From: Gemmatimonadota bacterium
GTDB taxonomy: Bacteria > Gemmatimonadota > Gemmatimonadetes > Gemmatimonadales > GWC2-71-9
DNA length: 64,000 nt
Reading direction: 5' to 3'
NCBI GenBank assembly: GCA_016713435.1
Contig: JADJPD010000018.1
Location: 5,232-69,231 of the forward strand
Position 1 is the first letter of the stretch. Each line of letters opens with the position of its first letter. A program made the position numbers and the translations under genes. The notes beneath the pieces were generated by a model. That model made no database searches. It had not been told where the DNA came from and saw nothing but the letters and a program-made list of their open reading frames with translations. Positions 1 to 64,000 of the stretch are shown here, piece after piece.

Positions 1-2
1 TG

Positions 3-1223
3 GTGCCGGCGTTGAAAGACGAGATCGGCCAGGGCACCGGCCGGCGGGCGCGGCTCCAGTCGGCGCTGGTGGTGGCCCAGGTGGCGCTCTCGCTGGTGAC
101 CCTGGTGGCGGCCGGCCTCTTCCTCCGGAGCCTCGACGGCTACCGCTCCATGGACACCGGCATGCACGGCACCGACCGGGTGCTGCTGGTGAGCACCGAC
201 CTCCGCCTGACAGGGATGGTGGGGGACAGCCTGCAGGTGAGCCTGGTCGAGCGCCTCCTCGAGCGGGTGCGCGCCCTCCCCGGCGTCGAGGCCGCCGCCG
301 TGGCGCGTGCCGTGGTGCTCGGCCCCGGCCCCCTCAGCACCTCGGCCATGACCGTGGACGGCTACACCCCCGCGCCCAACGAGAGCATGCAGGTGAGCCA
401 GAACGTCGTCTCCGGCGACTACTTCCGCACCACGGGCATCGCGGTGCGCGATGGCCGGGACTTCGGGCCCGCCGACCTGGCCGGCGCCGCGCCCGTCGCC
501 ATCGTCAACGAGGCCTTCGTTAACCGCTACCTGGCCGGCCGCGTCGCGCTCGGCGCCCGCATCGACATCTCCGGCACCGGCCCGGTGACCATCGTCGGCG
601 TCGTGGCCACGAGCAAGTACGACGACTACACGGAAAGCCCCAAGCCGGTGGTGTTCCGGCCGTACGCGCCGGGGTCCGCACCGCCGGGCTTCTCGGTGCA
701 CGTCCGGACGGTCGGGGACCCGCTGGCGCTCACCTCCGCCGTGCGCGGGGCGTTCAGCGAGGCGGGGGCCGCGCTGCCGTTCCTCGACCCGCGGGTCATG
801 GCCGAGTACAACACCCTGCCCTACTTCCCGCAGCGGGTCGGCGCCATCATGCTCGCCGCCATCGGGGGCCTCGCGCTGCTGCTCGCGGCCATCGGGATCT
901 ACGGCGTCATGGCCTACACGGTGAGCCGCCGCACGCGCGAGATCGGGGTCCGCATCGCCCTCGGGGCGGCCCCCGGGGACGTCGTCGGCCTCATCCTCGG
1001 GCGCGCCGCCAGCCTGATCGGGCTCGGGCTCCTGCTCGGCGGCACGGCGGCGCTCGGCGTGGGCCAGCTCCTCCAGAGCCAGCTCTACGGCGTGAGCCCC
1101 CGGGATCCGGTGACCTTCGGCGGGATCTTCCTGCTGCTCTCGCTGGTAGGACTCGGCGCCACCTGGTGGCCGGCCCGGCGGGCGGCCCGGGTGGATCCGG
1201 TGGTGGCGCTGCGGCAGAGTTAG
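3..1223 (+). CDS. ADOP/FtsX(MacB)-type permease, C-terminal part (5' end lies outside the window)
   Basis: The ORF is open to the window edge. It has a C-terminal FtsX-like TM bundle with motif RRTREIGVRIALGA and tail ARVDPVVALRQS. Same family as 33737-36348. Confidence 0.85.
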   Translation: MPALKDEIGQGTGRRARLQSALVVAQVALSLVTLVAAGLFLRSLDGYRSMDTGMHGTDRVLLVSTDLRLTGMVGDSLQVSLVERLLERVRALPGVEAAAVARAVVLGPGPLSTSAMTVDGYTPAPNESMQVSQNVVSGDYFRTTGIAVRDGRDFGPADLAGAAPVAIVNEAFVNRYLAGRVALGARIDISGTGPVTIVGVVATSKYDDYTESPKPVVFRPYAPGSAPPGFSVHVRTVGDPLALTSAVRGAFSEAGAALPFLDPRVMAEYNTLPYFPQRVGAIMLAAIGGLALLLAAIGIYGVMAYTVSRRTREIGVRIALGAAPGDVVGLILGRAASLIGLGLLLGGTAALGVGQLLQSQLYGVSPRDPVTFGGIFLLLSLVGLGATWWPARRAARVDPVVALRQS

Positions 1224-1234
1224 GCGCGAGGAGG

Positions 1235-1251
1235 GGCCGGGCGCTCCGGCC
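1235..1251. terminator. short GC hairpin between convergent genes (possible terminator)
   Basis: ggccgg-gcgct-ccggcc gives a 6-bp stem between the stop at 1223 and the stop at 1274. There is no U-run. Confidence 0.2.
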
Positions 1252-1273
1252 TGCGCGGCTGGGCCGCCGCACC

Positions 1274-2317
1274 CTAGCACCCCGGATTCCACACCGCCGG
1301 CTGCGCCGTGAACACCGAGCCGAGTTCCCACACGGTGCCCACCACCAGCCCGCAGTCCGTGACCCCTGACCCGAACGACGCCCGCCACATGCTGCCCGAC
1401 GGGAACGGCAGCCAGGTGATCCGCCCGCTCCTGTCGGCGATGAAGCCGATGGTGGTCTGCGGCCAGGTCGTGGCGGCGCCCCAGTCCGTGCCCACCGCCA
1501 GCGCGCCGCCCGGGCTCACCGCCTCGGCCTGGGACGCCCCGGCCGTCGCGTACCACCCCGCGTGATCCGGCTTGCCAAAGGAGGCCCGCCCCGTCGTGAC
1601 GCCCACCACGCCGAGCCAGCCATCGAGGTCCAGCCCGTCAATGCCGCCGCCGACCACCTGCACCGTCCACCCCGTCGCGCCCCGGCGCCAGAGCACCGTG
1701 TACACGATGCCCTTCAGGTCCTCGGCCGTGCCCAGGATGACTTCCTCGTTGTTGATGGCGCGGGCGGTGGTCCTCCGGCCGCCGGGGAGGGTGGGCAGGA
1801 GGACCAGGCTGCCGGCGGGCGCGTCCCAGGCGAAGGCGCGGTCCCGGCCCCGGCGCAGCACGGTGCCGACGACCATGCCCCGGTCGTTCACGTCCACGGC
1901 CTCTCCGCTGTCGGGGAGCACCACGGGGGTCGCGCCGAAGGAGGTCCAGACGGCGGGCGAGAGGTCCACCCACGCGCAGCAGTTCGGGGAGACCCCGCCG
2001 ACGATGATCCCGCTGTTATTGACGGCCAGCGCCCTGGCGATGCGGCCCGGCCCGCTGGCCATGAAGTGCATCGGCCCCCCCTGGGGCAGCGCGATGGCGC
2101 CGCCGTTGCCCATGCCGACGGCGAGGTTGGCACGGTTGACGTCCGCGAACCAGCCGTCCACGGGGTACACGGCGACGGTGAAGCTGCCGGGCAGCGGGAC
2201 CCGGGCCGCCGCGGGGGGCGGGAGGTCCGGGGTCCCGGGCTCGACGGCGGAGTCGGGGGCACAGGCGGCGCAGAGGGCCAGGAGCGCGAGCAGGGTGGTG
2301 CTCGAGGGGTGGCGCAT
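1274..2317 (-). CDS. secreted/lipoprotein HAF-type extracellular repeat protein
   Basis: Signal peptide with lipobox-like LLALCAAC. Repeated motifs AVNNSGIIVGG, DVNDRGMVVGT and AINNEEVILGT resemble the HAF repeat. Confidence 0.7.
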   Translation of the reverse strand: MRHPSSTTLLALLALCAACAPDSAVEPGTPDLPPPAAARVPLPGSFTVAVYPVDGWFADVNRANLAVGMGNGGAIALPQGGPMHFMASGPGRIARALAVNNSGIIVGGVSPNCCAWVDLSPAVWTSFGATPVVLPDSGEAVDVNDRGMVVGTVLRRGRDRAFAWDAPAGSLVLLPTLPGGRRTTARAINNEEVILGTAEDLKGIVYTVLWRRGATGWTVQVVGGGIDGLDLDGWLGVVGVTTGRASFGKPDHAGWYATAGASQAEAVSPGGALAVGTDWGAATTWPQTTIGFIADRSGRITWLPFPSGSMWRASFGSGVTDCGLVVGTVWELGSVFTAQPAVWNPGC

Positions 2318-2399
2318 GGGTGGCTCGCGGTGGGGGGTCAGGAGAGGGACGCGGCAGGCGGGCCCGGGCTCTCAGACGGGCGCCTCGCGTCGGACTTTG

Positions 2400-2775
2400 G
2401 CCTCAGTCCCCTCCCCCGCCGTCCTCCCTGAGCACCTCCCCGCAGCATCCGCTCCGGATGCTCCAGGAACGCCCGCGTGACCTGGAAGTGCTCCGTCTCC
2501 CGGTACGCCACCTCCCGCGACGGGGACAGGGCCTCCGGCTCGTCGAAGAGGTAGAAGCCGTTCCCGTGGAGCCGGTGGAGCACCAGCGCCAGGAACGACT
2601 CGCCGTGCGACTGCTCGTGGAGCGACCGCCCGCCGCCGGCGTCCGGGTCGTAGGCGTGCCGCGCCTCGGGGTTCTCGAGCACCGTGGCGAGGTTGTAAAA
2701 GCTCTCGGCGCGGAGGAAAAAGCTGTCAGTGGGGGCCGGGGGTGCGGGTGAGCGTCAGGTGCCTGAAGAGCCGCG
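2400..2775 (-). pseudogene. truncated, internally deleted duplicate of the AAA ATPase gene at 9210-9971
   Basis: Near-identical nucleotides to about 9215-9716 in the same orientation. Peptide NPEARHAYDP.AGGGRSLHEQSHGESFLALVLHRL and REVAYRETEHFQVTRAFLEHPERML are retained. Walker A is missing. An in-frame deletion of about 132 nt removes the ATHSP region. Confidence 0.8.
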
Positions 2776-2833
2776 CCAGGCCTCGCGTCGCGTGCCCCCC
2801 AGCTCACCGCCCTCACGTCCACGATCGTCGTGG

Positions 2834-3463
2834 TTACGGCAAACAGCGAGATCGTGGTCTCGGCAGGCCCCGGCAACGATCTGTTCGATGGCACGGGCGA
2901 TCTTGCGGGCCCCTGCCGACGAGGGCTCGATCTCCTGGACGAAGTCGCTGTCCCCCGTGCAGACGCCCGGAGGTCAAGTACCCTCGACCTGGGCGCGGAG
3001 GCGCTTCGCGGACGATCTGGTCGTTGAGCAAGTTCCGCGGCACCTTGGCCAGTCGCGCGCCGTGACCGGGCCTGTCAGCGGGGGTCGTAGATGGTGCAGG
3101 GCAATCAGGCGGTCGACCCGTGGCTTCAGGTCCGCCAATACGCGCCGGTACTTCCCTGAAGTCAGCGGTGATACTGGCCAGCCGATCCAGGACCCTCTGC
3201 TGTGGAAGAGGCACGCTCTTCCAGGATGCCGATGTGCTCCGTGGCATCATTCCCGCCAATGCTGAGGACGCCCACCGAGGTGCCAAGGCGAGATGGCCGA
3301 CCTGAAACCGCAGGTCGGCCATGGTCGCACCGTCCCGGGCGAGAAGATCGACGATCCACGCCTGGCCCAGCGCCCGCTGGAGGCACTCCGTCGTGTCCGG
3401 CTCGGGCGCTGTATACGGGCTATTGTCGAGGATGGAATCGCCGAGGAGCGCTAGCCGCTGCAT
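2834..3463 (-). pseudogene. SGNH/GDSL hydrolase, multiply frameshifted (distal cassette)
   Basis: Block I LALLGDSILDNS is in frame 1, VLSIGGNDA in frame 2, and the C-terminal DFVQEIEPSSAGARKIARAIEQIV in frame 3. The TAA stop lies inside GTTAC at 2834. Confidence 0.6.
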
Positions 3464-3487
3464 CGAAAGGTCGGGAGAGGGTTAGCC

Positions 3488-3612
3488 GCATAACGCCCGC
3501 TCATGAGTAGCGCGGCGCGGCACGATGTGGAGAACTTACCCTGGCACGCCCGGCGTGCCAGCCGGTAGAGACTGGGCGGACGCGCCACGACTATTCCCTT
3601 TTTTTGTTAGGT
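3488..3612 (-). repeat. attC-like site B (one arm degenerate)
   Basis: GCATAAC at 3488 and GTTAGGT at 3606. The interior aligns with site A (taacgcccgc.catga, gcggcgcgg, cgcgcc.cgact). The L-prime arm is replaced by a T-run. Confidence 0.4.
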
Positions 3613-3986
3613 TGCCGTTGGCATGGCCGGGTGCCGCGGCGCCCGCGGTTGCTCAGGCAGCGACGCCGAGGACGGTCAGTACCGGATGGTTCCGTCGGGC
3701 AGCCGCTGAAAGTGATAGAATGGCTTGACTCAAGCGGAGTCGGTAACGAGGACCAACAGTCCACGCTGAGATGGAGAGTTCCATCGTGATCCTCCTTGTG
3801 GCAGTCGACGACCCACTCGGCTGTACCGTGAGGAAGAGCGCGGGTGAGCGGCGCTTGGTGCTCAAGGGGGCGGCGCAGATCCTCAACCGGCCACCGCTCA
3901 ACCTCCGCTCCGACCTGGTTGGTGAGCTGCCGGAGAAGCGCGTAGTTAGCGGTTCGCTGCAGAAACAGGCGCTGGAGGACTCTCAC
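3591..3986 (-). CDS. hypothetical cassette protein
   Basis: ORF sits between attC-like sites C and B. The 3' end runs into site B. No recognisable domain. Confidence 0.35.
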   Translation of the reverse strand: MRVLQRLFLQRTANYALLRQLTNQVGAEVERWPVEDLRRPLEHQAPLTRALPHGTAEWVVDCHKEDHDGTLHLSVDCWSSLPTPLESSHSITFSGCPTEPSGTDRPRRRCLSNRGRRGTRPCQRQPNKKRE

Positions 3987-4065
3987 GAGGCCTACGGTTG
4001 CCGACTAGTGGGGCGTGTCACGAAGCGCACGCGGTTGGCCGGGCCCTCAGGAGTACGAGCGTGGG

Positions 4066-4191
4066 GCCTAACGACCCCGCATAAGCTGCGGCCCGAGGCT
4101 CGTTCGCGCAAGCGAACGGGCCGACGAGCGCGGGTGCTTGGAGCTGCGCCAACCGATGGCCGAGGACGCCAGCTTCATGCGGTGGTTAGGC
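4066..4191 (-). repeat. attC-like site C (best example)
   Basis: GCCTAAC-GACCCCGCATAAGCTG...CAGCTTCATGCGGTG-GTTAGGC. The outer 7-mers are perfectly complementary. The inner arms pair with bulged bases. There is a central hairpin tcgttcgc-gcaa-gcgaacg. Confidence 0.65.
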
Positions 4192-4210
4192 CGCGAGCGG
4201 GCGGCGCACG

Positions 4211-4669
4211 TCATGACGGGTACCGAAGGTCCCGGCGCGCCCGCTCACCGGCACGAACTCCGCGCTCATAGGCCGCGAGTGCGGTCGCTCTCCTACGTAC
4301 GGCACGATCGTTGTGTCCAAGGCGCTCCCGAACATCATCCCAGAAGGCTGCAGAGCCGATGGCTGCCATGGCGCGCGCCATGGCGGTGAACTCGCGTGTA
4401 ATCCGGCGATGAAGGTAATCCACTGCGGCTGTCTCGAGACGTGCCTGCTGTTCGCGGGACAAAGCCGCTCGAGCCAGTCTGCGCCAGATGGCCTCCTTCC
4501 GATAGCCGGACCTGAAGTACCTGGGATCCTCCGCGAGGAAGGCTATGGCCGGATCGATGGCAGGATCGTTTTGGCGCACTTGCACCTCGACGGCCCACAT
4601 ATCGGCCCATCGAATGGCTGTGTCCAACTCGGCTTTCTGAGCGGCGGCGGAAGGGCGATAGTGGCGCAT
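4211..4669 (-). CDS. hypothetical cassette protein
   Basis: Intact 152-aa ORF. The stop is 20 nt from site C and the start is 28 nt from site E. Helical and Arg-rich, with no recognised domain. Confidence 0.5.
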   Translation of the reverse strand: MRHYRPSAAAQKAELDTAIRWADMWAVEVQVRQNDPAIDPAIAFLAEDPRYFRSGYRKEAIWRRLARAALSREQQARLETAAVDYLHRRITREFTAMARAMAAIGSAAFWDDVRERLGHNDRAVRRRATALAAYERGVRAGERARRDLRYPS

Positions 4670-4696
4670 CGAGGTGGCAAGAGCTATTGCGAGCCG

Positions 4697-4836
4697 GTCT
4701 AACGGTCTTCAGCGTCAGCTGCGGGGCATCGTGCCCCGTGTGAGATAACGTACGTTTCTTTGAACCACACCGCGACTTCACGCACCACGGGCGGTCGCTC
4801 CCTTACCGCCCCGGCTGCTGCACGCCCACGTTGGCC
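4697..4836 (-). repeat. attC-like site E
   Basis: GTCTAAC at 4697 and GTTGGCC at 4830. The arms ggtcttcagcgtcagctgcgg and ccggctgctgcacgcccac are partly complementary. It shares an internal core (gtgtgagataacgtacgtt) with site F. Confidence 0.45.
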
Positions 4837-4845
4837 CGCAACCTT

Positions 4846-5324
4846 TCACACCAGGCCAGGCCCGCGACCGTTCTTGACGACCCGTCCCGCGTTCAACGGC
4901 GAGCCGGCTGCCTCCCGGCAGGAAGATCGTCCACGACGCTGCCCGTCTGCGGTCATGAAAGTGGTGAGCCACCGCTTCCCGGTCAGGCCCACCACGAACC
5001 CGGCAGCCGACCGGTCAGCGCAATCTCTTCGATCTGGAGATCCTGCAGGCGCTGGATCCCGAGGTCCAGCTTTCGCTCCGCGCTCCAGCTCCCGAAGCTG
5101 ATGGCGCGGAGACGCTCGACGGGCCAACTCCACGCGACCATGATGCTGGCCTGGCCGCGGGGATGCGGAGCAGCTGGAGCAGGAGTACGCCGAAGGCGTG
5201 ACAACTCCAGGAAGACGGCGGAGCCGTATCCGCGCCAAGGATACGAGACCGGGAGACCGGTCAGGGGTTCTACCAGCCGTGCGAAGGTCGTCGCATCGAT
5301 GCTGGGGCTGCGGGCTGATGGCAC
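4846..5324 (-). pseudogene. hypothetical cassette protein with apparent frameshift
   Basis: ORF 4983..5324 (IDATTFARLVEPLTG...WSWPVERLRAISFGSWS...IEEIALTGRLP) appears to continue in another frame (GLTGKRWLTTFMTADGQ) to a stop at 4846, 10 nt from site E. Confidence 0.4.
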
Positions 5325-5346
5325 TAGCTCGAGGTTCGGAGTTACG

Positions 5347-5472
5347 GGCTAACGCCCGCGCATGACCTGCAGGGCCGCGGCGCGGTCTGGGAACTGTACC
5401 GCCCGACGTCTGGCTGTGCCGGCTTGAGACAACCGATGGCCGCGCCCCGACTGGTCCATGCGCTGGTTACCT
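5347..5472 (-). repeat. attC-like site A
   Basis: GGCTAAC-GCCCGCGCATGACC...GGTCCATGCGCTG-GTTACCT. The arms are complementary with bulges. The TAA stop of the upstream ORF lies in GTTAC. Confidence 0.55.
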
Positions 5473-5928
5473 GGCATGTCGGGGCGGATATGGAGGAATC
5501 CAGAACTGCCACCACTTCTTGTTCTTGTACGCCTCTGCCATGGCCCGGAGGCTCTCCTCGCTCTCGCGAAGGTCGGCGCGCAGCTTGACGAGGAAGTCGG
5601 CGAAAGTGGCCGCATAGGGGTGGGTGTGTTTCGATTCAACCTCCAATACCAGGACGGCCCCGCTTGGATGGGAACAGTCCATCACGAACAATTCTTCGCC
5701 GCCATCACCGCCGATGATCAGGTGGTGTGGAGGCCATGGGCGACCATTGAGGACTGTGGCTCGTATCTGGCGATTTGTCTTCGAGGACGAGCCTCGGGTT
5801 ACTCACGAGCCAGAGATCCGTGGCATAGGAGTCTGGCGGAAAGGGAAGGCGAGCATCGCCTGCCGGTAGGGCTCCGGCAGCACGAGGTCCAGCTCTCGCT
5901 CCATGTGCTCCAAGTCGGCAGGAGTCAT
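5467..5928 (-). pseudogene. SMI1/KNR4-like protein interrupted by one in-frame TGA (5803-5805)
   Basis: N-terminal MTPADLEHMERELDLVLPEPYRQAML and C-terminal HLIIGGDGGEELFVMDCSHPSGAVLVLEVE...FADFLVKL are in the same frame, separated only by a TGA. Confidence 0.55.
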
Positions 5929-5951
5929 AAGGATCGGCAAGAGGGCATGGC

Positions 5952-6047
5952 AGCTAACGTGCGAGTTCAGCCGCCCCCGAGGAGCGTAGCGAGGAGGGAA
6001 CCGGCAAGCAACGCGTGCCCGCGGTCGGCTGCAACGCCGGGTTAGGC
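5952..6047 (-). repeat. attC-like site D
   Basis: AGCTAAC-GTGCGAGTTCAGCCG...CGGCTGCAACGCCGG-GTTAGGC. The next ORF start (5928) is 24 nt beyond the low-coordinate end. Confidence 0.55.
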
Positions 6048-6202
6048 CCCTCAGCCGTCCACACTGACATGCTTCACGAGGGCATCTCCCGCAATGCCAC
6101 GGCCCCTCGGACCAGGAAGATTTCCACTGCCCAGCGCACAATCGCCCATCTCATCATAGCATACCCTATTGCATTGCCTAGACCGAGGCATAGAGCAGTT
6201 CA

Positions 6203-6640
6203 CTAGAGCCGTCCACCCTTGACAAGCCAGAGCGTGATCATCGTAGCGACCCACATAGCGACAACCACTGCGATGACCGTTGTTCCCTGGGATGCCTCGA
6301 AGAGTCGGTCCTCAATGTTCCCGGCAACGGCAATCTCGGGGTTTCGGGCAAAGTATGTGACGATGAATGAATCCCCAACTTGGATATCTTCGAATCGCGG
6401 GTTTCCCGCGCCTGCGTAACCCTTCCCTCGATACGTTTTGCCGCCCGCTTCAAACTCGTAGTCGATATACCGGTGGTCCGACGGTCGCTTCCCGAGCACT
6501 CGCGCCGCTGCGGTGCGAGGCTCACGGGCGATGGTCTCATACGTAGCACGCGGCGAGCGGCTTGAGAAGATCCAAGAGATGATCACGGCACAGAGTGCCC
6601 ATACAGTGAATCTCCGGAAGCCAGCCATGAGCATCTGCAT
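6203..6640 (-). CDS. DUF3592-like membrane protein (cassette)
   Basis: Internal ATG at 6640. N-terminal TM, beta-rich core HRYIDYEFEAGGKTYRGKGY...VGDSFIVTYF, then a C-terminal TM. Confidence 0.6.
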   Translation of the reverse strand: MQMLMAGFRRFTVWALCAVIISWIFSSRSPRATYETIAREPRTAAARVLGKRPSDHRYIDYEFEAGGKTYRGKGYAGAGNPRFEDIQVGDSFIVTYFARNPEIAVAGNIEDRLFEASQGTTVIAVVVAMWVATMITLWLVKGGRL

Positions 6641-6654
6641 TGAGCCGGACCCCT

Positions 6655-6770
6655 CGGGGAGGAGTGCCCAGTGTGAGATAACGTACGTTCTTTGTGAACA
6701 CTCCGCGACCCGAGGCGCCACGGACGGTTGCACATCACGCGCGCCGACTGCTGCACGCCATAGGTGGATG
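6655..6770 (-). repeat. partial/degenerate attC-like site F
   Basis: Aligns with the interior and high-coordinate arm of site E (gtgtgagataacgtacgttctttg, ccgactgctgcacgcc). GTT is mutated to GGT and the low-coordinate arm is missing. Confidence 0.3.
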
Positions 6771-6896
6771 GCAGCGAGCCGGGATACAATGCTGCATCCC
6801 GAGCCATCGGCGCGGGCAGTTGAGCTGCCCCAGTCTTGATGGACAGCCGGTCAGGGTGCTGGCTCGGGGGCCTGGCCGAGCACCCGGCCCTGGCAC

Positions 6897-7389
6897 TCAA
6901 CTCACCGAGCCTCCGGTGCTGCCGGGGCGGTTCACAGTGCGCACGCAGAAGAGTGCCCACATGAAACCACTCGCCATGGTCCCGAATACTAGCGCGCTCA
7001 TCCAACGATTTCGCACCGCATCCCTAAGAGCCTCCATCGGGTCGTCACTCGTGCTCAGCTCAGGTCGGGAGGCACTATATCGAATCTTGACGGTATCTCC
7101 AGGCACCAGCTGCTCGTAAACGGCGTCCGGTCGCGAACGACACTTCCCGACTGGAATACCGTTGGCCTCCTACCACATAGGCGTATTCGATCGTCCGGTG
7201 TTCATGAGGTATGGTGCGGACGACAATGCCAATGCCCTCTACCCCATCCTTCACGATGGTTTCTTGTGGCAACTCCCTTATTCCAAGCAATGCCCGCAGC
7301 ACAAACACCGCAATGCACCAGAAGGGCGCCAATACACGCTTGCACATGACGCACCCCGCGAAAACCTGGATCAAGGAGAGAAGACCCAC
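6897..7389 (-). pseudogene. DUF3592-like membrane protein, frameshifted (proximal cassette)
   Basis: ORF 7075..7389 (TM, HRTIEYAYVVGGQRYSS) continues in ORF 6897..7106 (PGDTVKIRYSASRPE...TM). The frame change is near 7075-7140. Confidence 0.5.
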
Positions 7390-7526
7390 CGCAACACGCG
7401 GTCCAATAAGATCATTCCGAAGCTAGCGATCTCCTGGCACTCAAGTATCGGAAGCGATAGGAGCCATCGGACGCGACACGCCCGCCAGCTGCAGGCCACC
7501 GGCCCTGGCCGGCTCGCACCGCGGGG

Positions 7527-8120
7527 CTAGTTCCCCGCCCCCTGCAGCGCCCCATTCGCCAGCGCCTGCTCCAGGCCCGACAGGGCCCCCACCCCCTGCC
7601 CCTGCGCCACGATCCGCCCCGTGGCGTCGCGGATCACCACCAGCGGCCGGGTCCAGGTGTCGCCCACCACGATGCCGAGCGGGGAGAGCGCGGCGTCGAG
7701 GCCGCCGGAGCCCCAGTGGCGGACGTGGATGGGCTGGAAGGGCGCCTGGTGCTTCGTCAGGAAGGGGACGATCTCCGCGACATCCTCGTCGGGATCCGTG
7801 GAGTACGCCTGGAAGTCGATGCCCCGCGGCCCGTAGAACCGGGCCAGCGAGCTCAGCTGCGGGAACATCCGCTGGGTGATGGGGCAGCGCGGTCCGTACA
7901 GCACCACGATGGAAGGGCGCCCCATGGGCCGCTGGATGCGCTGGGCGAGCTCGCGCACGGAGATCTGGGTCACGCCCGGCACTTCCGCCGGCCCTCCGTC
8001 CTCAGCGACCTGGGCCTGCGCGGCCACCGGCGCACCCCGCGTGACGAGCGCGGACCGGACCCGGCCCACCAGCACCAGGGCCACCAGCCCAGCCAGGACG
8101 ATGGCCAGCACGATTCGCAT
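7527..8120 (-). CDS. membrane-anchored thioredoxin-fold (TlpA-like) protein with a single Cys in place of CxxC
   Basis: N-terminal anchor IVLAIVLAGLVALVLVG. Thioredoxin-like core IVVLYGPRCPITQ...PLVVIRDATGRIV. Confidence 0.65.
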   Translation of the reverse strand: MRIVLAIVLAGLVALVLVGRVRSALVTRGAPVAAQAQVAEDGGPAEVPGVTQISVRELAQRIQRPMGRPSIVVLYGPRCPITQRMFPQLSSLARFYGPRGIDFQAYSTDPDEDVAEIVPFLTKHQAPFQPIHVRHWGSGGLDAALSPLGIVVGDTWTRPLVVIRDATGRIVAQGQGVGALSGLEQALANGALQGAGN

Positions 8121-9213
8121 CGGGCCTCGCGACGGAACGGAGGAGGGTTATGGAGGGTGCCGCGGCACCGCACAGGCGTGCCTGACTCGGCGCCCTGCTC
8201 CAAGCTACATCCGTCAGGCTCGCGCCCCTCTCGGGCGTGCTGATTCCGGGAGGAGGGATTCGGGTTTGCGGGCCGACACTCGGCGGGATACCGGCAGGCA
8301 TCACCACCAGGACCCTCGCGTGGCCGGGGTCAGTGATACCTCCTGGGCTGCCGCCCGGTCCCGGGACCAGCCAGTACCCATCGCGGTTATAGCCGCTGTA
8401 CCAGAAGAGCAGTTCGGACACCCCGTCGCCGTCGTAGTCGCCCGCATCCACCAGCGTGAGGCCGACGCCGAGGAACTCGACCTCGGTGCCGACCCGGAAC
8501 CAGTGCGCGCTCCACGCCTCGTCGAAGTCGGGACCATCGCAGGTGGCCCGCTCAGGGGCGGCACGCACCCCCACGAGGCGCTCCCCCGTCACTGCGCGGT
8601 AGGCCTGGACCACGCGCAGGTCGGCCGCCGTGTAGCGGGCGATCGTGTCCACCGTTCCGTCGCCGCCCTCGCACGTAAGCACCACCCGGCTCGCGAACTC
8701 GGGCATCACCCGCGCCAGGACCTCTGGCGGCGGCTGGTCTCGCTTCCAGCGGGCAGGGTCCCGGTAGTTGGGCCGGGAGACCACCACGACGGGCCGGCGG
8801 GCCGGCGCGTCGCACCAGCCGCCGAAGAGCCCGGCGCGGTCGGGGATGGTGTACCGCGCCGAGTCGGGCGCGGTGCCGAGGAAGCGCTCCCTGGCCTCCC
8901 GGAGGAAGAAGCCGGTGTCGGTCGGGGCGGGCGACGTGAACGTCCCGAGCCGCCGGCCATCGAACGCCACCGTCCAGGTCACGCCCTCCGGCCGCACCGG
9001 GAGTTCAGGCAGGGGGTCGCTGAGGGACTGCCAGCCGCTGGCCGTGCGCGCGAACAGCACCCGGAGCGACGGCGTGGGGCCCAGGTCGCACTGGGGCTCC
9101 TCGAGGACGCCGACGAGGATGGTCGGCGTGAGCCCCGGGGTGGACTGGGGCCACGCGGGGAGCGCGGCCAGCAGCCCGGCGAAGGGGAGGCACGTGAGGC
9201 GGCCCAGCATCAC
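8002..9213 (-). CDS. secreted hypothetical protein with FG-GAP/VCBS-like segment
   Basis: Signal-like N-terminus MLGRLTCLPFAGLLAALPAWPQ. Motif DAGDYDGDGVSELLFWYSGYNRDGYW. The low-complexity 3' tail overlaps 7527-8120 by 119 nt, so the true stop is uncertain. Confidence 0.55.
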   Translation of the reverse strand: MMLGRLTCLPFAGLLAALPAWPQSTPGLTPTILVGVLEEPQCDLGPTPSLRVLFARTASGWQSLSDPLPELPVRPEGVTWTVAFDGRRLGTFTSPAPTDTGFFLREARERFLGTAPDSARYTIPDRAGLFGGWCDAPARRPVVVVSRPNYRDPARWKRDQPPPEVLARVMPEFASRVVLTCEGGDGTVDTIARYTAADLRVVQAYRAVTGERLVGVRAAPERATCDGPDFDEAWSAHWFRVGTEVEFLGVGLTLVDAGDYDGDGVSELLFWYSGYNRDGYWLVPGPGGSPGGITDPGHARVLVVMPAGIPPSVGPQTRIPPPGISTPERGASLTDVAWSRAPSQARLCGAAAPSITLLRSVARPDANRAGHRPGWAGGPGAGGPGPVRARHAGCAGGRAGPGR

Positions 9214-9971
9214 GCGCCTTCCTGGCCGTCGTCGTCACGGAGCAGCTCCCGCAGCATCCGCTCCGGATGCTCCAGGAACGCCCGCGTGACCTGGAAGTGC
9301 TCCGTCTCCCGGTACGCCACCTCCCGCGGCGGGTGCTCCCCGAACTCGTAGATCGTGGCGCCGGGGAAGCCGAGGAGGATCGGGGAGTGGGTGGCCACGA
9401 TGAACTGGGAGTTCCGCTGCACCAGCCGGTGCATGGCGGCCATGAGCGCCAGCTGCCGCGATGGGGACAGGGCCGCCTCGGGCTCGTCGAAGAGGTAGAA
9501 GCCGTTCCCGCGGAGCCGGTGGAGCACCAGCGCCAGGAACGACTCGCCGTGCGACTGCTCGTGGAGCGACCGCCCGCCGCCGGCCTCCGGGTCGTAGGCG
9601 TGCCGCGCCTCGGGGTTCTCGAGCACCGTGGCGAGGTTGTAGAAGCTCTCGGCGCGGAGGAAGAAGCTGTCGGTGGGGGCCGGGCGGGTGCGGGTGAGCG
9701 TCAGGTGCTTGAAGAGCTCGGAGTGCGACCGCCGGGTGGTGAACCGCACGTGCTTGGAGCCGCCCTCCGCATTGAGCCCGAACGCGGCGGCCAGCGCCTC
9801 CAGCAGGGTGGACTTCCCCGAGCCGTTCTCGCCGACGAAGAAGGTGACGGCGGTGGGGAACGCCAGCTGCTCCAGGTGCCGGATGGCGGGGATCGCGTAG
9901 GGATACCCGCCCTGCCGTTCGGCGGGGAGGAGCTTGAGGCGGAGGTCGGTGATGAAGCGGGGGTGGGGCAC
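9210..9971 (-). CDS. AAA/ABC-like ATPase (COG3910-type predicted ATPase)
   Basis: Walker A FVGENGSGKSTLLEAL, Walker B FYLFDEPEAALSP, H-loop ATHSP. Its stop overlaps the start of 8002-9213. Confidence 0.8.
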   Translation of the reverse strand: MPHPRFITDLRLKLLPAERQGGYPYAIPAIRHLEQLAFPTAVTFFVGENGSGKSTLLEALAAAFGLNAEGGSKHVRFTTRRSHSELFKHLTLTRTRPAPTDSFFLRAESFYNLATVLENPEARHAYDPEAGGGRSLHEQSHGESFLALVLHRLRGNGFYLFDEPEAALSPSRQLALMAAMHRLVQRNSQFIVATHSPILLGFPGATIYEFGEHPPREVAYRETEHFQVTRAFLEHPERMLRELLRDDDGQEGA

Positions 9972-10076
9972 AGGGATCGGGGGGGGCTCGGGGTGACGGG
10001 TGAAGGATACAACCGGGCTGACCCGCCGTCAGGCACCAGCGGGTGCATCAGCCCCCGGGACGGCGGGCCGCCGTGT

Positions 10077-10475
10077 TCAGCCCTCGACCCACACCTGCTC
10101 GAACCCCGCCTCCTCGAGCACCCGCACGATGATTCCGACGATCGGGTCCGTGGCGGCCTCCTTGTTCCGGCCCCGGATCCGGTCCCACAGCGTGCGATGC
10201 CGCTCGAGCATGACCTGCCACTCGCCGTAGTCCGGTCGTGCGGGGTCCTCCGCGGAATTGCCGCCGACGCACATCAGGTAGGTGGCGTCGCCCAGCGTCG
10301 CCTGGTTGGCCCAGCCGAAGTCCTCCATGCAGATCACGTCGGCCTCCACGCCGCGGTCGCCCAGCGCCTGCACCAGCCAGGTGGAGAAGTCCTCCCCGAA
10401 GCAGCACGGATTGATGAAGTCCGGGCCGGGGCGGGAGAGGTTGAAGCGGGCGGTGTGGCAGTGGATGTGAACCAT
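10077..10475 (-). CDS. hypothetical cytoplasmic protein
   Basis: Coherent 132-aa ORF from MVHIHCHTARFNLSRPGPDFINP. No recognised domain. Confidence 0.5.
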   Translation of the reverse strand: MVHIHCHTARFNLSRPGPDFINPCCFGEDFSTWLVQALGDRGVEADVICMEDFGWANQATLGDATYLMCVGGNSAEDPARPDYGEWQVMLERHRTLWDRIRGRNKEAATDPIVGIIVRVLEEAGFEQVWVEG

Positions 10476-10535
10476 GGTTGAACGCGATGCCCCAGTCGCC
10501 ATCATCGTGGAAGCTGTCTCGGCAGCGCGGCGTCC

Positions 10536-10640
10536 TCAGCCCTGCCGCACGAACCGTGCGAGCCGCGGCAGGAGCGCCTTGGCTTCCGCCTCGTGCATTC
10601 CGACCCTGTGCGAGGGGAGGCAGCCTGCCGCCTCGCCCGG
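10536..10640 (-). pseudogene. possible 3' remnant of an alpha/beta-hydrolase gene
   Basis: The tail peptide PGEAAGCLPSHRVGMHEAEAKALLPRLARFVRQG resembles a hydrolase C-terminus (His...E.P...FL). There is no upstream body. Confidence 0.2.
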
Positions 10641-10690
10641 CTTCCCTGAACGTACTGGCATACAGCCCGCCCCGCCTCCCTGCCCGTCAG

Positions 10691-11692
10691 CTACGGCCAC
10701 TCCACAGCAAGCACCGTCGCCCAGCGCGCCGGATCGGGCGGCAGTTGCTCCCCCGTCAGCTGCATCAGCAGCGCGTGCGCCTCCGTGCGGGTGATGCTGT
10801 CGGCCGCCGCCATGCGGCTCAGGAGCATCCTTCCCCCGCCCATCACCATCCGCCGCCCGTCCGCCGTCGGTGGCGGCACGGCGCGGAGCAGCTCCATCAC
10901 CCGGTCCAGCGCGAAGAGGTTGGTGCCGTCGAGCACGGCGGCGATATCGGGCGTGAGCGGCGCCCAATTGACCGGCGTGCCGTCGGTGCGCAGGCGGTAC
11001 GCGAGCAGGTCGGCCGCGCCCATCGCAAAGAAGTTGAAGGGATGCCGGAGCAGCTGGGCCAGTGCCCGCTCCCCCGCCGGTCCCGAGCGCGGACTGCCGA
11101 GGACCAGCAGGGCCGGCATCAGGTTGGCGAGGTTCCGGTCGCCGAGGAAGGCCTGCAGCGCGGGTTCGACCGCGGCCTCGACATCCATGGCGGCCAGGTT
11201 GAGGCGCATGCGCTCCGTGTCGGGGGAGCGGCGGAGCAGGCTGTCCACCGGCTCCGCCGAATAGAGCGCCTCGGGATGCGTGAGGAGGAAGCCGAAGAGG
11301 TTGTTGTTCTGGCGGAGCAGCAGGGCGATGTCGGCCCAGCGGTCCGACGGCGGGAGCGAATCGGCGGGACGCGGGAGCAGCCGGGAGCGCGCGGAGTCGC
11401 CCGGCTCGAGCACCATGATCTCGAAGAACTTGGTGGGGCGCCCGCCATGCCCCGCCGGGTAGAGCACCACGGAGACATCGGGAAAGCCGAGCGACTGCCG
11501 CAGCGTCACGGCGCAGGTCTGGCTGGTGAGGGAGGCGTCGTGGGCGGCGAGGGAGTCGAGGAGCTGGGGGAGGGTCCAGTCGTGGAGGCCGATGACTTCG
11601 TAGCGGCCGGAGCGGGCGTCGAGGGTGGCCTGGGCTGGGGCGGCATCAGGGACGACGCACAGCAGGAGCAGCGAGATGATCGAGGCACCCAC
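10691..11692 (-). CDS. secreted hypothetical protein
   Basis: GTG/TTG start at about 11692-11707 gives a signal-like GASIISLLLLCVVPDAAPAQA. Last gene of the co-directional cluster. Confidence 0.5.
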   Translation of the reverse strand: MGASIISLLLLCVVPDAAPAQATLDARSGRYEVIGLHDWTLPQLLDSLAAHDASLTSQTCAVTLRQSLGFPDVSVVLYPAGHGGRPTKFFEIMVLEPGDSARSRLLPRPADSLPPSDRWADIALLLRQNNNLFGFLLTHPEALYSAEPVDSLLRRSPDTERMRLNLAAMDVEAAVEPALQAFLGDRNLANLMPALLVLGSPRSGPAGERALAQLLRHPFNFFAMGAADLLAYRLRTDGTPVNWAPLTPDIAAVLDGTNLFALDRVMELLRAVPPPTADGRRMVMGGGRMLLSRMAAADSITRTEAHALLMQLTGEQLPPDPARWATVLAVEWP

Positions 11693-11814
11693 CCCACTCC
11701 CGCACAATGCCCGTAGCGGGAGGTCGCCGCGCCCCGCGCGACCTACCTTTCGAGGTAACCGCGACCAACTCACGACCGCCGGGCGCCCGCCCGCACCTCC
11801 CACCCGGTGGAGCT

Positions 11815-13458
11815 TCACGGCGTGGGGGAGACGGACACGGGTAGAAGCACGACGGCCGGACGCGCCTGTTCGACCGGTATGTTGCGCCACGCCGGTAACA
11901 CACCGATCCCACTGCCATAGAACTCGCCGATCGCCTTCATGGCTGCCACGTCGCCAGCGGACAGCGCGAACGTGAATTCGCGCGTGACCCTGCGTTGACC
12001 GAATGTGGCCGACACCGTCAGGTGCGTCGTCCCGACCGTCCACCAGAAGTCCGCGGCCAGCATCTGCCTCGCCTCCCTCACGAGTTCCGGGGAGAGCAGC
12101 GTCACCCGGGGATCCGGTAGCTGCGCCACCACCACCTTCTGCCCCAGGGCCTGCGCGAGCTTGCCCTGATACGCCATCAGATTCGAGTTGACCGAGGAGA
12201 ATCCATACCCCACCGTCACCACCTGCCCCGGCGCCAGCGCAAGCATACTCCAGGCCGGCTGGACCATGCCGCCCATGTAGGTCACTTCAGGCAGCAGAAG
12301 GCGGGACTCGCCTCCGCTGGTGGAGACGGCGACCGAGATCTCACGTACGATGATCGAGTCTCCCGACGGATTGGCGAATTGCACCGTGGCGTCGAGTTGC
12401 GGTGTACCCAGGAAGTGTCGCACCACGACCTGCCCCGAGAGGTTGAGCATGCTGCCCTCAAGGTACGGTCGCCTGCTAAGCACAATACGCACCGGCTCCG
12501 GGCGCCTGGGCTTGAACTCCACCTGCTGGGAGACGTAGCCCCGGAGGCTCACGTCTGCGGTATACGAGGGTGCGGACCGGCTGGCTGGCACCGTGAACGC
12601 AAATGCCCCCGTCACATCGGAGCGTCCGCCGTCGGCGCCCGGGATCCGGATTGCGGCCCCATCGAGCGCCATCCCGGCTTCATCTACCACGGAGCCGCTG
12701 AAGCGGATTTCTTGCAGCCACCAGTGCTTGAGCAGGTCGGAAAGGACGATGATGGTCAGGCAGGCCAGGCCCAGACCCATCAACCACTTTACTAGCCCAG
12801 GGTTGGGCCGTCCCCGCTTCTCATTGGCGTGGCGCAGGATCTGCGAGATCAGGAGCAGCACCAGCGCCGCCAGCGACAGGGGCGTCTTGACCGCGTTCAG
12901 CACTTCAGCTATGCCCTCCATTACGGCCTCCCCTGCGCCCTTCAGCGCCGAGTCAGTGGACGATTGTGTGGTCGAGTCGGACCCGAGCGGACGGACGGGT
13001 GGGTTTCGCGTCGGAGCGGGCGCACCTGCCGTCTCGGTGGGTCTGGGCGCTGCCGGACTCTGTGAACCAACGCTGTCGGTGCCGGGTGCCGATCCGATCG
13101 GGTGAGGCTCTGCGACCGCCTCGCCCCGGCGGTCCCCACCCGGGGCCGCCTTCATCACGTAGGTTCCGGTGGCGAGGAGGAACAACACCCCAAAGCCCAG
13201 TCCGACACGCCGAGCAGACCATCCCTGGGACACTACGAGCCGCAGTTCGGGGGCGGCGACCAGAAGGAAGGTCCCGGCACCAGCGCTCCACAGGCTCAGG
13301 CCCACCCCAGGGTACCACGGGCCGACACCTCCGAGCCGAAGCAAGATGCCCAGAACCGCGACCAGGAACAGCCCGCCGAGAACGAGGGAAGGAATGGCAC
13401 CACCGGCCGGCGGATCGGGAGGAGCGCGGTCCGAAGCGGGTGAGGTCGGCGCGTTCAT
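11815..13458 (-). CDS. membrane protein with CarboxypepD_reg-like domain
   Basis: ATG at 13458. Several TM segments and a Pro/Ser-rich linker. Motif IRFSGSVVDEAGMALDGAAIRIPGADGGRSDVTGAFAF. The C-terminal domain is unknown. Confidence 0.6.
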   Translation of the reverse strand: MNAPTSPASDRAPPDPPAGGAIPSLVLGGLFLVAVLGILLRLGGVGPWYPGVGLSLWSAGAGTFLLVAAPELRLVVSQGWSARRVGLGFGVLFLLATGTYVMKAAPGGDRRGEAVAEPHPIGSAPGTDSVGSQSPAAPRPTETAGAPAPTRNPPVRPLGSDSTTQSSTDSALKGAGEAVMEGIAEVLNAVKTPLSLAALVLLLISQILRHANEKRGRPNPGLVKWLMGLGLACLTIIVLSDLLKHWWLQEIRFSGSVVDEAGMALDGAAIRIPGADGGRSDVTGAFAFTVPASRSAPSYTADVSLRGYVSQQVEFKPRRPEPVRIVLSRRPYLEGSMLNLSGQVVVRHFLGTPQLDATVQFANPSGDSIIVREISVAVSTSGGESRLLLPEVTYMGGMVQPAWSMLALAPGQVVTVGYGFSSVNSNLMAYQGKLAQALGQKVVVAQLPDPRVTLLSPELVREARQMLAADFWWTVGTTHLTVSATFGQRRVTREFTFALSAGDVAAMKAIGEFYGSGIGVLPAWRNIPVEQARPAVVLLPVSVSPTP

Positions 13459-13576
13459 CTCCACCTTCCCCCGCCAACCGGCATCGGTCTTCCCAGGACG
13501 CGACGAGGGCGACGCCCTCGCGGGTGCCAGCGACGTGCGCGCTCGGTGTGGACGCCGGGGTTGCCGTCGGCCACGC

Positions 13577-14578
13577 CTAGCCACCCACCTTCACGAGTTC
13601 GGCGATCAGCCCGGACAGGAGTGGCGCCAGGATCGCGAGCAGGCGCGGGGCCTGCGCGCTCAGGCTCACCATCGCCTCCCATTGCACTCGTTCGCGGGAG
13701 TCCGTGGGCTGCTCGGCGGACATCGCATCGCCCGCGCCTCGGATGACCATCGCCGTCGGCAGGGAGATGCCGAGCAGGAACGCCGTGTAAAGGATCGCAA
13801 GCACCGTCGTCACCGCCCCGGCCACCGGCGGCAGCGCGGCCTGCGCAACGGCCAGCTCGCCGGTGGTGCCCTCGGGGAGCGGGAGGACATACGCCAGGGA
13901 CCAGTCCATAAACACCCGCAACCGGACGAGGCTCACCACCAGTTCCGCGGCCGCCAGATAGAGGATTCCGTTCATCCACCGCCGGTGCCGCACCACGTCC
14001 GCAAGCGTCGGCGGTGTGACACTGTCGGTCGCCTCGGCGATGAGCCCCGTGACGGCGCATGCGATGGCCAGCGTGGTGAACAGCGACACCGCGTCGAGCC
14101 TGGGGTTGAGCCAGAGGATGGCGGGAAAGTCCGCGAGGAGGCCTTCGTGGAGGAACTGCCGCCACACGTGGTCCGGGGTGGACGAATGTGCCGAAAAGAA
14201 GAGGAGCGTGAAGCCCACCGTCAGCACCAAGGCGATGATGAGCCGAGGGGTGCGCCGCTTCCGGTCGAGAGGCCATAGACACGTCGCGGCCACCGCTGTG
14301 CAGAGGATCGGCACCAGCACCGACAGGCCCACCAGGCAGACCCAGACGAGGCGGTACGGCAGCGCCGCGCGCTGCGCCGCCGCGTCCGATCGCGCCACGG
14401 CCTCCAGCGCCGCGTGGAACGCCCGATCCGGCACGCACCCCCCGCCCGCGCACAGGATGAAGTAGTGGTAGACCAGCAGGAAGGTGAGCGCTGTCAGCGC
14501 CGTGAGCGCGAGCGGTACCCACGGGCGCACTGCCGGCCCGGACGAGGTCATGGGGCGTCCTTCCTTCATTGGTGGCAA
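13577..14578 (-). CDS. polytopic membrane protein, unknown function
   Basis: 333-aa ORF with at least 7 hydrophobic segments. No recognised motif. Confidence 0.6.
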   Translation of the reverse strand: MPPMKEGRPMTSSGPAVRPWVPLALTALTALTFLLVYHYFILCAGGGCVPDRAFHAALEAVARSDAAAQRAALPYRLVWVCLVGLSVLVPILCTAVAATCLWPLDRKRRTPRLIIALVLTVGFTLLFFSAHSSTPDHVWRQFLHEGLLADFPAILWLNPRLDAVSLFTTLAIACAVTGLIAEATDSVTPPTLADVVRHRRWMNGILYLAAAELVVSLVRLRVFMDWSLAYVLPLPEGTTGELAVAQAALPPVAGAVTTVLAILYTAFLLGISLPTAMVIRGAGDAMSAEQPTDSRERVQWEAMVSLSAQAPRLLAILAPLLSGLIAELVKVGG

Positions 14579-14677
14579 TCAGCACGCCCGCGGGGCGACC
14601 GAGGCCGCGTCAGCTGCCGAGGCGGGGGGCCTGGGCCGGGACCCGCGACGCTCCCTCCGGGCGCCGAAGCTGACTCC

Positions 14678-16767
14678 CTACCGGAGCCGCACGATCGGGA
14701 TGTCGATCGACACGAACACCCCGACGCGCGTGGCGCCCTTCTGCTCGTCCTTCTGGTCGCTGACCTTCCGCAGCGACGGGGCGTAATTGATGCCGCCGCC
14801 GAGCACAACCGGGAACTTGGGCAGCCCGACCACGAGATACGCGCCCGGGGAGAAGACCTGCGCCACGCCCACCTCAGGATCGGTTTCGAGGTCCTCATCA
14901 CTGGCGGTGACCCGGTAGGAGGCGAGGGCCCCGAGGTCGATCAGCTGCAGGAAGGCACTGATGGACCAGGAGCGGAGGCCGTGACCGAACTCCAGTCCGA
15001 CGGGGACCGACATCCCGTAGAAGGCCTGCGACTCGCCCGACACTCTTTCACTCCCGGCCCCGAGCCCGACATAGCCGTTGACGGTGGCGTACCAGGAGCG
15101 GCTACCCCGCTTGCCCTGGTAACTCTTCACCGGGGCCGCGTAGGCCTCGAACACGTCCGCGACGTCATCCGAGGTCTCGGCGGCCGCCAGCGCCGACCCC
15201 ACGGACAACAGCGGGAGGAGCCCTTCCGGCGGAGCCAACCCCCAGCCCACGCGGGTCACGCGCAGCACGGTGAGCGAGGCCACCACCGTGGCCGGATAGT
15301 CGCGGCGTGCGAGGGCGCCCACTCCCTCTCGCAGGGCGGCCAGCGCCGTGAGCACGGCGGGATCCACGCTGGCACGGCCCGCCAGCGCCTGCACCCAGAC
15401 GGTGACGACACCCAGGCCTGCGTCCACGGTGCGAGCGGCGAGGGGCAGCACGGAGTCTTCCTTGACCCCGGCGCGGAGGCGTCGCACCAGCGTATCCACA
15501 GCCTCGTGCGCCACGCGCATGGCCTCCACCGTCGCTCCCGCCTGGTGCACCGCGGCCGCCACACTGACGGCACTCCCGAGTCGAGCTGGCGGAGCCAGGC
15601 GTTCGCGTTGACGATCATCGCGCGGAGGACCTGCAGCCTGGCGTCCGCGTTGGCCGGCCAGTCGCCGTACCCGTCAACATTGGTGTCAGGGAGCACGGCC
15701 CCGAGGAGCGAAACCCGCTGCAGCACGGCGGCGATCGGGTAGTCCCGCGCGCTGCGGGAGCTGAGCTCGTGCTCGAGAAGTCCCCGGCGGGTCGCCGCGC
15801 TGGCGTCGGCCGAGCGCATGTCGGTCAGCGCGCGCAGCAGGTCCTTCCCTTTGAGCATCAGCGTGGCCATGGTTCCCACTGCGTAGGCCCCGAGGAGCAG
15901 GTCCCGGCGGCGCCTCAGGTCACCAGGCTCCTCCGCCCCGCCTGGCGGGGCGCTCGTGGTGCTGTCGAGCCGCCGGAGCGCGGCCAGGGGCCCCGTGCGT
16001 GGGAGCTGCGTCAGGTCCTGGCGCAGGGCGAGGCGGAGTTCCCGGAAGTCGGCGGCCCGTAGGGCCAGCTGGTCCTGCTCCAGGATTCCGCACGCGCGCG
16101 CGAAGAGGACGCTGGTGGGGCGCCCGAGGGGGCAGAGGTTGTTTGTCAGCCGTTCGATGAAGGCGATCCGGATCTCCGCCGAGGCCCGGTCCATCAGGAA
16201 CTTGGTGAGGCCGGAGAGCAGCTTCGCCTCATCCAGGCCAATGGCGCCGAAGAGCCCGCCGACCCCGAGCGCCTTGTTGCTTGTGGCGGTGCGGCCGGAG
16301 TCCACGCGCGCCGCCGTTACCAGGACCTCCGCGACCGAGGGGATGCGCGCCTCCGCCCGGATGGTCCCGGCGCCCTGCCCGATCTTGCACACCCACTCGA
16401 GGGCCCGCACGGTGGAATCGGGGATGGTGCTGGGCGGCGCCCCCTTCGCCTGCAGGTCGGCCTCGGCCTTGGCCAGGTCCGTCGAATCCGCGGCCACCTC
16501 CTCGCGCAGCTCGTCCCGCCGGTCGCTCGAGGCGCCCGCCAGCCCTGCCCGCGCGGCCGCCAGCGATTGCCGGAGGGTCGCGATGTCCGCCGCGGCCGAG
16601 GCGAGCTCCCCGCGCCAGGTGAAGAGGTCGCAGGCCTGCGCCATCCGTGCGGAGGTGACGAGCGAGTCGAGCGAGTACACCCCGTCCGTCGTGGGTACGC
16701 CTTGGCTGGCGAGGCGGCCTGCCCATAGGAGCATCCCCAGTACCAGGCGGCGTGGTCCGATCCTCAT
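14678..16767 (-). CDS. large secreted protein: helical N-region plus beta-barrel-like C-terminus, with an apparent frameshift near 15562
   Basis: Signal-like MRIGPRRLVLGMLLWAGRLASQG at 16767. The frame changes at ...DSGVPSV / VAAAVHQAG. The C-terminus has alternating hydrophobic strands and ends VFVSIDIPIVRLR. Confidence 0.5.
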
Positions 16768-18788
16768 GGCTCCCTCCTCTCGGCCCAGGGCGGCCCGCAC
16801 GGCGGCCGCCACGTTGATGACCTTCAGCGCCACCACCCGCCCGCCCACCGTGTCGTTGCAGACCACCGCCGTGGCGATGAGCAGGTCTCGGACCTCCTTC
16901 GCCGTGAGGTCGGGGTTGGCCCGCAACACCATGGCCGAGGCCCCCGCCGCCAGGGCGGTCGCGGCGGACGTGCCCGGAACTCGCGGGTGTAGCCACCCTT
17001 GAGCGCCGTGGTGAACATGGGAATCGCGGGGCCACGACGTCCACTTCCGGCCCGTAGTTGAGGACCAGCCTCGGCGCGCGCCAGGCGGCCGTCCCGATCC
17101 GCGCCCGCCACCGCCACCACGAAATCGAGGCAGGCGGGAAGCGCACTCGCCGCCGTCGCTGCCGGCTGCCGCCACCACCACGCATCCCCGCCCCCGGCCC
17201 GTGCGCGTCGCACGCTGGAGGGCGCGCCGCACCCGCTCCGAGTCGCCCGCGGACCAGCTCAGGCTCAGCACATCGGCGCCCGCCGCCACGGCCGCCTCGA
17301 TCCCGCTGGCCAGTCGCACGTTGGTGGTCACGATGTCGCCCCCGAAAGGCGCGGTAGTTCACCCGCACCGCCATCAGCCGGCTCCCCGCCCCCACGCCTT
17401 TCATGCCGTCCCCGGCAGGCCGTGCGCCTACGAGCCCGGCGCAACTGGTCCCGTGCCCATCGTGGGCCAGCGGGCAGGAGGTCAGCTCGGTCCGGAACAG
17501 GTCCGCCGCGCCCCACGGCGTCCCGCAGGTCGGGATGCGCCCGGTCAACGCCATCGTCCAGTACCGCCACGGTGACCCGGTCCAGCGCCCGGTCGCCGAT
17601 GAGCTCCCACGCCTCCATCGCCCCGATGATCCGGTAGGCGAGCGCGCCCGCCTCCGCGTCGCCTCCCAGCGCGGGCGCGTAGGGCATCGCCGCGCCCTTC
17701 ACCTGCACCAGGTCCGGCTCGGCAAACTCGACCTCCGCCAACGCGCCCAGTGTGGTGGCCGCCTTGAAGGGATCCTCGGCGGAGTCGAGTCGGACGGTAT
17801 AGTCCGACTCCTTCACCTCCAGCACCGTGCCCCGGAGGTGCTCGAGCGCGTCCTCCACCGACTTCGGCAGGGCGTCCTCCGTCTCGGCCAGCGACAGCAC
17901 CACCTTGTCCGTGGCGAACTGCCAGGCACCGCCCCCCGCCTCGAACACCGGCTGCACCCGCGTCACCTTGGGGCTCGCCTCGAGTCGGGTCACCAGGGCC
18001 TTGTAGTCCGCCAGCGTCGTGTTGGCGGTCTTGAAGAGGTAGTACCCGTCGCTGGGCAGCAGCCCGGTGTATACCAGCCCGAACTCCCCGGCCAGCTCCT
18101 CCGGGTTCAACGGCGACGTCCGGAACCGCACCGCAATCCGCCCGCGATCCACCCGGAGGCGCACCTCCCGCACCCCGTTGTTGAACGTGACCTCCTCACC
18201 CAGGCGGCTGCTGTGCCCACCTTCCCCGACTGGCGGCTCGTCCTCCCCCTGGAGCTCCCGCTCACGCGCTCGGGCACGGTCGGAGAGCCAGCGCTTGCCA
18301 AGGTCGTTGACGGTCTCCAGCACCACGTCGATCCAGAGACCGGTGAAGAAGCCGAGGAACAGCACCCACGGCGCACTCCCGGTCGACGGGAATCCGGCTT
18401 CGAGACAGACGAAGGCAACCAGGGCGACATACAGGGCCACCAGCAGGCGGCCCGCATACGTGCGCAGCACGTCCCGCGTGCGCCCACGTTGCCTGACCGC
18501 AGGAAGGCCGCCGTGGGCGTGTTGATGCTGTACGCCACAGGTCAGGCTGCCGATGTACGAGGCCACGATCAGCAGCGAGGGCACCGCCAGTCCCGCGAGC
18601 CCAAGGGGGATTTGGTCCTGGCCGCTGGTCATGTACGCCTGGGCCAGCTTCCACGACGAGTAGGTCCAGACCAGGGCCACGAGGAGGGCGTAGACGGCGG
18701 GGTGATACCGTCGCCAGGGGAGGGCCTGCTTGGGCCAGGGGATCTCGGTGGTGGTGAGGTTGAGGAGTGCCAGGAAGATCCCGCGCAT
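16768..18788 (-). pseudogene. membrane-anchored S8 subtilisin-like serine protease, multiple apparent frameshifts
   Basis: N-terminal TM region. Asp motif VAVLDDGVD (about 17544-17570). His motif HDGHGTSCAG (about 17450) is in a second frame. NYGPEVDVVAP and GTSAATALAAG (about 16970) are in further frames. No stop precedes 16767. Confidence 0.65.
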
Positions 18789-18789
18789 G

Positions 18790-19313
18790 CGGGAGGAGGA
18801 GGATCAAGAGAAGCCCGGTGTCGAGCGTGACGAGCGGGATCTCGAGCCGGGCGGGTATCGCGCTGAGTGGACTGTCGCCGGCCCTCCGGAGATCCACCTG
18901 GGCGGAATCCACCGCGAACCCCCGCGCCCGCACCACCACCTGCCCGCGATAACTTGGCGCGGCGAGCGACGCCCGGCACCTGCGCCTCACTGAACTGGAA
19001 GGCCCCGTTGCCATCCGTCAACCGGGTGACCGACCACGCGAGCTCGCCGGTGGCGCTGGACGCGGAACGTCACGCTGGCCCGGGCCACGGGACCCGACTG
19101 CGATGATACTGTCCCGGCAACGATCGGCGGCGGCGCTGGAGCTGCGCTGTCCACGCTTGCCGGGGCGCCAGGAGCCGGTGATGACGCTGGGGCGATCGCG
19201 GCACCCGTCCCCTGCGCCCGCAACCAGAATCCCCACAGGCCGAGCGCACAGATGAGGACGACGCCCGCTGCCCACCCCCACCGGCCCCGCTGCCCTTCCG
19301 TGATGCGCGCCAT
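18790..19313 (-). pseudogene. small membrane-anchored CarboxypepD_reg-like protein, frameshifted
   Basis: TM WAAGVVLICALGLWGFW, then VAGTVSSQSGPVARASVTF, TDGNGAFQFSEAQVPG and YRGQVVVRARGF in three different frames. No stop precedes the S8 start. Confidence 0.4.
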
Positions 19314-19364
19314 GCGGCCACCTCCTCAGGCCGGGCTTGCCACCCGGTCGCGCCTGCCCCGCAG

Positions 19365-19877
19365 CTACTGCGTCGCCTGGAAATGCATCGGATCCGGCCG
19401 CTTCTTGAACCGCCCGCCCCACTTCCACCCTTCCGCCTCGAAGAGTGCGATCACCGCCTCCGGCATCATCCCCTTCCCCGCCTCCCACCGCCGGCCCAGG
19501 CCGTTGTGGTCTGGATCCAGGTCGATCCCCGCCCCCCACGCGTGGGTGCTCAGGCTGCCCGACCCCGAGATGCGGCGGTAGTTGTAGACCCCGGCATAGA
19601 GGTGCATCCCGGCTGCGCGCACCTTGGCCACCGAGCCATAGTGATCCAGGATCCCCTGCAGCACGCCCTTCAGGCTCTCCGCCACCTTCCGGTGACAGCG
19701 GACCCGGGTCACGGTGCGCGTGGGCTCCCACGCCAGCACCATCGGGTAGGGTGCGATGAACGCCGTGAGGTTGGCCTGCTCCCATCCCGCGGTCGGGAGG
19801 CCATCCTGCTTGAGCTGGTGTTCCCCGTAGAACGCTGCGAGGCTGGCGGGATCGTCGGCCGGCCATGGATGTGGCAT
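19365..19877 (-). CDS. M15-family (VanY/endolysin-like) zinc peptidase
   Basis: Motifs SLSTHAWGAGIDLDP and RPDPMHFQ match the H-x-D / D-x-x-H metal ligands of M15. No signal peptide is seen. Confidence 0.7.
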   Translation of the reverse strand: MPHPWPADDPASLAAFYGEHQLKQDGLPTAGWEQANLTAFIAPYPMVLAWEPTRTVTRVRCHRKVAESLKGVLQGILDHYGSVAKVRAAGMHLYAGVYNYRRISGSGSLSTHAWGAGIDLDPDHNGLGRRWEAGKGMMPEAVIALFEAEGWKWGGRFKKRPDPMHFQATQ

Positions 19878-20157
19878 CGAGCCCCCGGGGGTTCTAATGC
19901 GGAACGCCGGGTCCGGGCCCCACCGCCGCCGGCACCCGCACCCGCTTTGTAGAATGGGAAATGTTATGTCCCAGATAATATGAGAAGGCAGGGTAAAATC
20001 CGGGTCAGTAGCGGGTCATTCGGAGGCCCTGCGAGGCGGGAGAGGTGTAACGGAAGGTTTTGCCGGGAGGGAAACCGCGAAATGCCACAATTCACCTGAC
20101 AGGGACCCGCTCAGGCCGCTCCGGGCACCTCCCCGCGCAGGGGAACTCCCCGCCGCC

Positions 20158-20685
20158 TCACGCCTGCCCCCAGCGCGACTCGAGCAGCTTAGGTGCGGCG
20201 GCGACCGGCCAGATCACCTCCTCGAGGCGCCGCGACGCATGACACGGCGTCTCCGCCAGCCGGCTCTCCACGAAGGGCAGCGTGGTCTCGTCCCACCGCC
20301 CGCGCTCCAGGTGCGCCTCCACCGCGTACGCGAAGTCCACCATGCTGCCGAGCACCGAGCGGTCCGTGGTCCTGGCCACGCGCACCGGGACCATGGCGGC
20401 ACACTCGGCGTCCACCACGCTGGGTGGCGCGCCGAGCCGGTGCAGCCGGGCGGCGACGAGGGTGGCGAGCCGGCCGGGGAGCGTCTTGACCTCGCGGGCG
20501 GGGACCAGGAGGGGCAGCAGGCCACGGGAGGAGGTGAGGAGGAGCAACGGGCGGCGATCGACCACGAGACGGTTGACGTACCAGTCGCCGAGGGCGGTGT
20601 CGGAGGCGGACTCGGCGGGCGCGGTCGGGGGGAGCGCCGGGAAGAGGCGGCGGGTGGGGCGCAGCACTACCATCGGCAGGGGCAC
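20158..20685 (-). CDS. hypothetical protein
   Basis: Coherent 175-aa ORF (GDWYVNRLVVDRRPLLLLTSSRGLLPLLVPAREV). The family is not confidently recognised. Confidence 0.5.
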   Translation of the reverse strand: MPLPMVVLRPTRRLFPALPPTAPAESASDTALGDWYVNRLVVDRRPLLLLTSSRGLLPLLVPAREVKTLPGRLATLVAARLHRLGAPPSVVDAECAAMVPVRVARTTDRSVLGSMVDFAYAVEAHLERGRWDETTLPFVESRLAETPCHASRRLEEVIWPVAAAPKLLESRWGQA

Positions 20686-20758
20686 CTCGGGCGCCGGCGC
20701 CCCTGAGGAATCACGGGGCGATCAGGGAGGCGCGCCCGGCTCACGGGTTCGCGAGCCA

Positions 20759-21538
20759 TCACTGCCCGTCAATCCGGACCTCACTCCCGAACCCCACCCG
20801 TCGCCGCGTGGCCACCGGCACGCCCTGGATCCGACCGGGCGCGTACTGGCAGTTCTGGTACAGCCGCACCGCCTGCTGGGTGATGCTCGGGTTCGTGGAG
20901 GAGAGCACGGTGACGCTTCCCACCACGAACCGGCCGCCCGTATCCACCACGAACGTGAACGTGGCCTCGCCGGTGTTGGCGCGCTGCATCTCCCGTTGCA
21001 TGGCCTCAAAGTCCCCTCGGGACATGGGCCCCGTGGTGACGATCTCCTCGCGCGGCCCGTTCTGGCATGCGAGCGTCCGGGGCTTCTCCTCGAGGATCGG
21101 ATCGCCCTCCTCCACCGGCTCCGTGGGCAGCACCGGGGGCGTGATCTCGAGCGGCGTGAACGGCCGCCCCTCCGCCGGGATGGTCCGGATGCTCAGGCCG
21201 TTCGAGTCGAGCATGATCTGCTGCAGCACCGCCAGCGGCGCGCGCGGCTTGGGCTCGATGCGGAACTTGCACGCCGGCAGCTGCCGCCGTGCGATGCTGA
21301 GGATGCCGCCGGGGCTCAGGCCCTTCGCGAAGCCGACCTCGATCCGGGTGGTGTCCGGGCGGCCATCGGGTGACAGCACCGTCCGCACCACGCCCGTCCC
21401 CGAGACCTCGCCGAGGGGCTGGACGGGCGAGCGACAGCGTTCCAGGGAGATGACCGGATCAGGGGGGACCCTGTCAGGGGTGCGGACCACCAGGAGAGGG
21501 AGCGCGAGAAGGAGCGCGGTGACGGGCAGCAGGCGCAT
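20759..21538 (-). CDS. secreted protein with TonB C-terminal-like domain
   Basis: ATG at 21538 gives the signal MRLLPVTALLLALPLLVV. C-terminal ATFTFVVDTGGRFVVGSVTVLSSTNPSITQQAVRLYQNCQYAPGRIQGVPV. Confidence 0.6.
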   Translation of the reverse strand: MRLLPVTALLLALPLLVVRTPDRVPPDPVISLERCRSPVQPLGEVSGTGVVRTVLSPDGRPDTTRIEVGFAKGLSPGGILSIARRQLPACKFRIEPKPRAPLAVLQQIMLDSNGLSIRTIPAEGRPFTPLEITPPVLPTEPVEEGDPILEEKPRTLACQNGPREEIVTTGPMSRGDFEAMQREMQRANTGEATFTFVVDTGGRFVVGSVTVLSSTNPSITQQAVRLYQNCQYAPGRIQGVPVATRRRVGFGSEVRIDGQ

Positions 21539-21929
21539 GGGGCAAGACCTTCGCAAGAGAAACGCTGTGGCATAAGGTGCCCCGCGGCCCGTTGTGCGGC
21601 AAGCACCCCCGGCCCCCGCTACGGCCTGGCGGGCAGCTCTTCCTTGGGCAGCTGCGGCACCACGCTCACGTGGGGCGGCACCAAGTCCGGCACGTCGTAG
21701 CAGAGCCGCATGCCCATGACGATGGCCGCCTCGTTGGCTGAGTGCCCGTAGCTTCGGCGGCCGGGCGCTGCCCGAATCCATCGGAATGGACCACCCGCCC
21801 CGCTCGGTGGACGCGCGCTTCCCCGCGATGCGTGGGAGAAGGCCCTTCGGGGCAATCGTCGTCCGACACTAGTAGAGTTGCAGCAGTTGCCGGGTCCTCC
21901 TGCCAGGAGTGCGAGGGGATTTTCGCGCT

Positions 21930-22105
21930 GCGCCCGCAGGAATGGTCCAGGTGCGCTGGACCGTCGTCGGGGCGCGGTGGAGCATCCTCCGGGTGCGGTG
22001 GACCACCGTCCGGGCGCAGTGGTCCCTCGTCCGGGTGCCGTGGACCAGCGCCCGTGCACACTGGACCAGCGTCCGGGCGCAGTGGACCACGGACCGTGCA
22101 CGCGT
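21930..22105. repeat. 21-nt tandem repeat, about 8 units
   Basis: Units from 21951: gtgcgctggaccgtcgtcggg, gcgcggtggagcatcctccgg, gtgcggtggaccaccgtccgg, gcgcagtggtccctcgtccgg and further units. Consensus GYGCRGTGGACCANCGTCCGG. Confidence 0.8.
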
Positions 22106-22437
22106 GAGTGATGTCGTTGACGGAGAGGAAAGTCCGCGGGACCACGGGCATGGCACCGGGAGAATCGGCGCGCTGGCAGGGTGCGGCGGACCGCGGACCG
22201 GGGAGGGAGGAGCGCCAGCAGGGGCGCGCGGACGCGTGTCCCGGGCGGGGTGGACCAGGACGCGGGAACGGCCGCGCACGCCGCGTGTCAGGGCATCCGG
22301 CTTGTGATGCATGCACTGCATGAACGGACCGGCGCCGGACCCGAGGATCTCCGGGGGCTCAGGCCCGGGCTCGCCCCCGCGCCTCCACCCAATCTGCGCC
22401 GCGCGCGGCGTGACCGGCCGTCTCGCGCGTGGCCGCG

Positions 22438-23094
22438 CTAATCCGGACGCCCCGCCGCCCGGTAGTCGAGGACGATGAGCGCCACCAGCGCGCCGAGTAC
22501 CACCCACGTCCCGGCGCCCCCTGCCCCGGCGAGCCGCACCACCCCGAGCCCCGCGGCAACCACCCCGAGCCCCGCCAGCCACCCGAGCGCGGCGGCGAGC
22601 CGCCGTCCCGTTCCCGCTGGGGCCGGTCGCCGGTCCTCGAGCAGCCCGGCCAGCTTGGGCCAGTCGTACACCAGCAGGACCCCCGCGAGGCCGAGGAACA
22701 CCGCCACCACATACGGCGTCCCGCGCCATGCCAGCGACCAGGTGACCACCAGGATGCTCACCAGGATGGGCACCAGCATGAGCGCGCCCAAGGTGGCGAA
22801 CCGCCGCGTGAGGAGCAGGAACCCCGTGCCCACCTCCGCCACGGCGATGAAGCGGCCGTAGGCGGCCAGCCCGTGCGGGGCCAGCGTGGCCTCGAGGTTC
22901 GGGGGGCCCATGGTGTTGGGGAAGCGCGGGATGAGCTTGGCGAGCCCCGAGAAGACGAAGAGGAGGCCGAGGAACCACCGAATGCCGTAGATCAGGAAGG
23001 GCGGCCGGCGCGCGGGGTCGAGGAAGCGGTAGGCGATCGCCGCCGGGGCGAAGGCCAGCAGCATCAGGAAGGGCGGGAAGTGGAGCAGGAGCAT
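22438..23094 (-). CDS. DoxX-like membrane protein
   Basis: Four to six TM segments. Motif FLGLLFVFSGLAKL is typical of DoxX. Confidence 0.6.
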   Translation of the reverse strand: MLLLHFPPFLMLLAFAPAAIAYRFLDPARRPPFLIYGIRWFLGLLFVFSGLAKLIPRFPNTMGPPNLEATLAPHGLAAYGRFIAVAEVGTGFLLLTRRFATLGALMLVPILVSILVVTWSLAWRGTPYVVAVFLGLAGVLLVYDWPKLAGLLEDRRPAPAGTGRRLAAALGWLAGLGVVAAGLGVVRLAGAGGAGTWVVLGALVALIVLDYRAAGRPD

Positions 23095-23155
23095 GGGCGG
23101 CTCGATGACGGGGCCCGTCAGCGCAATCCCGGCCCGGACGCGCGGTTCGCCGGCC

Positions 23156-23599
23156 TCACCCGCGCGCCCGCGCCTTGGCCTCGGCCAGGTACCCGGGCGC
23201 CAGGTCGAGGAGGTTCGAGATCTTCCGGATCAGGTAGGCCTCGTGCTCCGCCACGGTCCCGTCCGCCAGGATCACGCCCCACATCACCTCGGCGAGGACC
23301 AGCTTCTGACCCGCGTCGTACTGCGCCGCCACGGTGCGGGTGAACGCGAAGTGGTCAATGGAACCCTGCCGCGCCTCCTCGGCGTAGGCGAGGAGCGCCG
23401 TGACCGCCTCGTCGTCCAGCGCGAAGTGGCGGGCGAGGGCGGCGCGGATGTGGGCCTGCTCCTCCGTGCTGAACTCGCCGTCGGCATGGGCCAGCTCGAG
23501 GAGGAGGGCGGCGGCGGCCACCTGGATCTCGGGCGCCTTGGGCGACGCCGACGAGGTGGCGGGAGTGCGGGCGAGGAGGCGCTTGAGGCTGTCGAGCAT
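23156..23599 (-). CDS. TerB-family (tellurite-resistance-like) protein
   Basis: ALLLELAHADGEFSTEEQAHI and MWGVILADGTVAEHEAYLIRKISNLL match the TerB repeat pattern. Confidence 0.7.
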   Translation of the reverse strand: MLDSLKRLLARTPATSSASPKAPEIQVAAAALLLELAHADGEFSTEEQAHIRAALARHFALDDEAVTALLAYAEEARQGSIDHFAFTRTVAAQYDAGQKLVLAEVMWGVILADGTVAEHEAYLIRKISNLLDLAPGYLAEAKARARG

Positions 23600-23693
23600 T
23601 GCGATGGGGGGTCGGGGACAGGGGAAGTCTACACCGATGGTGAGCCCCGGGCAGACCCTGCCGCCATGCCGGCCTCCCCGCTTCGCCCGCTCC

Positions 23694-24254
23694 TCACCCC
23701 ACCTGGCTCAGCAGGACCACCCCCGCGCCCACCGCCACGGCGCCGCCGATCCGCGCCGCCAGGAGGGACCGCCGCGCCAGCCGCTCCGCCGTGATCGCCA
23801 CCGCCACGATGCCCATCACACGGAGATCCATGGCACCAAGCGCGAGCAGGACCGCCGTGGGGCCGGCGCAGGAGCACACGCACCGCGCACCGAGCCGGAG
23901 GCCGTGACGCCAGGCCGCCGTGACGGACCACGGGCCGCCGCCGGCGGCCGCCACCGCACGACATCGCGCCAGCGCCCGCGCCTTCCACGCCGTGAACTGC
24001 AGCCCGCCGGCCACCAGCACCACCACCCCGCTGACCCACGGCCTCGCCGGCACGACCGGCCCCACGACGAGGCCCACCGCATGCACCGCCACCCCGACCG
24101 CCGTCCACACCGCGTAGTAGCCGAGGGCCACTACGAGGGGGCGCTCCACCCGCGCGAGGACGGGCGCGAGCGACGGCAGCATCATCGGGACCATCATGAG
24201 CGCCCACATCCCGACGAACGAGGCGCCGCTCGCGCCGTGCGCGTGCATCGGCAT
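23694..24254 (-). CDS. DUF2182-like metal-binding membrane protein
   Basis: ATG at 24254 overlaps the upstream TGA (GTGATGCC). Motif FVGMWALMMVPMMLPS is typical of DUF2182. Confidence 0.6.
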   Translation of the reverse strand: MPMHAHGASGASFVGMWALMMVPMMLPSLAPVLARVERPLVVALGYYAVWTAVGVAVHAVGLVVGPVVPARPWVSGVVVLVAGGLQFTAWKARALARCRAVAAAGGGPWSVTAAWRHGLRLGARCVCSCAGPTAVLLALGAMDLRVMGIVAVAITAERLARRSLLAARIGGAVAVGAGVVLLSQVG

Positions 24255-25093
24255 CACCGTCCCGGGTATGCGTCGCGGTGACGGAGCCAGTACCCGCCGT
24301 GCTCGTTGCGGCCGCCGGGCGCGCGGTCGAGCCACTGGTACACGCCCCAGAGCGCGTCGAGCCCGCGGGCGTAGGTGGAGTAGGTGTGGTACACGACACC
24401 GTCCTCCAGCGCGAAGGCGCTCACCCCCGGACGCTCACGGGTGTAGGTCGGCACGTCGGTGCCGGTCGTGGCCGCCAGCTCCACGATCGACAGCTCTCCC
24501 TTCCGCACCAGCTGCGACCCCACATCGGGCGCGGCAGCCGGTCGCGCACCTCCCGTCGGCTTCACGGCCATCGCAGGCTCCCGGCGGTAGTTGTACTCGA
24601 TGCCGCCGACGTGCTGCTGCTCCTCGGTGAAGTGCGCGTTGAAGTCGAAGTTGAAGTCCCCGCCGTGGCACGAGGCCCACGGGAAGCGCCAGCCCATCCG
24701 GCGCCGGAAGTCGAGCAGCTTCGCGAGCGGCGCCCGGGACACCGCCCAGAGCGCCACGTCGTGCTGCTCCAGGTGCGTCACGATGCCGTCGAAGCCATCC
24801 GCGATGGACGAGCACGACGGGCACCCCGCCGCGTAGTCCGGCCCGAACATGAAGTGGTACACCAGCAACTGCGACCGCCCGCCGAAGAGGTCCGCGAGCG
24901 TCGCGGGACCGGCCTCGGTCTCGAGGCGATACGGCTTCTCGACCCGGACCCACGGCAGCGCCTGCCGCTGCCGCGCCAGCTCGTCGCTCCGCCGCGTCAG
25001 CTCCTTCTCCGCCGCGAGCAGCTCGAGCCGCGCGGCGCGCCACGCCTCGCGGGTGCCAATGGTGTGGGGCGTCGGCTTCGTGGTCGTCGTCAT
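24254..25093 (-). CDS. DUF899 thioredoxin-like family protein
   Basis: REAWRAARLELLAAEKELTRRSDELARQRQALPWV and QLLVYHFMFGPDYAAGCPSCS are typical of DUF899. Confidence 0.75.
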   Translation of the reverse strand: MTTTTKPTPHTIGTREAWRAARLELLAAEKELTRRSDELARQRQALPWVRVEKPYRLETEAGPATLADLFGGRSQLLVYHFMFGPDYAAGCPSCSSIADGFDGIVTHLEQHDVALWAVSRAPLAKLLDFRRRMGWRFPWASCHGGDFNFDFNAHFTEEQQHVGGIEYNYRREPAMAVKPTGGARPAAAPDVGSQLVRKGELSIVELAATTGTDVPTYTRERPGVSAFALEDGVVYHTYSTYARGLDALWGVYQWLDRAPGGRNEHGGYWLRHRDAYPGR

Positions 25094-25223
25094 GCTTGCC
25101 TCCAAGGGTGGGGTGCGAGATCTTGCCAGCCGTTCCGCTCGCGGCGGGCACCGCGACAACCTTACGGCGAGCCCTCGCCGGGCCGTGAGTTACAGGCATG
25201 ACGCAATTCCCCGGGCCGCCTCC

Positions 25224-26447
25224 ATGGATCCCCTGATCGCCGCCGCGGCGCGCGCGCTCGCGGCCGGCGACCCGATCGGCGCGCTCAATCACGTCGCGCT
25301 GCGCGAGGATGCGCGCGGCCTGGCGCTCCGCGGCATCGCCATGGCCCAGCTCGGTGAGCTCCCCCGCGCCAAGGCGCTCATCCGCCGGGCCGCGCGCGGC
25401 TTCGGGCCGGGCGAGCCGGTGGCGCGGGCGCGGTGCGTGGTGGCGGAGGCGGAGATCGCGCTCGCGGCGCGCGACCTGGCCTGGCCCCCCGGCGCCCTCG
25501 ACGCCGCCCGCGCCACGCTCGAGGCCCACGGCGACCGCGCGAACGCGGCGCACGCGCGCCTCATCGCCGCGCGGCGGCACCTCCTGCTCGGCCGCCTCAC
25601 GGAGGCCGAGCGGATGCTCGCGGCCGGGGATCCGGCCGCGCTCCCACCGCCGCTCCGGGCGGTGCACGAGCTGGCCGTTGCCGGCATCGCCATGCGCCGT
25701 CTCGGCGCCCGCGAGGCGCGCGCGGCGCTCGCGCGCGCGGACGGCGCGGCGCGCCGAGCGGGGGTGCCGGCGCTCCAGGCAGAGGTGGCGGCGCTGGCCG
25801 CGGCGCTGGCAGCCCCGGCGGCGCGGCTCGTCACGCCCGGCGCGGGGCGGCTCCTGTCGCTCGAGGACATCGAGGCGCTGCTCGCCTCGGGCACGCTCGT
25901 CGTGGACGGATGCCGCCACGTCGTGGCGCGCGGCTCGACGCGGGTGGCGCTCGCGGGGCGGCCCGTGCTCTTCGCGCTCGCCCGGACGCTCGGCGAGGCG
26001 TGGCCCGGCGACGCCTCCCGCGCCGCCCTGCTCCGGTCCTTCGGCGCGCACTTCACCGACGCGTCCCACCGCGCCCGGCTCCGGGTGGAGATTTCCCGGC
26101 TCCGCCGCGCGCTCGGCCCCCTCGCGGCCGTCGCCGCGACGCCGGCCGGCTTCACGCTGGCGCCGCGCCGCACCGACGCGGTGGCGGTCCTCGCGCCGCC
26201 GGCGCCGATCCCGGAGCGGCACGGCGCGGTGTTCGGGCTGCTCGCCGACGGGGAGGGGTGGTCGAGTTCCGCGCTGGCCCTCGCGCTCCGGACCAGCCCG
26301 CGCACCGTGCAGCGCGCGCTGGAGGCCCTCGCCACGGCGAGCCTGGTGCAGGGCGTCGGGCGCGGTCGCGCCCGGCGGTGGATGGCGTCGCCCGTGATGG
26401 GAATCGCGACGTCGCTGTTACTCCCTGCCCCGCTGCCGCTCGACTAG
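25224..26447 (+). CDS. hypothetical regulator-like protein (Ala-rich helical repeats plus C-terminal winged-helix-like segment)
   Basis: ATG at 25224. C-terminal WSSSALALALRTSPRTVQRALEALATASLVQGVGRGRARRW looks like an HTH. Confidence 0.5.
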   Translation: MDPLIAAAARALAAGDPIGALNHVALREDARGLALRGIAMAQLGELPRAKALIRRAARGFGPGEPVARARCVVAEAEIALAARDLAWPPGALDAARATLEAHGDRANAAHARLIAARRHLLLGRLTEAERMLAAGDPAALPPPLRAVHELAVAGIAMRRLGAREARAALARADGAARRAGVPALQAEVAALAAALAAPAARLVTPGAGRLLSLEDIEALLASGTLVVDGCRHVVARGSTRVALAGRPVLFALARTLGEAWPGDASRAALLRSFGAHFTDASHRARLRVEISRLRRALGPLAAVAATPAGFTLAPRRTDAVAVLAPPAPIPERHGAVFGLLADGEGWSSSALALALRTSPRTVQRALEALATASLVQGVGRGRARRWMASPVMGIATSLLLPAPLPLD

Positions 26448-26450
26448 ACT

Positions 26451-27107
26451 GTGGCCATGCCCAAGCCACGCGTCGTCAAGGCCGAAGTGGTCCGCGAGTA
26501 CGGACCGTTCGAGGGAATCCCGCAGGTGCACGGCGTGAGCTGGGATGGGGAGCACGTCTGGTTCGCCGGTGGCAACCAGATGCATGCGCTCGACCCGGGC
26601 AGCGGCGCGCTTGAGCGGGCCCTCAACGTGCCGGCGCACGCGGGCACCGCCTTCGACGGGCGGCATCTCTTCCAGATCGACAACGGCCAGATCCGGAAAG
26701 TCGATCCCGCCTCGGGCGAGGTCGTCGCCACGATCCCGTCACCCGGCGGGACGGACTCGGGCCTCGCGTGGGCGGAAGGCACGCTCTGGGTGGGGCAGTA
26801 TCGCGAGCGGAAGATCCACCAGGTGGACCCCGAGACGGGCCGCATCCTCCGGACCATCGAGTCGAACCGGTTCGTCACCGGCGTCACCTGGGTGGACGGC
26901 GAGCTCTGGCACGGCACCTGGGAGGACGACGCGAGCGACGTGCGCCGCATCGATCCCGCCACGGGCGAGGTGCTGGAGCGCCTCGAGATGCCGGCGGGCG
27001 CCGGCGTGTCCGGGCTCGAGTCGGATGGGGCGGACCGGTTCTTCTGCGGCGGCGGGAACAGCGGGAAGGTCCGCGTGGTTGCGCGGCGGCGCGGCAAGGC
27101 GAAGTGA
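26451..27107 (+). CDS. glutaminyl-cyclase-like beta-propeller repeat protein
   Basis: Repeated blades ...DPGSGAL..., ...DPASGEVVATI..., ...DPETGRILRTI..., ...DPATGEVLERL.... Starts 4 nt after the upstream stop. Confidence 0.5.
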   Translation: MAMPKPRVVKAEVVREYGPFEGIPQVHGVSWDGEHVWFAGGNQMHALDPGSGALERALNVPAHAGTAFDGRHLFQIDNGQIRKVDPASGEVVATIPSPGGTDSGLAWAEGTLWVGQYRERKIHQVDPETGRILRTIESNRFVTGVTWVDGELWHGTWEDDASDVRRIDPATGEVLERLEMPAGAGVSGLESDGADRFFCGGGNSGKVRVVARRRGKAK

Positions 27108-27199
27108 CCTCGGCGCCGCCAGCATCGTAACTCCTGCCTGGGAAGCGAACGCGAGCGCGCCTGGCCCCACCGGCCTCGGCCCGCCTCGTGTCGCCCCCC

Positions 27200-27670
27200 T
27201 TACGGCCTCCCCGGCCGCAGCCCGAGCAGCCAGAGCAGCGCCGCCACCGCCGCGAAGAACAGGGTGATCTTGAGCCGCTGCACCGACTCCTCCTGGGTGC
27301 GCGGCCGGACCAGCCGGGCGTACCAGGGCTCGCTCGGCACCGCGGCCACCGCGTCGGGATCGGCGAACCCGTGACGCAACAGCACCACCAGCGCCGCCAG
27401 CAGCGCCCCGACCGCCGCGAGGCCCACCGGCACCAGCGCCACGAGGAAGATCATCGGCAGGAGCCCCTCCCAGCTCCCCCCGCCCGGCCGGTCGCGCACG
27501 CTGTGCCAGAGCGGCAGCCCGATCGCCAGCATGCCCAGCACGGTGCCGGCCGGGAGCCAGACCATCCACGGGCGCAGCTGATGGCGCTTCGCGAGGACGG
27601 GGAGCGCCCCGGCAGCCAGGAACGCGGCCCCGGTGGCGACGGTGCGGAACAACTCGGTGTTGGCGGTCAT
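27200..27670 (-). CDS. small polytopic membrane protein
   Basis: ATG at 27670. Four hydrophobic segments. Confidence 0.5.
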   Translation of the reverse strand: MTANTELFRTVATGAAFLAAGALPVLAKRHQLRPWMVWLPAGTVLGMLAIGLPLWHSVRDRPGGGSWEGLLPMIFLVALVPVGLAAVGALLAALVVLLRHGFADPDAVAAVPSEPWYARLVRPRTQEESVQRLKITLFFAAVAALLWLLGLRPGRP

Positions 27671-27850
27671 GCGCGAGCCCGGACAGCGAGGTGAAGCGCC
27701 GCCACGGGGGCGGGCGGCGCCTGCACAATTTATCTCGGCCCGGGTGGCGGCGGGGGTAACGCCCGGTCCCCGTCGGCGCCACGGCGGTGCTGCGTGGCGC
27801 TGGCCCTCAGCGGCGGGCACTCGCCACGCATCGCTGTCGGCACCGCCTGC

Positions 27851-28317
27851 TCACGCCGCCGGCCGCTCCCGATCCACCCGCGCAATCCAGCACCCCGCCT
27901 CCCGGTGCCGTGCGAAGAGGTACCGCACCCGCGCATCAGCGAAGAGCGCCGCGATGTCCCCTCCACCGCCGCGCCGCCGGTCGCGGCCGTCGCCAGCACC
28001 ACCCCGCCATCGCCCCGGGCCTCGAGCAGGAGGGGGAGCGTCCGGAGGTCCTCGGGCACGCGCGCCGGGTCGGGCGCCTGGCAGGGCTCGCGGTGCACGA
28101 AGATGGGGCCGGGCGCCGTCACCGTGCCGCCTTCCTCGCGGGGGCGGTAGGTGAAGAGCACGCGCTCCTCCTGGCCCACGCGGAAGGTGCCGAGGCACTG
28201 GCGGCAGGGGCCGGTGCCGCGGGCCAGCTCCACCGTGGCGGGGTGGCCGTAGCCGGGAGCCTTCAAGGTCCGCCGCACTTCGTCGGCGGTGGCCGGGTCG
28301 ATGCCGGTGATCCACAT
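27851..28317 (-). CDS. DUF1203-like protein, apparent frameshift near 27960
   Basis: N-terminal GYGHPATVELARGTGPCRQCLGTFRVGQEERVLFTY. The C-terminal DIAALFADARVRYLFARHREAGCWIARVDR is in another frame. Confidence 0.5.
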
Positions 28318-28484
28318 GCGCGCGCTCCGCGATTGAGGTGACGCGAATCTGGGGCTGCGGGCCGGGCGGGGATATCCGGGGGTTGCGGTGGAATCCGCGC
28401 CCGGGTGGGCGGCCAGCCCCGGCCGTCCCCGGCACGCGGCCGGCGGCGCCTGACGCGTGCACGCCGATGGAGTAACTTGAGGCC

Positions 28485-29309
28485 ATGCCTGCCATCGTCG
28501 ACAACGACCATTACACGCCCCAACCCGACCGCTTCACCCTCCGGCTGGCCGGGCTCGTGGCGTTCCTCAAGGCCTCCGGCGGCCGCTACCCGAGCCGAGT
28601 CGGGGCGAAGGACGACGCGGAACGCGCGCTCGCCCTGTTCGTCATGAACTGTCGCGGCGCCGCCCGGGGCACCAGCGGCACCGCCCTCACCCCCGCCCGG
28701 CGCCGCCAGCTCGAGGCCCTCCCGGGGTGGACCTGGGCCACCCCGGGCACGGCGCTCCACCAGCAGCGGTACCGGGCCAACCTCGAGGCCTGCGTGGCGA
28801 CGGTGGAGGCGGCGGTCCGCCGCCTCAAGACGATCACCTTCCCCCGCGGCTATCGCCTCCCCGACGGCCGGAACCCCGTCACCGCGCTCCGCCGCGTCCG
28901 CATCGCCCGCGAGAACGGCACCTTGCCCGACGACCTCGCGCGCCGCCTGACACGGCTCCCGCGCTGGACCTGGCGCCGGCACCGCCCCGACCCGGTGCCC
29001 GGGCTCGACGGCTGGCTCGAGCTCCTCGACCGCTACATCGCGAAGCACGGCCACACGCTGGTGCCGGTTGACTACTGTGTCGGCACGCTCAAGCTCGGCC
29101 GCTGGGTCTCGCGGGTGCGGACCTTCCGCCGGAAGGGGCGGATGACGCCCGGGATGGCGGCCGCGCTCGAGGCCCGCGCGGAATGGCGGTGGAACCCGCA
29201 TGGCGAGGAGCCGCCGCGGGCCGCGCCGTCCCGGACGGCGGCGAAGGCGCCGGCGTCGCGGGGCAAGCGCCGCGCGCTCAAGCGCGGGCAGAAGCCGCGA
29301 TCCCGCTGA
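28485..29309 (+). CDS. helicase-associated (HA) domain repeat protein
   Basis: Repeated L...R..LEALPGWTW, RRLTRLPRWTWR and AALEARAEWRWN motifs, followed by a basic tail. Confidence 0.6.
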   Translation: MPAIVDNDHYTPQPDRFTLRLAGLVAFLKASGGRYPSRVGAKDDAERALALFVMNCRGAARGTSGTALTPARRRQLEALPGWTWATPGTALHQQRYRANLEACVATVEAAVRRLKTITFPRGYRLPDGRNPVTALRRVRIARENGTLPDDLARRLTRLPRWTWRRHRPDPVPGLDGWLELLDRYIAKHGHTLVPVDYCVGTLKLGRWVSRVRTFRRKGRMTPGMAAALEARAEWRWNPHGEEPPRAAPSRTAAKAPASRGKRRALKRGQKPRSR

Positions 29310-29424
29310 ATCGGGTACGGCAGATCGTGCAGGGTGCCGACCGGCTGGAGTGCTGCTGCCTGCTTCAGCGGAATTCCGGCCGAGCTGCGCTTCAGCGCGT
29401 GGCCCTTGCCGAGGCAACGCCGAC

Positions 29425-29955
29425 ATGACCGACCACGCTCCCCAGAACGTCATCCTCGGCCGCTGGACCGTCCCCCCCGGCCGCCTCCGCGCCTTCACCG
29501 CGCAGGTGCGCGCCCGCTCGGCGCAGTCGCCCTTCCCGCCGCGGGACCTCCTCGCCGCGTGCGACGCCCAGGCGGAGAAGGGCCTCGAGGTGGTCTTCCG
29601 CACGGACGAGCTGGTCGTTGGGTCCTGGTCGCTCTCGTTCACCTACAACCAGGTGACGGACTTCCGCCTCGAGGACACCTGGCTGCTGGTCGAGCTGGAA
29701 GGCGGCAGCCACGAGATCCCGGTGCCGGTGACGCCGGAGGGCCGGGCCGCCGCGGAGCAGGCGCTCGCCGCGTATGCCGCCATCGTGGCGGAGGAGAATC
29801 GCCGATACTTCGCGGCGCGGGCGGCGCCCACCTGGAGCAATCGCCTGCTCAACATCGCGGAGCGGCACTTCGCCTGGGTGGTGCTCGGGTTCTTCTTCGT
29901 GGGGGTTCCGCTGCTCGTCGCGCTGTTCGGGTTGCTGCGGGGCGGGTTCGAGTAG
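29425..29955 (+). CDS. hypothetical protein with C-terminal TM
   Basis: ATG at 29425. C-terminal FAWVVLGFFFVGVPLLVALFGLL. Confidence 0.5.
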   Translation: MTDHAPQNVILGRWTVPPGRLRAFTAQVRARSAQSPFPPRDLLAACDAQAEKGLEVVFRTDELVVGSWSLSFTYNQVTDFRLEDTWLLVELEGGSHEIPVPVTPEGRAAAEQALAAYAAIVAEENRRYFAARAAPTWSNRLLNIAERHFAWVVLGFFFVGVPLLVALFGLLRGGFE

Positions 29956-30091
29956 GGCGCGGGCCGGCTCGCGCGGTGCGTGCGTGGGCACCTAGATTCA
30001 GGCCGTGCCGCACCGACCCGTTGATCCCGAACGGATGGTCCGCCCCAGCCCGTCGGCTCCATCCCACCTGACCTTCATCCCTGCCTCGTCC

Positions 30092-30577
30092 ATGCGCTCC
30101 TTCGCCGTGCCGCTGTGCCTGAGTGTGCTGCTCGCCTGCAAGCCCGCCGATACGCCGAAGGCGGAGCCCGTGACGCCGCCCACGCCCGCCACGGTGGCCC
30201 GGGCGGACTTCAGCCGGATCGCCTATCTCGCGGGGCGGTGGCGCGGGGAGGATGCGGGCGGGAAGCCGTTCTTCGAGCGCTACGTGGCGCTCAACGACAC
30301 CACGCTCCAGAGCTACACCTTCAACGACTCGAGCTTCGCGGCGCCGTCGGACAGCGGCAAGATCCGCTGGGCCAACGGGCAGGTGCGGTCGGGAAGCGGA
30401 CAGCTGCGGTGGGTGGCAACGGTGTGGACGGCGGACAGCGTGCGGTTCGAGCCGGAGGGGGGCGCGACGAACAGCTTCACCTGGCTCCGCCGGTCGGCGG
30501 ATGCGTGGACGGCGCGGCTCGAGCCGAGCGGGGGGCCGGGGCCGGTGGTGTATGAGATGACGCGGCTGCCGGAGTAA
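30092..30577 (+). CDS. lipoprotein, unknown function
   Basis: ATG at 30092. Lipobox LSVLLAC. Confidence 0.55.
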   Translation: MRSFAVPLCLSVLLACKPADTPKAEPVTPPTPATVARADFSRIAYLAGRWRGEDAGGKPFFERYVALNDTTLQSYTFNDSSFAAPSDSGKIRWANGQVRSGSGQLRWVATVWTADSVRFEPEGGATNSFTWLRRSADAWTARLEPSGGPGPVVYEMTRLPE

Positions 30578-30679
30578 GGGGCACGATTCCGTGGCTTTCT
30601 CGTCCGTGTCCCGTCGTGCATTCCTGATTGCCGGACTGGCGGGGTCGCCCGGGGCGGCGGCCTGAAGCTCCGAGTCCCC

Positions 30680-31045
30680 ATGCCTGTCCCGGTCTCCCTC
30701 CTCGAGCGGCTCCACCGCACCTCGATCCATCATCGGTCGGTGGAGGCCGCAGCCACCTGCGGCTGCTTCTTTTGTGGGGCCACCTTCCATCCCGCCGAGA
30801 TCGCCGCGTGGGTGGACGAGGGCGATACGGCCCTCTGCCCGCGGTGCGGGATCGACAGCGTGCTGGCCGGCAACGTCGGGGCGGAGGTGCTCGCGGCCAT
30901 GCACGCGTACTGGTTCGGGCGATCGATCTACTTTCCGGAGGACGAGCGCTGGTGGCACAAGCTTCGGTGGCGGCTGATGCCGCTGGAGCGGCGGGTGGTG
31001 TGGTTCTGGCGTACGCACCTGGGCCCGTCACCCCCTGGCTCCTGA
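30680..31045 (+). CDS. hypothetical Cys-rich (zinc-ribbon-like) protein
   Basis: CGCFFC...CPRCGIDSV suggests four metal ligands. Confidence 0.5.
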   Translation: MPVPVSLLERLHRTSIHHRSVEAAATCGCFFCGATFHPAEIAAWVDEGDTALCPRCGIDSVLAGNVGAEVLAAMHAYWFGRSIYFPEDERWWHKLRWRLMPLERRVVWFWRTHLGPSPPGS

Positions 31046-31049
31046 CGCG

Positions 31050-31753
31050 TTGGTGATGACCGACCCCCTGCGAACGCTCGCGGACGACGGCTACGCCCTC
31101 ATCCCCACCGCCCTCGGGGCGGCCGAGGTCGCGGCGCTCCTTGCCGCCACCGGGAGCCTGCCCGCGCCGGCTCCGGACGATACCCGCGGCGGCCACCGCG
31201 ACCTCTTCTCGCTCCTCCCGGCCGTGCGCGCCCTGGCCGGCCGCACCGAGCCCCGCCGCTGGCCGGCAGCTGTCCTGGGCCCGGACTGTTTCGCCGTGCG
31301 CGCCATCCTGTTCGACAAGACCCCCGGCGCCAACTGGAAGGTGGCCTGGCACCAGGACCTGACGATCCCCACGCGGGCGCGCGTGGAGCTGCGGGGATCC
31401 CGCACGTGCAGCCGCCGGCGGCGGTGCTGGAGCGCATGCTCACGGTGAGGGTGCACCTCGATCCGTGCGGGCGGGAGAATGGCCCCGTACGGGTGCTGCC
31501 GGGGAGCCACCGGGAGGGGAAGCTCTCGCCGGCCGCCATCGAGGCGTGGAAGGCCAGGGCCGCGCCCGTGGACACGCCCTGCCCCGCGGGCGGGCTGCTG
31601 CTCATGCGGCCGCTCGTGCTGCACGCCTCCTCCCCGGCGGCGCACCCGGCGCATCGCCGTGTCATTCACCTGGAGTATGCCGCCGACCTGCTGCCTGGGG
31701 GGCTCGAGTGGCGTGAGGCGTGGGGCGGCCCTCGCGGACAGGAGGTGACATGA
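31050..31753 (+). CDS. phytanoyl-CoA dioxygenase (PhyH) family protein, apparent frameshift near 31390-31410
   Basis: WKVAWHQDLTIP is in ORF 31050..31448. LTVRVHLDPCGRENGPVRVLPGSH and LVLHAS are in ORF 31406..31753. Confidence 0.6.
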
Positions 31754-31769
31754 CGACAGGCCCTGCGTC

Positions 31770-32062
31770 ATGAGGCCGCTCCGGAGTTGGTCCTTCCGTC
31801 GCGTCCTCCTCGTCGCCGTGGGCTGGGCGGTCGGGTTGCCCGTCGCGCTGGCCGCCGTCGGGCTGCTGCGCGCGAATGCGCAGATGCGGCCCTCCGCGAC
31901 TCCGGCGCCCTGGACCATGGCACCGCGATCCTGGTCACCACCGGGCCTGACGCGGGGATGGACTGGGTAGGGGCCGTGCCCCTTCCCGTGGCGATCGTCG
32001 GCCCGCCACTCCTGCTCCTGCTGGGCTGGGCATGGAGCCGACGGCCCGCCCGCGGCGAGTGA
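31770..32062 (+). CDS. possible small two-TM membrane protein with frameshift
   Basis: VLLVAVGWAVGLPVALAAVGLL in one frame and AVPLPVAIVGPPLLLLLGWAW in another. Weak call. Confidence 0.25.
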
Positions 32063-32193
32063 CTGGCGGGATCGTCAGGCGACGCTAGATTCTCGCACTG
32101 CGGCCGGCTCGGCACCGGCCGATCAGGCCCGCATCAACCGTCGCACTCCTCCTCCATCCCGCGGTCGTCCCGGCGGCCCTTCCTGGAAGCCCA

Positions 32194-32598
32194 ATGTTCC
32201 GCAAGCTCCGCGTCCTGCTCCTCGCGGCGGTGGCAGCCGCAGCCCTCCCGGCGCCTGCGACCGCGCAGGCCACCGCAGCCGACAGCCTGCTGAGGCGGAT
32301 CGAGCGCCTTGAACGCAAGGCCGCTGAGCTCGAAGAGCGACTCCCGGCAACTCGAAGGTCCGGCCGGGACTGAATTGGCGGGGATCGACCTCCCGCCAGC
32401 GCGGGCAATTGGCGGGATATCACCAACTGGCGCCGACTGAAGCGCCGGATGGGTACGGAAGAGGTCCGAGCCATCCTCGGCGAACCCACCCGCGTGGCTG
32501 CGGGCCTGAGAACATTCTGGTACTGGGAGCAGGGGAGCAAGAGCGGCCATGCGTACTTCATGGACGACAAGCTTGAGGGCTGGTCGGAGCCACATTGA
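32194..32598 (+). pseudogene. signal peptide/coiled-coil plus SmpA/OmlA(BamE)-like domain protein, interrupted by an in-frame TGA (32371-32373)
   Basis: MFRKLRVLLLAAVAAAALPAPATAQA...RIERLERKAAELEERL, then TGA, then in the same frame NWRRLKRRMGTEEVRAILGEPTRV...FWYWEQG...GHAYFMDDKLEGWSEP. Confidence 0.5.
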
Positions 32599-32822
32599 GT
32601 AGGCATCGAGGAGAGCGCAGGTAGCTCCGGCGAGGCTCCACCAGCCGACGCGGGGCTCGCAACCCTACGCCGTGGTGTTCTGGAGGGCCGCCCTCACCCC
32701 GTCAAGCCGAGTCCACCACTGGAGCCGCCCTTCTTGCGCTCCGTCGTCACCGCCCTATCCCGGCACGAGCGCCGTGCCGCCCATGGCGCGATCCTGACGG
32801 GGGCGTAACTTCTTCGGTGTAG

Positions 32823-33596
32823 GTGCCTTTCCCGGCCATCGCCGCACCCGCCGCCCGCCCCGGAGGGAGTGTCATGTCCGCACCGTCGCACAGCCGCGCC
32901 CACGATCGCCTGTTCTTTGGCGGCATGGCCGTCGCGCTCGCCGTCGTCGTATTCATTGGCTTCGGGCCCACCTACTACTGGGCCTCCTTCGGAGCAGGAC
33001 GCACCCACACCACGCTCGGCGCCGCATACACCGGGCTCTTCCGGCTGCACGGCGCCGTGTTCACGGCGTGGGTGGCCTGCTTCCTGGCGCAGGTCTTCCT
33101 GGTGGCGGGCGGCCGCGTCGCCCTGCATCGCCGGCTCGGCTACGCGGTGGCGGTGCTGGCGGTGGCCATGGTGGTGTTCGGGATGCTGGTGTCCGTCGAG
33201 ACGGCACGGCAGGGGATCGCGCCCGCCGGGTCTGATCCGGTGTCGTTCATGATCGTGCCCATGGTGGACATGCTCATGTTCGGCGGGTTCGTGGCCGCGG
33301 CCGTGATCTGGCGCCGGGATGCACCGCTGCACAAGCGCCTGATGCTCGCGGCCTACGCCTGCCTGCTCGTCGCGGCGCTGATCCGCATCCCGGCGGTCGT
33401 GGCCCTGGGACCCGCCGCACCCGTCCTGGGGTCGTTCGTCCCGCTGCTCGTGGGCATGGCCTACGATCGCCGGGTCCATGGCCGGGTGCACCGCGCTTAC
33501 AAGTGGGGCCTCGCAATCCTCGTCGGCGCGGGGCTGCGCGTGCCGATCGGGCAATCCGCCGCATGGCACGCGCTCGCCGCGGGGCTGATGGAATAG
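32823..33596 (+). CDS. polytopic membrane protein, unknown function
   Basis: Six hydrophobic segments. The start may be the internal ATG at 32874. Confidence 0.55.
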   Translation: MPFPAIAAPAARPGGSVMSAPSHSRAHDRLFFGGMAVALAVVVFIGFGPTYYWASFGAGRTHTTLGAAYTGLFRLHGAVFTAWVACFLAQVFLVAGGRVALHRRLGYAVAVLAVAMVVFGMLVSVETARQGIAPAGSDPVSFMIVPMVDMLMFGGFVAAAVIWRRDAPLHKRLMLAAYACLLVAALIRIPAVVALGPAAPVLGSFVPLLVGMAYDRRVHGRVHRAYKWGLAILVGAGLRVPIGQSAAWHALAAGLME

Positions 33597-33736
33597 GCCA
33601 GCCCGCCACCCACCCGGGCACCGCGCCCGCTCGCGACGGCCCCGGCCCATTGCCTACCTCGCCCGCATCCTCCCCAGGCTGCCGCAGGCGGGTGCAGGAC
33701 GCGCAGGTCGTCCCCGCCGTGGGCGCCCAGCCGCCC

Positions 33737-36348
33737 CTACTCCTCCACCCGCAGCACACTCGCCGGCTGCACCCCTGCCGCCGCACGCGCCGGCAGCCAC
33801 GTGGCCACCGCCACCACGCCGGCCAGCAGCGCCGACGCCGCCAGGAACGGCACCACATCCACCACCGGGATGTCCGCAATCAGGCTCCGCAGCACCTGCG
33901 ACACCCCCACCGCGAGCAGCACCCCGACCGAGAGCCCGATCGCCGCCGCCGGGAGCCCGAGCCGCATCATGCGCCACACCACCTGCTCCGCCCGCGCCCC
34001 GAGCGCCAGCCGCACGGCGATCTCCTGCCGCCGCTGGCTCACCCCGTAGGCCACGACGCCGTAGACGCCGACGAGCGCCAGCAGCAGCGCCAGCCCGCCC
34101 AGCACCGAGGCCACCCCGCTCGACACCCGCACCGGCAGCCGCGCCAGCTCCATGCGCTCGGTGAGTGTCTCCGCCTTGACCACGATGGACGCGTCGAGCA
34201 GGTGCACCACCCGCTCCACCTCCCGGGTGATCGCCGCCACGTCCCCCGCATCCGCAGCACGAACACGAGCCCCCGCGGGTCCGCCGGCGACGCCGGCAGG
34301 TACCCGAAGTACCCCGGCCGCTCCTGCAGCGACACGTGGTACACGTCGGCCGCGATGCCCACCACGCGGTACTGGACCTTGTTGGCCTCGAAGCGCCGCC
34401 CGAGCGGCTCCTGCCCTGGCCAGAGCGCCCCGGCCATGCGCCGGCTCAGCACGGCCGGCTGCTCGCCCTGCCCCGTCACCTCGGCGTCCGTGAACAGCCG
34501 CCCGCTCACGAGCGGGATCTTCATGAGCGGCAGGTAGGCGCCGCTGATCACGTTCCAGTCGGCCTGGAGGGAGCGCTCCTCGCCGTCGAGCGGCCGGGCC
34601 GGCTCGCCATGGCGCGAGAGGAGCGGCAGCATCTCGGCGCGCGCCACGCCCTCGACGCCCGGCGTGGCCGTGAGGCGGCCCTCGAGGTCGGCATAGAGCG
34701 CGCGCGATCGCTCGGCCTCGTAGCCGAGCTGGGGGAGGTTGAGGGAGAGGGAGACGACGCCCGTCGGGTCGTAGCCCGGGTCGAGTGTGGCCTGACGGAG
34801 CGCGCTCCGGAGCAGCACCGCCGAGCAGATCACGAGGCAGGTGCTCCCGGCCACCTGGATGCCGACCACCGCGGAGCGCAGCCGGCCGGGCCGGTGCCGC
34901 TCCTGCGAGATCGCCGAGGCGCCCTTGAGGGCGGAGGCCACCGGGATCCGCGTGGCGTGCAGCGCCGGCAGGAGCCCGAACGCCAGCGCCGCGAGCGTCG
35001 AGAGCAGGAGCGCGACCCCGAAGATGGCGGGATCGAGCGAGAGGTCGAGCTGCACGGTCGAGGCATCCACCAGGCGCAGCAGCACCGGCGGCAGCCCCGC
35101 CGCGAGGCCGAGCCCGATGGCGCCACCCGCCACCGCCAGCAGGAGGCTCTCGGTGATCAGCTGCGCCACCAGCCGCCGGCGGGAGCCGCCGAGCGCCAGC
35201 CGGATGGCGATCTCCCGCTGCCGCGCGATGCCGCGCGCGAGGAGGAGGTTCATGAGGTTGGCGCAGATCACCACCAGCACGAGGAGGGCGAGCCCGCCGA
35301 TGGCGCCGCCCACGATGCCGCCCTCGCGCTGGATCTCGGGGGCGTTGAAGAGGGCGCCGCGCTGGAGGATCACCTTGGTGACGCGCCCGGGATGCGTCTC
35401 GTCGAGCCGGCGCCCCACCGCGTCCACCTCACGCTGCGCCTGCGCCACCGTGGCCCCCGGCGCGAGCCGCCCGATGACGTAGAGCCAGCTCGTCTCCGAC
35501 TCGAGCAGCGAGTCCCGCTGCCGGTCCACGAGCGGCTGCACCGGGAGCGGCATCCACACGTCCGCCGTCCGGAGTCCCACCCCCGCGAACCCCGGCTCGG
35601 CCACGCCGACCACCGTGAGGTGTGCGTGGTTGAGCTCGATGGTGGTGCCGAGCACGCCCGAGTCCCCGGCGAATGCCTCACGCCAGAGCCGGTGACTCAG
35701 CACCGCAACGGGCGCCCCGCCGCCGGCCGCGCACTCGTCGGCGCCGAAGCCCCGGCCGAGGCGCACCGCCGTGCCGAGCACCTGGAAGAAATTGCAGGTG
35801 ACGAGCTGGCCCTGCGCGGTGCCGTCCCGCGCCCGCTCGAAGGCCAGGCCCAGCTCGCCGTACGCGGCGAGGCCGCTGAAGGAGCGGGCCGTCGCCTGGT
35901 ATTCGCGATACTCGGGGAGCGCCAGCAGCGACGTCATCCCGTCCACCCGCCGGCCGTAGTCGCCCGAGAACTCCTGGTAGATGTTGTAGAGGCGGTTGGG
36001 CTCCGTCACCGGCAGCGGCCGGGCGATGAGCGCGTAGAAGAGCGTGAAGACGGCGGTGTTGACGCCGACGCCGAGGCCGATGGTGAGGAGCGCGGTGAGC
36101 GTGAAGCCCGGGCGCGCCTTCAGGCTCCGGAGCCCGAATGCCAGGTCCTGGCGCACCTGCTCGAGCCAGCGCCAGTGCTGGGCCTCATGGAAACGCTCCC
36201 GGGCGCGGGTGACGTTCCCGAAGGCGCGAGTGGCGCGTGCCCGCGCCTCCTCCCGCGACAGCCCCTGCTCGGCCGCGAGCCGGTCGGCCTCGAGCTCGAG
36301 GTGGGCTTCGATCTCGTCACGGAAATCGTCGTCGCTGCGGGCGCTCAT
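33737..36348 (-). CDS. ADOP-family duplicated FtsX/MacB-type permease, apparent frameshift near 34245
   Basis: N-terminal DDFRDEIEAHLELEADRL...FGNVTRARERFHEAQHWRWLEQVRQDLAFGLRSL is typical of ADOP. There are two FtsX modules. The final 167 aa are in ORF 33737..34240. Confidence 0.8.
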
Positions 36349-36698
36349 GGCGTGGCCAGGTCCGGGCCCAGCACGCGGCCCACGGCGAGGACGAGGCGCT
36401 GCCAGCGATCCACCTCTATGCGGAGCTGCTTCCGGCCGGCGGCGGTGAGCGCGTAGTAGCGCGCGCGCCGGTTGTTGGGGGACACGCCCCACTCGGCCGA
36501 GAGCCAGCGGCGCTTCTCGAGGCGCTGGAGCGCCGGATAGAGGGAGCCGTGGTCCACCAGCAGCGCATCCCCGCTGTCCCGCTGGATGGCCAGGGCGATG
36601 TCGTGCCCGTGGGCGGGGCCGCGGGCGAGGGTGCGGAGGATGAGGAGGTCGAGGGTGCCCTGCAGCAGGGCCTCGCGGTCGCCGTCTTGGGTAGACAT
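36345..36698 (-). CDS. PadR-family transcriptional regulator
   Basis: LLQGTLDLLILRTLARGPAHGHDIA...GSLYPALQRLEKRRWL...RRARYYALTAAGRKQL. The stop overlaps the permease ATG (ATGA). Confidence 0.9.
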   Translation of the reverse strand: MSTQDGDREALLQGTLDLLILRTLARGPAHGHDIALAIQRDSGDALLVDHGSLYPALQRLEKRRWLSAEWGVSPNNRRARYYALTAAGRKQLRIEVDRWQRLVLAVGRVLGPDLATP

Positions 36699-36732
36699 TC
36701 TACTAGAGTGGGGTTCTTCTGGTAGAATGTCA
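36695..36732. promoter_or_regulatory. 13-bp inverted repeat over the padR start (candidate PadR operator)
   Basis: GACATTCTACTAG-N12-CTGGTAGAATGTC, 12 of 13 complementary. Coordinates are within 1-2 nt. Confidence 0.4.
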
Positions 36733-36892
36733 ACCTGAGGGTGGATTTCGGGCACCGGGGGGCGGTCGCTCGCGCTGGCAAGACCGGGGTGCCAGATTCG
36801 GAGGGGAGCCCGTCGTCAGGCGGTGGCGCCGGCCGCCCCGCACCGCTTCCCCGGCCGAACAACCGTTCCGTCCTTAGCGTGAGCCGCTGTCC

Positions 36893-37648
36893 ATGTCCCG
36901 ACTGCACGCCACCTACATCGGCGGCCCCACCGCCCTGCTCGAGCTGGATGGCCTGCGCCTCCTCACCGATCCCACCTTCGACCCGGGCGGCACCGACTAC
37001 CCGACGCCCGCCTACACCCTCCACAAGACCCAGGCGCCGGCCATCGGGGCGGCGGAGATCGGCGCGGTGGATGCGGTGCTGCTGAGCCACGACCATCACT
37101 TCGACAACCTCGACACCGCCGGGCGTGCGCTGCTCGCGACGGCCGGGGCCGTGTACACGACGGTGGCGGGCGCCGCGCGCCTCGGCGCCGGCGCCACCGG
37201 CCTAGCGCCGTGGGACGAGGTCCGCCTGGGCCCCACGCTCCGCCTCACCGCCACCCCGGGCCGCCATGGACCTGACGGTGGCGACCGCGGCCCCGTGATC
37301 GGCTTCCTGCTCACCGTCGCCGACGGCCCCACCATCTACGTTTCCGGCGACACCGTCTGGTTCGAGGGCGTGCGCGAGGTCGGGGCGCGGGCGCGGGTGG
37401 ACGTGGCCTTCCTCAACCTCGGCGCCGCAAAGGTGGCCGTGGCGGGGCCGTCGCCGCTGACGCTCACGGCGGCGGATGCGGTGCTGCTGGCGCAGGCGTG
37501 GCCGGGGACGCGGATCGTGCCGCTCCACTTCGAGGGGTGGGGGCACTTCTCAGAGGGGGCCGAGGAGGTGCGCGCGGCGTTCGCCGCGGCGGGACTGGCG
37601 GACCGGCTCACCTGGCTAGCGGCGGGCGAACGGACGCTGATGGCCTGA
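36893..37648 (+). CDS. MBL-fold metallo-hydrolase
   Basis: LTDPTFDP...VDAVLLSHDHHFDNLD (HxHxD-type motif). Confidence 0.8.
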   Translation: MSRLHATYIGGPTALLELDGLRLLTDPTFDPGGTDYPTPAYTLHKTQAPAIGAAEIGAVDAVLLSHDHHFDNLDTAGRALLATAGAVYTTVAGAARLGAGATGLAPWDEVRLGPTLRLTATPGRHGPDGGDRGPVIGFLLTVADGPTIYVSGDTVWFEGVREVGARARVDVAFLNLGAAKVAVAGPSPLTLTAADAVLLAQAWPGTRIVPLHFEGWGHFSEGAEEVRAAFAAAGLADRLTWLAAGERTLMA

Positions 37649-37677
37649 CGCGCAGGAGGACGTCGCCGTGCGTGACC

Positions 37678-38172
37678 TCAGCGCGCCTCGAAGAACTGCA
37701 CGTACGCCCCCGCCGGATCCCGGGCCAGGATGTTCCGCGTCCAGAGCGTGTCCGTCGCCGCCACGTGAGGCGGCCGGGTGAGCCAGGTGCCCTCGATGGT
37801 GGCCTGCTGCGCCCGGAGCTGCGCCAGCACCCGGTCCAGGTCCCGCACGTAGAACCCGATCTTGGCCGGCCCGTAGACCTGGTCCGGCGCGGTGGGCGCA
37901 CCGGCGACGGCGGCGAGGGACCGGGCCGTCCGGTGCCAGACCAGCTCCACCCGCACCCCGCGCCCCGCCAGCAGCACCACCTGCGTGGACGAGTCGGGCG
38001 CCGCGCCCTCGAAGACCCGCGTGAGGCCGAAGAGCGTGCCGTACCAGCGCTCGCTCGCCGCGAGGTCCGGCACCGAGAGGGCGACGAAGCTCGGGCCCAC
38101 CACCTCCACCTGCGCCCGGACGGCGACGGGGGCGAGGGCGAGCAGGAGGGTGGGCAGCAGGCGCGTGCGCAT
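37678..38172 (-). CDS. secreted VOC/glyoxalase-family protein
   Basis: ATG at 38172 with signal LLPTLLLALAPVAVRAQ. Motif FVALSVPDLAASERWYGTLFG. Confidence 0.65.
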   Translation of the reverse strand: MRTRLLPTLLLALAPVAVRAQVEVVGPSFVALSVPDLAASERWYGTLFGLTRVFEGAAPDSSTQVVLLAGRGVRVELVWHRTARSLAAVAGAPTAPDQVYGPAKIGFYVRDLDRVLAQLRAQQATIEGTWLTRPPHVAATDTLWTRNILARDPAGAYVQFFEAR

Positions 38173-38411
38173 GTATCCTCGGCGGATCGGGGTGGAGGCC
38201 TGACGCCTGTCATCCCCGGTGGTTTCAGTCCCGGGGGGAAACATGCCGGCCCACGAGCGCTACCTTCTCCGCATGCCCCGCCCCGCTTCTCCCGAAGACC
38301 GTGAGCGCTGGGGGCTGTGGCTGGCGCGCGCCTTCGAACGGCGGGAATCCTCCGGGCATTGTGGCGCCGAGCGCCCACCTCAATGAGCGATCGCCCCGGC
38401 CGGGCGCCGCC

Positions 38412-38897
38412 TCACGCCCCAGCCAGCGTCGCCAGCACCCCGTCCAGCTCCTCGAACTGCTCGGCCGCCCCCGCCGTCCCGGTGCTGCCGGACGCGATGG
38501 CCTCGTCGAGCGCCTGCCGGGAGGGATACCGCTCCCGCAGCACCAGCAGCGTCGTGTCGCCCTTGCCCTCGAGGGTCACGGTGGTGACGGGTCCCTCTGC
38601 GCCTTCCTCGTTGGTCCAGACGATGCGCGAGGGCGGCGTCACCTCGAGGTACCGACCGAAGAACGCCATCGGCTGCTCGAAGTCCGGGTGGCTGAAGACG
38701 AACCGGTACGTCCCCCCCGTCCGCACGTCCGCCTCACACGACACGAACGTGATCCCGAAGGACGCCGGCGTCCACCACCGCCTGAGCAGCTCGGGCCGGG
38801 TCCACGCCTCGAACACCAGGTGCGGCGGGGCGTCGAAGGTGCGCGTGACCACCAGCTCCAGGTCCGACTGGCGTTCGACCGTCGTGGGGTGCTTCAT
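38412..38897 (-). CDS. SRPBCC/AHSA1-like domain protein
   Basis: LELVVTRTFDAPPHLVFEAWTRPELLRRWW is typical. Paired with an ArsR regulator. Confidence 0.75.
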   Translation of the reverse strand: MKHPTTVERQSDLELVVTRTFDAPPHLVFEAWTRPELLRRWWTPASFGITFVSCEADVRTGGTYRFVFSHPDFEQPMAFFGRYLEVTPPSRIVWTNEEGAEGPVTTVTLEGKGDTTLLVLRERYPSRQALDEAIASGSTGTAGAAEQFEELDGVLATLAGA

Positions 38898-38956
38898 GGG
38901 ATCGGGCTCACTTTCTCTGTCGTTCGGCCGTCGCGGGATGTGCCGCGAGGCGGGGT

Positions 38957-39322
38957 TCACTTGCGCCTGCGTCGTCCCCCGGTGCGGTCTTCCTGCTTGA
39001 GCTCCTCCACGATCCGGTCCAGCGCGTCGAAGCGCGCCTCCCAGAGCTCGCGGTACCGCGCGATCCACGCCGCCTCCTCCTCCATCCGCCGCCGGCCGAG
39101 TCGGCAGGTCCGCTCCCGCCCCACCTTTTCCGTGGCCACGAGCCCCGCCCGCTCCAGCACCCCGACGTGCTTCTTCATCCCCGTCAGGGTCATGTCGAAC
39201 CGCTCGGCCAGGTCGGTGACCGAGGCGTCCGCGCGGCCGAGCCGCTCGAGGATGCCGCGGCGGGTGGGGTCGGCGAGGGCGGCGAAGGAAGTGTCGAGCA
39301 GAGCCCGTGAATATTGAACCAT
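38957..39322 (-). CDS. ArsR/SmtB-family transcriptional regulator
   Basis: FAALADPTRRGILERL...SVTDLAERFDMTLTGMKKHVGVLERAGLV. Confidence 0.85.
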   Translation of the reverse strand: MVQYSRALLDTSFAALADPTRRGILERLGRADASVTDLAERFDMTLTGMKKHVGVLERAGLVATEKVGRERTCRLGRRRMEEEAAWIARYRELWEARFDALDRIVEELKQEDRTGGRRRRK

Positions 39323-39330
39323 ACGGTTCA
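39315..39330. promoter_or_regulatory. palindrome TGAACC-ATAC-GGTTCA over the arsR-family start codon (candidate operator)
   Basis: Perfect 6-4-6 palindrome. The ATG (39320-39322 on the minus strand) lies inside it. Confidence 0.3.
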
Positions 39331-39448
39331 GTCTATCGCCCTGGCCGGCGGCCGTCAAGGCGCTCCGGCACCACGGCCCGGGACACGCGGGTGCGGCCCC
39401 CTGGCTCCCGCTCGTCCCCTACCCGACTCCCCTTACATTCCGGCACCC

Positions 39449-39877
39449 ATGCGCAGCGCCGCCCTCGTTGCAGCCAGCATCCTGCTCCTCGCCGCCTGTT
39501 CGGGCGACGGCGCCACCGCGCCCACCCCCGGCCTCGTCATGGCCGCCCGCCTCCGCTCCGCGGCGGTGGACTCCGGCGGCACCGTGGTGGTGAGCCTCAC
39601 CGCCAGCAATCCGGGGTCCCGCAGCGTGCGGGTCACGGCGCCCTCGAGCTGCGTGGCCACCGCCCGGATCGTGGACTCGCGCGGCGCCACGGTGGCCACG
39701 CCCACCATCCTCTGCCTCCCGGCCGTCACCACCTATCACTTCGCCCCCGGCGACACCAGCCAGTGGGACATCGGTCTCGACGTGCGGAGCCCGCCCGGGT
39801 CCTACGTGGTGGTGGCCTCGCTCGTGATCGGGACGGCGGTCAAGTACCAGGACACGCTCGCCCTCGCCGTGCAGTGA
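39449..39877 (+). CDS. lipoprotein, paralog 1 of a tandem pair
   Basis: Lipobox LLLAAC. Motifs VDSGGTVVVSLTASNPGSRSVRVTAPSSCVA and TSQWDIGLDVRSPPGSY. Confidence 0.6.
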   Translation: MRSAALVAASILLLAACSGDGATAPTPGLVMAARLRSAAVDSGGTVVVSLTASNPGSRSVRVTAPSSCVATARIVDSRGATVATPTILCLPAVTTYHFAPGDTSQWDIGLDVRSPPGSYVVVASLVIGTAVKYQDTLALAVQ

Positions 39878-40023
39878 GGGGCCGAGGGCGCGCCCGTGTG
39901 GCTGGGCCCCCGACCCCGTGGAACCAGCCCGCCCCGCCCCGCTAGATTGCCCTCCGCCGCACCGGAAGCTGCCGTGCCGCTGGCGCCGCCGCTCCCGCTC
40001 CGTCCCCGACACCCCAGGTCCCC

Positions 40024-40444
40024 ATGCGCCGGATGATCGGCCTCGTCGCCGGCCTCCTGCTTGCCGCCGCCTGCCACAAGGCCGCCCCCGCGGCCCCGCC
40101 CCTGGCCCTCGCCGTCACGCTCCAGCGGCCCACCGTGGACTCGGGGGGCACCGTGGTGGTGACCTTCACCGCCACCAATCCCGGCACCGAGGTCATCCGG
40201 CTCTCCGCGCCGAGCAGCTGCGTGGCCATGGCCCGGATCGAGACGGCCACGGGCGAGGTGGTGGCGACGCCCACCATGCTCTGCTCCGAGAAGGTCACCA
40301 AGTTCCAGTTCCCGGCGGGCACCACCAGCCAGTGGGACGTGGGCCTCGACGTCCGGAGCCCCCGGCAGCTATCGCGTGGTGGGCCTCCTCAAGCTCGGCG
40401 ACGTGGCCGTCCTCCAGGACACCATGCCGCTCACGGTCCGTTAG
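40024..40444 (+). CDS. lipoprotein, paralog 2, with a 1-nt frameshift near 40362
   Basis: Lipobox LLLAAAC. Motifs VDSGGTVVVTFTATNPGTEVIRLSAPSSCVA and TSQWDVGLDVRSP. The expected PGSYRVVGLLKLGDVAVLQDTMPLTVR then follows in the +1 frame after a C/G run. Confidence 0.55.
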
Positions 40445-40525
40445 GTTCCGGCCGGGACGTCCCGCCGGCCCCCGATCCTCGGGGCGGCCGGGCTCCCGGC
40501 TTCCCCCTCTTCGCGGAGGCTTTCC

Positions 40526-41068
40526 ATGTCCCGACTCGCACGCGGCCTGCGGCTGACCCTCGTGGCCCTCGTCCTCGGCGCGCTCCCCGCGCGGGCGCAG
40601 CACCCCCAGGTCCGCCAGGGCTTCTGGTTCAATGCCGGCCTGGGCTACGGCAGCCTCGGCTGCCAGGACTGTGATTCACGCGAGAGCGGCATCACCGGCG
40701 CCATCGCCGTGGGCGGCACCCTGGCCGGCGGGAAGCTCTACCTCGGCGCCGGCAGCAACGGCTGGACGAAGGAGGAGGACGGCCTCCGCCTGTCCGTCAG
40801 CACCCTCACCGCGCTGCTCCGCTGGTACCCGTCCGCCACCGGCGGCTTCTTCGTCCTCGGCGGGCTCGGCGTGGGGCAGGTCAAGCTGAGCCTCGACGAC
40901 GTCAGCGTCGAGAAGACGGGCGGCGCCGTCCTCCTCGGGCTCGGCTACGACATCCGCGTGGGCCGGAACGTCAGCCTCACCCCCTTCTGGAACGGCTACG
41001 GCATCCAGGCCGAGGACGACGTGGACGCCAACGTGGGGCAGCTGGGGATCGGGATCACGGTGCACTAG
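40526..41068 (+). CDS. small outer-membrane beta-barrel protein
   Basis: Signal LVALVLGALPARAQ. Alternating strand pattern GFWFNAGLGYGS...GLGYDIRV...GQLGIGITVH. Confidence 0.65.
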   Translation: MSRLARGLRLTLVALVLGALPARAQHPQVRQGFWFNAGLGYGSLGCQDCDSRESGITGAIAVGGTLAGGKLYLGAGSNGWTKEEDGLRLSVSTLTALLRWYPSATGGFFVLGGLGVGQVKLSLDDVSVEKTGGAVLLGLGYDIRVGRNVSLTPFWNGYGIQAEDDVDANVGQLGIGITVH

Positions 41069-41180
41069 CCCCCGGCCGCCGTCCCGCGCCAGGGATGATG
41101 GGCGTGGGCGGTGGCCCGTGCGTCGGATCGGGATACCTTTCAGGCATATCGCACCCCACCCCAGGCGCGGAAGCCGCGGC

Positions 41181-41564
41181 ATGAGCGAGACGCCGTACCA
41201 GCCCATCCCGAAGATCGGCGACGAGGACGTGGAGCGGATCATCCGCCGCGACTTCCCGCTCGCCCTCCAGGAACAGGTGCGTGCCGCCCTGGCGCGCTAC
41301 GGCCGCGAGCCGTGGGAGCGGGAGCCACCGCGCGTGCGCATGGCCATCCTCCGCCTCGCTCACGGCGACGCCGCCGCCGTGGAACGCCACCTCCGGATCG
41401 CCAAGGAAGACTTCCGCGACGTGCTGGCCGCCGCCGAGTATCCGGGGGCGAGCATCGAGTGGGGGAAGCTGTCGGCGCTCACCCCCGAGGAACGCGCCCG
41501 GCTCCACGCGGCCGACTGGGACCAGTACCGCGCCTGGCTGGCGCGTCCCGCCGCCGAGCCCTGA
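41181..41564 (+). CDS. hypothetical protein
   Basis: ATG at 41181. Coherent 127-aa ORF with no recognised domain. Confidence 0.45.
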   Translation: MSETPYQPIPKIGDEDVERIIRRDFPLALQEQVRAALARYGREPWEREPPRVRMAILRLAHGDAAAVERHLRIAKEDFRDVLAAAEYPGASIEWGKLSALTPEERARLHAADWDQYRAWLARPAAEP

Positions 41565-41568
41565 CGCC

Positions 41569-42270
41569 ATGCGCCGGGTGCTGCTGCTGCCGGGGCTCGA
41601 CGGGACGGGCGAGCTCTTTGCGCCATTCGTGGAGCGGGCGCCGGCGGGGGTGACGGTGGAGGTGGCGCGGCTGCCGGAGCGGCTCGTCGAGTACCCTGCC
41701 CTCGCCGACTGGGCGGTGGAGACGCTCCGGCTGGATGGCGAGACGGTGCTGGTGGCGGAGTCGTTCGCGGGGCCGCTCGCCATCCTGGTCGCGGCGCGGG
41801 CGCGGGTCGCGGCGGTGGTGCTGGTGAACACCTGGATCGTGTCGCCCTACGCGCCGACGTGGAACTGGCTGATCCGGCCGTGGGCCTTCCGCGTGCCGCC
41901 CCCGAAGCGCGTCCTCCGGGCCCGCATGCTCGGCGACCGGGCGAGCGACGACCTGGTCACCCGCGCGCGCGACGTCGTGGCCTCGGTGCCCCCCGCCGTG
42001 ATGGCGGGCCGCCTCCGCGCCATGATGCGCGCCGACGTGCGGCGGGAGGCCGCCGAGGTGTCGCGCGGGGGGACGCCGCTGGTGGTGCTCCACGGCGACG
42101 GCGACGGGCTGGTGCCCCGGCGGAGCGTCGCGCAGGTGGAGCAGGCCGTTCCCGTGAAGCCGACGGTGATCCACCTCGCGGGCCCGCACCTGCTGCTGCA
42201 GGTGGAGCCCGAGGCGAGCTGGCAGGCGCTCGCTCCGTGGCTGCGACCGACTTCAGGCGCACACCCGTAG
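41569..42270 (+). CDS. alpha/beta-fold hydrolase
   Basis: VLLLPGLDGTGELF and the nucleophile-elbow-like LVAESFAG. C-terminal GPHLLL. Confidence 0.65.
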   Translation: MRRVLLLPGLDGTGELFAPFVERAPAGVTVEVARLPERLVEYPALADWAVETLRLDGETVLVAESFAGPLAILVAARARVAAVVLVNTWIVSPYAPTWNWLIRPWAFRVPPPKRVLRARMLGDRASDDLVTRARDVVASVPPAVMAGRLRAMMRADVRREAAEVSRGGTPLVVLHGDGDGLVPRRSVAQVEQAVPVKPTVIHLAGPHLLLQVEPEASWQALAPWLRPTSGAHP

Positions 42271-42355
42271 CGGCGGAGCTACGCTCCGCCGCCTCGATCC
42301 CACCATCGTGCTGGATCCTGAAGATAGAGACGGCGGAGCGTAGCTCCGCCGCTAC
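42267..42355. repeat. perfect 25-bp inverted repeat with 39-nt spacer
   Basis: GTAGCGGCGGAGCTACGCTCCGCCG (42267-42291) and its exact reverse complement (42331-42355). Each arm is itself partly self-complementary. Confidence 0.85.
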
Positions 42356-42363
42356 GGGTCAAC

Positions 42364-42849
42364 GTGACGAGAGGAATCATGCGACAGCCCCTGCTGCTCA
42401 TCAGCGTCCTCACCCTCGCCGCGGCCGCCGCCGCGCAGGCGCAGGCGCCCGCCTTCAAGAACCCGCCCACCCTCCCGCCGAGCCCGGGCTGGTCCCAGGT
42501 GGCGGAGGTGCCGCCGGGCAGCAAGCTGGTGTTCATCTCGGGCCAGGTGGCGATGGACCAGTCGGGCCGGATCGTGGCGCTGAGCAACTTCCGCGGCCAG
42601 GCAGAGCAGGTGTTCCAGAACCTGGACCGTGCCCTCCGCGCCTCGGGCGCCACCTTCAAGGACGTGGTGAAGCTCACGTACTTCGTGCTCGACGTAACCC
42701 AGCTCCCCACCCTGCGCGAGGTGCGCGACAACTACGTCAACCGCGCCGCGCCGCCCGCGAGCACCCTGGTGCAGGTCTCGGCGCTCTTCACGCCGGGGAT
42801 CCTGCTGGAGGTGGAGGCCGTGGCGGTGGTGCCGGTGGCAGCGCCGTGA
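42364..42849 (+). CDS. RidA/YjgF-family protein with signal peptide
   Basis: LVFISGQVAMDQSGRIV...AEQVFQNLDRALRASGATFKDVVKLTYFV...LLEVEAVA. Confidence 0.75.
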   Translation: MTRGIMRQPLLLISVLTLAAAAAAQAQAPAFKNPPTLPPSPGWSQVAEVPPGSKLVFISGQVAMDQSGRIVALSNFRGQAEQVFQNLDRALRASGATFKDVVKLTYFVLDVTQLPTLREVRDNYVNRAAPPASTLVQVSALFTPGILLEVEAVAVVPVAAP

Positions 42850-42865
42850 CGGGGGCGTCCGCCGC

Positions 42866-43153
42866 ATGAGCTGGCTCCGGCCCATGGGCATCCTGATCCT
42901 CGCCCCGTGGCTCGCCCTCGTCCCGGCCGTGCTGCTCGCCGTCATCGGCAAGGTGCGCGGGCGGCGGCTGGCGCTCTGGGTGGCGGCGGGGTGGGTGGGC
43001 TACATGTTGTACGAGCTCGGCATGAAGTACCGCCTCTTGTGTGGCGGCGAGTGCAATATCCGGGTGGATCTCCTCGTCATCTACCCGCTCCTCCTCGGCA
43101 TGACGGCCGTGGCCCTCTTCCAGGCCATGCTGCCGGCCACGGCGGAGCCGTGA
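42866..43153 (+). CDS. small membrane protein
   Basis: Three hydrophobic segments. The stop overlaps the next gene's GTG. Confidence 0.45.
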   Translation: MSWLRPMGILILAPWLALVPAVLLAVIGKVRGRRLALWVAAGWVGYMLYELGMKYRLLCGGECNIRVDLLVIYPLLLGMTAVALFQAMLPATAEP

Positions 43154-43792
43154 CGGCGACGCCCTTCGTGGCCCTGGCCGGCGTATCGCTCGCGGGGCAG
43201 TTGCGGGCCGAGTATGGTGGCCCGAAGTGGCAGGTGTACCTCTGCAAGCCGCTCACTACGGTGCTGCTCTTCCTGGCGGCCGTGGTGCCGCCGCGGCTTG
43301 TGGACGGGCGCTACACGGCGGGCATCGCCGGCGGCCTCCTCGCGTCGCTGGCCGGCGACATCTTCCTGATGCTCCCGGGCGACCAGTTCCTGGCCGGGCT
43401 GCTCTGCTTCCTGGTGGCGCACCTGGCGTACCTCATGGCGTTCACCGCCGGGGTGCCGATCGGCCAGAGTCCGTGGCTCCTGCTCCCGCTCGGCGCCGCG
43501 GCCGCCGGGGCTGCTGGTGCTGCTCTGGTCCGGCTTGGGGCGGATGAAGGGCCCAGTGGTGGTGTACAGCGTCGTGATCCTGGTGATGGTCTGGCAGGCG
43601 GGTGCCCGCGCGCTGGCGCTGCCGAGCCGGGGGGCAACCTTCGCGGCGGCCGGTGCGGTGCTGTTCATGGCATCGGACAGCCTGCTGGCACTCAATCGCT
43701 TCCGCGGCAAGTGGTCGCTGGCGCAGGCGCAGGTGATGGTCACGTACGTGGCGGCGCAGGCGCTGATCGCGCTGTCGGTCTCCATCCGCTGA
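43150..43792 (+). CDS. YhhN-family (lysoplasmalogenase-like) membrane protein, apparent frameshift near 43505
   Basis: LCKPLTTVLLFL...SLAGDIFLM...FLVAHLAYLMAF in one frame. VLFMASDSLLALNRF in ORF 43517..43792. Confidence 0.65.
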
Positions 43793-43798
43793 GGGCCC

Positions 43799-44185
43799 AT
43801 GGCAGGCGCTGACGACGACCGCGCGCTCATCGCGCGCTACCTCACGGCCTACAACGCCTTCGACATCCCGGGCCTGCTGGCCACGCTGCACCCGGAGGTC
43901 ACCTTCCGGAACCTCACCGACGGCCAGCTCACCGCCAGCGCCGACGGCCTCGACGAATTCCGCGCCCTGGCCGAGCGGAGCGCCGCGTACTTCTCCTCGC
44001 GGCGGCAGACCTTGCGCCGCTTCGAGCGCGACGGCGCCGAGGCGCGGATCGAGGTGGACTACGAGGGGGTACTCAAGCAGGACCTCGGGCCGGGGATGAA
44101 GGCCGGGAACACGCTCAAGCTCTCCGGGCGGAGCCGGTTCGGGTTCCGGGATGGGCTGATCGCGATGATCGTCGACGAGTCGTAG
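43799..44185 (+). CDS. NTF2/SnoaL-like domain protein
   Basis: LIARYLTAYNAFDIPGLLATLHPEVTFRN pattern. Confidence 0.6.
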   Translation: MAGADDDRALIARYLTAYNAFDIPGLLATLHPEVTFRNLTDGQLTASADGLDEFRALAERSAAYFSSRRQTLRRFERDGAEARIEVDYEGVLKQDLGPGMKAGNTLKLSGRSRFGFRDGLIAMIVDES

Positions 44186-44193
44186 CGTTCGCT

Positions 44194-44736
44194 ATGCCCA
44201 CCCGTGCCCTCCTCCTCCCCGGCCTCTACGACTCGGGCCCCGCGCATTGGCAGACGCACTGGGAGCAGTCCGAGCCCGGCTTCGTGCGCGTGATCCAGGA
44301 CGACTGGGCCACGCCGCGGCTGTCGGACTGGGTGGCGCGGCTGGACGAGGCGGTGGCGGCACATGGACGGCAGGTGGTCCTGGTGGGGCACAGCTCCTCC
44401 TGCGCCCTCATCGCGGCGTGGAGCGGGCTGGAGGGCCGCCGGGTGAAGGGCGCCCTCCTGGTGGCGCCGAGCGACAGCGAGGCCCCGTCGTATCCCGCGG
44501 GACCCACGGGCTTCGCGCCGATGCCGATGGCGCCGATCCCCTTCCGCACGATTTTGGTAGCGAGCACCAACGACGAGTATGTATCCATGGAGCGCGCCCG
44601 CGCCTTCGCGTGGGCGTGGGGCAGCCGGCTGGTCGAGGCCGGCGCCCTCGGCCACATCAACTCCGCGAGCAACCTCGGCCGCTGGCCGGTGGGCCGGGCG
44701 CTGCTCGAGGAGCTGCTCACACTCCGGGAGACCTGA
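44194..44736 (+). CDS. RBBP9/YdeN-type serine hydrolase
   Basis: LLLPGLYDSGPAHWQTHWE...LVGHSSSC...GHIN. Confidence 0.7.
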   Translation: MPTRALLLPGLYDSGPAHWQTHWEQSEPGFVRVIQDDWATPRLSDWVARLDEAVAAHGRQVVLVGHSSSCALIAAWSGLEGRRVKGALLVAPSDSEAPSYPAGPTGFAPMPMAPIPFRTILVASTNDEYVSMERARAFAWAWGSRLVEAGALGHINSASNLGRWPVGRALLEELLTLRET

Positions 44737-45227
44737 TGCGCCTGGCACGAAGGTGGTACGCCGCCGTCGTTCTCGTCTGCGCCACCGCGTGCGCGAGCCC
44801 GCCCGCCGGCCCCACGCCCGACCCGGGGCCGGTCACGGTCGAAGGACTGGCGCCCGGCACCCTGCTGCGCGTGGGTCAGGGCGGCGAGTACGTCACCGGA
44901 TTCCTGGCCTCCGTTGACGGCGACACAATCCGCCTGCGCCAGGACGGCCGGCTCCACGCGCGGGCCCGCGCACGCGCCGACACGGTCTGGATCAAGGGCC
45001 GGCGCACCCACAACACCGCCCGCACGGGCCTCGTCCTCGGCCTGGTGGTGGGCGGCATCGTCTTCATCGCGATGCGGCAGGACGCCGAGACCCGCGGCTT
45101 CGCGACCACCGGCGGACTCGGGGTCGCGGGCGTGCTCGTCGCGATCGGGCTCCTCGGCGACGCCGCGCAGGACGCGCCCTGGCTGCAGGTGGATCCACCG
45201 CCGGCCACACCCCCCTCATCACCCTGA
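44736..45227 (+). CDS. lipoprotein with C-terminal TM segments
   Basis: ATG overlaps the upstream TGA. Lipobox VLVCATAC. Confidence 0.5.
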   Translation: MRLARRWYAAVVLVCATACASPPAGPTPDPGPVTVEGLAPGTLLRVGQGGEYVTGFLASVDGDTIRLRQDGRLHARARARADTVWIKGRRTHNTARTGLVLGLVVGGIVFIAMRQDAETRGFATTGGLGVAGVLVAIGLLGDAAQDAPWLQVDPPPATPPSSP

Positions 45228-45236
45228 CCCTACCCT

Positions 45237-45599
45237 ATGCCTTCCCTGCACATCCTCGTCGCCGGCCCCTATCGCTCCGGCACCAACGACGATCCGGTCC
45301 TGATCCAGAAGAACGTGGACGCCATGACGGAGGCGTCGCTGCAGCTCTTCCGCGCCGGCCACCTGCCGGTGATGGGCGAGTGGTATGCGCTGCCGCTCAT
45401 CGAGCACGGCGGCTCCACGGGGATCGGGGACCCGGTCTTCAACGAGATCTTCCACCCCATTTCCCGGCGCCTGGTGGCCAAGTGCGACGGCTGCCTCCGC
45501 ATCGGCGGGCCGAGCGCCGGGGCGGACGAGATGGTGGCGCTGGCGCGCGAGCATGGGAAGGCCGTCTACTTCTCCCTCACCGACATCCCCGCCGCCTGA
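45237..45599 (+). CDS. hypothetical protein (possibly nucleoside 2-deoxyribosyltransferase-like/DUF4406-like)
   Basis: The N-terminal ILVAGPYRSGT motif resembles that fold. Weak assignment. Confidence 0.4.
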   Translation: MPSLHILVAGPYRSGTNDDPVLIQKNVDAMTEASLQLFRAGHLPVMGEWYALPLIEHGGSTGIGDPVFNEIFHPISRRLVAKCDGCLRIGGPSAGADEMVALAREHGKAVYFSLTDIPAA

Positions 45600-45709
45600 G
45601 CGCGCAAACATGGTAGGGGCCGGCCATGGCCCCCGTACGGGGAGCTTGCGTCGGGGCTGTCGCTTGCGTCCATTTCCCGAGCCAGCCCCACCCCCACCCG
45701 AGGCCCCGC

Positions 45710-46231
45710 GTGACGCCGATCGTCATCACGCCGCTCCCCCGCCCCGCTGCCGACCCCGACATCCGCGCCCTCGCCGAGCTGCTCCGCGACGCCGTCCAGT
45801 CCGGCGCCGCCGTGAGCTTCCTGGCCACGCTCACCGTGGCGGAGGCGGAAGCCTGGTGGCGGAACGCCATCGCAACGGCGCATCCCAACGCGGTGTTCCT
45901 GGTGGCGCGGGAGGAGGGGCGGATCGTGGGGACGGTGCAGGTGCACCCGGCCTGGGCTCCCAACCAGCCGCACCGCATGGACCTGGCGAAGCTGCTGGTG
46001 CATCGCGAGGTGCGGCAGGGCGGGATCGGGAGCCGCCTGATGGTGGCGGCCGAGGAGGCGGCACGGGCCGCCGGCTACACCCTTCTTACACTGGACTGCA
46101 AGCGCGGCGGCGCCGCCGAGCGGCTGTACCGGAAGCTGGGCTGGACCTTCGTGGGCATCATCCCGAACTTTGCGGTGGACCCCGACGGCGTCACCCCGCA
46201 CGACGACGCGCTCTTCTACAAGCCCCTATGA
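45710..46231 (+). CDS. GNAT-family N-acetyltransferase
   Basis: GTG at 45710. Motif LLVHREVRQGGIGSRLMVAAEEAARAAGYTLLTLD (Q/RxxGxG/A motif). Confidence 0.75.
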   Translation: MTPIVITPLPRPAADPDIRALAELLRDAVQSGAAVSFLATLTVAEAEAWWRNAIATAHPNAVFLVAREEGRIVGTVQVHPAWAPNQPHRMDLAKLLVHREVRQGGIGSRLMVAAEEAARAAGYTLLTLDCKRGGAAERLYRKLGWTFVGIIPNFAVDPDGVTPHDDALFYKPL

Positions 46232-46662
46232 GCGACGATCCCTGGCACCTGGCCCGCTTCCTCGAGGCGCAGGCCCACAACTACCCCGACGCCCTCGCCG
46301 AGCTGCGGCTCGGGCAGAAGCGCACGCACTGGATCTGGTACGTCTTCCCGCAGGTGCGCGGCCTCGGCCTGAGCCCCGCGTCGCAGAAGTACGGGCTCAG
46401 CGGGCGCGAGGAGGCGCGCGCTTACCTGACGCACCCGGTGCTCGGCGCCCGGCTGCGGGAGTGCGTGGATGCGCTGCTCAGCGTGCGGGAGAAGACGGCC
46501 TTCGAGATCTTCGGCGGGCTCGACAGCATGAAGGTGCGGTCGAGCATGACGCTCTTTGCGGAGGTGTCGCCGCCGGGGTCGCGGTTCCATGCGGTGATCG
46601 CGCGGTATTTCGCCGATGCGCCGGACCCGATCACGCTCGACCTGCTGGCAGCCGGCCCGTAG
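46228..46662 (+). CDS. DUF1810-family protein
   Basis: LARFLEAQAHNYPDALAELRLGQKRTHWIWYVFPQ is typical of DUF1810. Confidence 0.8.
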   Translation: MSDDPWHLARFLEAQAHNYPDALAELRLGQKRTHWIWYVFPQVRGLGLSPASQKYGLSGREEARAYLTHPVLGARLRECVDALLSVREKTAFEIFGGLDSMKVRSSMTLFAEVSPPGSRFHAVIARYFADAPDPITLDLLAAGP

Positions 46663-46673
46663 GCTGATCTTCG

Positions 46674-46925
46674 CCGGGGCGCGGGGCCCCGCGGGGGGGG
46701 GCGCGCCCGTGCGGGGGGGGGGGGGGGGGGGGGCCCGGGGGCGGCCCCCGGGGGGGGGGCGCGGGGGGGGCCCCCGCCGGGGGGGGGGGGGCCGGGGGGG
46801 GGGCCGGGGCGGGGCGCCGCCCCCCGGCGGGGGGGGGCCGGGCCCCGCCGCCCCGGCCGGGGGGGCCGGGGGGGGCGGGGGGGGGCGGGGGGGGGGGGGG
46901 GGGGGGGGGGGGGCCGGGGGGCGGC
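46674..46925. repeat. G-rich (plus strand) low-complexity tract of about 250 bp
   Basis: Almost only G, with scattered C. It contains G-runs of more than 20 nt. It lies between the DUF1810 stop and the end of the GGDEF domain. Confidence 0.9.
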
Positions 46926-48342
46926 TCACCGCCACCCGGTTCCGCCCCGCCTGCTTGGCCTCGTACAGCGCGCGGTCCGCCCGCTCGGCCAGCTCGGCCA
47001 GGTTGGTGGTGCCGGCGGCGCACACGGCCACGCCGACGCTTGCCCCCACCTGCACCACGCGGTCCCCGCCCAGGTCGATGGGCCGGGCGCACGCCGCCAC
47101 CACCTTGGCCGCCAGCACCTCGGCCCCCTTCGGGTCGCCGAGCCCCGTCTGCACGATGGCAAACTCGTCGCCGCCGAGCCGGACCACGAGGTCGTCCCTG
47201 CGGACCAGCGCCGTCAGGCGCCGCGCCACCTGGCGGAGCACCTCGTCGCCCGCGGCGTGGCCGTAGGTGTCGTTCACGGGCTTGAAGGCGTCGAGGTCAA
47301 TGTAGAGGAACGCCCAGCCATCCTTGACGCCGCGGCGACCCACCTGCCCCGCATCGAAGAGCGCCTTGAGGCGGCGGCGGTTCGGGAGCGCGGTGAGCGC
47401 GTCGGTCTCGGCGGCGTGCTGCAGGTCCTCGAGGCGGTTCCGCTCGGTGAGGTCCTGCAGGATGCCGATCATCACGCTCCCCTCCCCCACCTCGCGCGCG
47501 CGCACCTCCCCCTTGAGCTCGGCCTGGAAGGTCTCGCCGCTCTTCCGGATGCCGCGAAGGCGCAGCGCAAAGCGGGCGGCCGGCCCGTGACCGGTGAGGG
47601 CGCCGCGCACCCGGGTGCGGTCCCGCGGGCTGATGAGCGCCAGGAAGGCGTCCAGGGTCACCGGCGCCTCGGCGCGGCTCCGGAGCTGGAAGAGGGGGCC
47701 CAGCATGTCGTCGCCCCGGAAGGCGTCCTCGGCCGGGTCGTACTCCCAGCCCGCGACGGTGGCGATGCGCTTCACGTGGTCGAAGCGGCGCTCGAGGTCC
47801 CGCAGCCGTTCCAGCTCGCGCCGGCCCTGGAGCAACGACCAGAGCCGCCGGCCGACCAGGTCCACGGTGCGGATATCCTCGTCCTCGTACGGCTCGGGCT
47901 TGTTGCCGACGCCGATCAGCAGGCGGATGTGCCCCTCGACCTCGATGGGCACGCCGAGGTGGCGGTGCAGCGGGTTGTGGCCCTCGGGCAGCCCACGGCG
48001 GCCCACGGCGGTGGCGAAATCGTTGTGCACCACCGGGCAGCGCTGCCGCACCGTGTCGGCCCAGTTGCCGGCGCTCCGGACGGGGTAGTGGCGGTCGTAG
48101 GTGGCGGTGCACTGCGCCAGGGTGTCGTGCGACCAGGTGCCGAGCTCGATGGTCTCCTCGTCCTCGTTCAGGAAGTGGAGATAGGCGATCTGGCTGCCGG
48201 TGGCGCGCTGGGCGACGTCCACGCCCACCTGGATGATCTGGCGCTCGGTGGACTCCGGCCCCACGCCCGCGAGGGCGGCGAGCGCCTCGAGCTGGCGGGT
48301 CGAGTAGTCGTGCGAGGCCGGGTAATTCCCGAGCATGGACAT
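46926..48342 (-). CDS. GAF-PAS-GGDEF diguanylate cyclase (3' end undefined)
   Basis: ATG at 48342. DALTALPNRR...IDLDAFKPVNDTYGHAAGDEVL...RLGGDEFAIV...RADRALYEAKQAGRNRVAV. The frame then runs into the C-tract (poly-Pro) with no stop until 46216. Confidence 0.75.
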
Positions 48343-48677
48343 CCCCTTCCTGGCCCGGCGGGCATGCTGCCTGATCCGAGCATCGGCGCTGGCGCGGGGG
48401 AGGTAAAGCGGAGGGGGCCGGGCGTACGTCAGGCGACCGAAATCCGCCTTGCTGCGCGCCAGCTTCATTGCTGATCGTTGCGACGGGTGGCCCCGTCGCG
48501 TGCGTAGAAATATAGGCATTCTGCCGGGGAACAAAGAGGCCTCGTTGAACTCGGGATGCACCAGCCTGTGAGTGGCGCCCCCCGGCTTCCTGCACCTGTG
48601 GGGGCCTTGCTACTATCCCACAGCGGGCGGATGCGCCCGGGACCCCGTCGTTCTCCCCCTTCACGGACTGGCGACCC

Positions 48678-49016
48678 ATGAGCAGCGCGATGGTGCGGGT
48701 GGTGATCACCTACGTGGCCCGGCCGGGCCAGGCCGAGCGGATGCGGCAGGAACTGACGGCGCTGATCGAGACGGTGGTGCGCACCGAGCCCGACTGCGGC
48801 GGGATCCACCTCCTGGTGGACGCGGCCGACCCCAACCGGATCCTCCTCATCGAGTACTGGACCAGCGCGGACGCCTTCACCGGCCCCCACCTGACCACCC
48901 CGCACCTGACCGCCTTCCGCGCACGCGCGGCGGAGTTCATTGCCGGGCCGCCGGAGGTGACCTACTGGGACGAGACCGCGGCGTTCTTCGCCAAGGGCAA
49001 GGGCCTGACCCTCTAG
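48678..49016 (+). CDS. antibiotic-biosynthesis-monooxygenase (ABM) family protein
   Basis: VVITYVARPGQAERM...ILLIEYWTSADAFTGPH. Confidence 0.65.
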   Translation: MSSAMVRVVITYVARPGQAERMRQELTALIETVVRTEPDCGGIHLLVDAADPNRILLIEYWTSADAFTGPHLTTPHLTAFRARAAEFIAGPPEVTYWDETAAFFAKGKGLTL

Positions 49017-49052
49017 CCTCCGCTCGTTGCCCCCGCATGGCCGGGGTCGGCC

Positions 49053-49577
49053 ATGACCGGCCCGCCACAAGCGAACCCGGACCAGCGCACGCCATTGCCG
49101 ACGCCACTCTGGGCCCGTGCCACCCTGGCCGCCGCCCTGCTGCCCGGCATGGTGGCGGGGATCATCCCCGCCTGGCTTCTCCGCCGGTCCCCGGGCCCCG
49201 CCCTGCCCCTCGGCCCCTTCTACTGGCTCGGCCTCCCCCTCGGGGGCGCCGGCCTTGGGGTGCTCCTGGTGACCATCGTGGCGTTCGCCACCCGCGGCCA
49301 CGGGACGCTGGCGCCCTGGGATGCGCCGACCGCCCTGGTGCATGGCGGCCTCTACCGCCGCACCCGCAATCCCATGTATCTCGGGGTGCTCGGCCTGTTG
49401 CTCGGCCAGGCGCTCTGGTGGGCGTCGGGTGGGTTGCTGCTCTATGCGCTCGCGATCGCCGCGGCGTTCCAGGTGCGGGTGATCGGCTACGAGGAGCCCG
49501 CCCTGGCGCGGCAGTTCGGTGCGGCCTATGCGGACTACCGGCGCAGCGTGCCGCGCTGGCTGCCGCGCCTCCGGTGA
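49053..49577 (+). CDS. isoprenylcysteine carboxyl/phospholipid methyltransferase-family membrane protein
   Basis: LVHGGLYRRTRNPMYLGVLGLLLGQAL...EEPALARQFGAAYADYRRSVPRWLP. Confidence 0.75.
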   Translation: MTGPPQANPDQRTPLPTPLWARATLAAALLPGMVAGIIPAWLLRRSPGPALPLGPFYWLGLPLGGAGLGVLLVTIVAFATRGHGTLAPWDAPTALVHGGLYRRTRNPMYLGVLGLLLGQALWWASGGLLLYALAIAAAFQVRVIGYEEPALARQFGAAYADYRRSVPRWLPRLR

Positions 49578-49688
49578 CGGGGCGCACACGCCACTCCTTG
49601 GGGCCGCACGGGGCGAGAATCCCTGACAGGGCGCTGCGTTGATCGGGTGAAGGGCCGCACCGGCGGCCCCAACCCCACGGAGGATTCC

Positions 49689-49832
49689 ATGTCGCGCTCG
49701 CCCCGGCCGTTCCGCTCGCAGTGGTCCGTGCTCCTGGTGCTCGCCGCCCTCGTCCTGACGGCCGCCGCCTGTTTCGGCAGCGACTCGAACGGCCCGAGTG
49801 ACTACTGCGCGGAGAATCCCGAGAACTGCTGA
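49689..49832 (+). CDS. small lipoprotein
   Basis: ATG at 49689. LLVLAALVLTAAAC lipobox. 47 aa. Confidence 0.35.
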   Translation: MSRSPRPFRSQWSVLLVLAALVLTAAACFGSDSNGPSDYCAENPENC

Positions 49833-49965
49833 GCGGCGACGGGGCCCCGCCCCCGCGTACCGTACCGGCCCCGGGGCTCCCCCCCGGGGCCGTCGCCCAT
49901 CCGGGGCCGGTTGGCCCCCCGCTCCCCGGCTGGTATCTTCGGGGAGCCCGTTCCCGATCGAGCCC

Positions 49966-50463
49966 GTGGATCGCCTGCGCCTCACCCCCAAGGGCCAGTA
50001 CTTCTGGCCCCTCTTGCTCACCGTGTTCCTGACCGACTGCGCCACCAAGGCCGTGGCGGAGCGGAGCCTCGCCCCCGCCCACGTCCCGCACGAGGTGCTG
50101 GGCGACGTGGTGCGGTTTACGCTGGCCTACAACACCGGCGCCGCCATGAGCCTCTCCCTCGGCGAGCACTCCCGCGTGCTGCTGGTGGTGGTGAGCACCC
50201 TGGCGCTGGCCGGCCTCGGCATGTGGTACCGCCGGCTCCACCCGGAGGCGATCAGCACCGGGATGGCGCTGGCCCTGATCGCCGCCGGCGCCGCCGGCAA
50301 CCTCTGGGACCGGCTCCGCACCCACCGTGGCGTGGTGGACTTCATCGACGTCGGGCTCGGCGACTGGCGCTTCTACATCTTCAACGTCGGCGACGTGGCC
50401 ATCACCATCGGCGCCGTCTGGCTCGCAGTGCTGTTGTCGCGGCCCCAGCCGCTGGACGGCTGA
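49966..50463 (+). CDS. lspA: lipoprotein signal peptidase II
   Basis: GTG at 49966. TDCATKAVAE...FTLAYNTGAAMSL...AGAAGNLWDRL...VVDFIDVG...IFNVGDVAITIG. Confidence 0.85.
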   Translation: MDRLRLTPKGQYFWPLLLTVFLTDCATKAVAERSLAPAHVPHEVLGDVVRFTLAYNTGAAMSLSLGEHSRVLLVVVSTLALAGLGMWYRRLHPEAISTGMALALIAAGAAGNLWDRLRTHRGVVDFIDVGLGDWRFYIFNVGDVAITIGAVWLAVLLSRPQPLDG

Positions 50464-50494
50464 GGTCGCGCCGGACCCCTCTCCCCCCATCCCC

Positions 50495-51715
50495 ATGCGT
50501 CTGCCGTCCCTCTTCCTCGCCCTCCTGACCCTCGGGATGGGCGCGCGGCCGGGCCTCGCCCAGGCGGCGCCCTGCTGCACCGTCACCCTGCAGGTCACCG
50601 TCCCCGCCAACGTGGACACCGTGTACCTCGCCGGCAGCCTGCCCGCCCTCGGCGGCTGGCGGCCGGACGGGCTGGCGCTCCAGGGCACCGGCACGGCGCG
50701 CACGGCTTCACTCACGGTGCCGCCGGGGACGGCGTTCGAGTACAAGTTCACGCTCGGCACCTGGGCCCGTGAGGCGCTGACCTTCGCCGGCGTGGTCCCA
50801 CCCAACCACCGGCTCACCGTCGCGCGCGACACCACCGTGCGCCACGTGGTGGAGGACTTCAAGAAGCCCGTCGAGGCCTACATCGCCGACTGGCAGGGCT
50901 CAGGCGTGAAGGGCCGCCTGGTGTACTGGACCGACTTCCCCTCCGCCGTCCTCGGCATCCCCCGCCACGTCGAGGTGTGGCTGCCACCCGGCTACGACCG
51001 CTCGGGCTCCCGCCGCTATCCCGTCCTCTACATGAGCGACGGGCAGAACCTGTTCGACCCGCGCATCGCCAATACCGGCGTGGACTGGGGCGTGGACGAG
51101 GCCGTGGTGCGGCTGGTGGAACGGGGGGTGATCCCGCCGGTAATCGTGGTCGGGGCGTGGAGCACCAACCGCCGCGGTCCCGAGTACAACCCCTGGGGCG
51201 AGGCGGACAAGTACGCCCGCTTCCTGACCGACGAGCTGATGCCCCGGGTGAACCGGGAGTTCCGGACCAGGACCGGGCCCGCCAACACCGCCGTGATGGG
51301 CTCCTCGATGGGCGGGCTGCTCTCCTTCTACCTGGTGAGCCGCCATCCCGACGTGTTCGGCGCCTGCGGCTGCGTCTCCACGCACTTCCCGCTCTCCGAG
51401 GCGGTCGTGGCGCGCTTCTTCGGCTCACCGACCTCGGAAACCGCCGACACCACGCCCTACATCCTCCGCGACATCGCCGCGGGGTTCACGGTGCCGAAGG
51501 GCACGCGCTACTGGTTTGACTACGGCACCACCACGCTCGACTCGCTGTACGGCCCCACCCACGCCGAGGTCCGCGCCTGGCTGCTCCGGCAGGGGCTCCG
51601 GGAAGGCCGCGACTTCGTGGTGCGGGCCTACCCCGGCGCGGCGCACAACGAGGCCTCGTGGCGGGCCCGGCTCGAGGATCCGCTCACCTTCCTCTTCGGA
51701 AAGCAGGCGCGCTAA
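50495..51715 (+). CDS. CBM20-like starch-binding module fused to a putative esterase (esterase D/enterochelin-esterase fold)
   Basis: Signal, then VTLQVTVPANVDTVYLAGSLPALGGWRPDG...FEYKF (CBM20-like), then YPVLYMSDGQNLF...GSSMGGLLS. Confidence 0.7.
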   Translation: MRLPSLFLALLTLGMGARPGLAQAAPCCTVTLQVTVPANVDTVYLAGSLPALGGWRPDGLALQGTGTARTASLTVPPGTAFEYKFTLGTWAREALTFAGVVPPNHRLTVARDTTVRHVVEDFKKPVEAYIADWQGSGVKGRLVYWTDFPSAVLGIPRHVEVWLPPGYDRSGSRRYPVLYMSDGQNLFDPRIANTGVDWGVDEAVVRLVERGVIPPVIVVGAWSTNRRGPEYNPWGEADKYARFLTDELMPRVNREFRTRTGPANTAVMGSSMGGLLSFYLVSRHPDVFGACGCVSTHFPLSEAVVARFFGSPTSETADTTPYILRDIAAGFTVPKGTRYWFDYGTTTLDSLYGPTHAEVRAWLLRQGLREGRDFVVRAYPGAAHNEASWRARLEDPLTFLFGKQAR

Positions 51716-53591
51716 TGCCGTCCCGCTCGTTCCGCTGGCTGGCGCTGGCCGCGCTCCTCCCCGCGTGCGGCGGCAAGCCCGCCGCCGCCTCCGGCCGCCG
51801 ACGTGAACCTGGCGCCGCCCAAGTGGGCGCAGGAGGTGATCTGGTACCAGATCTTCCCCGAGCGCTTCCGGAACGGCGACCCGTCGAACGACCCCACTCT
51901 CTCCGACATCAAGGACTTCACCCCCGACCCCGCGCCCGCCCACTGGGCGGTGACGCCGTGGGGCTGGGACTGGTACAAGCAGGAGCCGTGGGCCGCCGCC
52001 ACCGGCAAGGACTTCTACGGCACCATCCAGTGGCGCCGCTACGGCGGCGACCTGCAGGGCGTCCTCGACAAGCTCGACTACCTGCAGTCGCTCGGCGTCA
52101 CCGGCATCTACCTGAACCCGATCAACGACTCCCCCTCCCTCCACAAGTACGACGCGCGGAGCTACGCCCACGTGGACCGGAACTTCGGCCCCGACCCGCG
52201 CGGCGACGCCGAGATCATCGCGCGGGAGGACATCCCCGCCCCGACACCTGGGGCTGGTCGGCGGCGGACAGCCTGTTCCTCAAGCTCGTGGCCGAGGTGC
52301 ACCGGCGGGGGATGCGGATCATCCTCGATTACTCGTGGAACCACACGGGGGTGAACTTCCCCGCCTGGCGGGACCTGGTGGCGAAGCAGCGGCAGTCAGC
52401 GTTCGCGGACTGGTACGAGGTGGCGCAGTTCGACGACCCGGCGACCCCGGACACCAACGAGTTCCGTTACAAGGGGTGGGTGGGCGTGAAGTCGCTGCCC
52501 GAGTGGAAGAAGATCGGGCGGCCGGAGGGAAAGGACCACGGCGCCATCGAAGGCAACATGCCGCCCGGGGTGCACACGCTGGTGTATGCGGTGACGAAGC
52601 GCTGGCTGGACCCCAACGGTGACGGCGACCCGTCCGACGGCATCGACGGCTTCCGCCTCGACGTGGCCGAGATGGTGCCGCTCGGCTTCTGGCGGGAGTA
52701 CCGGCGCTTTGTCCGGGGCATCAACCCCGAGGCCTTCCTGGTGGGCGAGGTGTGGTTCGAGAAGTGGCCGCTCATGTACGAGCCACAGCCCTGGCTCCAG
52801 GGCGACATCTTCGACGCCGTGATGAACTACCGCTGGTTCTCGGTGGCACGCCGGCTCTTTGGCCCCGGCGAGGTGCCGCTGACGCCGTCGGGCTTCGTGA
52901 AGGCGCTCGACTCGATCGCCAGCGGCATCCCCGCCGCGCAGCTGGAAGACGATGATGAACCTGACAGCGAGCCACGACACGCCGAGGTTCTCCGACCTCG
53001 ATGTACAACTTGGGGATCTTCAAGTACCAGGTCACCCCGCGCGACCTCCCCACCTACAAGCTGGGCCGCCCCGACGCGGCCACGTGGGCGCGGGCCACGC
53101 AGCTGCTGGTGCACCAGTTCACCTGGGACGGCGCCCCCACCATCTGGAACGGCGACGAAGTCGGCATGTGGGGCGCCGACGACCCCGACGAGCGGAAGCC
53201 GGTGGTCTGGGCCGACATCCCCGCCGAGGACGAGGTGAGCGACCCCTTCCACCGCCCGCATCCGCGCGACCGGGTGGCCCCCGACACGGCGCTCTTCCGC
53301 ACCTACCAGGTGCTCACGCGCATGCGGAAGGGCCATCTCCGGCTCTTCGTGGACGGCGCCACCAGCTGGCTCGTGACCAACGACACCACCGGCGCCCTGG
53401 CCTACGACCGGGTGCTCGGCGACCAGCGCGCGGTGGTGCTCTTCAACGTGTCGGACGCGCCGGGCGAGGTGATGGTGCCCGCGAGAGGGCGCTACACCCG
53501 GGCCTTCCCCGGGCCGGACAGCCTGCTCGCGGAGGGGAGCTTCATCCGGGCGCTGCCGGCGCGGGGGGCGGAGGTGTGGATCAGGGAGTAG
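51716..53591 (+). pseudogene. GH13 alpha-amylase-family lipoprotein (neopullulanase/cyclomaltodextrinase-like), at least 3 apparent frameshifts
   Basis: Lipobox LLPAC. VIWYQIFPERFRNGDPSND, GGDLQGVLDKLDYLQSLGVTGIYLNPI, RIILDYSWNHTG, GIDGFRLDVAEMV, FLVGEVW and TIWNGDEVGMWG are spread over three frames. Confidence 0.75.
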
Positions 53592-55270
53592 CGAGCAGCA
53601 CGAGGGTGGCGGGGGTGCGGAGCACCGCCTTGCCGCCCTGCACCTTGGTCACGGTGCCCGTATAGGCATCCACCAGCGCGGCACCATCGGGAAAGAGCCC
53701 GCCGACCGGGATGGCCTTCTCGCCCTCGGGCTGGTCGAGCGCGACGATCACGGTGTCCGTGTCGAGCGTGCGCGCAAAGACCAGGGGCGCCGCCTGCAGC
53801 TCGCGGTGCGCGCCCGCGCCGACGGCGGGATGCGCCTTCCGGAACATCCCGAGCTTCCGCCAGTGCGCCAGCACCACGGGGGCGCGGGCGCCGCGGGCGA
53901 GGTCGGCCCAGTTCATCGGGGAGCGGAGGTTGGCGTCGCCGTTGGCACCCGGGACCTGGAGCGGACGTGCGGTCTCGTCGCCGTAGTAGATCTGGGCGCC
54001 GCCGGGCGCCAGCAGCAGCCTGGTGCCGGTGCCGAGGGGATCGGTGCGGTCCTTGTCGAGCGGCCCGCCGTCGTCGTGCGAGCTCACGTAGTTGAGCACG
54101 GCGACCCCCTGGAGCGGGCCGGTGGTGAGGCTCTGGGCGTAGGCGGTGTAGCGGGCGCCGAGGCTGTCGCGCGCCTGCCACTTGAAGTCGAAGTTGATCA
54201 GCGCGTCGTAGCCGTGCGCGAAGTAGTCCACCTTCCGGTCGCCGAAGTCGTACGTCCGCCCGGCGCCGAGCCCGTAGCCGTAGACCTCCCCCACCACGTA
54301 GAAGGGCAGGCTGTCGAGCACCTGCGCGGGGTTGGCCGCCTTCCAGTCGGCGAAGGCGCGGTCCGCCTCGTGCCGCAGCTCGAGGGCCACCGCCTCCTCG
54401 AAGTGCTTGGCGGTGTCGATGCGGTAGCCGTCGATGCCGAACTCCCGCACCCAGTCGGTGAGCCACTTGATGAAGTAGTAGCGCGGCGCCCTCGGGTGAC
54501 CGGTCCGCCGGAAGAACGCGTCCAGCGAGGCCTGCTCCGCCTCCAGCCGTCCCTCGGCCGTCCACTTGGCCACCAGCATCTCCGGCAGCTCCACGGGCGC
54601 GTCGCTCTCGGTGCGGACGTCGGGCAGCGTGGGCACCAGGGTGCAGTCGGTGGCGGTGGCGTAGTCCTTGTAGGTGCACTGCGGCGTGGTGCGCATCCAT
54701 GCCTCGCCCCACGCGGGATCCTCGGGGGTGACGGGGCCAGGTGGTTGATCACCGCGTCCATGAGGACGCGGATCTTGTGGGCGTGCGCGGCGGCGACGAA
54801 GGCACGGAGGTCGTCCCTGGTGCCGAGGGCCGGGTCCACCGCGGTCCAGTCGCGGGCCCAGTAGCCGTGGTAGCCGTAGGTCTTCCCGGTGCCTTCGTCC
54901 ACGGCGCCGTGCACCTGCTCCACGAACGGGGTGAGCCAGATGGCGTCCACGCCGAGGGAGTCGAAGTAGCCGGCGTTGACCTTCTCGGTGAGGCCCTTCA
55001 GGTCCCCGCCCTCGAAGTTCCGCAACCTGGCGCCGTCCTTCTTCCGGCCGAGGGCGCCATCGTTGGACGGGTCGCCGTTGGCGAAGCGGTCGGTGAGCAG
55101 GAAGTAGATGGTGGCGCTGTTCCAGTAGCGCGCGGCCGCCGGCGTGGTGGCGTAGGCCGCGGGTGCCACCCGTGCGCCGGCCTCCGGGGCCGGCGCGGGC
55201 CGGGAGCAGCCGGCGGCGAGGAGCGCCGCCAGCGCGATCAGGCCTGCGTCTTGGGGAAGCCGGGATGCCA
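53581..55270 (-). CDS. GH13 alpha-amylase lipoprotein, apparent frameshift near 54735
   Basis: Lipobox LLAAGC. IYFLLTDRFANGDPSND, GGDLKGLTEKV..LGVDAIWLTP, RVLMDAVINH | GIDGYRIDTAKH, VVGEVYG, SSHDD. Confidence 0.8.
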
Positions 55271-56821
55271 TACGGTCTTGGCCTCGTCGTCCTTGTCGTC
55301 CACGCGCAGGGTGAGGAGCGCGGCGATGATCAGCGACCCGCCGCCGATGGCGAGCGCATAGATGGCCTCGCCGCCGAAGAAGCGCTTCACCAGGAAGCCG
55401 AGCAGCGCGGCGGCCACGATCTGCGGGATCACGATGAAGAAATTGAAGACGCCCATGTAGTAGCCCATCTTCGACGGCGGCAGCGAGCCCGTCAGGATGG
55501 CGTACGGCATGGCCAGGATGCTGGCCCATGCCACGCCGACCCCCACCATGGAGAGCAGGAGGTAGGTGGGGTCGGTGAGCATGAAGATGGAGAGGAGGCC
55601 GAGGGCCCCCGCCACCAGACAGACGGCGTGCGCCATCTTGCGGCTGGTGCGCGCCGCCAGCACCGGGATGAGGAACGCCACGAGGGCGGCGACGCCGTTG
55701 TAGGCGCCGAAGCCCACGCCCACCCAGTTGGCGCCCTCGTTGTAGAGGGCGCTCGCGGTGTCGGTGGTGTGGTAGAGGTGCTTGGTGACCGCCGGCGTGG
55801 TGTAGATCCACATGGCGAAGAGCGCGAACCAGGAGAAGAACTGCACCCACGCCAGCTGCTTCATGGTGGCGGGCATGTCCTGGAAGTCGTTCAGGATGGT
55901 CACGAAGCCGTTGTCGTACCTGCCGCCCTGCTGCATCACGCCGCTCAGGATGAGCAGCAATCCCATCACGGCGATGCCGACGGGGAGGATCATCAGCTCC
56001 CGCTGGTGCAGCGTGGTGACCGCCGCGCTGAGCGCGGCCCCGAGCAGGAACACCCCCGTGCCCACCTTCACCTGCTTCCCGCCGTTGGCCGCGAACTCGG
56101 CCGGCGTGCGCCGCTCCGGGGTCTCCCCTTCCCGCTCCCGGTTCTCCTCGAAGCTCGCCATGTCCTCGGGCGAGTACTCCTTGCTCCGGAACACCGTCCA
56201 GAGCACCGCGGCAAAGAAGGTGGCGCCGCCCAGGTAGAACGACCAGCGCACCGAGTCGGGGATCATCCCCGGAGGCGCCTCGTTGCTGACGCCGAAGCGG
56301 GTGGTGAGGAGCCACGGCAGGATGGACGCCGTGACCGCCCCGGTGCCGATGAGGAAACTCTGCATGGCGAAGCCGGTGGTGCGCTGCTCCGACGGCAGGT
56401 TGTCGCCCACGAAGGCGCGGAACGGCTCCATGCTGATGTTGATGGAGGCGTCCATCATCCAGAGCAGTCCCGCCGCCATCCAGAGCGCCGCGCTGTTGGG
56501 CATCGCGAAGAGGGCAATGGAGGCGAGGATGGCGCCCACCAGGAAGTAGGGGCGGCGGCGGCCCAGCCGGTTCCACGTCCGGTCGCTCAGGTAGCCCACC
56601 ACGGGCTGCACCAGCAGGCCGGTGACGGGGGCCGCGATCCACAGGATGGGGATCTCCTCGACCTTGGCGCCGAGCGTCTCGAAGATCCGGCTCACGTTGG
56701 CGTTCTGCAGCGCGAAGCCGATCTGGATGCCGAGGAAGCCGAAGCTCATGTTCCAGATTTCCCAGAACGAGAGCCGCGGCTTGCTGCGGGTGCCGAGGGC
56801 GGCGGTGGCGGTGGTGGCCAT
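55238..56821 (-). CDS. MFS/GPH-type sugar (maltose/sucrose-like) transporter
   Basis: 12-TM pattern. VQPVVGYLSDRTWNRLGRRRPY is typical of SLC45/GPH-type sugar:H+ symporters. Confidence 0.8.
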   Translation of the reverse strand: MATTATAALGTRSKPRLSFWEIWNMSFGFLGIQIGFALQNANVSRIFETLGAKVEEIPILWIAAPVTGLLVQPVVGYLSDRTWNRLGRRRPYFLVGAILASIALFAMPNSAALWMAAGLLWMMDASINISMEPFRAFVGDNLPSEQRTTGFAMQSFLIGTGAVTASILPWLLTTRFGVSNEAPPGMIPDSVRWSFYLGGATFFAAVLWTVFRSKEYSPEDMASFEENREREGETPERRTPAEFAANGGKQVKVGTGVFLLGAALSAAVTTLHQRELMILPVGIAVMGLLLILSGVMQQGGRYDNGFVTILNDFQDMPATMKQLAWVQFFSWFALFAMWIYTTPAVTKHLYHTTDTASALYNEGANWVGVGFGAYNGVAALVAFLIPVLAARTSRKMAHAVCLVAGALGLLSIFMLTDPTYLLLSMVGVGVAWASILAMPYAILTGSLPPSKMGYYMGVFNFFIVIPQIVAAALLGFLVKRFFGGEAIYALAIGGGSLIIAALLTLRVDDKDDEAKTVWHPGFPKTQA

Positions 56822-56829
56822 GGGGTGCC

Positions 56830-58760
56830 TCAGGAAGTGGACCGCGCGGCGCCCCGGCGGGCGGCGGCGCGGGCGCGGTGAAGGCAGGAGAGGAACACCT
56901 CCACCTCCGGGTCGGTGAAGATCTCGTCGAGCAGCTTCGTCATGGGGCGCTGCCAGTTGGGGCGCTGGTGCGACGGCGTGCCCGGCAGGTTCACGCCGCG
57001 GTCCTCGAGCCAGAGGTCCTCGAACCAGGGCGCCACCAGCGGGCTGTCCGAGCGGCCGAGCCACTCGAGCAGCTGCACCAGGAAGTGCTTGGGGTCGCCC
57101 ACCTTGGCCTCGAGCGCCCGGGCCAGCCGGGCGGTCGCCTCCGCCCGCTCGGTGACGGTGGCGGGCACCGCCTCCGGCGCCAGCAGGCCGTAGCGCACCC
57201 GGTCCTCGATGTCGGTGCCGGTGAGCCAGCCCTGGAAGGGCGGCGTGTCGTGGGTGCCCACGAGCGCCACGTCCTTGGCCGTGGGGGCCTCCACGCCCGC
57301 CGGGTCGGAGGCCGCGAACTGCGCGAGGTACATCCCCCAGATCCGGTGGCGCGGCAGCGCCTCGAAGATCTCCTTGGGCACCGTGCCCAGATTCTCGCCC
57401 ACCACCTCGGACTTGTGGCGGTGGGACTCGAGGGTGAGCACCGCGAAGAGCTCGTCGGCCGGGTAGGAGACGTAGGTGCCCTGGTGCAGGCCCATGCCGT
57501 GGGGAATCCAGTAGAGCCGGGTCCACGCCATGATGTGGTCCACGCGGAGCACCCCCGCCAGCGACGCCTGGTGCGCGATCGAGGCCGCGATGTACCGGTG
57601 CCCCTCCTGCCGCGACGCCGTGGGCAGGACCGGCGAGAAGCCCCAGTCCTGCCCGCTCGGGAAGCCGCCGTCGGGCGGCGCCCCCACGGACATCCCGCCC
57701 GCGAAGAGCGCCTGCCGGCTCCACGTGTCGAACCCGTCGGGGTGGACGCCCACGGCGAGGTCGAGCCCAGGCGGCTACCGTGCTCATCGAGGCGGCCGCG
57801 GAGGTCGTGGAGCTGACGGCGGACCATGGCCTGCGCCACCAGGTGGAAGCGCTCCTCCTCGGCGTCCACGTGCTCGTCGTCCAGGATGCCGTTCCGGGCG
57901 CCGGCGGGCCAGTCGCGCCAGTTGCGGCCCAGCCGGGCCTGGGCACCGCGGAAGCGGGCGTAGCGGCGCAGCTCGGGATCGGCGCCTTCCGGCGCGGGGA
58001 GGCCGGCCAGCGCGGCGCGCACCTCGGCGTCGGCTGCGGTGACGTTGAGCATGGCCGGGGCGGGCGCCGGCTGGTGCCGGTCGCCCAGGTCGAGGATCAG
58101 CTCCGACCAGAACAGCCGGCTCACCGGGCTGTATGGGCTCGGCTCGGCGGGCGCGGCATTGAAGGTGGGGAGGAGCGGGAGCACGGTGACGAGGTCGCCG
58201 CCGCGCTCGCGGAGCCAGCGGCAGAGGGCCTCGAGGTCGCGCAGGTCGCCGACGGAGCGGCTGCGGCGGGAGCGGAGCGCCGCCAGCTGGGTGCCGACCC
58301 CCCAGCTCCGGTGGGCGCCCGGCCGCTTCCACGACTCGATCGGCGCGGAGATGATGGTGCAGCGCGCGTGGCGCCCGCCGCCATCCACCGTCAGGGTGTG
58401 GTAGCCCGGCGGCAGCGTGCCGGGGATGTGGATGGTGCCGCCGTCGTGGTGCAGGCCCCAGTCGCCCCCGTCTTCGAGCGTGAGCGTGGCGTGCGCCCCG
58501 GTCTCGCCCGGCACCCGGTGCGAGGGGCACTGGCCGTTCCAGGCCACGAGCACCGGCGGCACGAGGTCGGCGGGCCGGGCGGCGAGCGCGCGCAGCGCGG
58601 CCTCGGCCTCCCCCGGGTGACTGATGGGCGCGCCGAGTGAGGCGGCGACGCGCACCAGCGTGTCGGGACCCACCGTGACGTGGCGCTTCAGGCCGTCGAT
58701 GTACTCGGTGGCAATGCCGAGGGCACCGGCGAGCGCGTGCAGGGCTTCGAGGTCGGACAT
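56830..58760 (-). CDS. malQ: 4-alpha-glucanotransferase (GH77), apparent frameshift near 57770
   Basis: SRSVGDLRDLEAL, LPLLPT...SPYSPVSRLFWSE, LRVDHIMAWTRLYWIP, VVGENLGTVP, THDTPPFQGW. Confidence 0.85.
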
Positions 58761-58772
58761 CAGTTGATCAGG

Positions 58773-60848
58773 TCAGTTGAGCGGACGCAGGCGGATGGCC
58801 TGCCCGCCGCCGGGCGCCAGCACCACGCGGAGGCGCGTGGCGCTCGAGACGGTGCGGCGGGTGATGGCCACAGGAAGCGGGTTGTCGAGCCAGTGGGCTC
58901 CGGGCCCGTCGGCGTAGATCTCGGCGGCGTACTGGCGGCCGGGTTCCAGGAAGTCGAGCGGCAGGTCGAGGGTGCGGGCGTCCTCGTCGGTGACGGCGCC
59001 GAGGAACCACTGCCGCCCGCCGCGCGCCCGGCGCGCCACGGCCACGTAGTCGCCGATCCGGGCGTCGAGGACGCGGGTGGTGTCCCAGTCCACGGCGACG
59101 TCGCGGATGAACTGGAAAGCGGCGGGCTGCTTCTCGTAGTTCTCCGGGAGGTCCGCCGCCATCTGGAGCGGCGAGTAGAGCACCACGTAGAGCGCCAGCT
59201 GCTTGGCCAGCGTGGTGCGGACGCGCGCATCCTCCGGGGAGCGGCGGCCGCCGGGACCACTTTCAATGAGCAGATCGAAGATCCCGGGCGTGAAGTCCAT
59301 CGGGCCCGCCAGCAGGCGGGTGAAGAACAGGATCGTCTCGTGCTCGGGCGGGTTGCCGCCGTCGCCGCTCCAGGCGTTGTACTCCTGCCCGCGGCTCCCC
59401 TCGCGGCTCATCATGTTGGGCCAGGTGCGGCGCTCGCCGGTGTCGTGCAGCGGCTCGTGCGCATCGACCATGATGTGGTGGCGGGCCGCGGCCTCGATGA
59501 CGCGGCGGTGATGGCGCACGGCGTACTGCGACCAGTGATCGTGCCCGCCGTCCACCGTGTCGGTGACGTAGCCCGTCTTGATGGCGTGCAGGCCGAGCGA
59601 CTGGTACAGCGCGAAGGCGCTGTCCATCTGCTTCTCGTAGTTGACGATCCCGCCCGAGGTCTCGTTGTGCACGATGAGCGAGACGCCCTTCGACTGCGCG
59701 TACGCGGCGAGGCCGGGGAGGTCGTAGTCGGGGTAGCTCTGGGTGAAGCTGAAGGCCCAGCGGTTCTTGATCCAGTCGCCGTCCCAGCCGGTGTTCCAGC
59801 CCTCCACCAGCACGCCGCCGAAGCCGTTGGCCGCCGCGAAGTCGATGTAGCGCTTCGTGTTCTCGGTGGTGGCGCCGTGCCGGGGGCCGCTGCTCCAGGT
59901 CATGGTGTTGATGTGCATGCCCCACCAGATGCCCACGTACTTCATGGGCTTGATCCAGTCGCTGGGACCGAGCTGGCTCGGCGGGTTGAGCTTGAGGCCG
60001 AGCAGCGACGGCGAGAGATCCACCAGCCGGTCGGCGATCTGCAGGGTGCGCCACGGGGTCCGGAACGGCGTGGTGCCGCGGACCTTGCTGCCGTCGGCCA
60101 TCGGGGCCAGATCGGCGGCGAGGCTCCGGCACTCGATGCAGGCGGGACCCTTGAGGTTCATGCGGGCGTAGTCCTGGAGATCGGCCTCGTGGATCACCAG
60201 GTAGCTGCGGCGGTCACGCGACTCCAGGGTGAGCGGCGTCTGCACGTTCCGGAGCAGGCTCAGCGGGCTCGAGGAGTAGAGCATCTCCGAGCGGTCCATC
60301 CGCGGGCGGTCGGAGGGAATCCACCAGGCGGCGGGGTTGTCCGCGAAGTGGAACTCGGTGAGCTCCTCCATGATGGTGAACTCGCGCAGCGCCGGCTGGC
60401 TCGGGAACTCGTAGCGGAAGCCGATGCCGTCGTTGAAGGCGCGGACCCGGACGATGATCCGGCGCTGCAGCGGGGTCCCGTTCCGGTCCCGCACCACGAC
60501 CCCGGTGTCCTCCTCGGCCACGATGGCGAGCTCGTTGTAGTTCTCCCGCACCGTGGCCACCTCGCCCCAGGGCTGGACCCAGCGGGTGTCCTGGGTGGTG
60601 CGGGCGGAGTCGATGATGACGAGGCCGGAGTCGAGCGGCAGCTCATCCTTGAAGCGGAAGCCGAGCCGGGAGGGAAGAACCAGGTGGCGGCTGTCGCGGT
60701 CGAGCCGCCAGGTGAGGCGGCCATCCCGCACCTCGAGGGTGACGCGGCTCCGCCCGTCGGGCGAAGCCACGGCCACCTGCGCGGGCAGGGAGGTGGCGAG
60801 CGTTGCGAGGAGGCACGCGGACGCGAGGAGGCCGAGGGGGCGGCTCAT
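58773..60848 (-). CDS. GH97 alpha-glucosidase (SusB-like)
   Basis: ATG at 60848 with signal. PWGEVATVRENYNEL, FRYEFP, GFGGVLVEGWNTGWDGDW, IKTGYV, REGSRGQEYNAW. Confidence 0.8.
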   Translation of the reverse strand: MSRPLGLLASACLLATLATSLPAQVAVASPDGRSRVTLEVRDGRLTWRLDRDSRHLVLPSRLGFRFKDELPLDSGLVIIDSARTTQDTRWVQPWGEVATVRENYNELAIVAEEDTGVVVRDRNGTPLQRRIIVRVRAFNDGIGFRYEFPSQPALREFTIMEELTEFHFADNPAAWWIPSDRPRMDRSEMLYSSSPLSLLRNVQTPLTLESRDRRSYLVIHEADLQDYARMNLKGPACIECRSLAADLAPMADGSKVRGTTPFRTPWRTLQIADRLVDLSPSLLGLKLNPPSQLGPSDWIKPMKYVGIWWGMHINTMTWSSGPRHGATTENTKRYIDFAAANGFGGVLVEGWNTGWDGDWIKNRWAFSFTQSYPDYDLPGLAAYAQSKGVSLIVHNETSGGIVNYEKQMDSAFALYQSLGLHAIKTGYVTDTVDGGHDHWSQYAVRHHRRVIEAAARHHIMVDAHEPLHDTGERRTWPNMMSREGSRGQEYNAWSGDGGNPPEHETILFFTRLLAGPMDFTPGIFDLLIESGPGGRRSPEDARVRTTLAKQLALYVVLYSPLQMAADLPENYEKQPAAFQFIRDVAVDWDTTRVLDARIGDYVAVARRARGGRQWFLGAVTDEDARTLDLPLDFLEPGRQYAAEIYADGPGAHWLDNPLPVAITRRTVSSATRLRVVLAPGGGQAIRLRPLN

Positions 60849-61066
60849 GGATCGTACCTGAAGACGGGAAGCGGGTCCGGCCGGAAGCCTGCAACGGGGG
60901 CCGCCCGGCTGGCGCCGGGTGACCGTCGGGAAAAGTAGGGGCCGGTGGGGCGCGAAGCCAGCACATCTTGCGCCGGAGCGCGGGGCGACCGAACATTGGC
61001 CCTGCGGAATGGCCCGCCAGCGGCCGCCGCCCGCCCTTCCCCGCCCCAACGCCAGAGACCCCGCCC

Positions 61067-62776
61067 GTGGACCAGATCCAGCTCGGCGCCGTCGATTACG
61101 CCATCCTGATCGTCTATTTCGCCTTCGTGCTCGGCATCGGCTGGGTGCTGCGGCGGCACGTCAAGAGCAGCGAGGACTTCTTCCTCTCCGGCCGCTCCAT
61201 TCCCACCTGGATCGCCGGCCTGGCGTTCCTGTCCGCCAACCTCGGCGCGCAGGAAGTGATCGGCATGGCGGCCTCGGGGGCCAAGTACGGGATCATGACG
61301 TCCCACTTCTACTGGGTGGGCGCCATTCCGGCGATGGTGTTCGTGGGCGTGTTCATGATGCCGTTCTACTATGGCAGCAAGGCGCGCTCGGTCCCCGAGT
61401 ACCTCCGGCTCCGCTTCGACGAGAAGACCCGCGGCTTCAACGCCATCACCTTCGCGCTGATGACCATCTTCAGCTCGGGGATCTCGATGTACGCGCTGGC
61501 CAAGCTGCTGGAGCTCATCCTGGGCTGGGACTTCAACGCCAGCATCGTGGTCTCGGCCGTGATCGTGCTGGTCTACATCTTCCTCGGCGGCCTCACCTCG
61601 GCCATCTACAACGAGGTGCTGCAGTTCTTCCTCATTGTGCTGGGCTTCCTGCCGCTCGTGCTCCTCGGCCTCAAGGACGTGGGCGGATGGAGCGGGCTGG
61701 TGCAGAAGCTGCACCCGGTGGCCACCAGCGCCGGCTACGCCGAGGGCGCGTGGACCGACAGCTGGAAACACCTGGGAAGCGCGGGGGCCAACCCCATGGG
61801 CGTCGAGTGGTTCGGCATGATGATGGGCCTGGGCTTCGTGCTGAGCTTCGGCTACTGGTGCACGGACTTCCTGGTGGTGCAGCGCGCCATGGCCGCGGAG
61901 AACATGGGCGCGGCGCGGCGGACGCCGGTGCTCGCCGCCATCCCCAAGGCCCTCTTCCCCGCCCTCGTGATCGTGCCCGGCATGATCGCCATCGCGCTGC
62001 ACCACCAGACGGGCGGCTTCCTGCCGATGAACGCCGACGGCACGCCCAACTACAACCTGGCGATGCCCGCGCTCCTCATCCACTACCTGCCGACGGGGCT
62101 CCTGGGCCTGGGCCTCACCGCGCTCATGGCCAGCTTCATGAGCGGCATGGCGGGCAACGTGACGGCCTTCAACACGGTCTGGACGTACGACATCTACCAG
62201 TCGTACATCAAGCCCGGGCAGAGCGACCGGCACTACCTCAGGATGGGTCACGCCGCGACGGTGTTCGGGATCGTGGCGAGCGTGGCGGCGGCGTATGCCA
62301 CCACGCGGTTCAACAACATCATGGACATGCTCCAGCTGGTGTTTGCCTTCGTGAACGCGCCGCTCTTCGCCACCTTCCTGCTCGGCATGTTCTGGCGCCG
62401 GGCCACGGGGCACGGGGCGTTCTACGGGCTGCTGCTCGGCACGCTCGCCGCGGCGGCGCACCATGGCCTCACCCTGCCGGCCGGCGGCGTCCCCGGCATC
62501 AAGGGCGCCTTCCTCGGCGCCGCGCTCCACACCTACCCGAGCGAGATGGCCCAGAACTTCTGGACCGCCATCCTCGCCTGGACCACCTGCTTCCTCGGCA
62601 CCATCGTCATCTCGCTGCTCACCACCTGCCGGAAGACCGACGCCGAGCTGGTGGGGCTGGTGCATTCCCTGACGCCGAAGCCGGCGGAGGGGCACCTGGC
62701 CTGGTACGAGCGGCCGGCCACGCTGGGCGTGGCGGTGTTAGGCCTGACGATCGTCCTCAACCTCATCTTCTGGTGA
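61067..62776 (+). CDS. sodium:solute symporter (SSS/SGLT-like) family transporter
   Basis: GTG at 61067. DFFLSGRSIPTWIAGLAFLSANLGAQEVIGMAASGAKYG. 13-14 TM pattern. Confidence 0.8.
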   Translation: MDQIQLGAVDYAILIVYFAFVLGIGWVLRRHVKSSEDFFLSGRSIPTWIAGLAFLSANLGAQEVIGMAASGAKYGIMTSHFYWVGAIPAMVFVGVFMMPFYYGSKARSVPEYLRLRFDEKTRGFNAITFALMTIFSSGISMYALAKLLELILGWDFNASIVVSAVIVLVYIFLGGLTSAIYNEVLQFFLIVLGFLPLVLLGLKDVGGWSGLVQKLHPVATSAGYAEGAWTDSWKHLGSAGANPMGVEWFGMMMGLGFVLSFGYWCTDFLVVQRAMAAENMGAARRTPVLAAIPKALFPALVIVPGMIAIALHHQTGGFLPMNADGTPNYNLAMPALLIHYLPTGLLGLGLTALMASFMSGMAGNVTAFNTVWTYDIYQSYIKPGQSDRHYLRMGHAATVFGIVASVAAAYATTRFNNIMDMLQLVFAFVNAPLFATFLLGMFWRRATGHGAFYGLLLGTLAAAAHHGLTLPAGGVPGIKGAFLGAALHTYPSEMAQNFWTAILAWTTCFLGTIVISLLTTCRKTDAELVGLVHSLTPKPAEGHLAWYERPATLGVAVLGLTIVLNLIFW

Positions 62777-62783
62777 GCGCGCC

Positions 62784-62984
62784 ATGCAGCTAGACTTGCG
62801 GTTGCCGATGGGGCTCATGTTCAGCGCGTTCGGGGCCCTGCTGACCATCTTCGGGCTGGTCTCGGACGAGGCGCTGTACCAGCGCTCGCTCGGGATCAAC
62901 GTGAACCTCTGGTGGGGCCTCGTGCTCCTCGCCTTCGGGCTGGCCATGCTGGCCCTGGCCCGGAAGGGGCGCACCCGCGCCTGA
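62784..62984 (+). CDS. small two-TM membrane protein downstream of the SSS transporter
   Basis: MGLMFSAFGALLTIFGL and WWGLVLLAFGLAMLAL. Confidence 0.45.
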   Translation: MQLDLRLPMGLMFSAFGALLTIFGLVSDEALYQRSLGINVNLWWGLVLLAFGLAMLALARKGRTRA

Positions 62985-63012
62985 GGTCCCGCCCTACCCT
63001 GGGAGGCCGTCC

Positions 63013-63402
63013 ATGCGTCGTCCTGCCGTGGTGCTCCTTGCCGCCCTGCTCCTCACCGGCGCGTCCGCCTGTGCCCGGCACACGCAGGACAGCGAGGTCG
63101 TCGAGCCCGCCCCGGAGCCGGTGCAGGTGGAGATGAAGAACCTCTTCGCCCTCCCGGTCGAGGTCTATGCCGGCGGCGGCGGGAGCAACTTCCGCCTCGG
63201 CGTGGTGCACCCCGGGATGACGGGCCACTTCAAGGTGCCGCTCAACATCACCCGGAGCGGCTCCACCGAGTTCATGCTCACCACCAACTCCTCCGCCACC
63301 AACCCCTGGAAGTCGGGGCCGATGCTGCTCTCGCCCGGCGTCACCGTGGACATCGTGGCGGCGCAGCGGTTCTTCTCCAGCACGGCCGTCATCCGGCCGT
63401 AG
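63013..63402 (+). CDS. lipoprotein, unknown function
   Basis: Lipobox LLLTGASAC. Confidence 0.55.
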   Translation: MRRPAVVLLAALLLTGASACARHTQDSEVVEPAPEPVQVEMKNLFALPVEVYAGGGGSNFRLGVVHPGMTGHFKVPLNITRSGSTEFMLTTNSSATNPWKSGPMLLSPGVTVDIVAAQRFFSSTAVIRP

Positions 63403-63403
63403 C

Positions 63404-64000
63404 TCAGCGCACCGTGCCGAACTCCAGCCGCACGCTCTCCACTTCCACGCCGTAGGCCCCGGCCGGAGCCCCCGCCTCGGGGCGGAGCGAGAGCTGCAGC
63501 CGCTCCACCCGCGGCAACCGCACGCCGTCCCCCGCCCCGCCGCGGCCCTCCGCCGGCTTCACCCAGTAGCTCCATTGGCCCGGGAATCCCTGCGGCAGCA
63601 GCACGCCCGGGGTGGCCTGCAGCAGGCTGAGCGGGATCACCGCCTCGCCCCAGGTGCTGTCCACCTCGATGGCGGCGGCCCAGGTGGTGCCGTCGTCCTC
63701 CATGAGCGCCACCTGCAGCGCCTGCTGCGCGCCGAGGCCGCGCAGGCGCACGCGGAGCGCGGTGGCGGCGCCGATGGTGGCGCCGCGGCCCTGGATGCGG
63801 TCGCGGATCACCAGCGACGCGGTGTAGTCGCGGAGCCGGCTGCCGTCGTCGTTGGCGGGGATGAGCACGCGGAGCGCGGGGGCCCCAGTGAGGGTCGAGA
63901 GCGTCACCTGGAAGCGGCCGGTGCGGCCGCCGTCGCCCACGCGGGTCCAGGCCAGGTGGCCCACGTCGGCGCCCGCGTCGAAGAGCCGGAGCGGAGTCGT
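63404..64000 (-). CDS. C-terminal part of a larger protein (CBM/CIA30-like beta-sandwich?), 5' end outside the window
   Basis: The frame is open to the window edge (TTPLRLFDAGADVGHLAW...). The domain call is weak. Confidence 0.5.
   Translation of the reverse strand, partial: TTPLRLFDAGADVGHLAWTRVGDGGRTGRFQVTLSTLTGAPALRVLIPANDDGSRLRDYTASLVIRDRIQGRGATIGAATALRVRLRGLGAQQALQVALMEDDGTTWAAAIEVDSTWGEAVIPLSLLQATPGVLLPQGFPGQWSYWVKPAEGRGGAGDGVRLPRVERLQLSLRPEAGAPAGAYGVEVESVRLEFGTVR

Follow-up and report, generated by a model that had tools for sequence, protein, structure and literature searches.

The DNA between positions ~2772 and 7526 of the 64 kb window (the whole stretch that was analysed) is, with a probability that we put at about 0.9, a chromosomal cluster of integron cassettes without an integrase (CALIN) in a Gemmatimonadales genome. 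The array is 4.75 kb long and comprises about seven captured gene cassettes, five of which have a recognisable attC site at their end. The original prediction of an integron-like cassette array lacking an integrase is supported by five attC matches to a covariance model (R1) and by the absence of intI from the window. The refuting tests proposed with it, some carried out in a closely similar form, all left it standing. The element is a real but ordinary integron relic, CALINs being an already known kind of element. The genome background had been thought unusual; integrons have been reported previously in Gemmatimonadota (PMC8618304), so that it is not. This idea and the number and state of the sites are the only points on which the earlier reading is corrected. 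The source sequence was probably assembled from a metagenome.

Model R1 was built from 33 environmental and metagenomic attC sites, none of them from the window, and one of the contigs that supplied these sites carries a bona fide integron integrase. A search of the 64 kb with this independent model, used as a substitute for the attC covariance check that had been proposed, gave five significant matches, all on the minus strand and all inside the block, with E values from 1.5e-21 to 2.3e-06. Elsewhere in the window there was no match with E < 0.01, the best locus outside the block scoring 14.9 bits (E = 0.035). The starts of the five same-strand sites lie 575–650 nt apart; two attC sites separated by less than 4 kb would already suffice for a CALIN. 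Sites S3 (4066–4191; the site of cassette c3; 79.6 bits, E = 1.5e-21) and S5 (5347–5472; 74.9 bits, E = 3.7e-20) are both intact and 126 nt long; the score of S3 falls within the range of 45–95 bits that is typical of the family in metagenomic arrays, and S3 shares 90.8% identity with an attC site in locus L126. The remaining three sites score only 29–34 bits, below this range and at the level that a functional class 1 attC site reaches with the same model. S4 (4697–4836; 140 nt; 34.1 bits, E = 6.3e-08, comparable with the 32.9 bits of class 1 attC-aadA1) is of a divergent subtype and keeps its stem intact; S6 (5952–6047; 96 nt; 28.9 bits, E = 2.3e-06) is of a short subtype. S2 (3488–3612; 125 nt; 31.4 bits, E = 4e-07) is decayed: its 5' inner arm has been changed to an A-run, so that the stem no longer pairs, and the R1 alignment contains many non-canonical pairs. 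The loop and 3' arm of S2 resemble family members of the L005 type.

Sites S3–S6 share one exact geometry. On the minus strand a 7 nt box ending in AAC is followed by 5 nt and by an 8 nt box that has one additional base, at position 16. The 3' part contains a perfectly complementary 7 nt box, a spacer of 5–9 nt (6, 7, 7 and 9) and then GTT. These are the only sites of such geometry on either strand of the 64 kb, where sequence shuffles give a chance expectation of 0.06 for the block and 0.62 for the window. Outer R''/R' boxes and inner, paired L''/L' boxes are present in these four sites, and the fifth was recovered through R1. Seven palindromes had originally been listed. That at 6640–6780 is a relic without a 3' arm (S7, 6655–6781, minus strand), a homologue of S4 (6664–6759 aligns with 4731–4826 at 79.6% identity in a self-BLAST) in which AAC has become ACC and ~18–22 nt comprising L' and R' have been deleted, and R1 gives no match there. 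The palindrome placed at 2776–2838 is, judged from its sequence, at most the 5' stump of a last attC site; this candidate (2772–2839, minus strand) consists of CCGTAAC and 61 nt joined directly to a truncated ATPase gene, again with no R1 match, and at 7389–7525 nothing attC-like is detectable. The proposed RYYYAAC/GTTRRRY bounds hold at four sites in the reduced form ..AAC/GTT.., the strict consensus being present at both ends only at 4066–4191. A palindrome within 10–30 nt of the stop codon is not found for the ORFs that end at 4983 (147 nt) and 6203 (155 nt). At the four junctions that had been named, the next ORF does begin at a regular distance past the repeat (22–27 nt), and the stop codons at 5467 and 2834 do lie in a TAAC box.

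The attC family of these sites is abundant. A 21 nt pattern of the 3' arm matched at least 120 metagenome contigs, many with 2–14 matches on one strand at intervals of 600–1500 nt, and one fetched metagenome stretch holds at least 14 family sites. The exact geometry is common to 300 sites in 110 loci, with an identical extra base in 289 of them. In an alignment of 33 diverse family sites, compensatory changes occur in 12 of the 22 pairs; columns 10–15 are paired, columns 8–9 and 16 are unpaired, and column 16 is so in every case. The R and L boxes and extrahelical bases that had been suggested as a check are seen: the hairpin is conserved and has extrahelical bases six nucleotides apart on one arm, the mark of the recombinogenic bottom strand. 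The extrahelical motif of the bottom strand is T-N6-C, with C in 289 of 300 sites and T in ~26 of the 33 representatives. The second extrahelical base of the family is therefore C instead of the usual G; G is found in most attC sites, and attC-dfrA1 is a known functional site that has C (PMC3053210).

This is a family of integron sites. In the canonical divergent layout, metagenome contig L065 encodes an integrase (382.5 bits on TIGR02249, cut-off 265; 50% identity to IntI1) on the plus strand, divergent from four minus-strand cassettes bounded by family attC sites, with an attI-like gap between. R1 also detects attC-aadA1 and attC-dfrA1 (17.6 bits) of a class 1 integron at the expected position and in the expected orientation. 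The palindromes might otherwise be taken for REP/BIME-like or terminator-like host repeats that lie between small genes and have nothing to do with integrons, since they are intergenic, GC-rich imperfect hairpins 3' of ORFs and the plus strand of S2 terminates in a T-run. We consider this scarcely credible: the family forms one-strand arrays with variable genes and adjoins an integron integrase, its model cross-detects class 1 sites, the composition of the block is foreign to the host, and neither the remaining 59 kb, over which the palindromes are not scattered, nor the loci L125 and L001 of relatives contain matches (the latter at E <= 0.001 with default filters). A dispersed repeat is rejected as far as the window allows, the R1 matches being confined to the block.

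All seven cassettes are read on the minus strand. Cassette c1 (2834–3463) is a GDSL/SGNH hydrolase pseudogene in which a three-frame translation requires at least two frame changes; the composite matches PF13472 across these changes with E = 5e-07 and 30.8 bits, just under the cut-off of 32.9 bits. Cassette c2 (3613–4065) has an ORF (3591–3986) that extends into S2 and whose coding status is doubtful; it has no match in Pfam or PADLOC. In c4 (4846–5324) a 113-residue ORF (4983–5324) stops 147 nt short of S4, and the gene may be frameshifted, as a second frame continues to 4846; Pfam and PADLOC gave no family match. Cassette c5 (5467–5928) carries an SMI1/KNR4 (SUKH-1) gene that is interrupted by an in-frame stop (5803–5805); its read-through translation matches PF09346 across this stop (38.6 bits, cut-off 25.4), and its terminal stop codon sits in the R'' box of S5. 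Cassette c6 (6203–6640) encodes an apparently intact DUF3592 membrane protein (PF12158, E = 1.5e-04, 22.8 bits, under the cut-off of 25.3 bits), and c7 (6897–7389) is its paralogue with a frameshift near 7117: c6 aligns to the c7 region in two frames and the c7 composite scores 27.6 bits on PF12158. At least three of the seven cassettes are pseudogenes. None of the window cassettes matches a resistance family in Pfam or PADLOC.

Cassette c3 (4211–4669), an intact ORF of 152 residues, recurs elsewhere. Homologues with 75 and 62% identity are found in two metagenomes (L003 and L004), flanked by attC sites of the family seen here but with different upstream neighbours and different upstream attC types; resemblance to the window sets in at GTTAG, at the GTT of the upstream attC site. 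The ORF and its attC site occur together in other contexts with homology starting from the GTT crossover point, as in a mobile cassette. The non-synonymous difference of 0.17 against a synonymous difference of 0.72 indicates that c3 is under purifying selection. The cassette content expected to vary does so, both in these different neighbours of c3 and in relative L125, which is without cassettes.

Searches by tblastn with IntI1 and the L065 integrase found no integron integrase within 4 kb of the array, as is the case for a CALIN, and no tyrosine recombinase, intI or intI remnant anywhere in the window, which extends the earlier statement that none is seen near the array. The best match in the window (E = 0.005) lies inside an amylase gene and is not a credible integrase. 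At the head of the array, the layout of a complete integron, with intI, attI and Pc beside the first cassette, is not seen. The search covered 64 kb of a ~109 kb contig. The block could conceivably belong, as one arm, to a complete and active integron whose integrase lies outside the window after a rearrangement and shuffles the cassettes in trans, an arrangement that we regard as unlikely. It would fit the four structurally intact sites, the coverage of 64 kb out of a source contig of ~109 kb, the duplicated ATPase gene, which attests to rearrangement of the region, and the finding that about half of CALINs occur in IntI-encoding genomes (PMC4889954). Against it stand the absence of intI for 56 kb on the promoter-proximal side and 2.7 kb on the other, and the pseudogenes and two ruined attC sites, which point to long neglect rather than to active turnover. 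Were an integrase encoded elsewhere in the genome, the block, by definition a CALIN all the same, would not be inert.

The block has a GC content of 63.7%, compared with 72.4% in the rest of the window, in agreement with its reported A/T-richness; 63.7% is also the median of the metagenomic arrays of the family. The step is sharp at both borders. In the close relative L125 (85–90% nucleotide identity) the flanking genes are adjacent and the array is missing, so that the relative displays the empty site. At the head of the array, homology with L125 ends precisely with the stop codon of gene T (7527–8120, minus strand), a thioredoxin-like gene that has host-like composition (GC3 0.94) and 83% identity to the L125 protein. 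The 137 nt spacer (7390–7526) between this stop codon and c7 can be recognised neither as attC nor as attI, having no R1 match and no similarity to any fetched locus. At the distal boundary the array breaks off, apparently in the middle of an attC site, and is joined to a 5'-truncated, decayed copy of an AAA_21 ATPase gene (2416–2771, minus strand). This copy is 94.5% identical to 9447–9717 and 93.6% identical to 9226–9333, both inside the intact gene at 9210–9971, and is collinear with the ATPase gene of L125 and the gene next to it.

Such borders bear on two further explanations. The first, which we judge very improbable, is an assembly chimera in which a cassette-array contig of another organism was misjoined into a Gemmatimonadales contig. 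The sharp GC steps, the difficulty of assembling arrays with near-identical attC sites (PMC9024848) and the occurrence of a thioredoxin-like cassette in the same attC family would be compatible with a misjoin. The left junction, however, meets a diverged (94.5%), internally deleted and 5'-truncated copy of a host gene, which is a biological product and not a k-mer join; gene T and the cassette version share no more than 67% identity, which leaves no long k-mers in common; and in a second contig (L036) a family array likewise abuts DNA of 71–75% GC. The second is growth in place without attI: gene T would be a domesticated former cassette whose attC, now the 137 nt spacer, served as the landing site for cassettes that an integrase acting in trans added later by attC × attC recombination. 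In L126 a homologue of gene T (67% identity) does form a cassette flanked by attC sites of this family, all three versions of the gene end in AAC-TAG, exactly at the R'' position in L126, and the array starts directly after the stop codon. The spacer, however, has no R1 match, the gene is present in L125 too, there lacking an attC site and followed by an intact ATPase gene, the codon composition of gene T is fully host-like, and the reverse direction, recruitment of a host gene into a cassette, is equally possible; we think this origin rather improbable.

For the preferred reading, a CALIN, we infer the following history and present state. Each cassette unit would consist of a promoterless ORF followed by attC. 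The single-stranded bottom strand, here the plus strand, is predicted to fold into a hairpin in which the R and L boxes pair and the T-N6-C bases stay unpaired, and which an integron integrase would bind and cut in the GTT/AAC box. Such an integrase probably assembled the cassettes from a pool of ~64% GC that is common to many soil and sediment arrays. With no integrase in cis, the array should now be inert unless IntI is supplied in trans. The structure of S3–S6 suggests that c3, c4 and c5, which lie between them, are in principle still excisable; the remainder is decaying, with one attC stem ruined, one site deprived of its 3' arm and several genes inactivated. The distal end presumably arose by illegitimate deletion or rearrangement and not by site-specific recombination, and the order of the border events is likewise conjectural.

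Compared with the CALINs described in 2016, the window example shows no essential difference: its five detectable sites equal the average CALIN size of ~5–6, its cassettes are likewise of unknown or accessory function rather than antibiotic resistance, and no intI pseudogene is nearby, as in 95% of CALINs (PMC4889954). It also keeps traces of its history: the site is empty in a relative, a broken-off attC abuts a truncated host gene, and several cassettes have turned into pseudogenes. The superintegron of Vibrio cholerae likewise has long (~126 nt), homogeneous attC sites (VCR) in large one-strand arrays, and we take the register of the VCR sites (AAC, 5 nt, extra base at position 16) to be that of the family. 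The host here is a member of the Gemmatimonadales and not of the Gammaproteobacteria, the window copy is decaying and lacks an integrase, and the C at the second extrahelical position differs from the G of most attC sites (PMC3053210). Class 1 attC sites are 60–95 nt long and located on mobile elements beside intI1, unlike the sites of the window, and the class 1 integron L127 has the resistance cassettes dfrA1 and aadA1, whereas the window cassettes gave no resistance-family match in Pfam or PADLOC. R1 nevertheless aligns to attC-aadA1 and attC-dfrA1 over their full extent; the latter has C as its second extrahelical base, as in the window family, and T-N6-C sites are efficiently recombined by IntI1, IntI2, IntI3 and SonIntIA (PMC3053210).

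The block at ~2772–7526 of the window agrees on every testable point with the definition of a CALIN, an attC cluster without an integron integrase (Cury et al., PMC4889954), and with ~5 sites it is of typical size. The attC geometry was located at 4066–4191 (S3), 4697–4836 (S4), 5347–5472 (S5) and 5952–6047 (S6), in each case on the minus strand, which is the sense strand of the small ORFs. Each of the four consists of a 7-nt box with AAC at its end, a gap of 5 nt, an 8-nt box whose fourth base is an extra one, a variable loop, a 7-nt box of perfect complementarity, a spacer of 5–9 nt (6, 7, 7 and 9 nt across the four sites) and GTT. The layout was found nowhere else on either strand of the 64 kb; first-order shuffles predict 0.62 matches over that length and 0.06 within the block. 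The original prediction had bounded every palindrome by RYYYAAC and GTTRRRY; a strict search retains one such pair in the block and finds no other there.

The sites belong to a family that is abundant in environmental metagenomes. A 21-nt degenerate pattern derived from the 3′ arm was searched against metagenome contigs and matched at least 120 contigs from soil and sediment, many of which carry 2–14 matches on one strand at intervals of 600–1500 nt and thus have the look of cassette arrays. The exact geometry is present at 300 sites in 110 contigs, most of them ~126 nt in length, and the extra base of the sense strand is G in 289 of the 300. An alignment of 33 mutually diverse metagenomic sites, none from the window, was folded with RNAalifold and then used to build a covariance model (R1). 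The consensus is a 22-pair hairpin with compensatory changes at 12 of the 22 pairs and with columns 8–9 and 16 unpaired. The bottom strand (the plus strand here) displays an unpaired T, six paired nucleotides and an unpaired C (T-N6-C). The second extrahelical base is G in most attC sites and C in attC-dfrA1, and engineered T-N6-C sites are excised at least as well as T-N6-G sites by IntI1, IntI2, IntI3 and SonIntIA (PMC3053210). The C at the second position is a family trait and not a defect. None of the 11 published taxon-specific attC models is a counterpart of the T-N6-C family (PMC8352920), and environmental cassettes could be placed in this lineage with the aid of R1 or a similar model.

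With filters off, R1 returned five significant matches in the whole window, each on the minus strand inside the block, which bears out the original expectation for an attC covariance model: S3 (79.6 bits, E 1.5e-21), S5 (74.9 bits, E 3.7e-20), S4 (34.1 bits, E 6.3e-08), S2 at 3488–3612 (31.4 bits, E 4e-07) and S6 (28.9 bits, E 2.3e-06). The top match at any other locus of the window scored 14.9 bits (E 0.035); a strict RYYYAAC…GTTRRRY pair at 18105–18186 was rejected as a chance pair inside a gene, without R1 support. Rfam, at gathering and at permissive thresholds, gave no match on the window. In metagenomic arrays, members of the family score 45–95 bits; S3 and S5 are typical members, and S4 and S6, the stems of which are intact, are divergent subtypes. 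In the R1 alignment the 5′ inner arm of S2 is mutated to a run of A, so that the stem cannot form. As a control, R1 was applied to 12 kb of a Salmonella plasmid that carries a class 1 integron. It recovered attC-aadA1 with 32.9 bits and attC-dfrA1 with 17.6 bits, both correctly placed and oriented, and no match at E<0.01 in the rest of the 12 kb. By the standard of attC-aadA1, S2, S4 and S6 score like a functional textbook attC site.

Of the seven palindromes originally proposed, five stand as sites, and R1 and the alignments reduce the other two to one relic and one possible stump. The relic (S7, ~6655–6781) matches S4 at ~80% identity in the loop and L″ box, with AAC changed to ACC and ~20 nt spanning the L′ and R′ boxes deleted. 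The stretch from 2839 to 2772, which follows the stop of the last ORF, opens with CCGTAAC and continues for only 61 nt before host-derived sequence. Searched alone with filters off, 6655–6800, 2772–2850 and 7380–7530 (which holds the 137-nt stretch 7390–7526) gave no R1 match. Short-word BLAST comparison of these three segments, together with S4 and S6, with every fetched locus likewise gave no match; an attC site at 7389–7525 is not supported. S4 and S7 (here 6640–6781) are homologous, as are the leaders of the cassettes that follow them, c3 and c6 (the first ~25 nt after each site; 4670–4696 for c3), the genes themselves being unrelated. Elsewhere in the window, a 97-nt palindrome at 42263–42359, whose ~30-nt arms are themselves palindromic, overlaps the start of the ORF 42328–42849 and has weak chance-level R1 matches on both strands (E 0.14). 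A REP-like repeat was considered for the block and rejected, as no dispersed copies were found in the window.

The family is tied to an integron integrase by an environmental locus (L065; Ga0163146_10029191). Its protein is 50% identical to IntI1 and matches the full length of the NCBIfam model TIGR02249 ('integron integrase') with 382.5 bits (cut-off 265). The aadA1 attC junction used as a query for the class 1 control matched plasmids at 100%. The L065 integrase gene (GC 65.5%) lies in divergent orientation to four cassettes with family attC sites at their borders, and the top strand is identified by this arrangement. L065 (1–4551) is a complete environmental integron with a ~270-nt gap ahead of the first cassette; the cassettes include MOSC and DUF2306 proteins, the attC sites range from 60 to ~100 nt, and the integrase ORF may carry a ~115-residue N-terminal extension before the region matching TIGR02249. 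A complete integron was rejected for the block: tblastn with IntI1 and the cognate-family L065 integrase detected neither a tyrosine recombinase nor a remnant anywhere in the window, in line with the original observation to the right of 7389.

The seven cassettes, all on the minus strand, are also unevenly preserved. The GDSL hydrolase gene of c1 (2834–3463) needs at least two frame changes, c2 (3613–4065) is a doubtful ORF, c4 (4983–5324) may be frameshifted, and the SMI1/KNR4 gene of c5 (5467–5928) has an in-frame stop. The DUF3592 gene of c6 (6203–6640) is apparently intact, and its paralogue in c7 (6897–7389) is frameshifted. Cassette c3 (4211–4669) is intact and has no assigned function. 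It has only two homologues in a large protein collection (75% and 62% identity), both on short metagenome contigs where they are flanked by elements with arms almost identical to 4066–4191 and where the ATG lies 27–28 nt past GTTAGRC. Between c3 and these homologues non-synonymous differences are 0.17–0.34 and synonymous differences, at 0.72–0.81, are near saturation, which indicates that c3 has evolved under purifying selection. One of these contigs (L003 1–1129; Ga0153915_10751425) begins with the 3′ end of the c3-like gene and also has a full copy of it further on. An attC site follows each copy, the two sites differing in their loops, so that one cassette is apparently present there in two neighbouring copies. 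PADLOC gave no match for the cassette proteins, and with the neighbours included it reported only the generic ATPase similarity of the AAA_21 protein.

The block also stands apart in composition. The impression that it is richer in A/T than its flanks is confirmed by a GC content of 58–68% at 2776–7525 compared with 72–75% on either side (63.7% for the block overall; 72.4% for the remaining window). The median GC content of 122 loci of the attC family is 63.7%, equal to that of the block. On another contig (L036 1–10110; Ga0184615_10000542) at least ten family attC sites adjoin a gene of 71–75% GC that encodes a TolC-like protein, and this is a second case of a ~64% GC cassette pool lodged in high-GC DNA. 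The pool thus retains a composition of its own even in high-GC chromosomes.

The host assignment agrees with the rest of the window, where a GH97 glycosidase has its best named relatives in Gemmatimonadales MAGs (75–81% identity) and an ADOP permease is also encoded. Integrons are already known from Gemmatimonadota (PMC8618304). In the corresponding locus of a relative (L125; 85–90% nucleotide identity to the window), an AAA_21 ATPase gene comes 53 nt downstream of a thioredoxin-like gene, and next in line is a homologue of the window gene 1274–2371. There is no attC site, and L125 is thus the empty site. In the window, the stop codon of the thioredoxin-like gene (7527–8120, minus strand) borders directly on the array, which ends against an ATPase copy (2416–2771) that is 5′-truncated and internally deleted. 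This copy is 94.5% identical to the intact one (9210–9971), which lies upstream of the thioredoxin-like gene, so that the ATPase gene forms a direct repeat in the window and is single in L125. The three pairwise identities put the divergence since the duplication at ~5% for the truncated copy and ~0.4% for the intact one, an asymmetry to be expected of a pseudogene. At the left, the junction falls in the middle of a putative attC site, away from any GTT crossover, which points to illegitimate recombination or deletion, and not to an integrase, as the origin of this border. No single-step rearrangement could be derived that accounts for both the intact ATPase copy upstream and the truncated one at the array end. 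An ORF of 364–403 residues (8002–9213) between the intact ATPase and thioredoxin-like genes has host-like GC3 and no family match; it shares 118 nt with the long form of the thioredoxin-like ORF, and L125 has no counterpart of it. That the block is an assembly artefact is very unlikely.

The CALIN category already holds thousands of members, and the locus is an illustration rather than a discovery. It nevertheless keeps together an empty site in a relative, a foreign cassette-pool composition, a recurring cassette (c3) under purifying selection, a graded decay of sites and genes, and a border produced by illegitimate recombination instead of an integrase. As a record of how a cassette array decays and becomes stranded it is unusually clear, and it supports the view of CALINs as degraded or stranded arrays.

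The gene at the array's head, which encodes a thioredoxin-like protein, may itself have a cassette history. Searched against genome contigs, its protein matched only a 41%-identical Gemmatimonadales MAG locus, apart from one irrelevant match. On a metagenome contig (L126 1–1301; ENA ERZ27286469 k141_2673085) a homologue with 67% identity is a cassette between two family attC sites, the upstream one being of the S3 type (90.8% identity to S3) and the second starting at the last codons of the gene. AAC-TAG closes the window, L125 and L126 versions alike, at the position of the R″ box in L126. The L126 homologue has a cassette-like GC3 of 0.71, and the window and L125 versions have a host-like GC3 of 0.94. 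The gene is thus either a long-domesticated cassette or a host gene that was recruited into a cassette. A wider reading, in which the family is a very abundant integron lineage, maybe native to Gemmatimonadota, and the gene a domesticated former cassette whose attC site seeded an array without attI, is in our estimate improbable, with perhaps one chance in seven. If it were true, the locus would be a worked example of cassettes becoming ordinary chromosomal genes and would also show how CALINs are born.

Two other repeats occur in the window: a direct repeat (39525–39835 and 40087–40403; ~72% identity, ~560 nt apart) and, separately, an internal tandem repeat (46672–46939) inside the gene for a large GGDEF protein.
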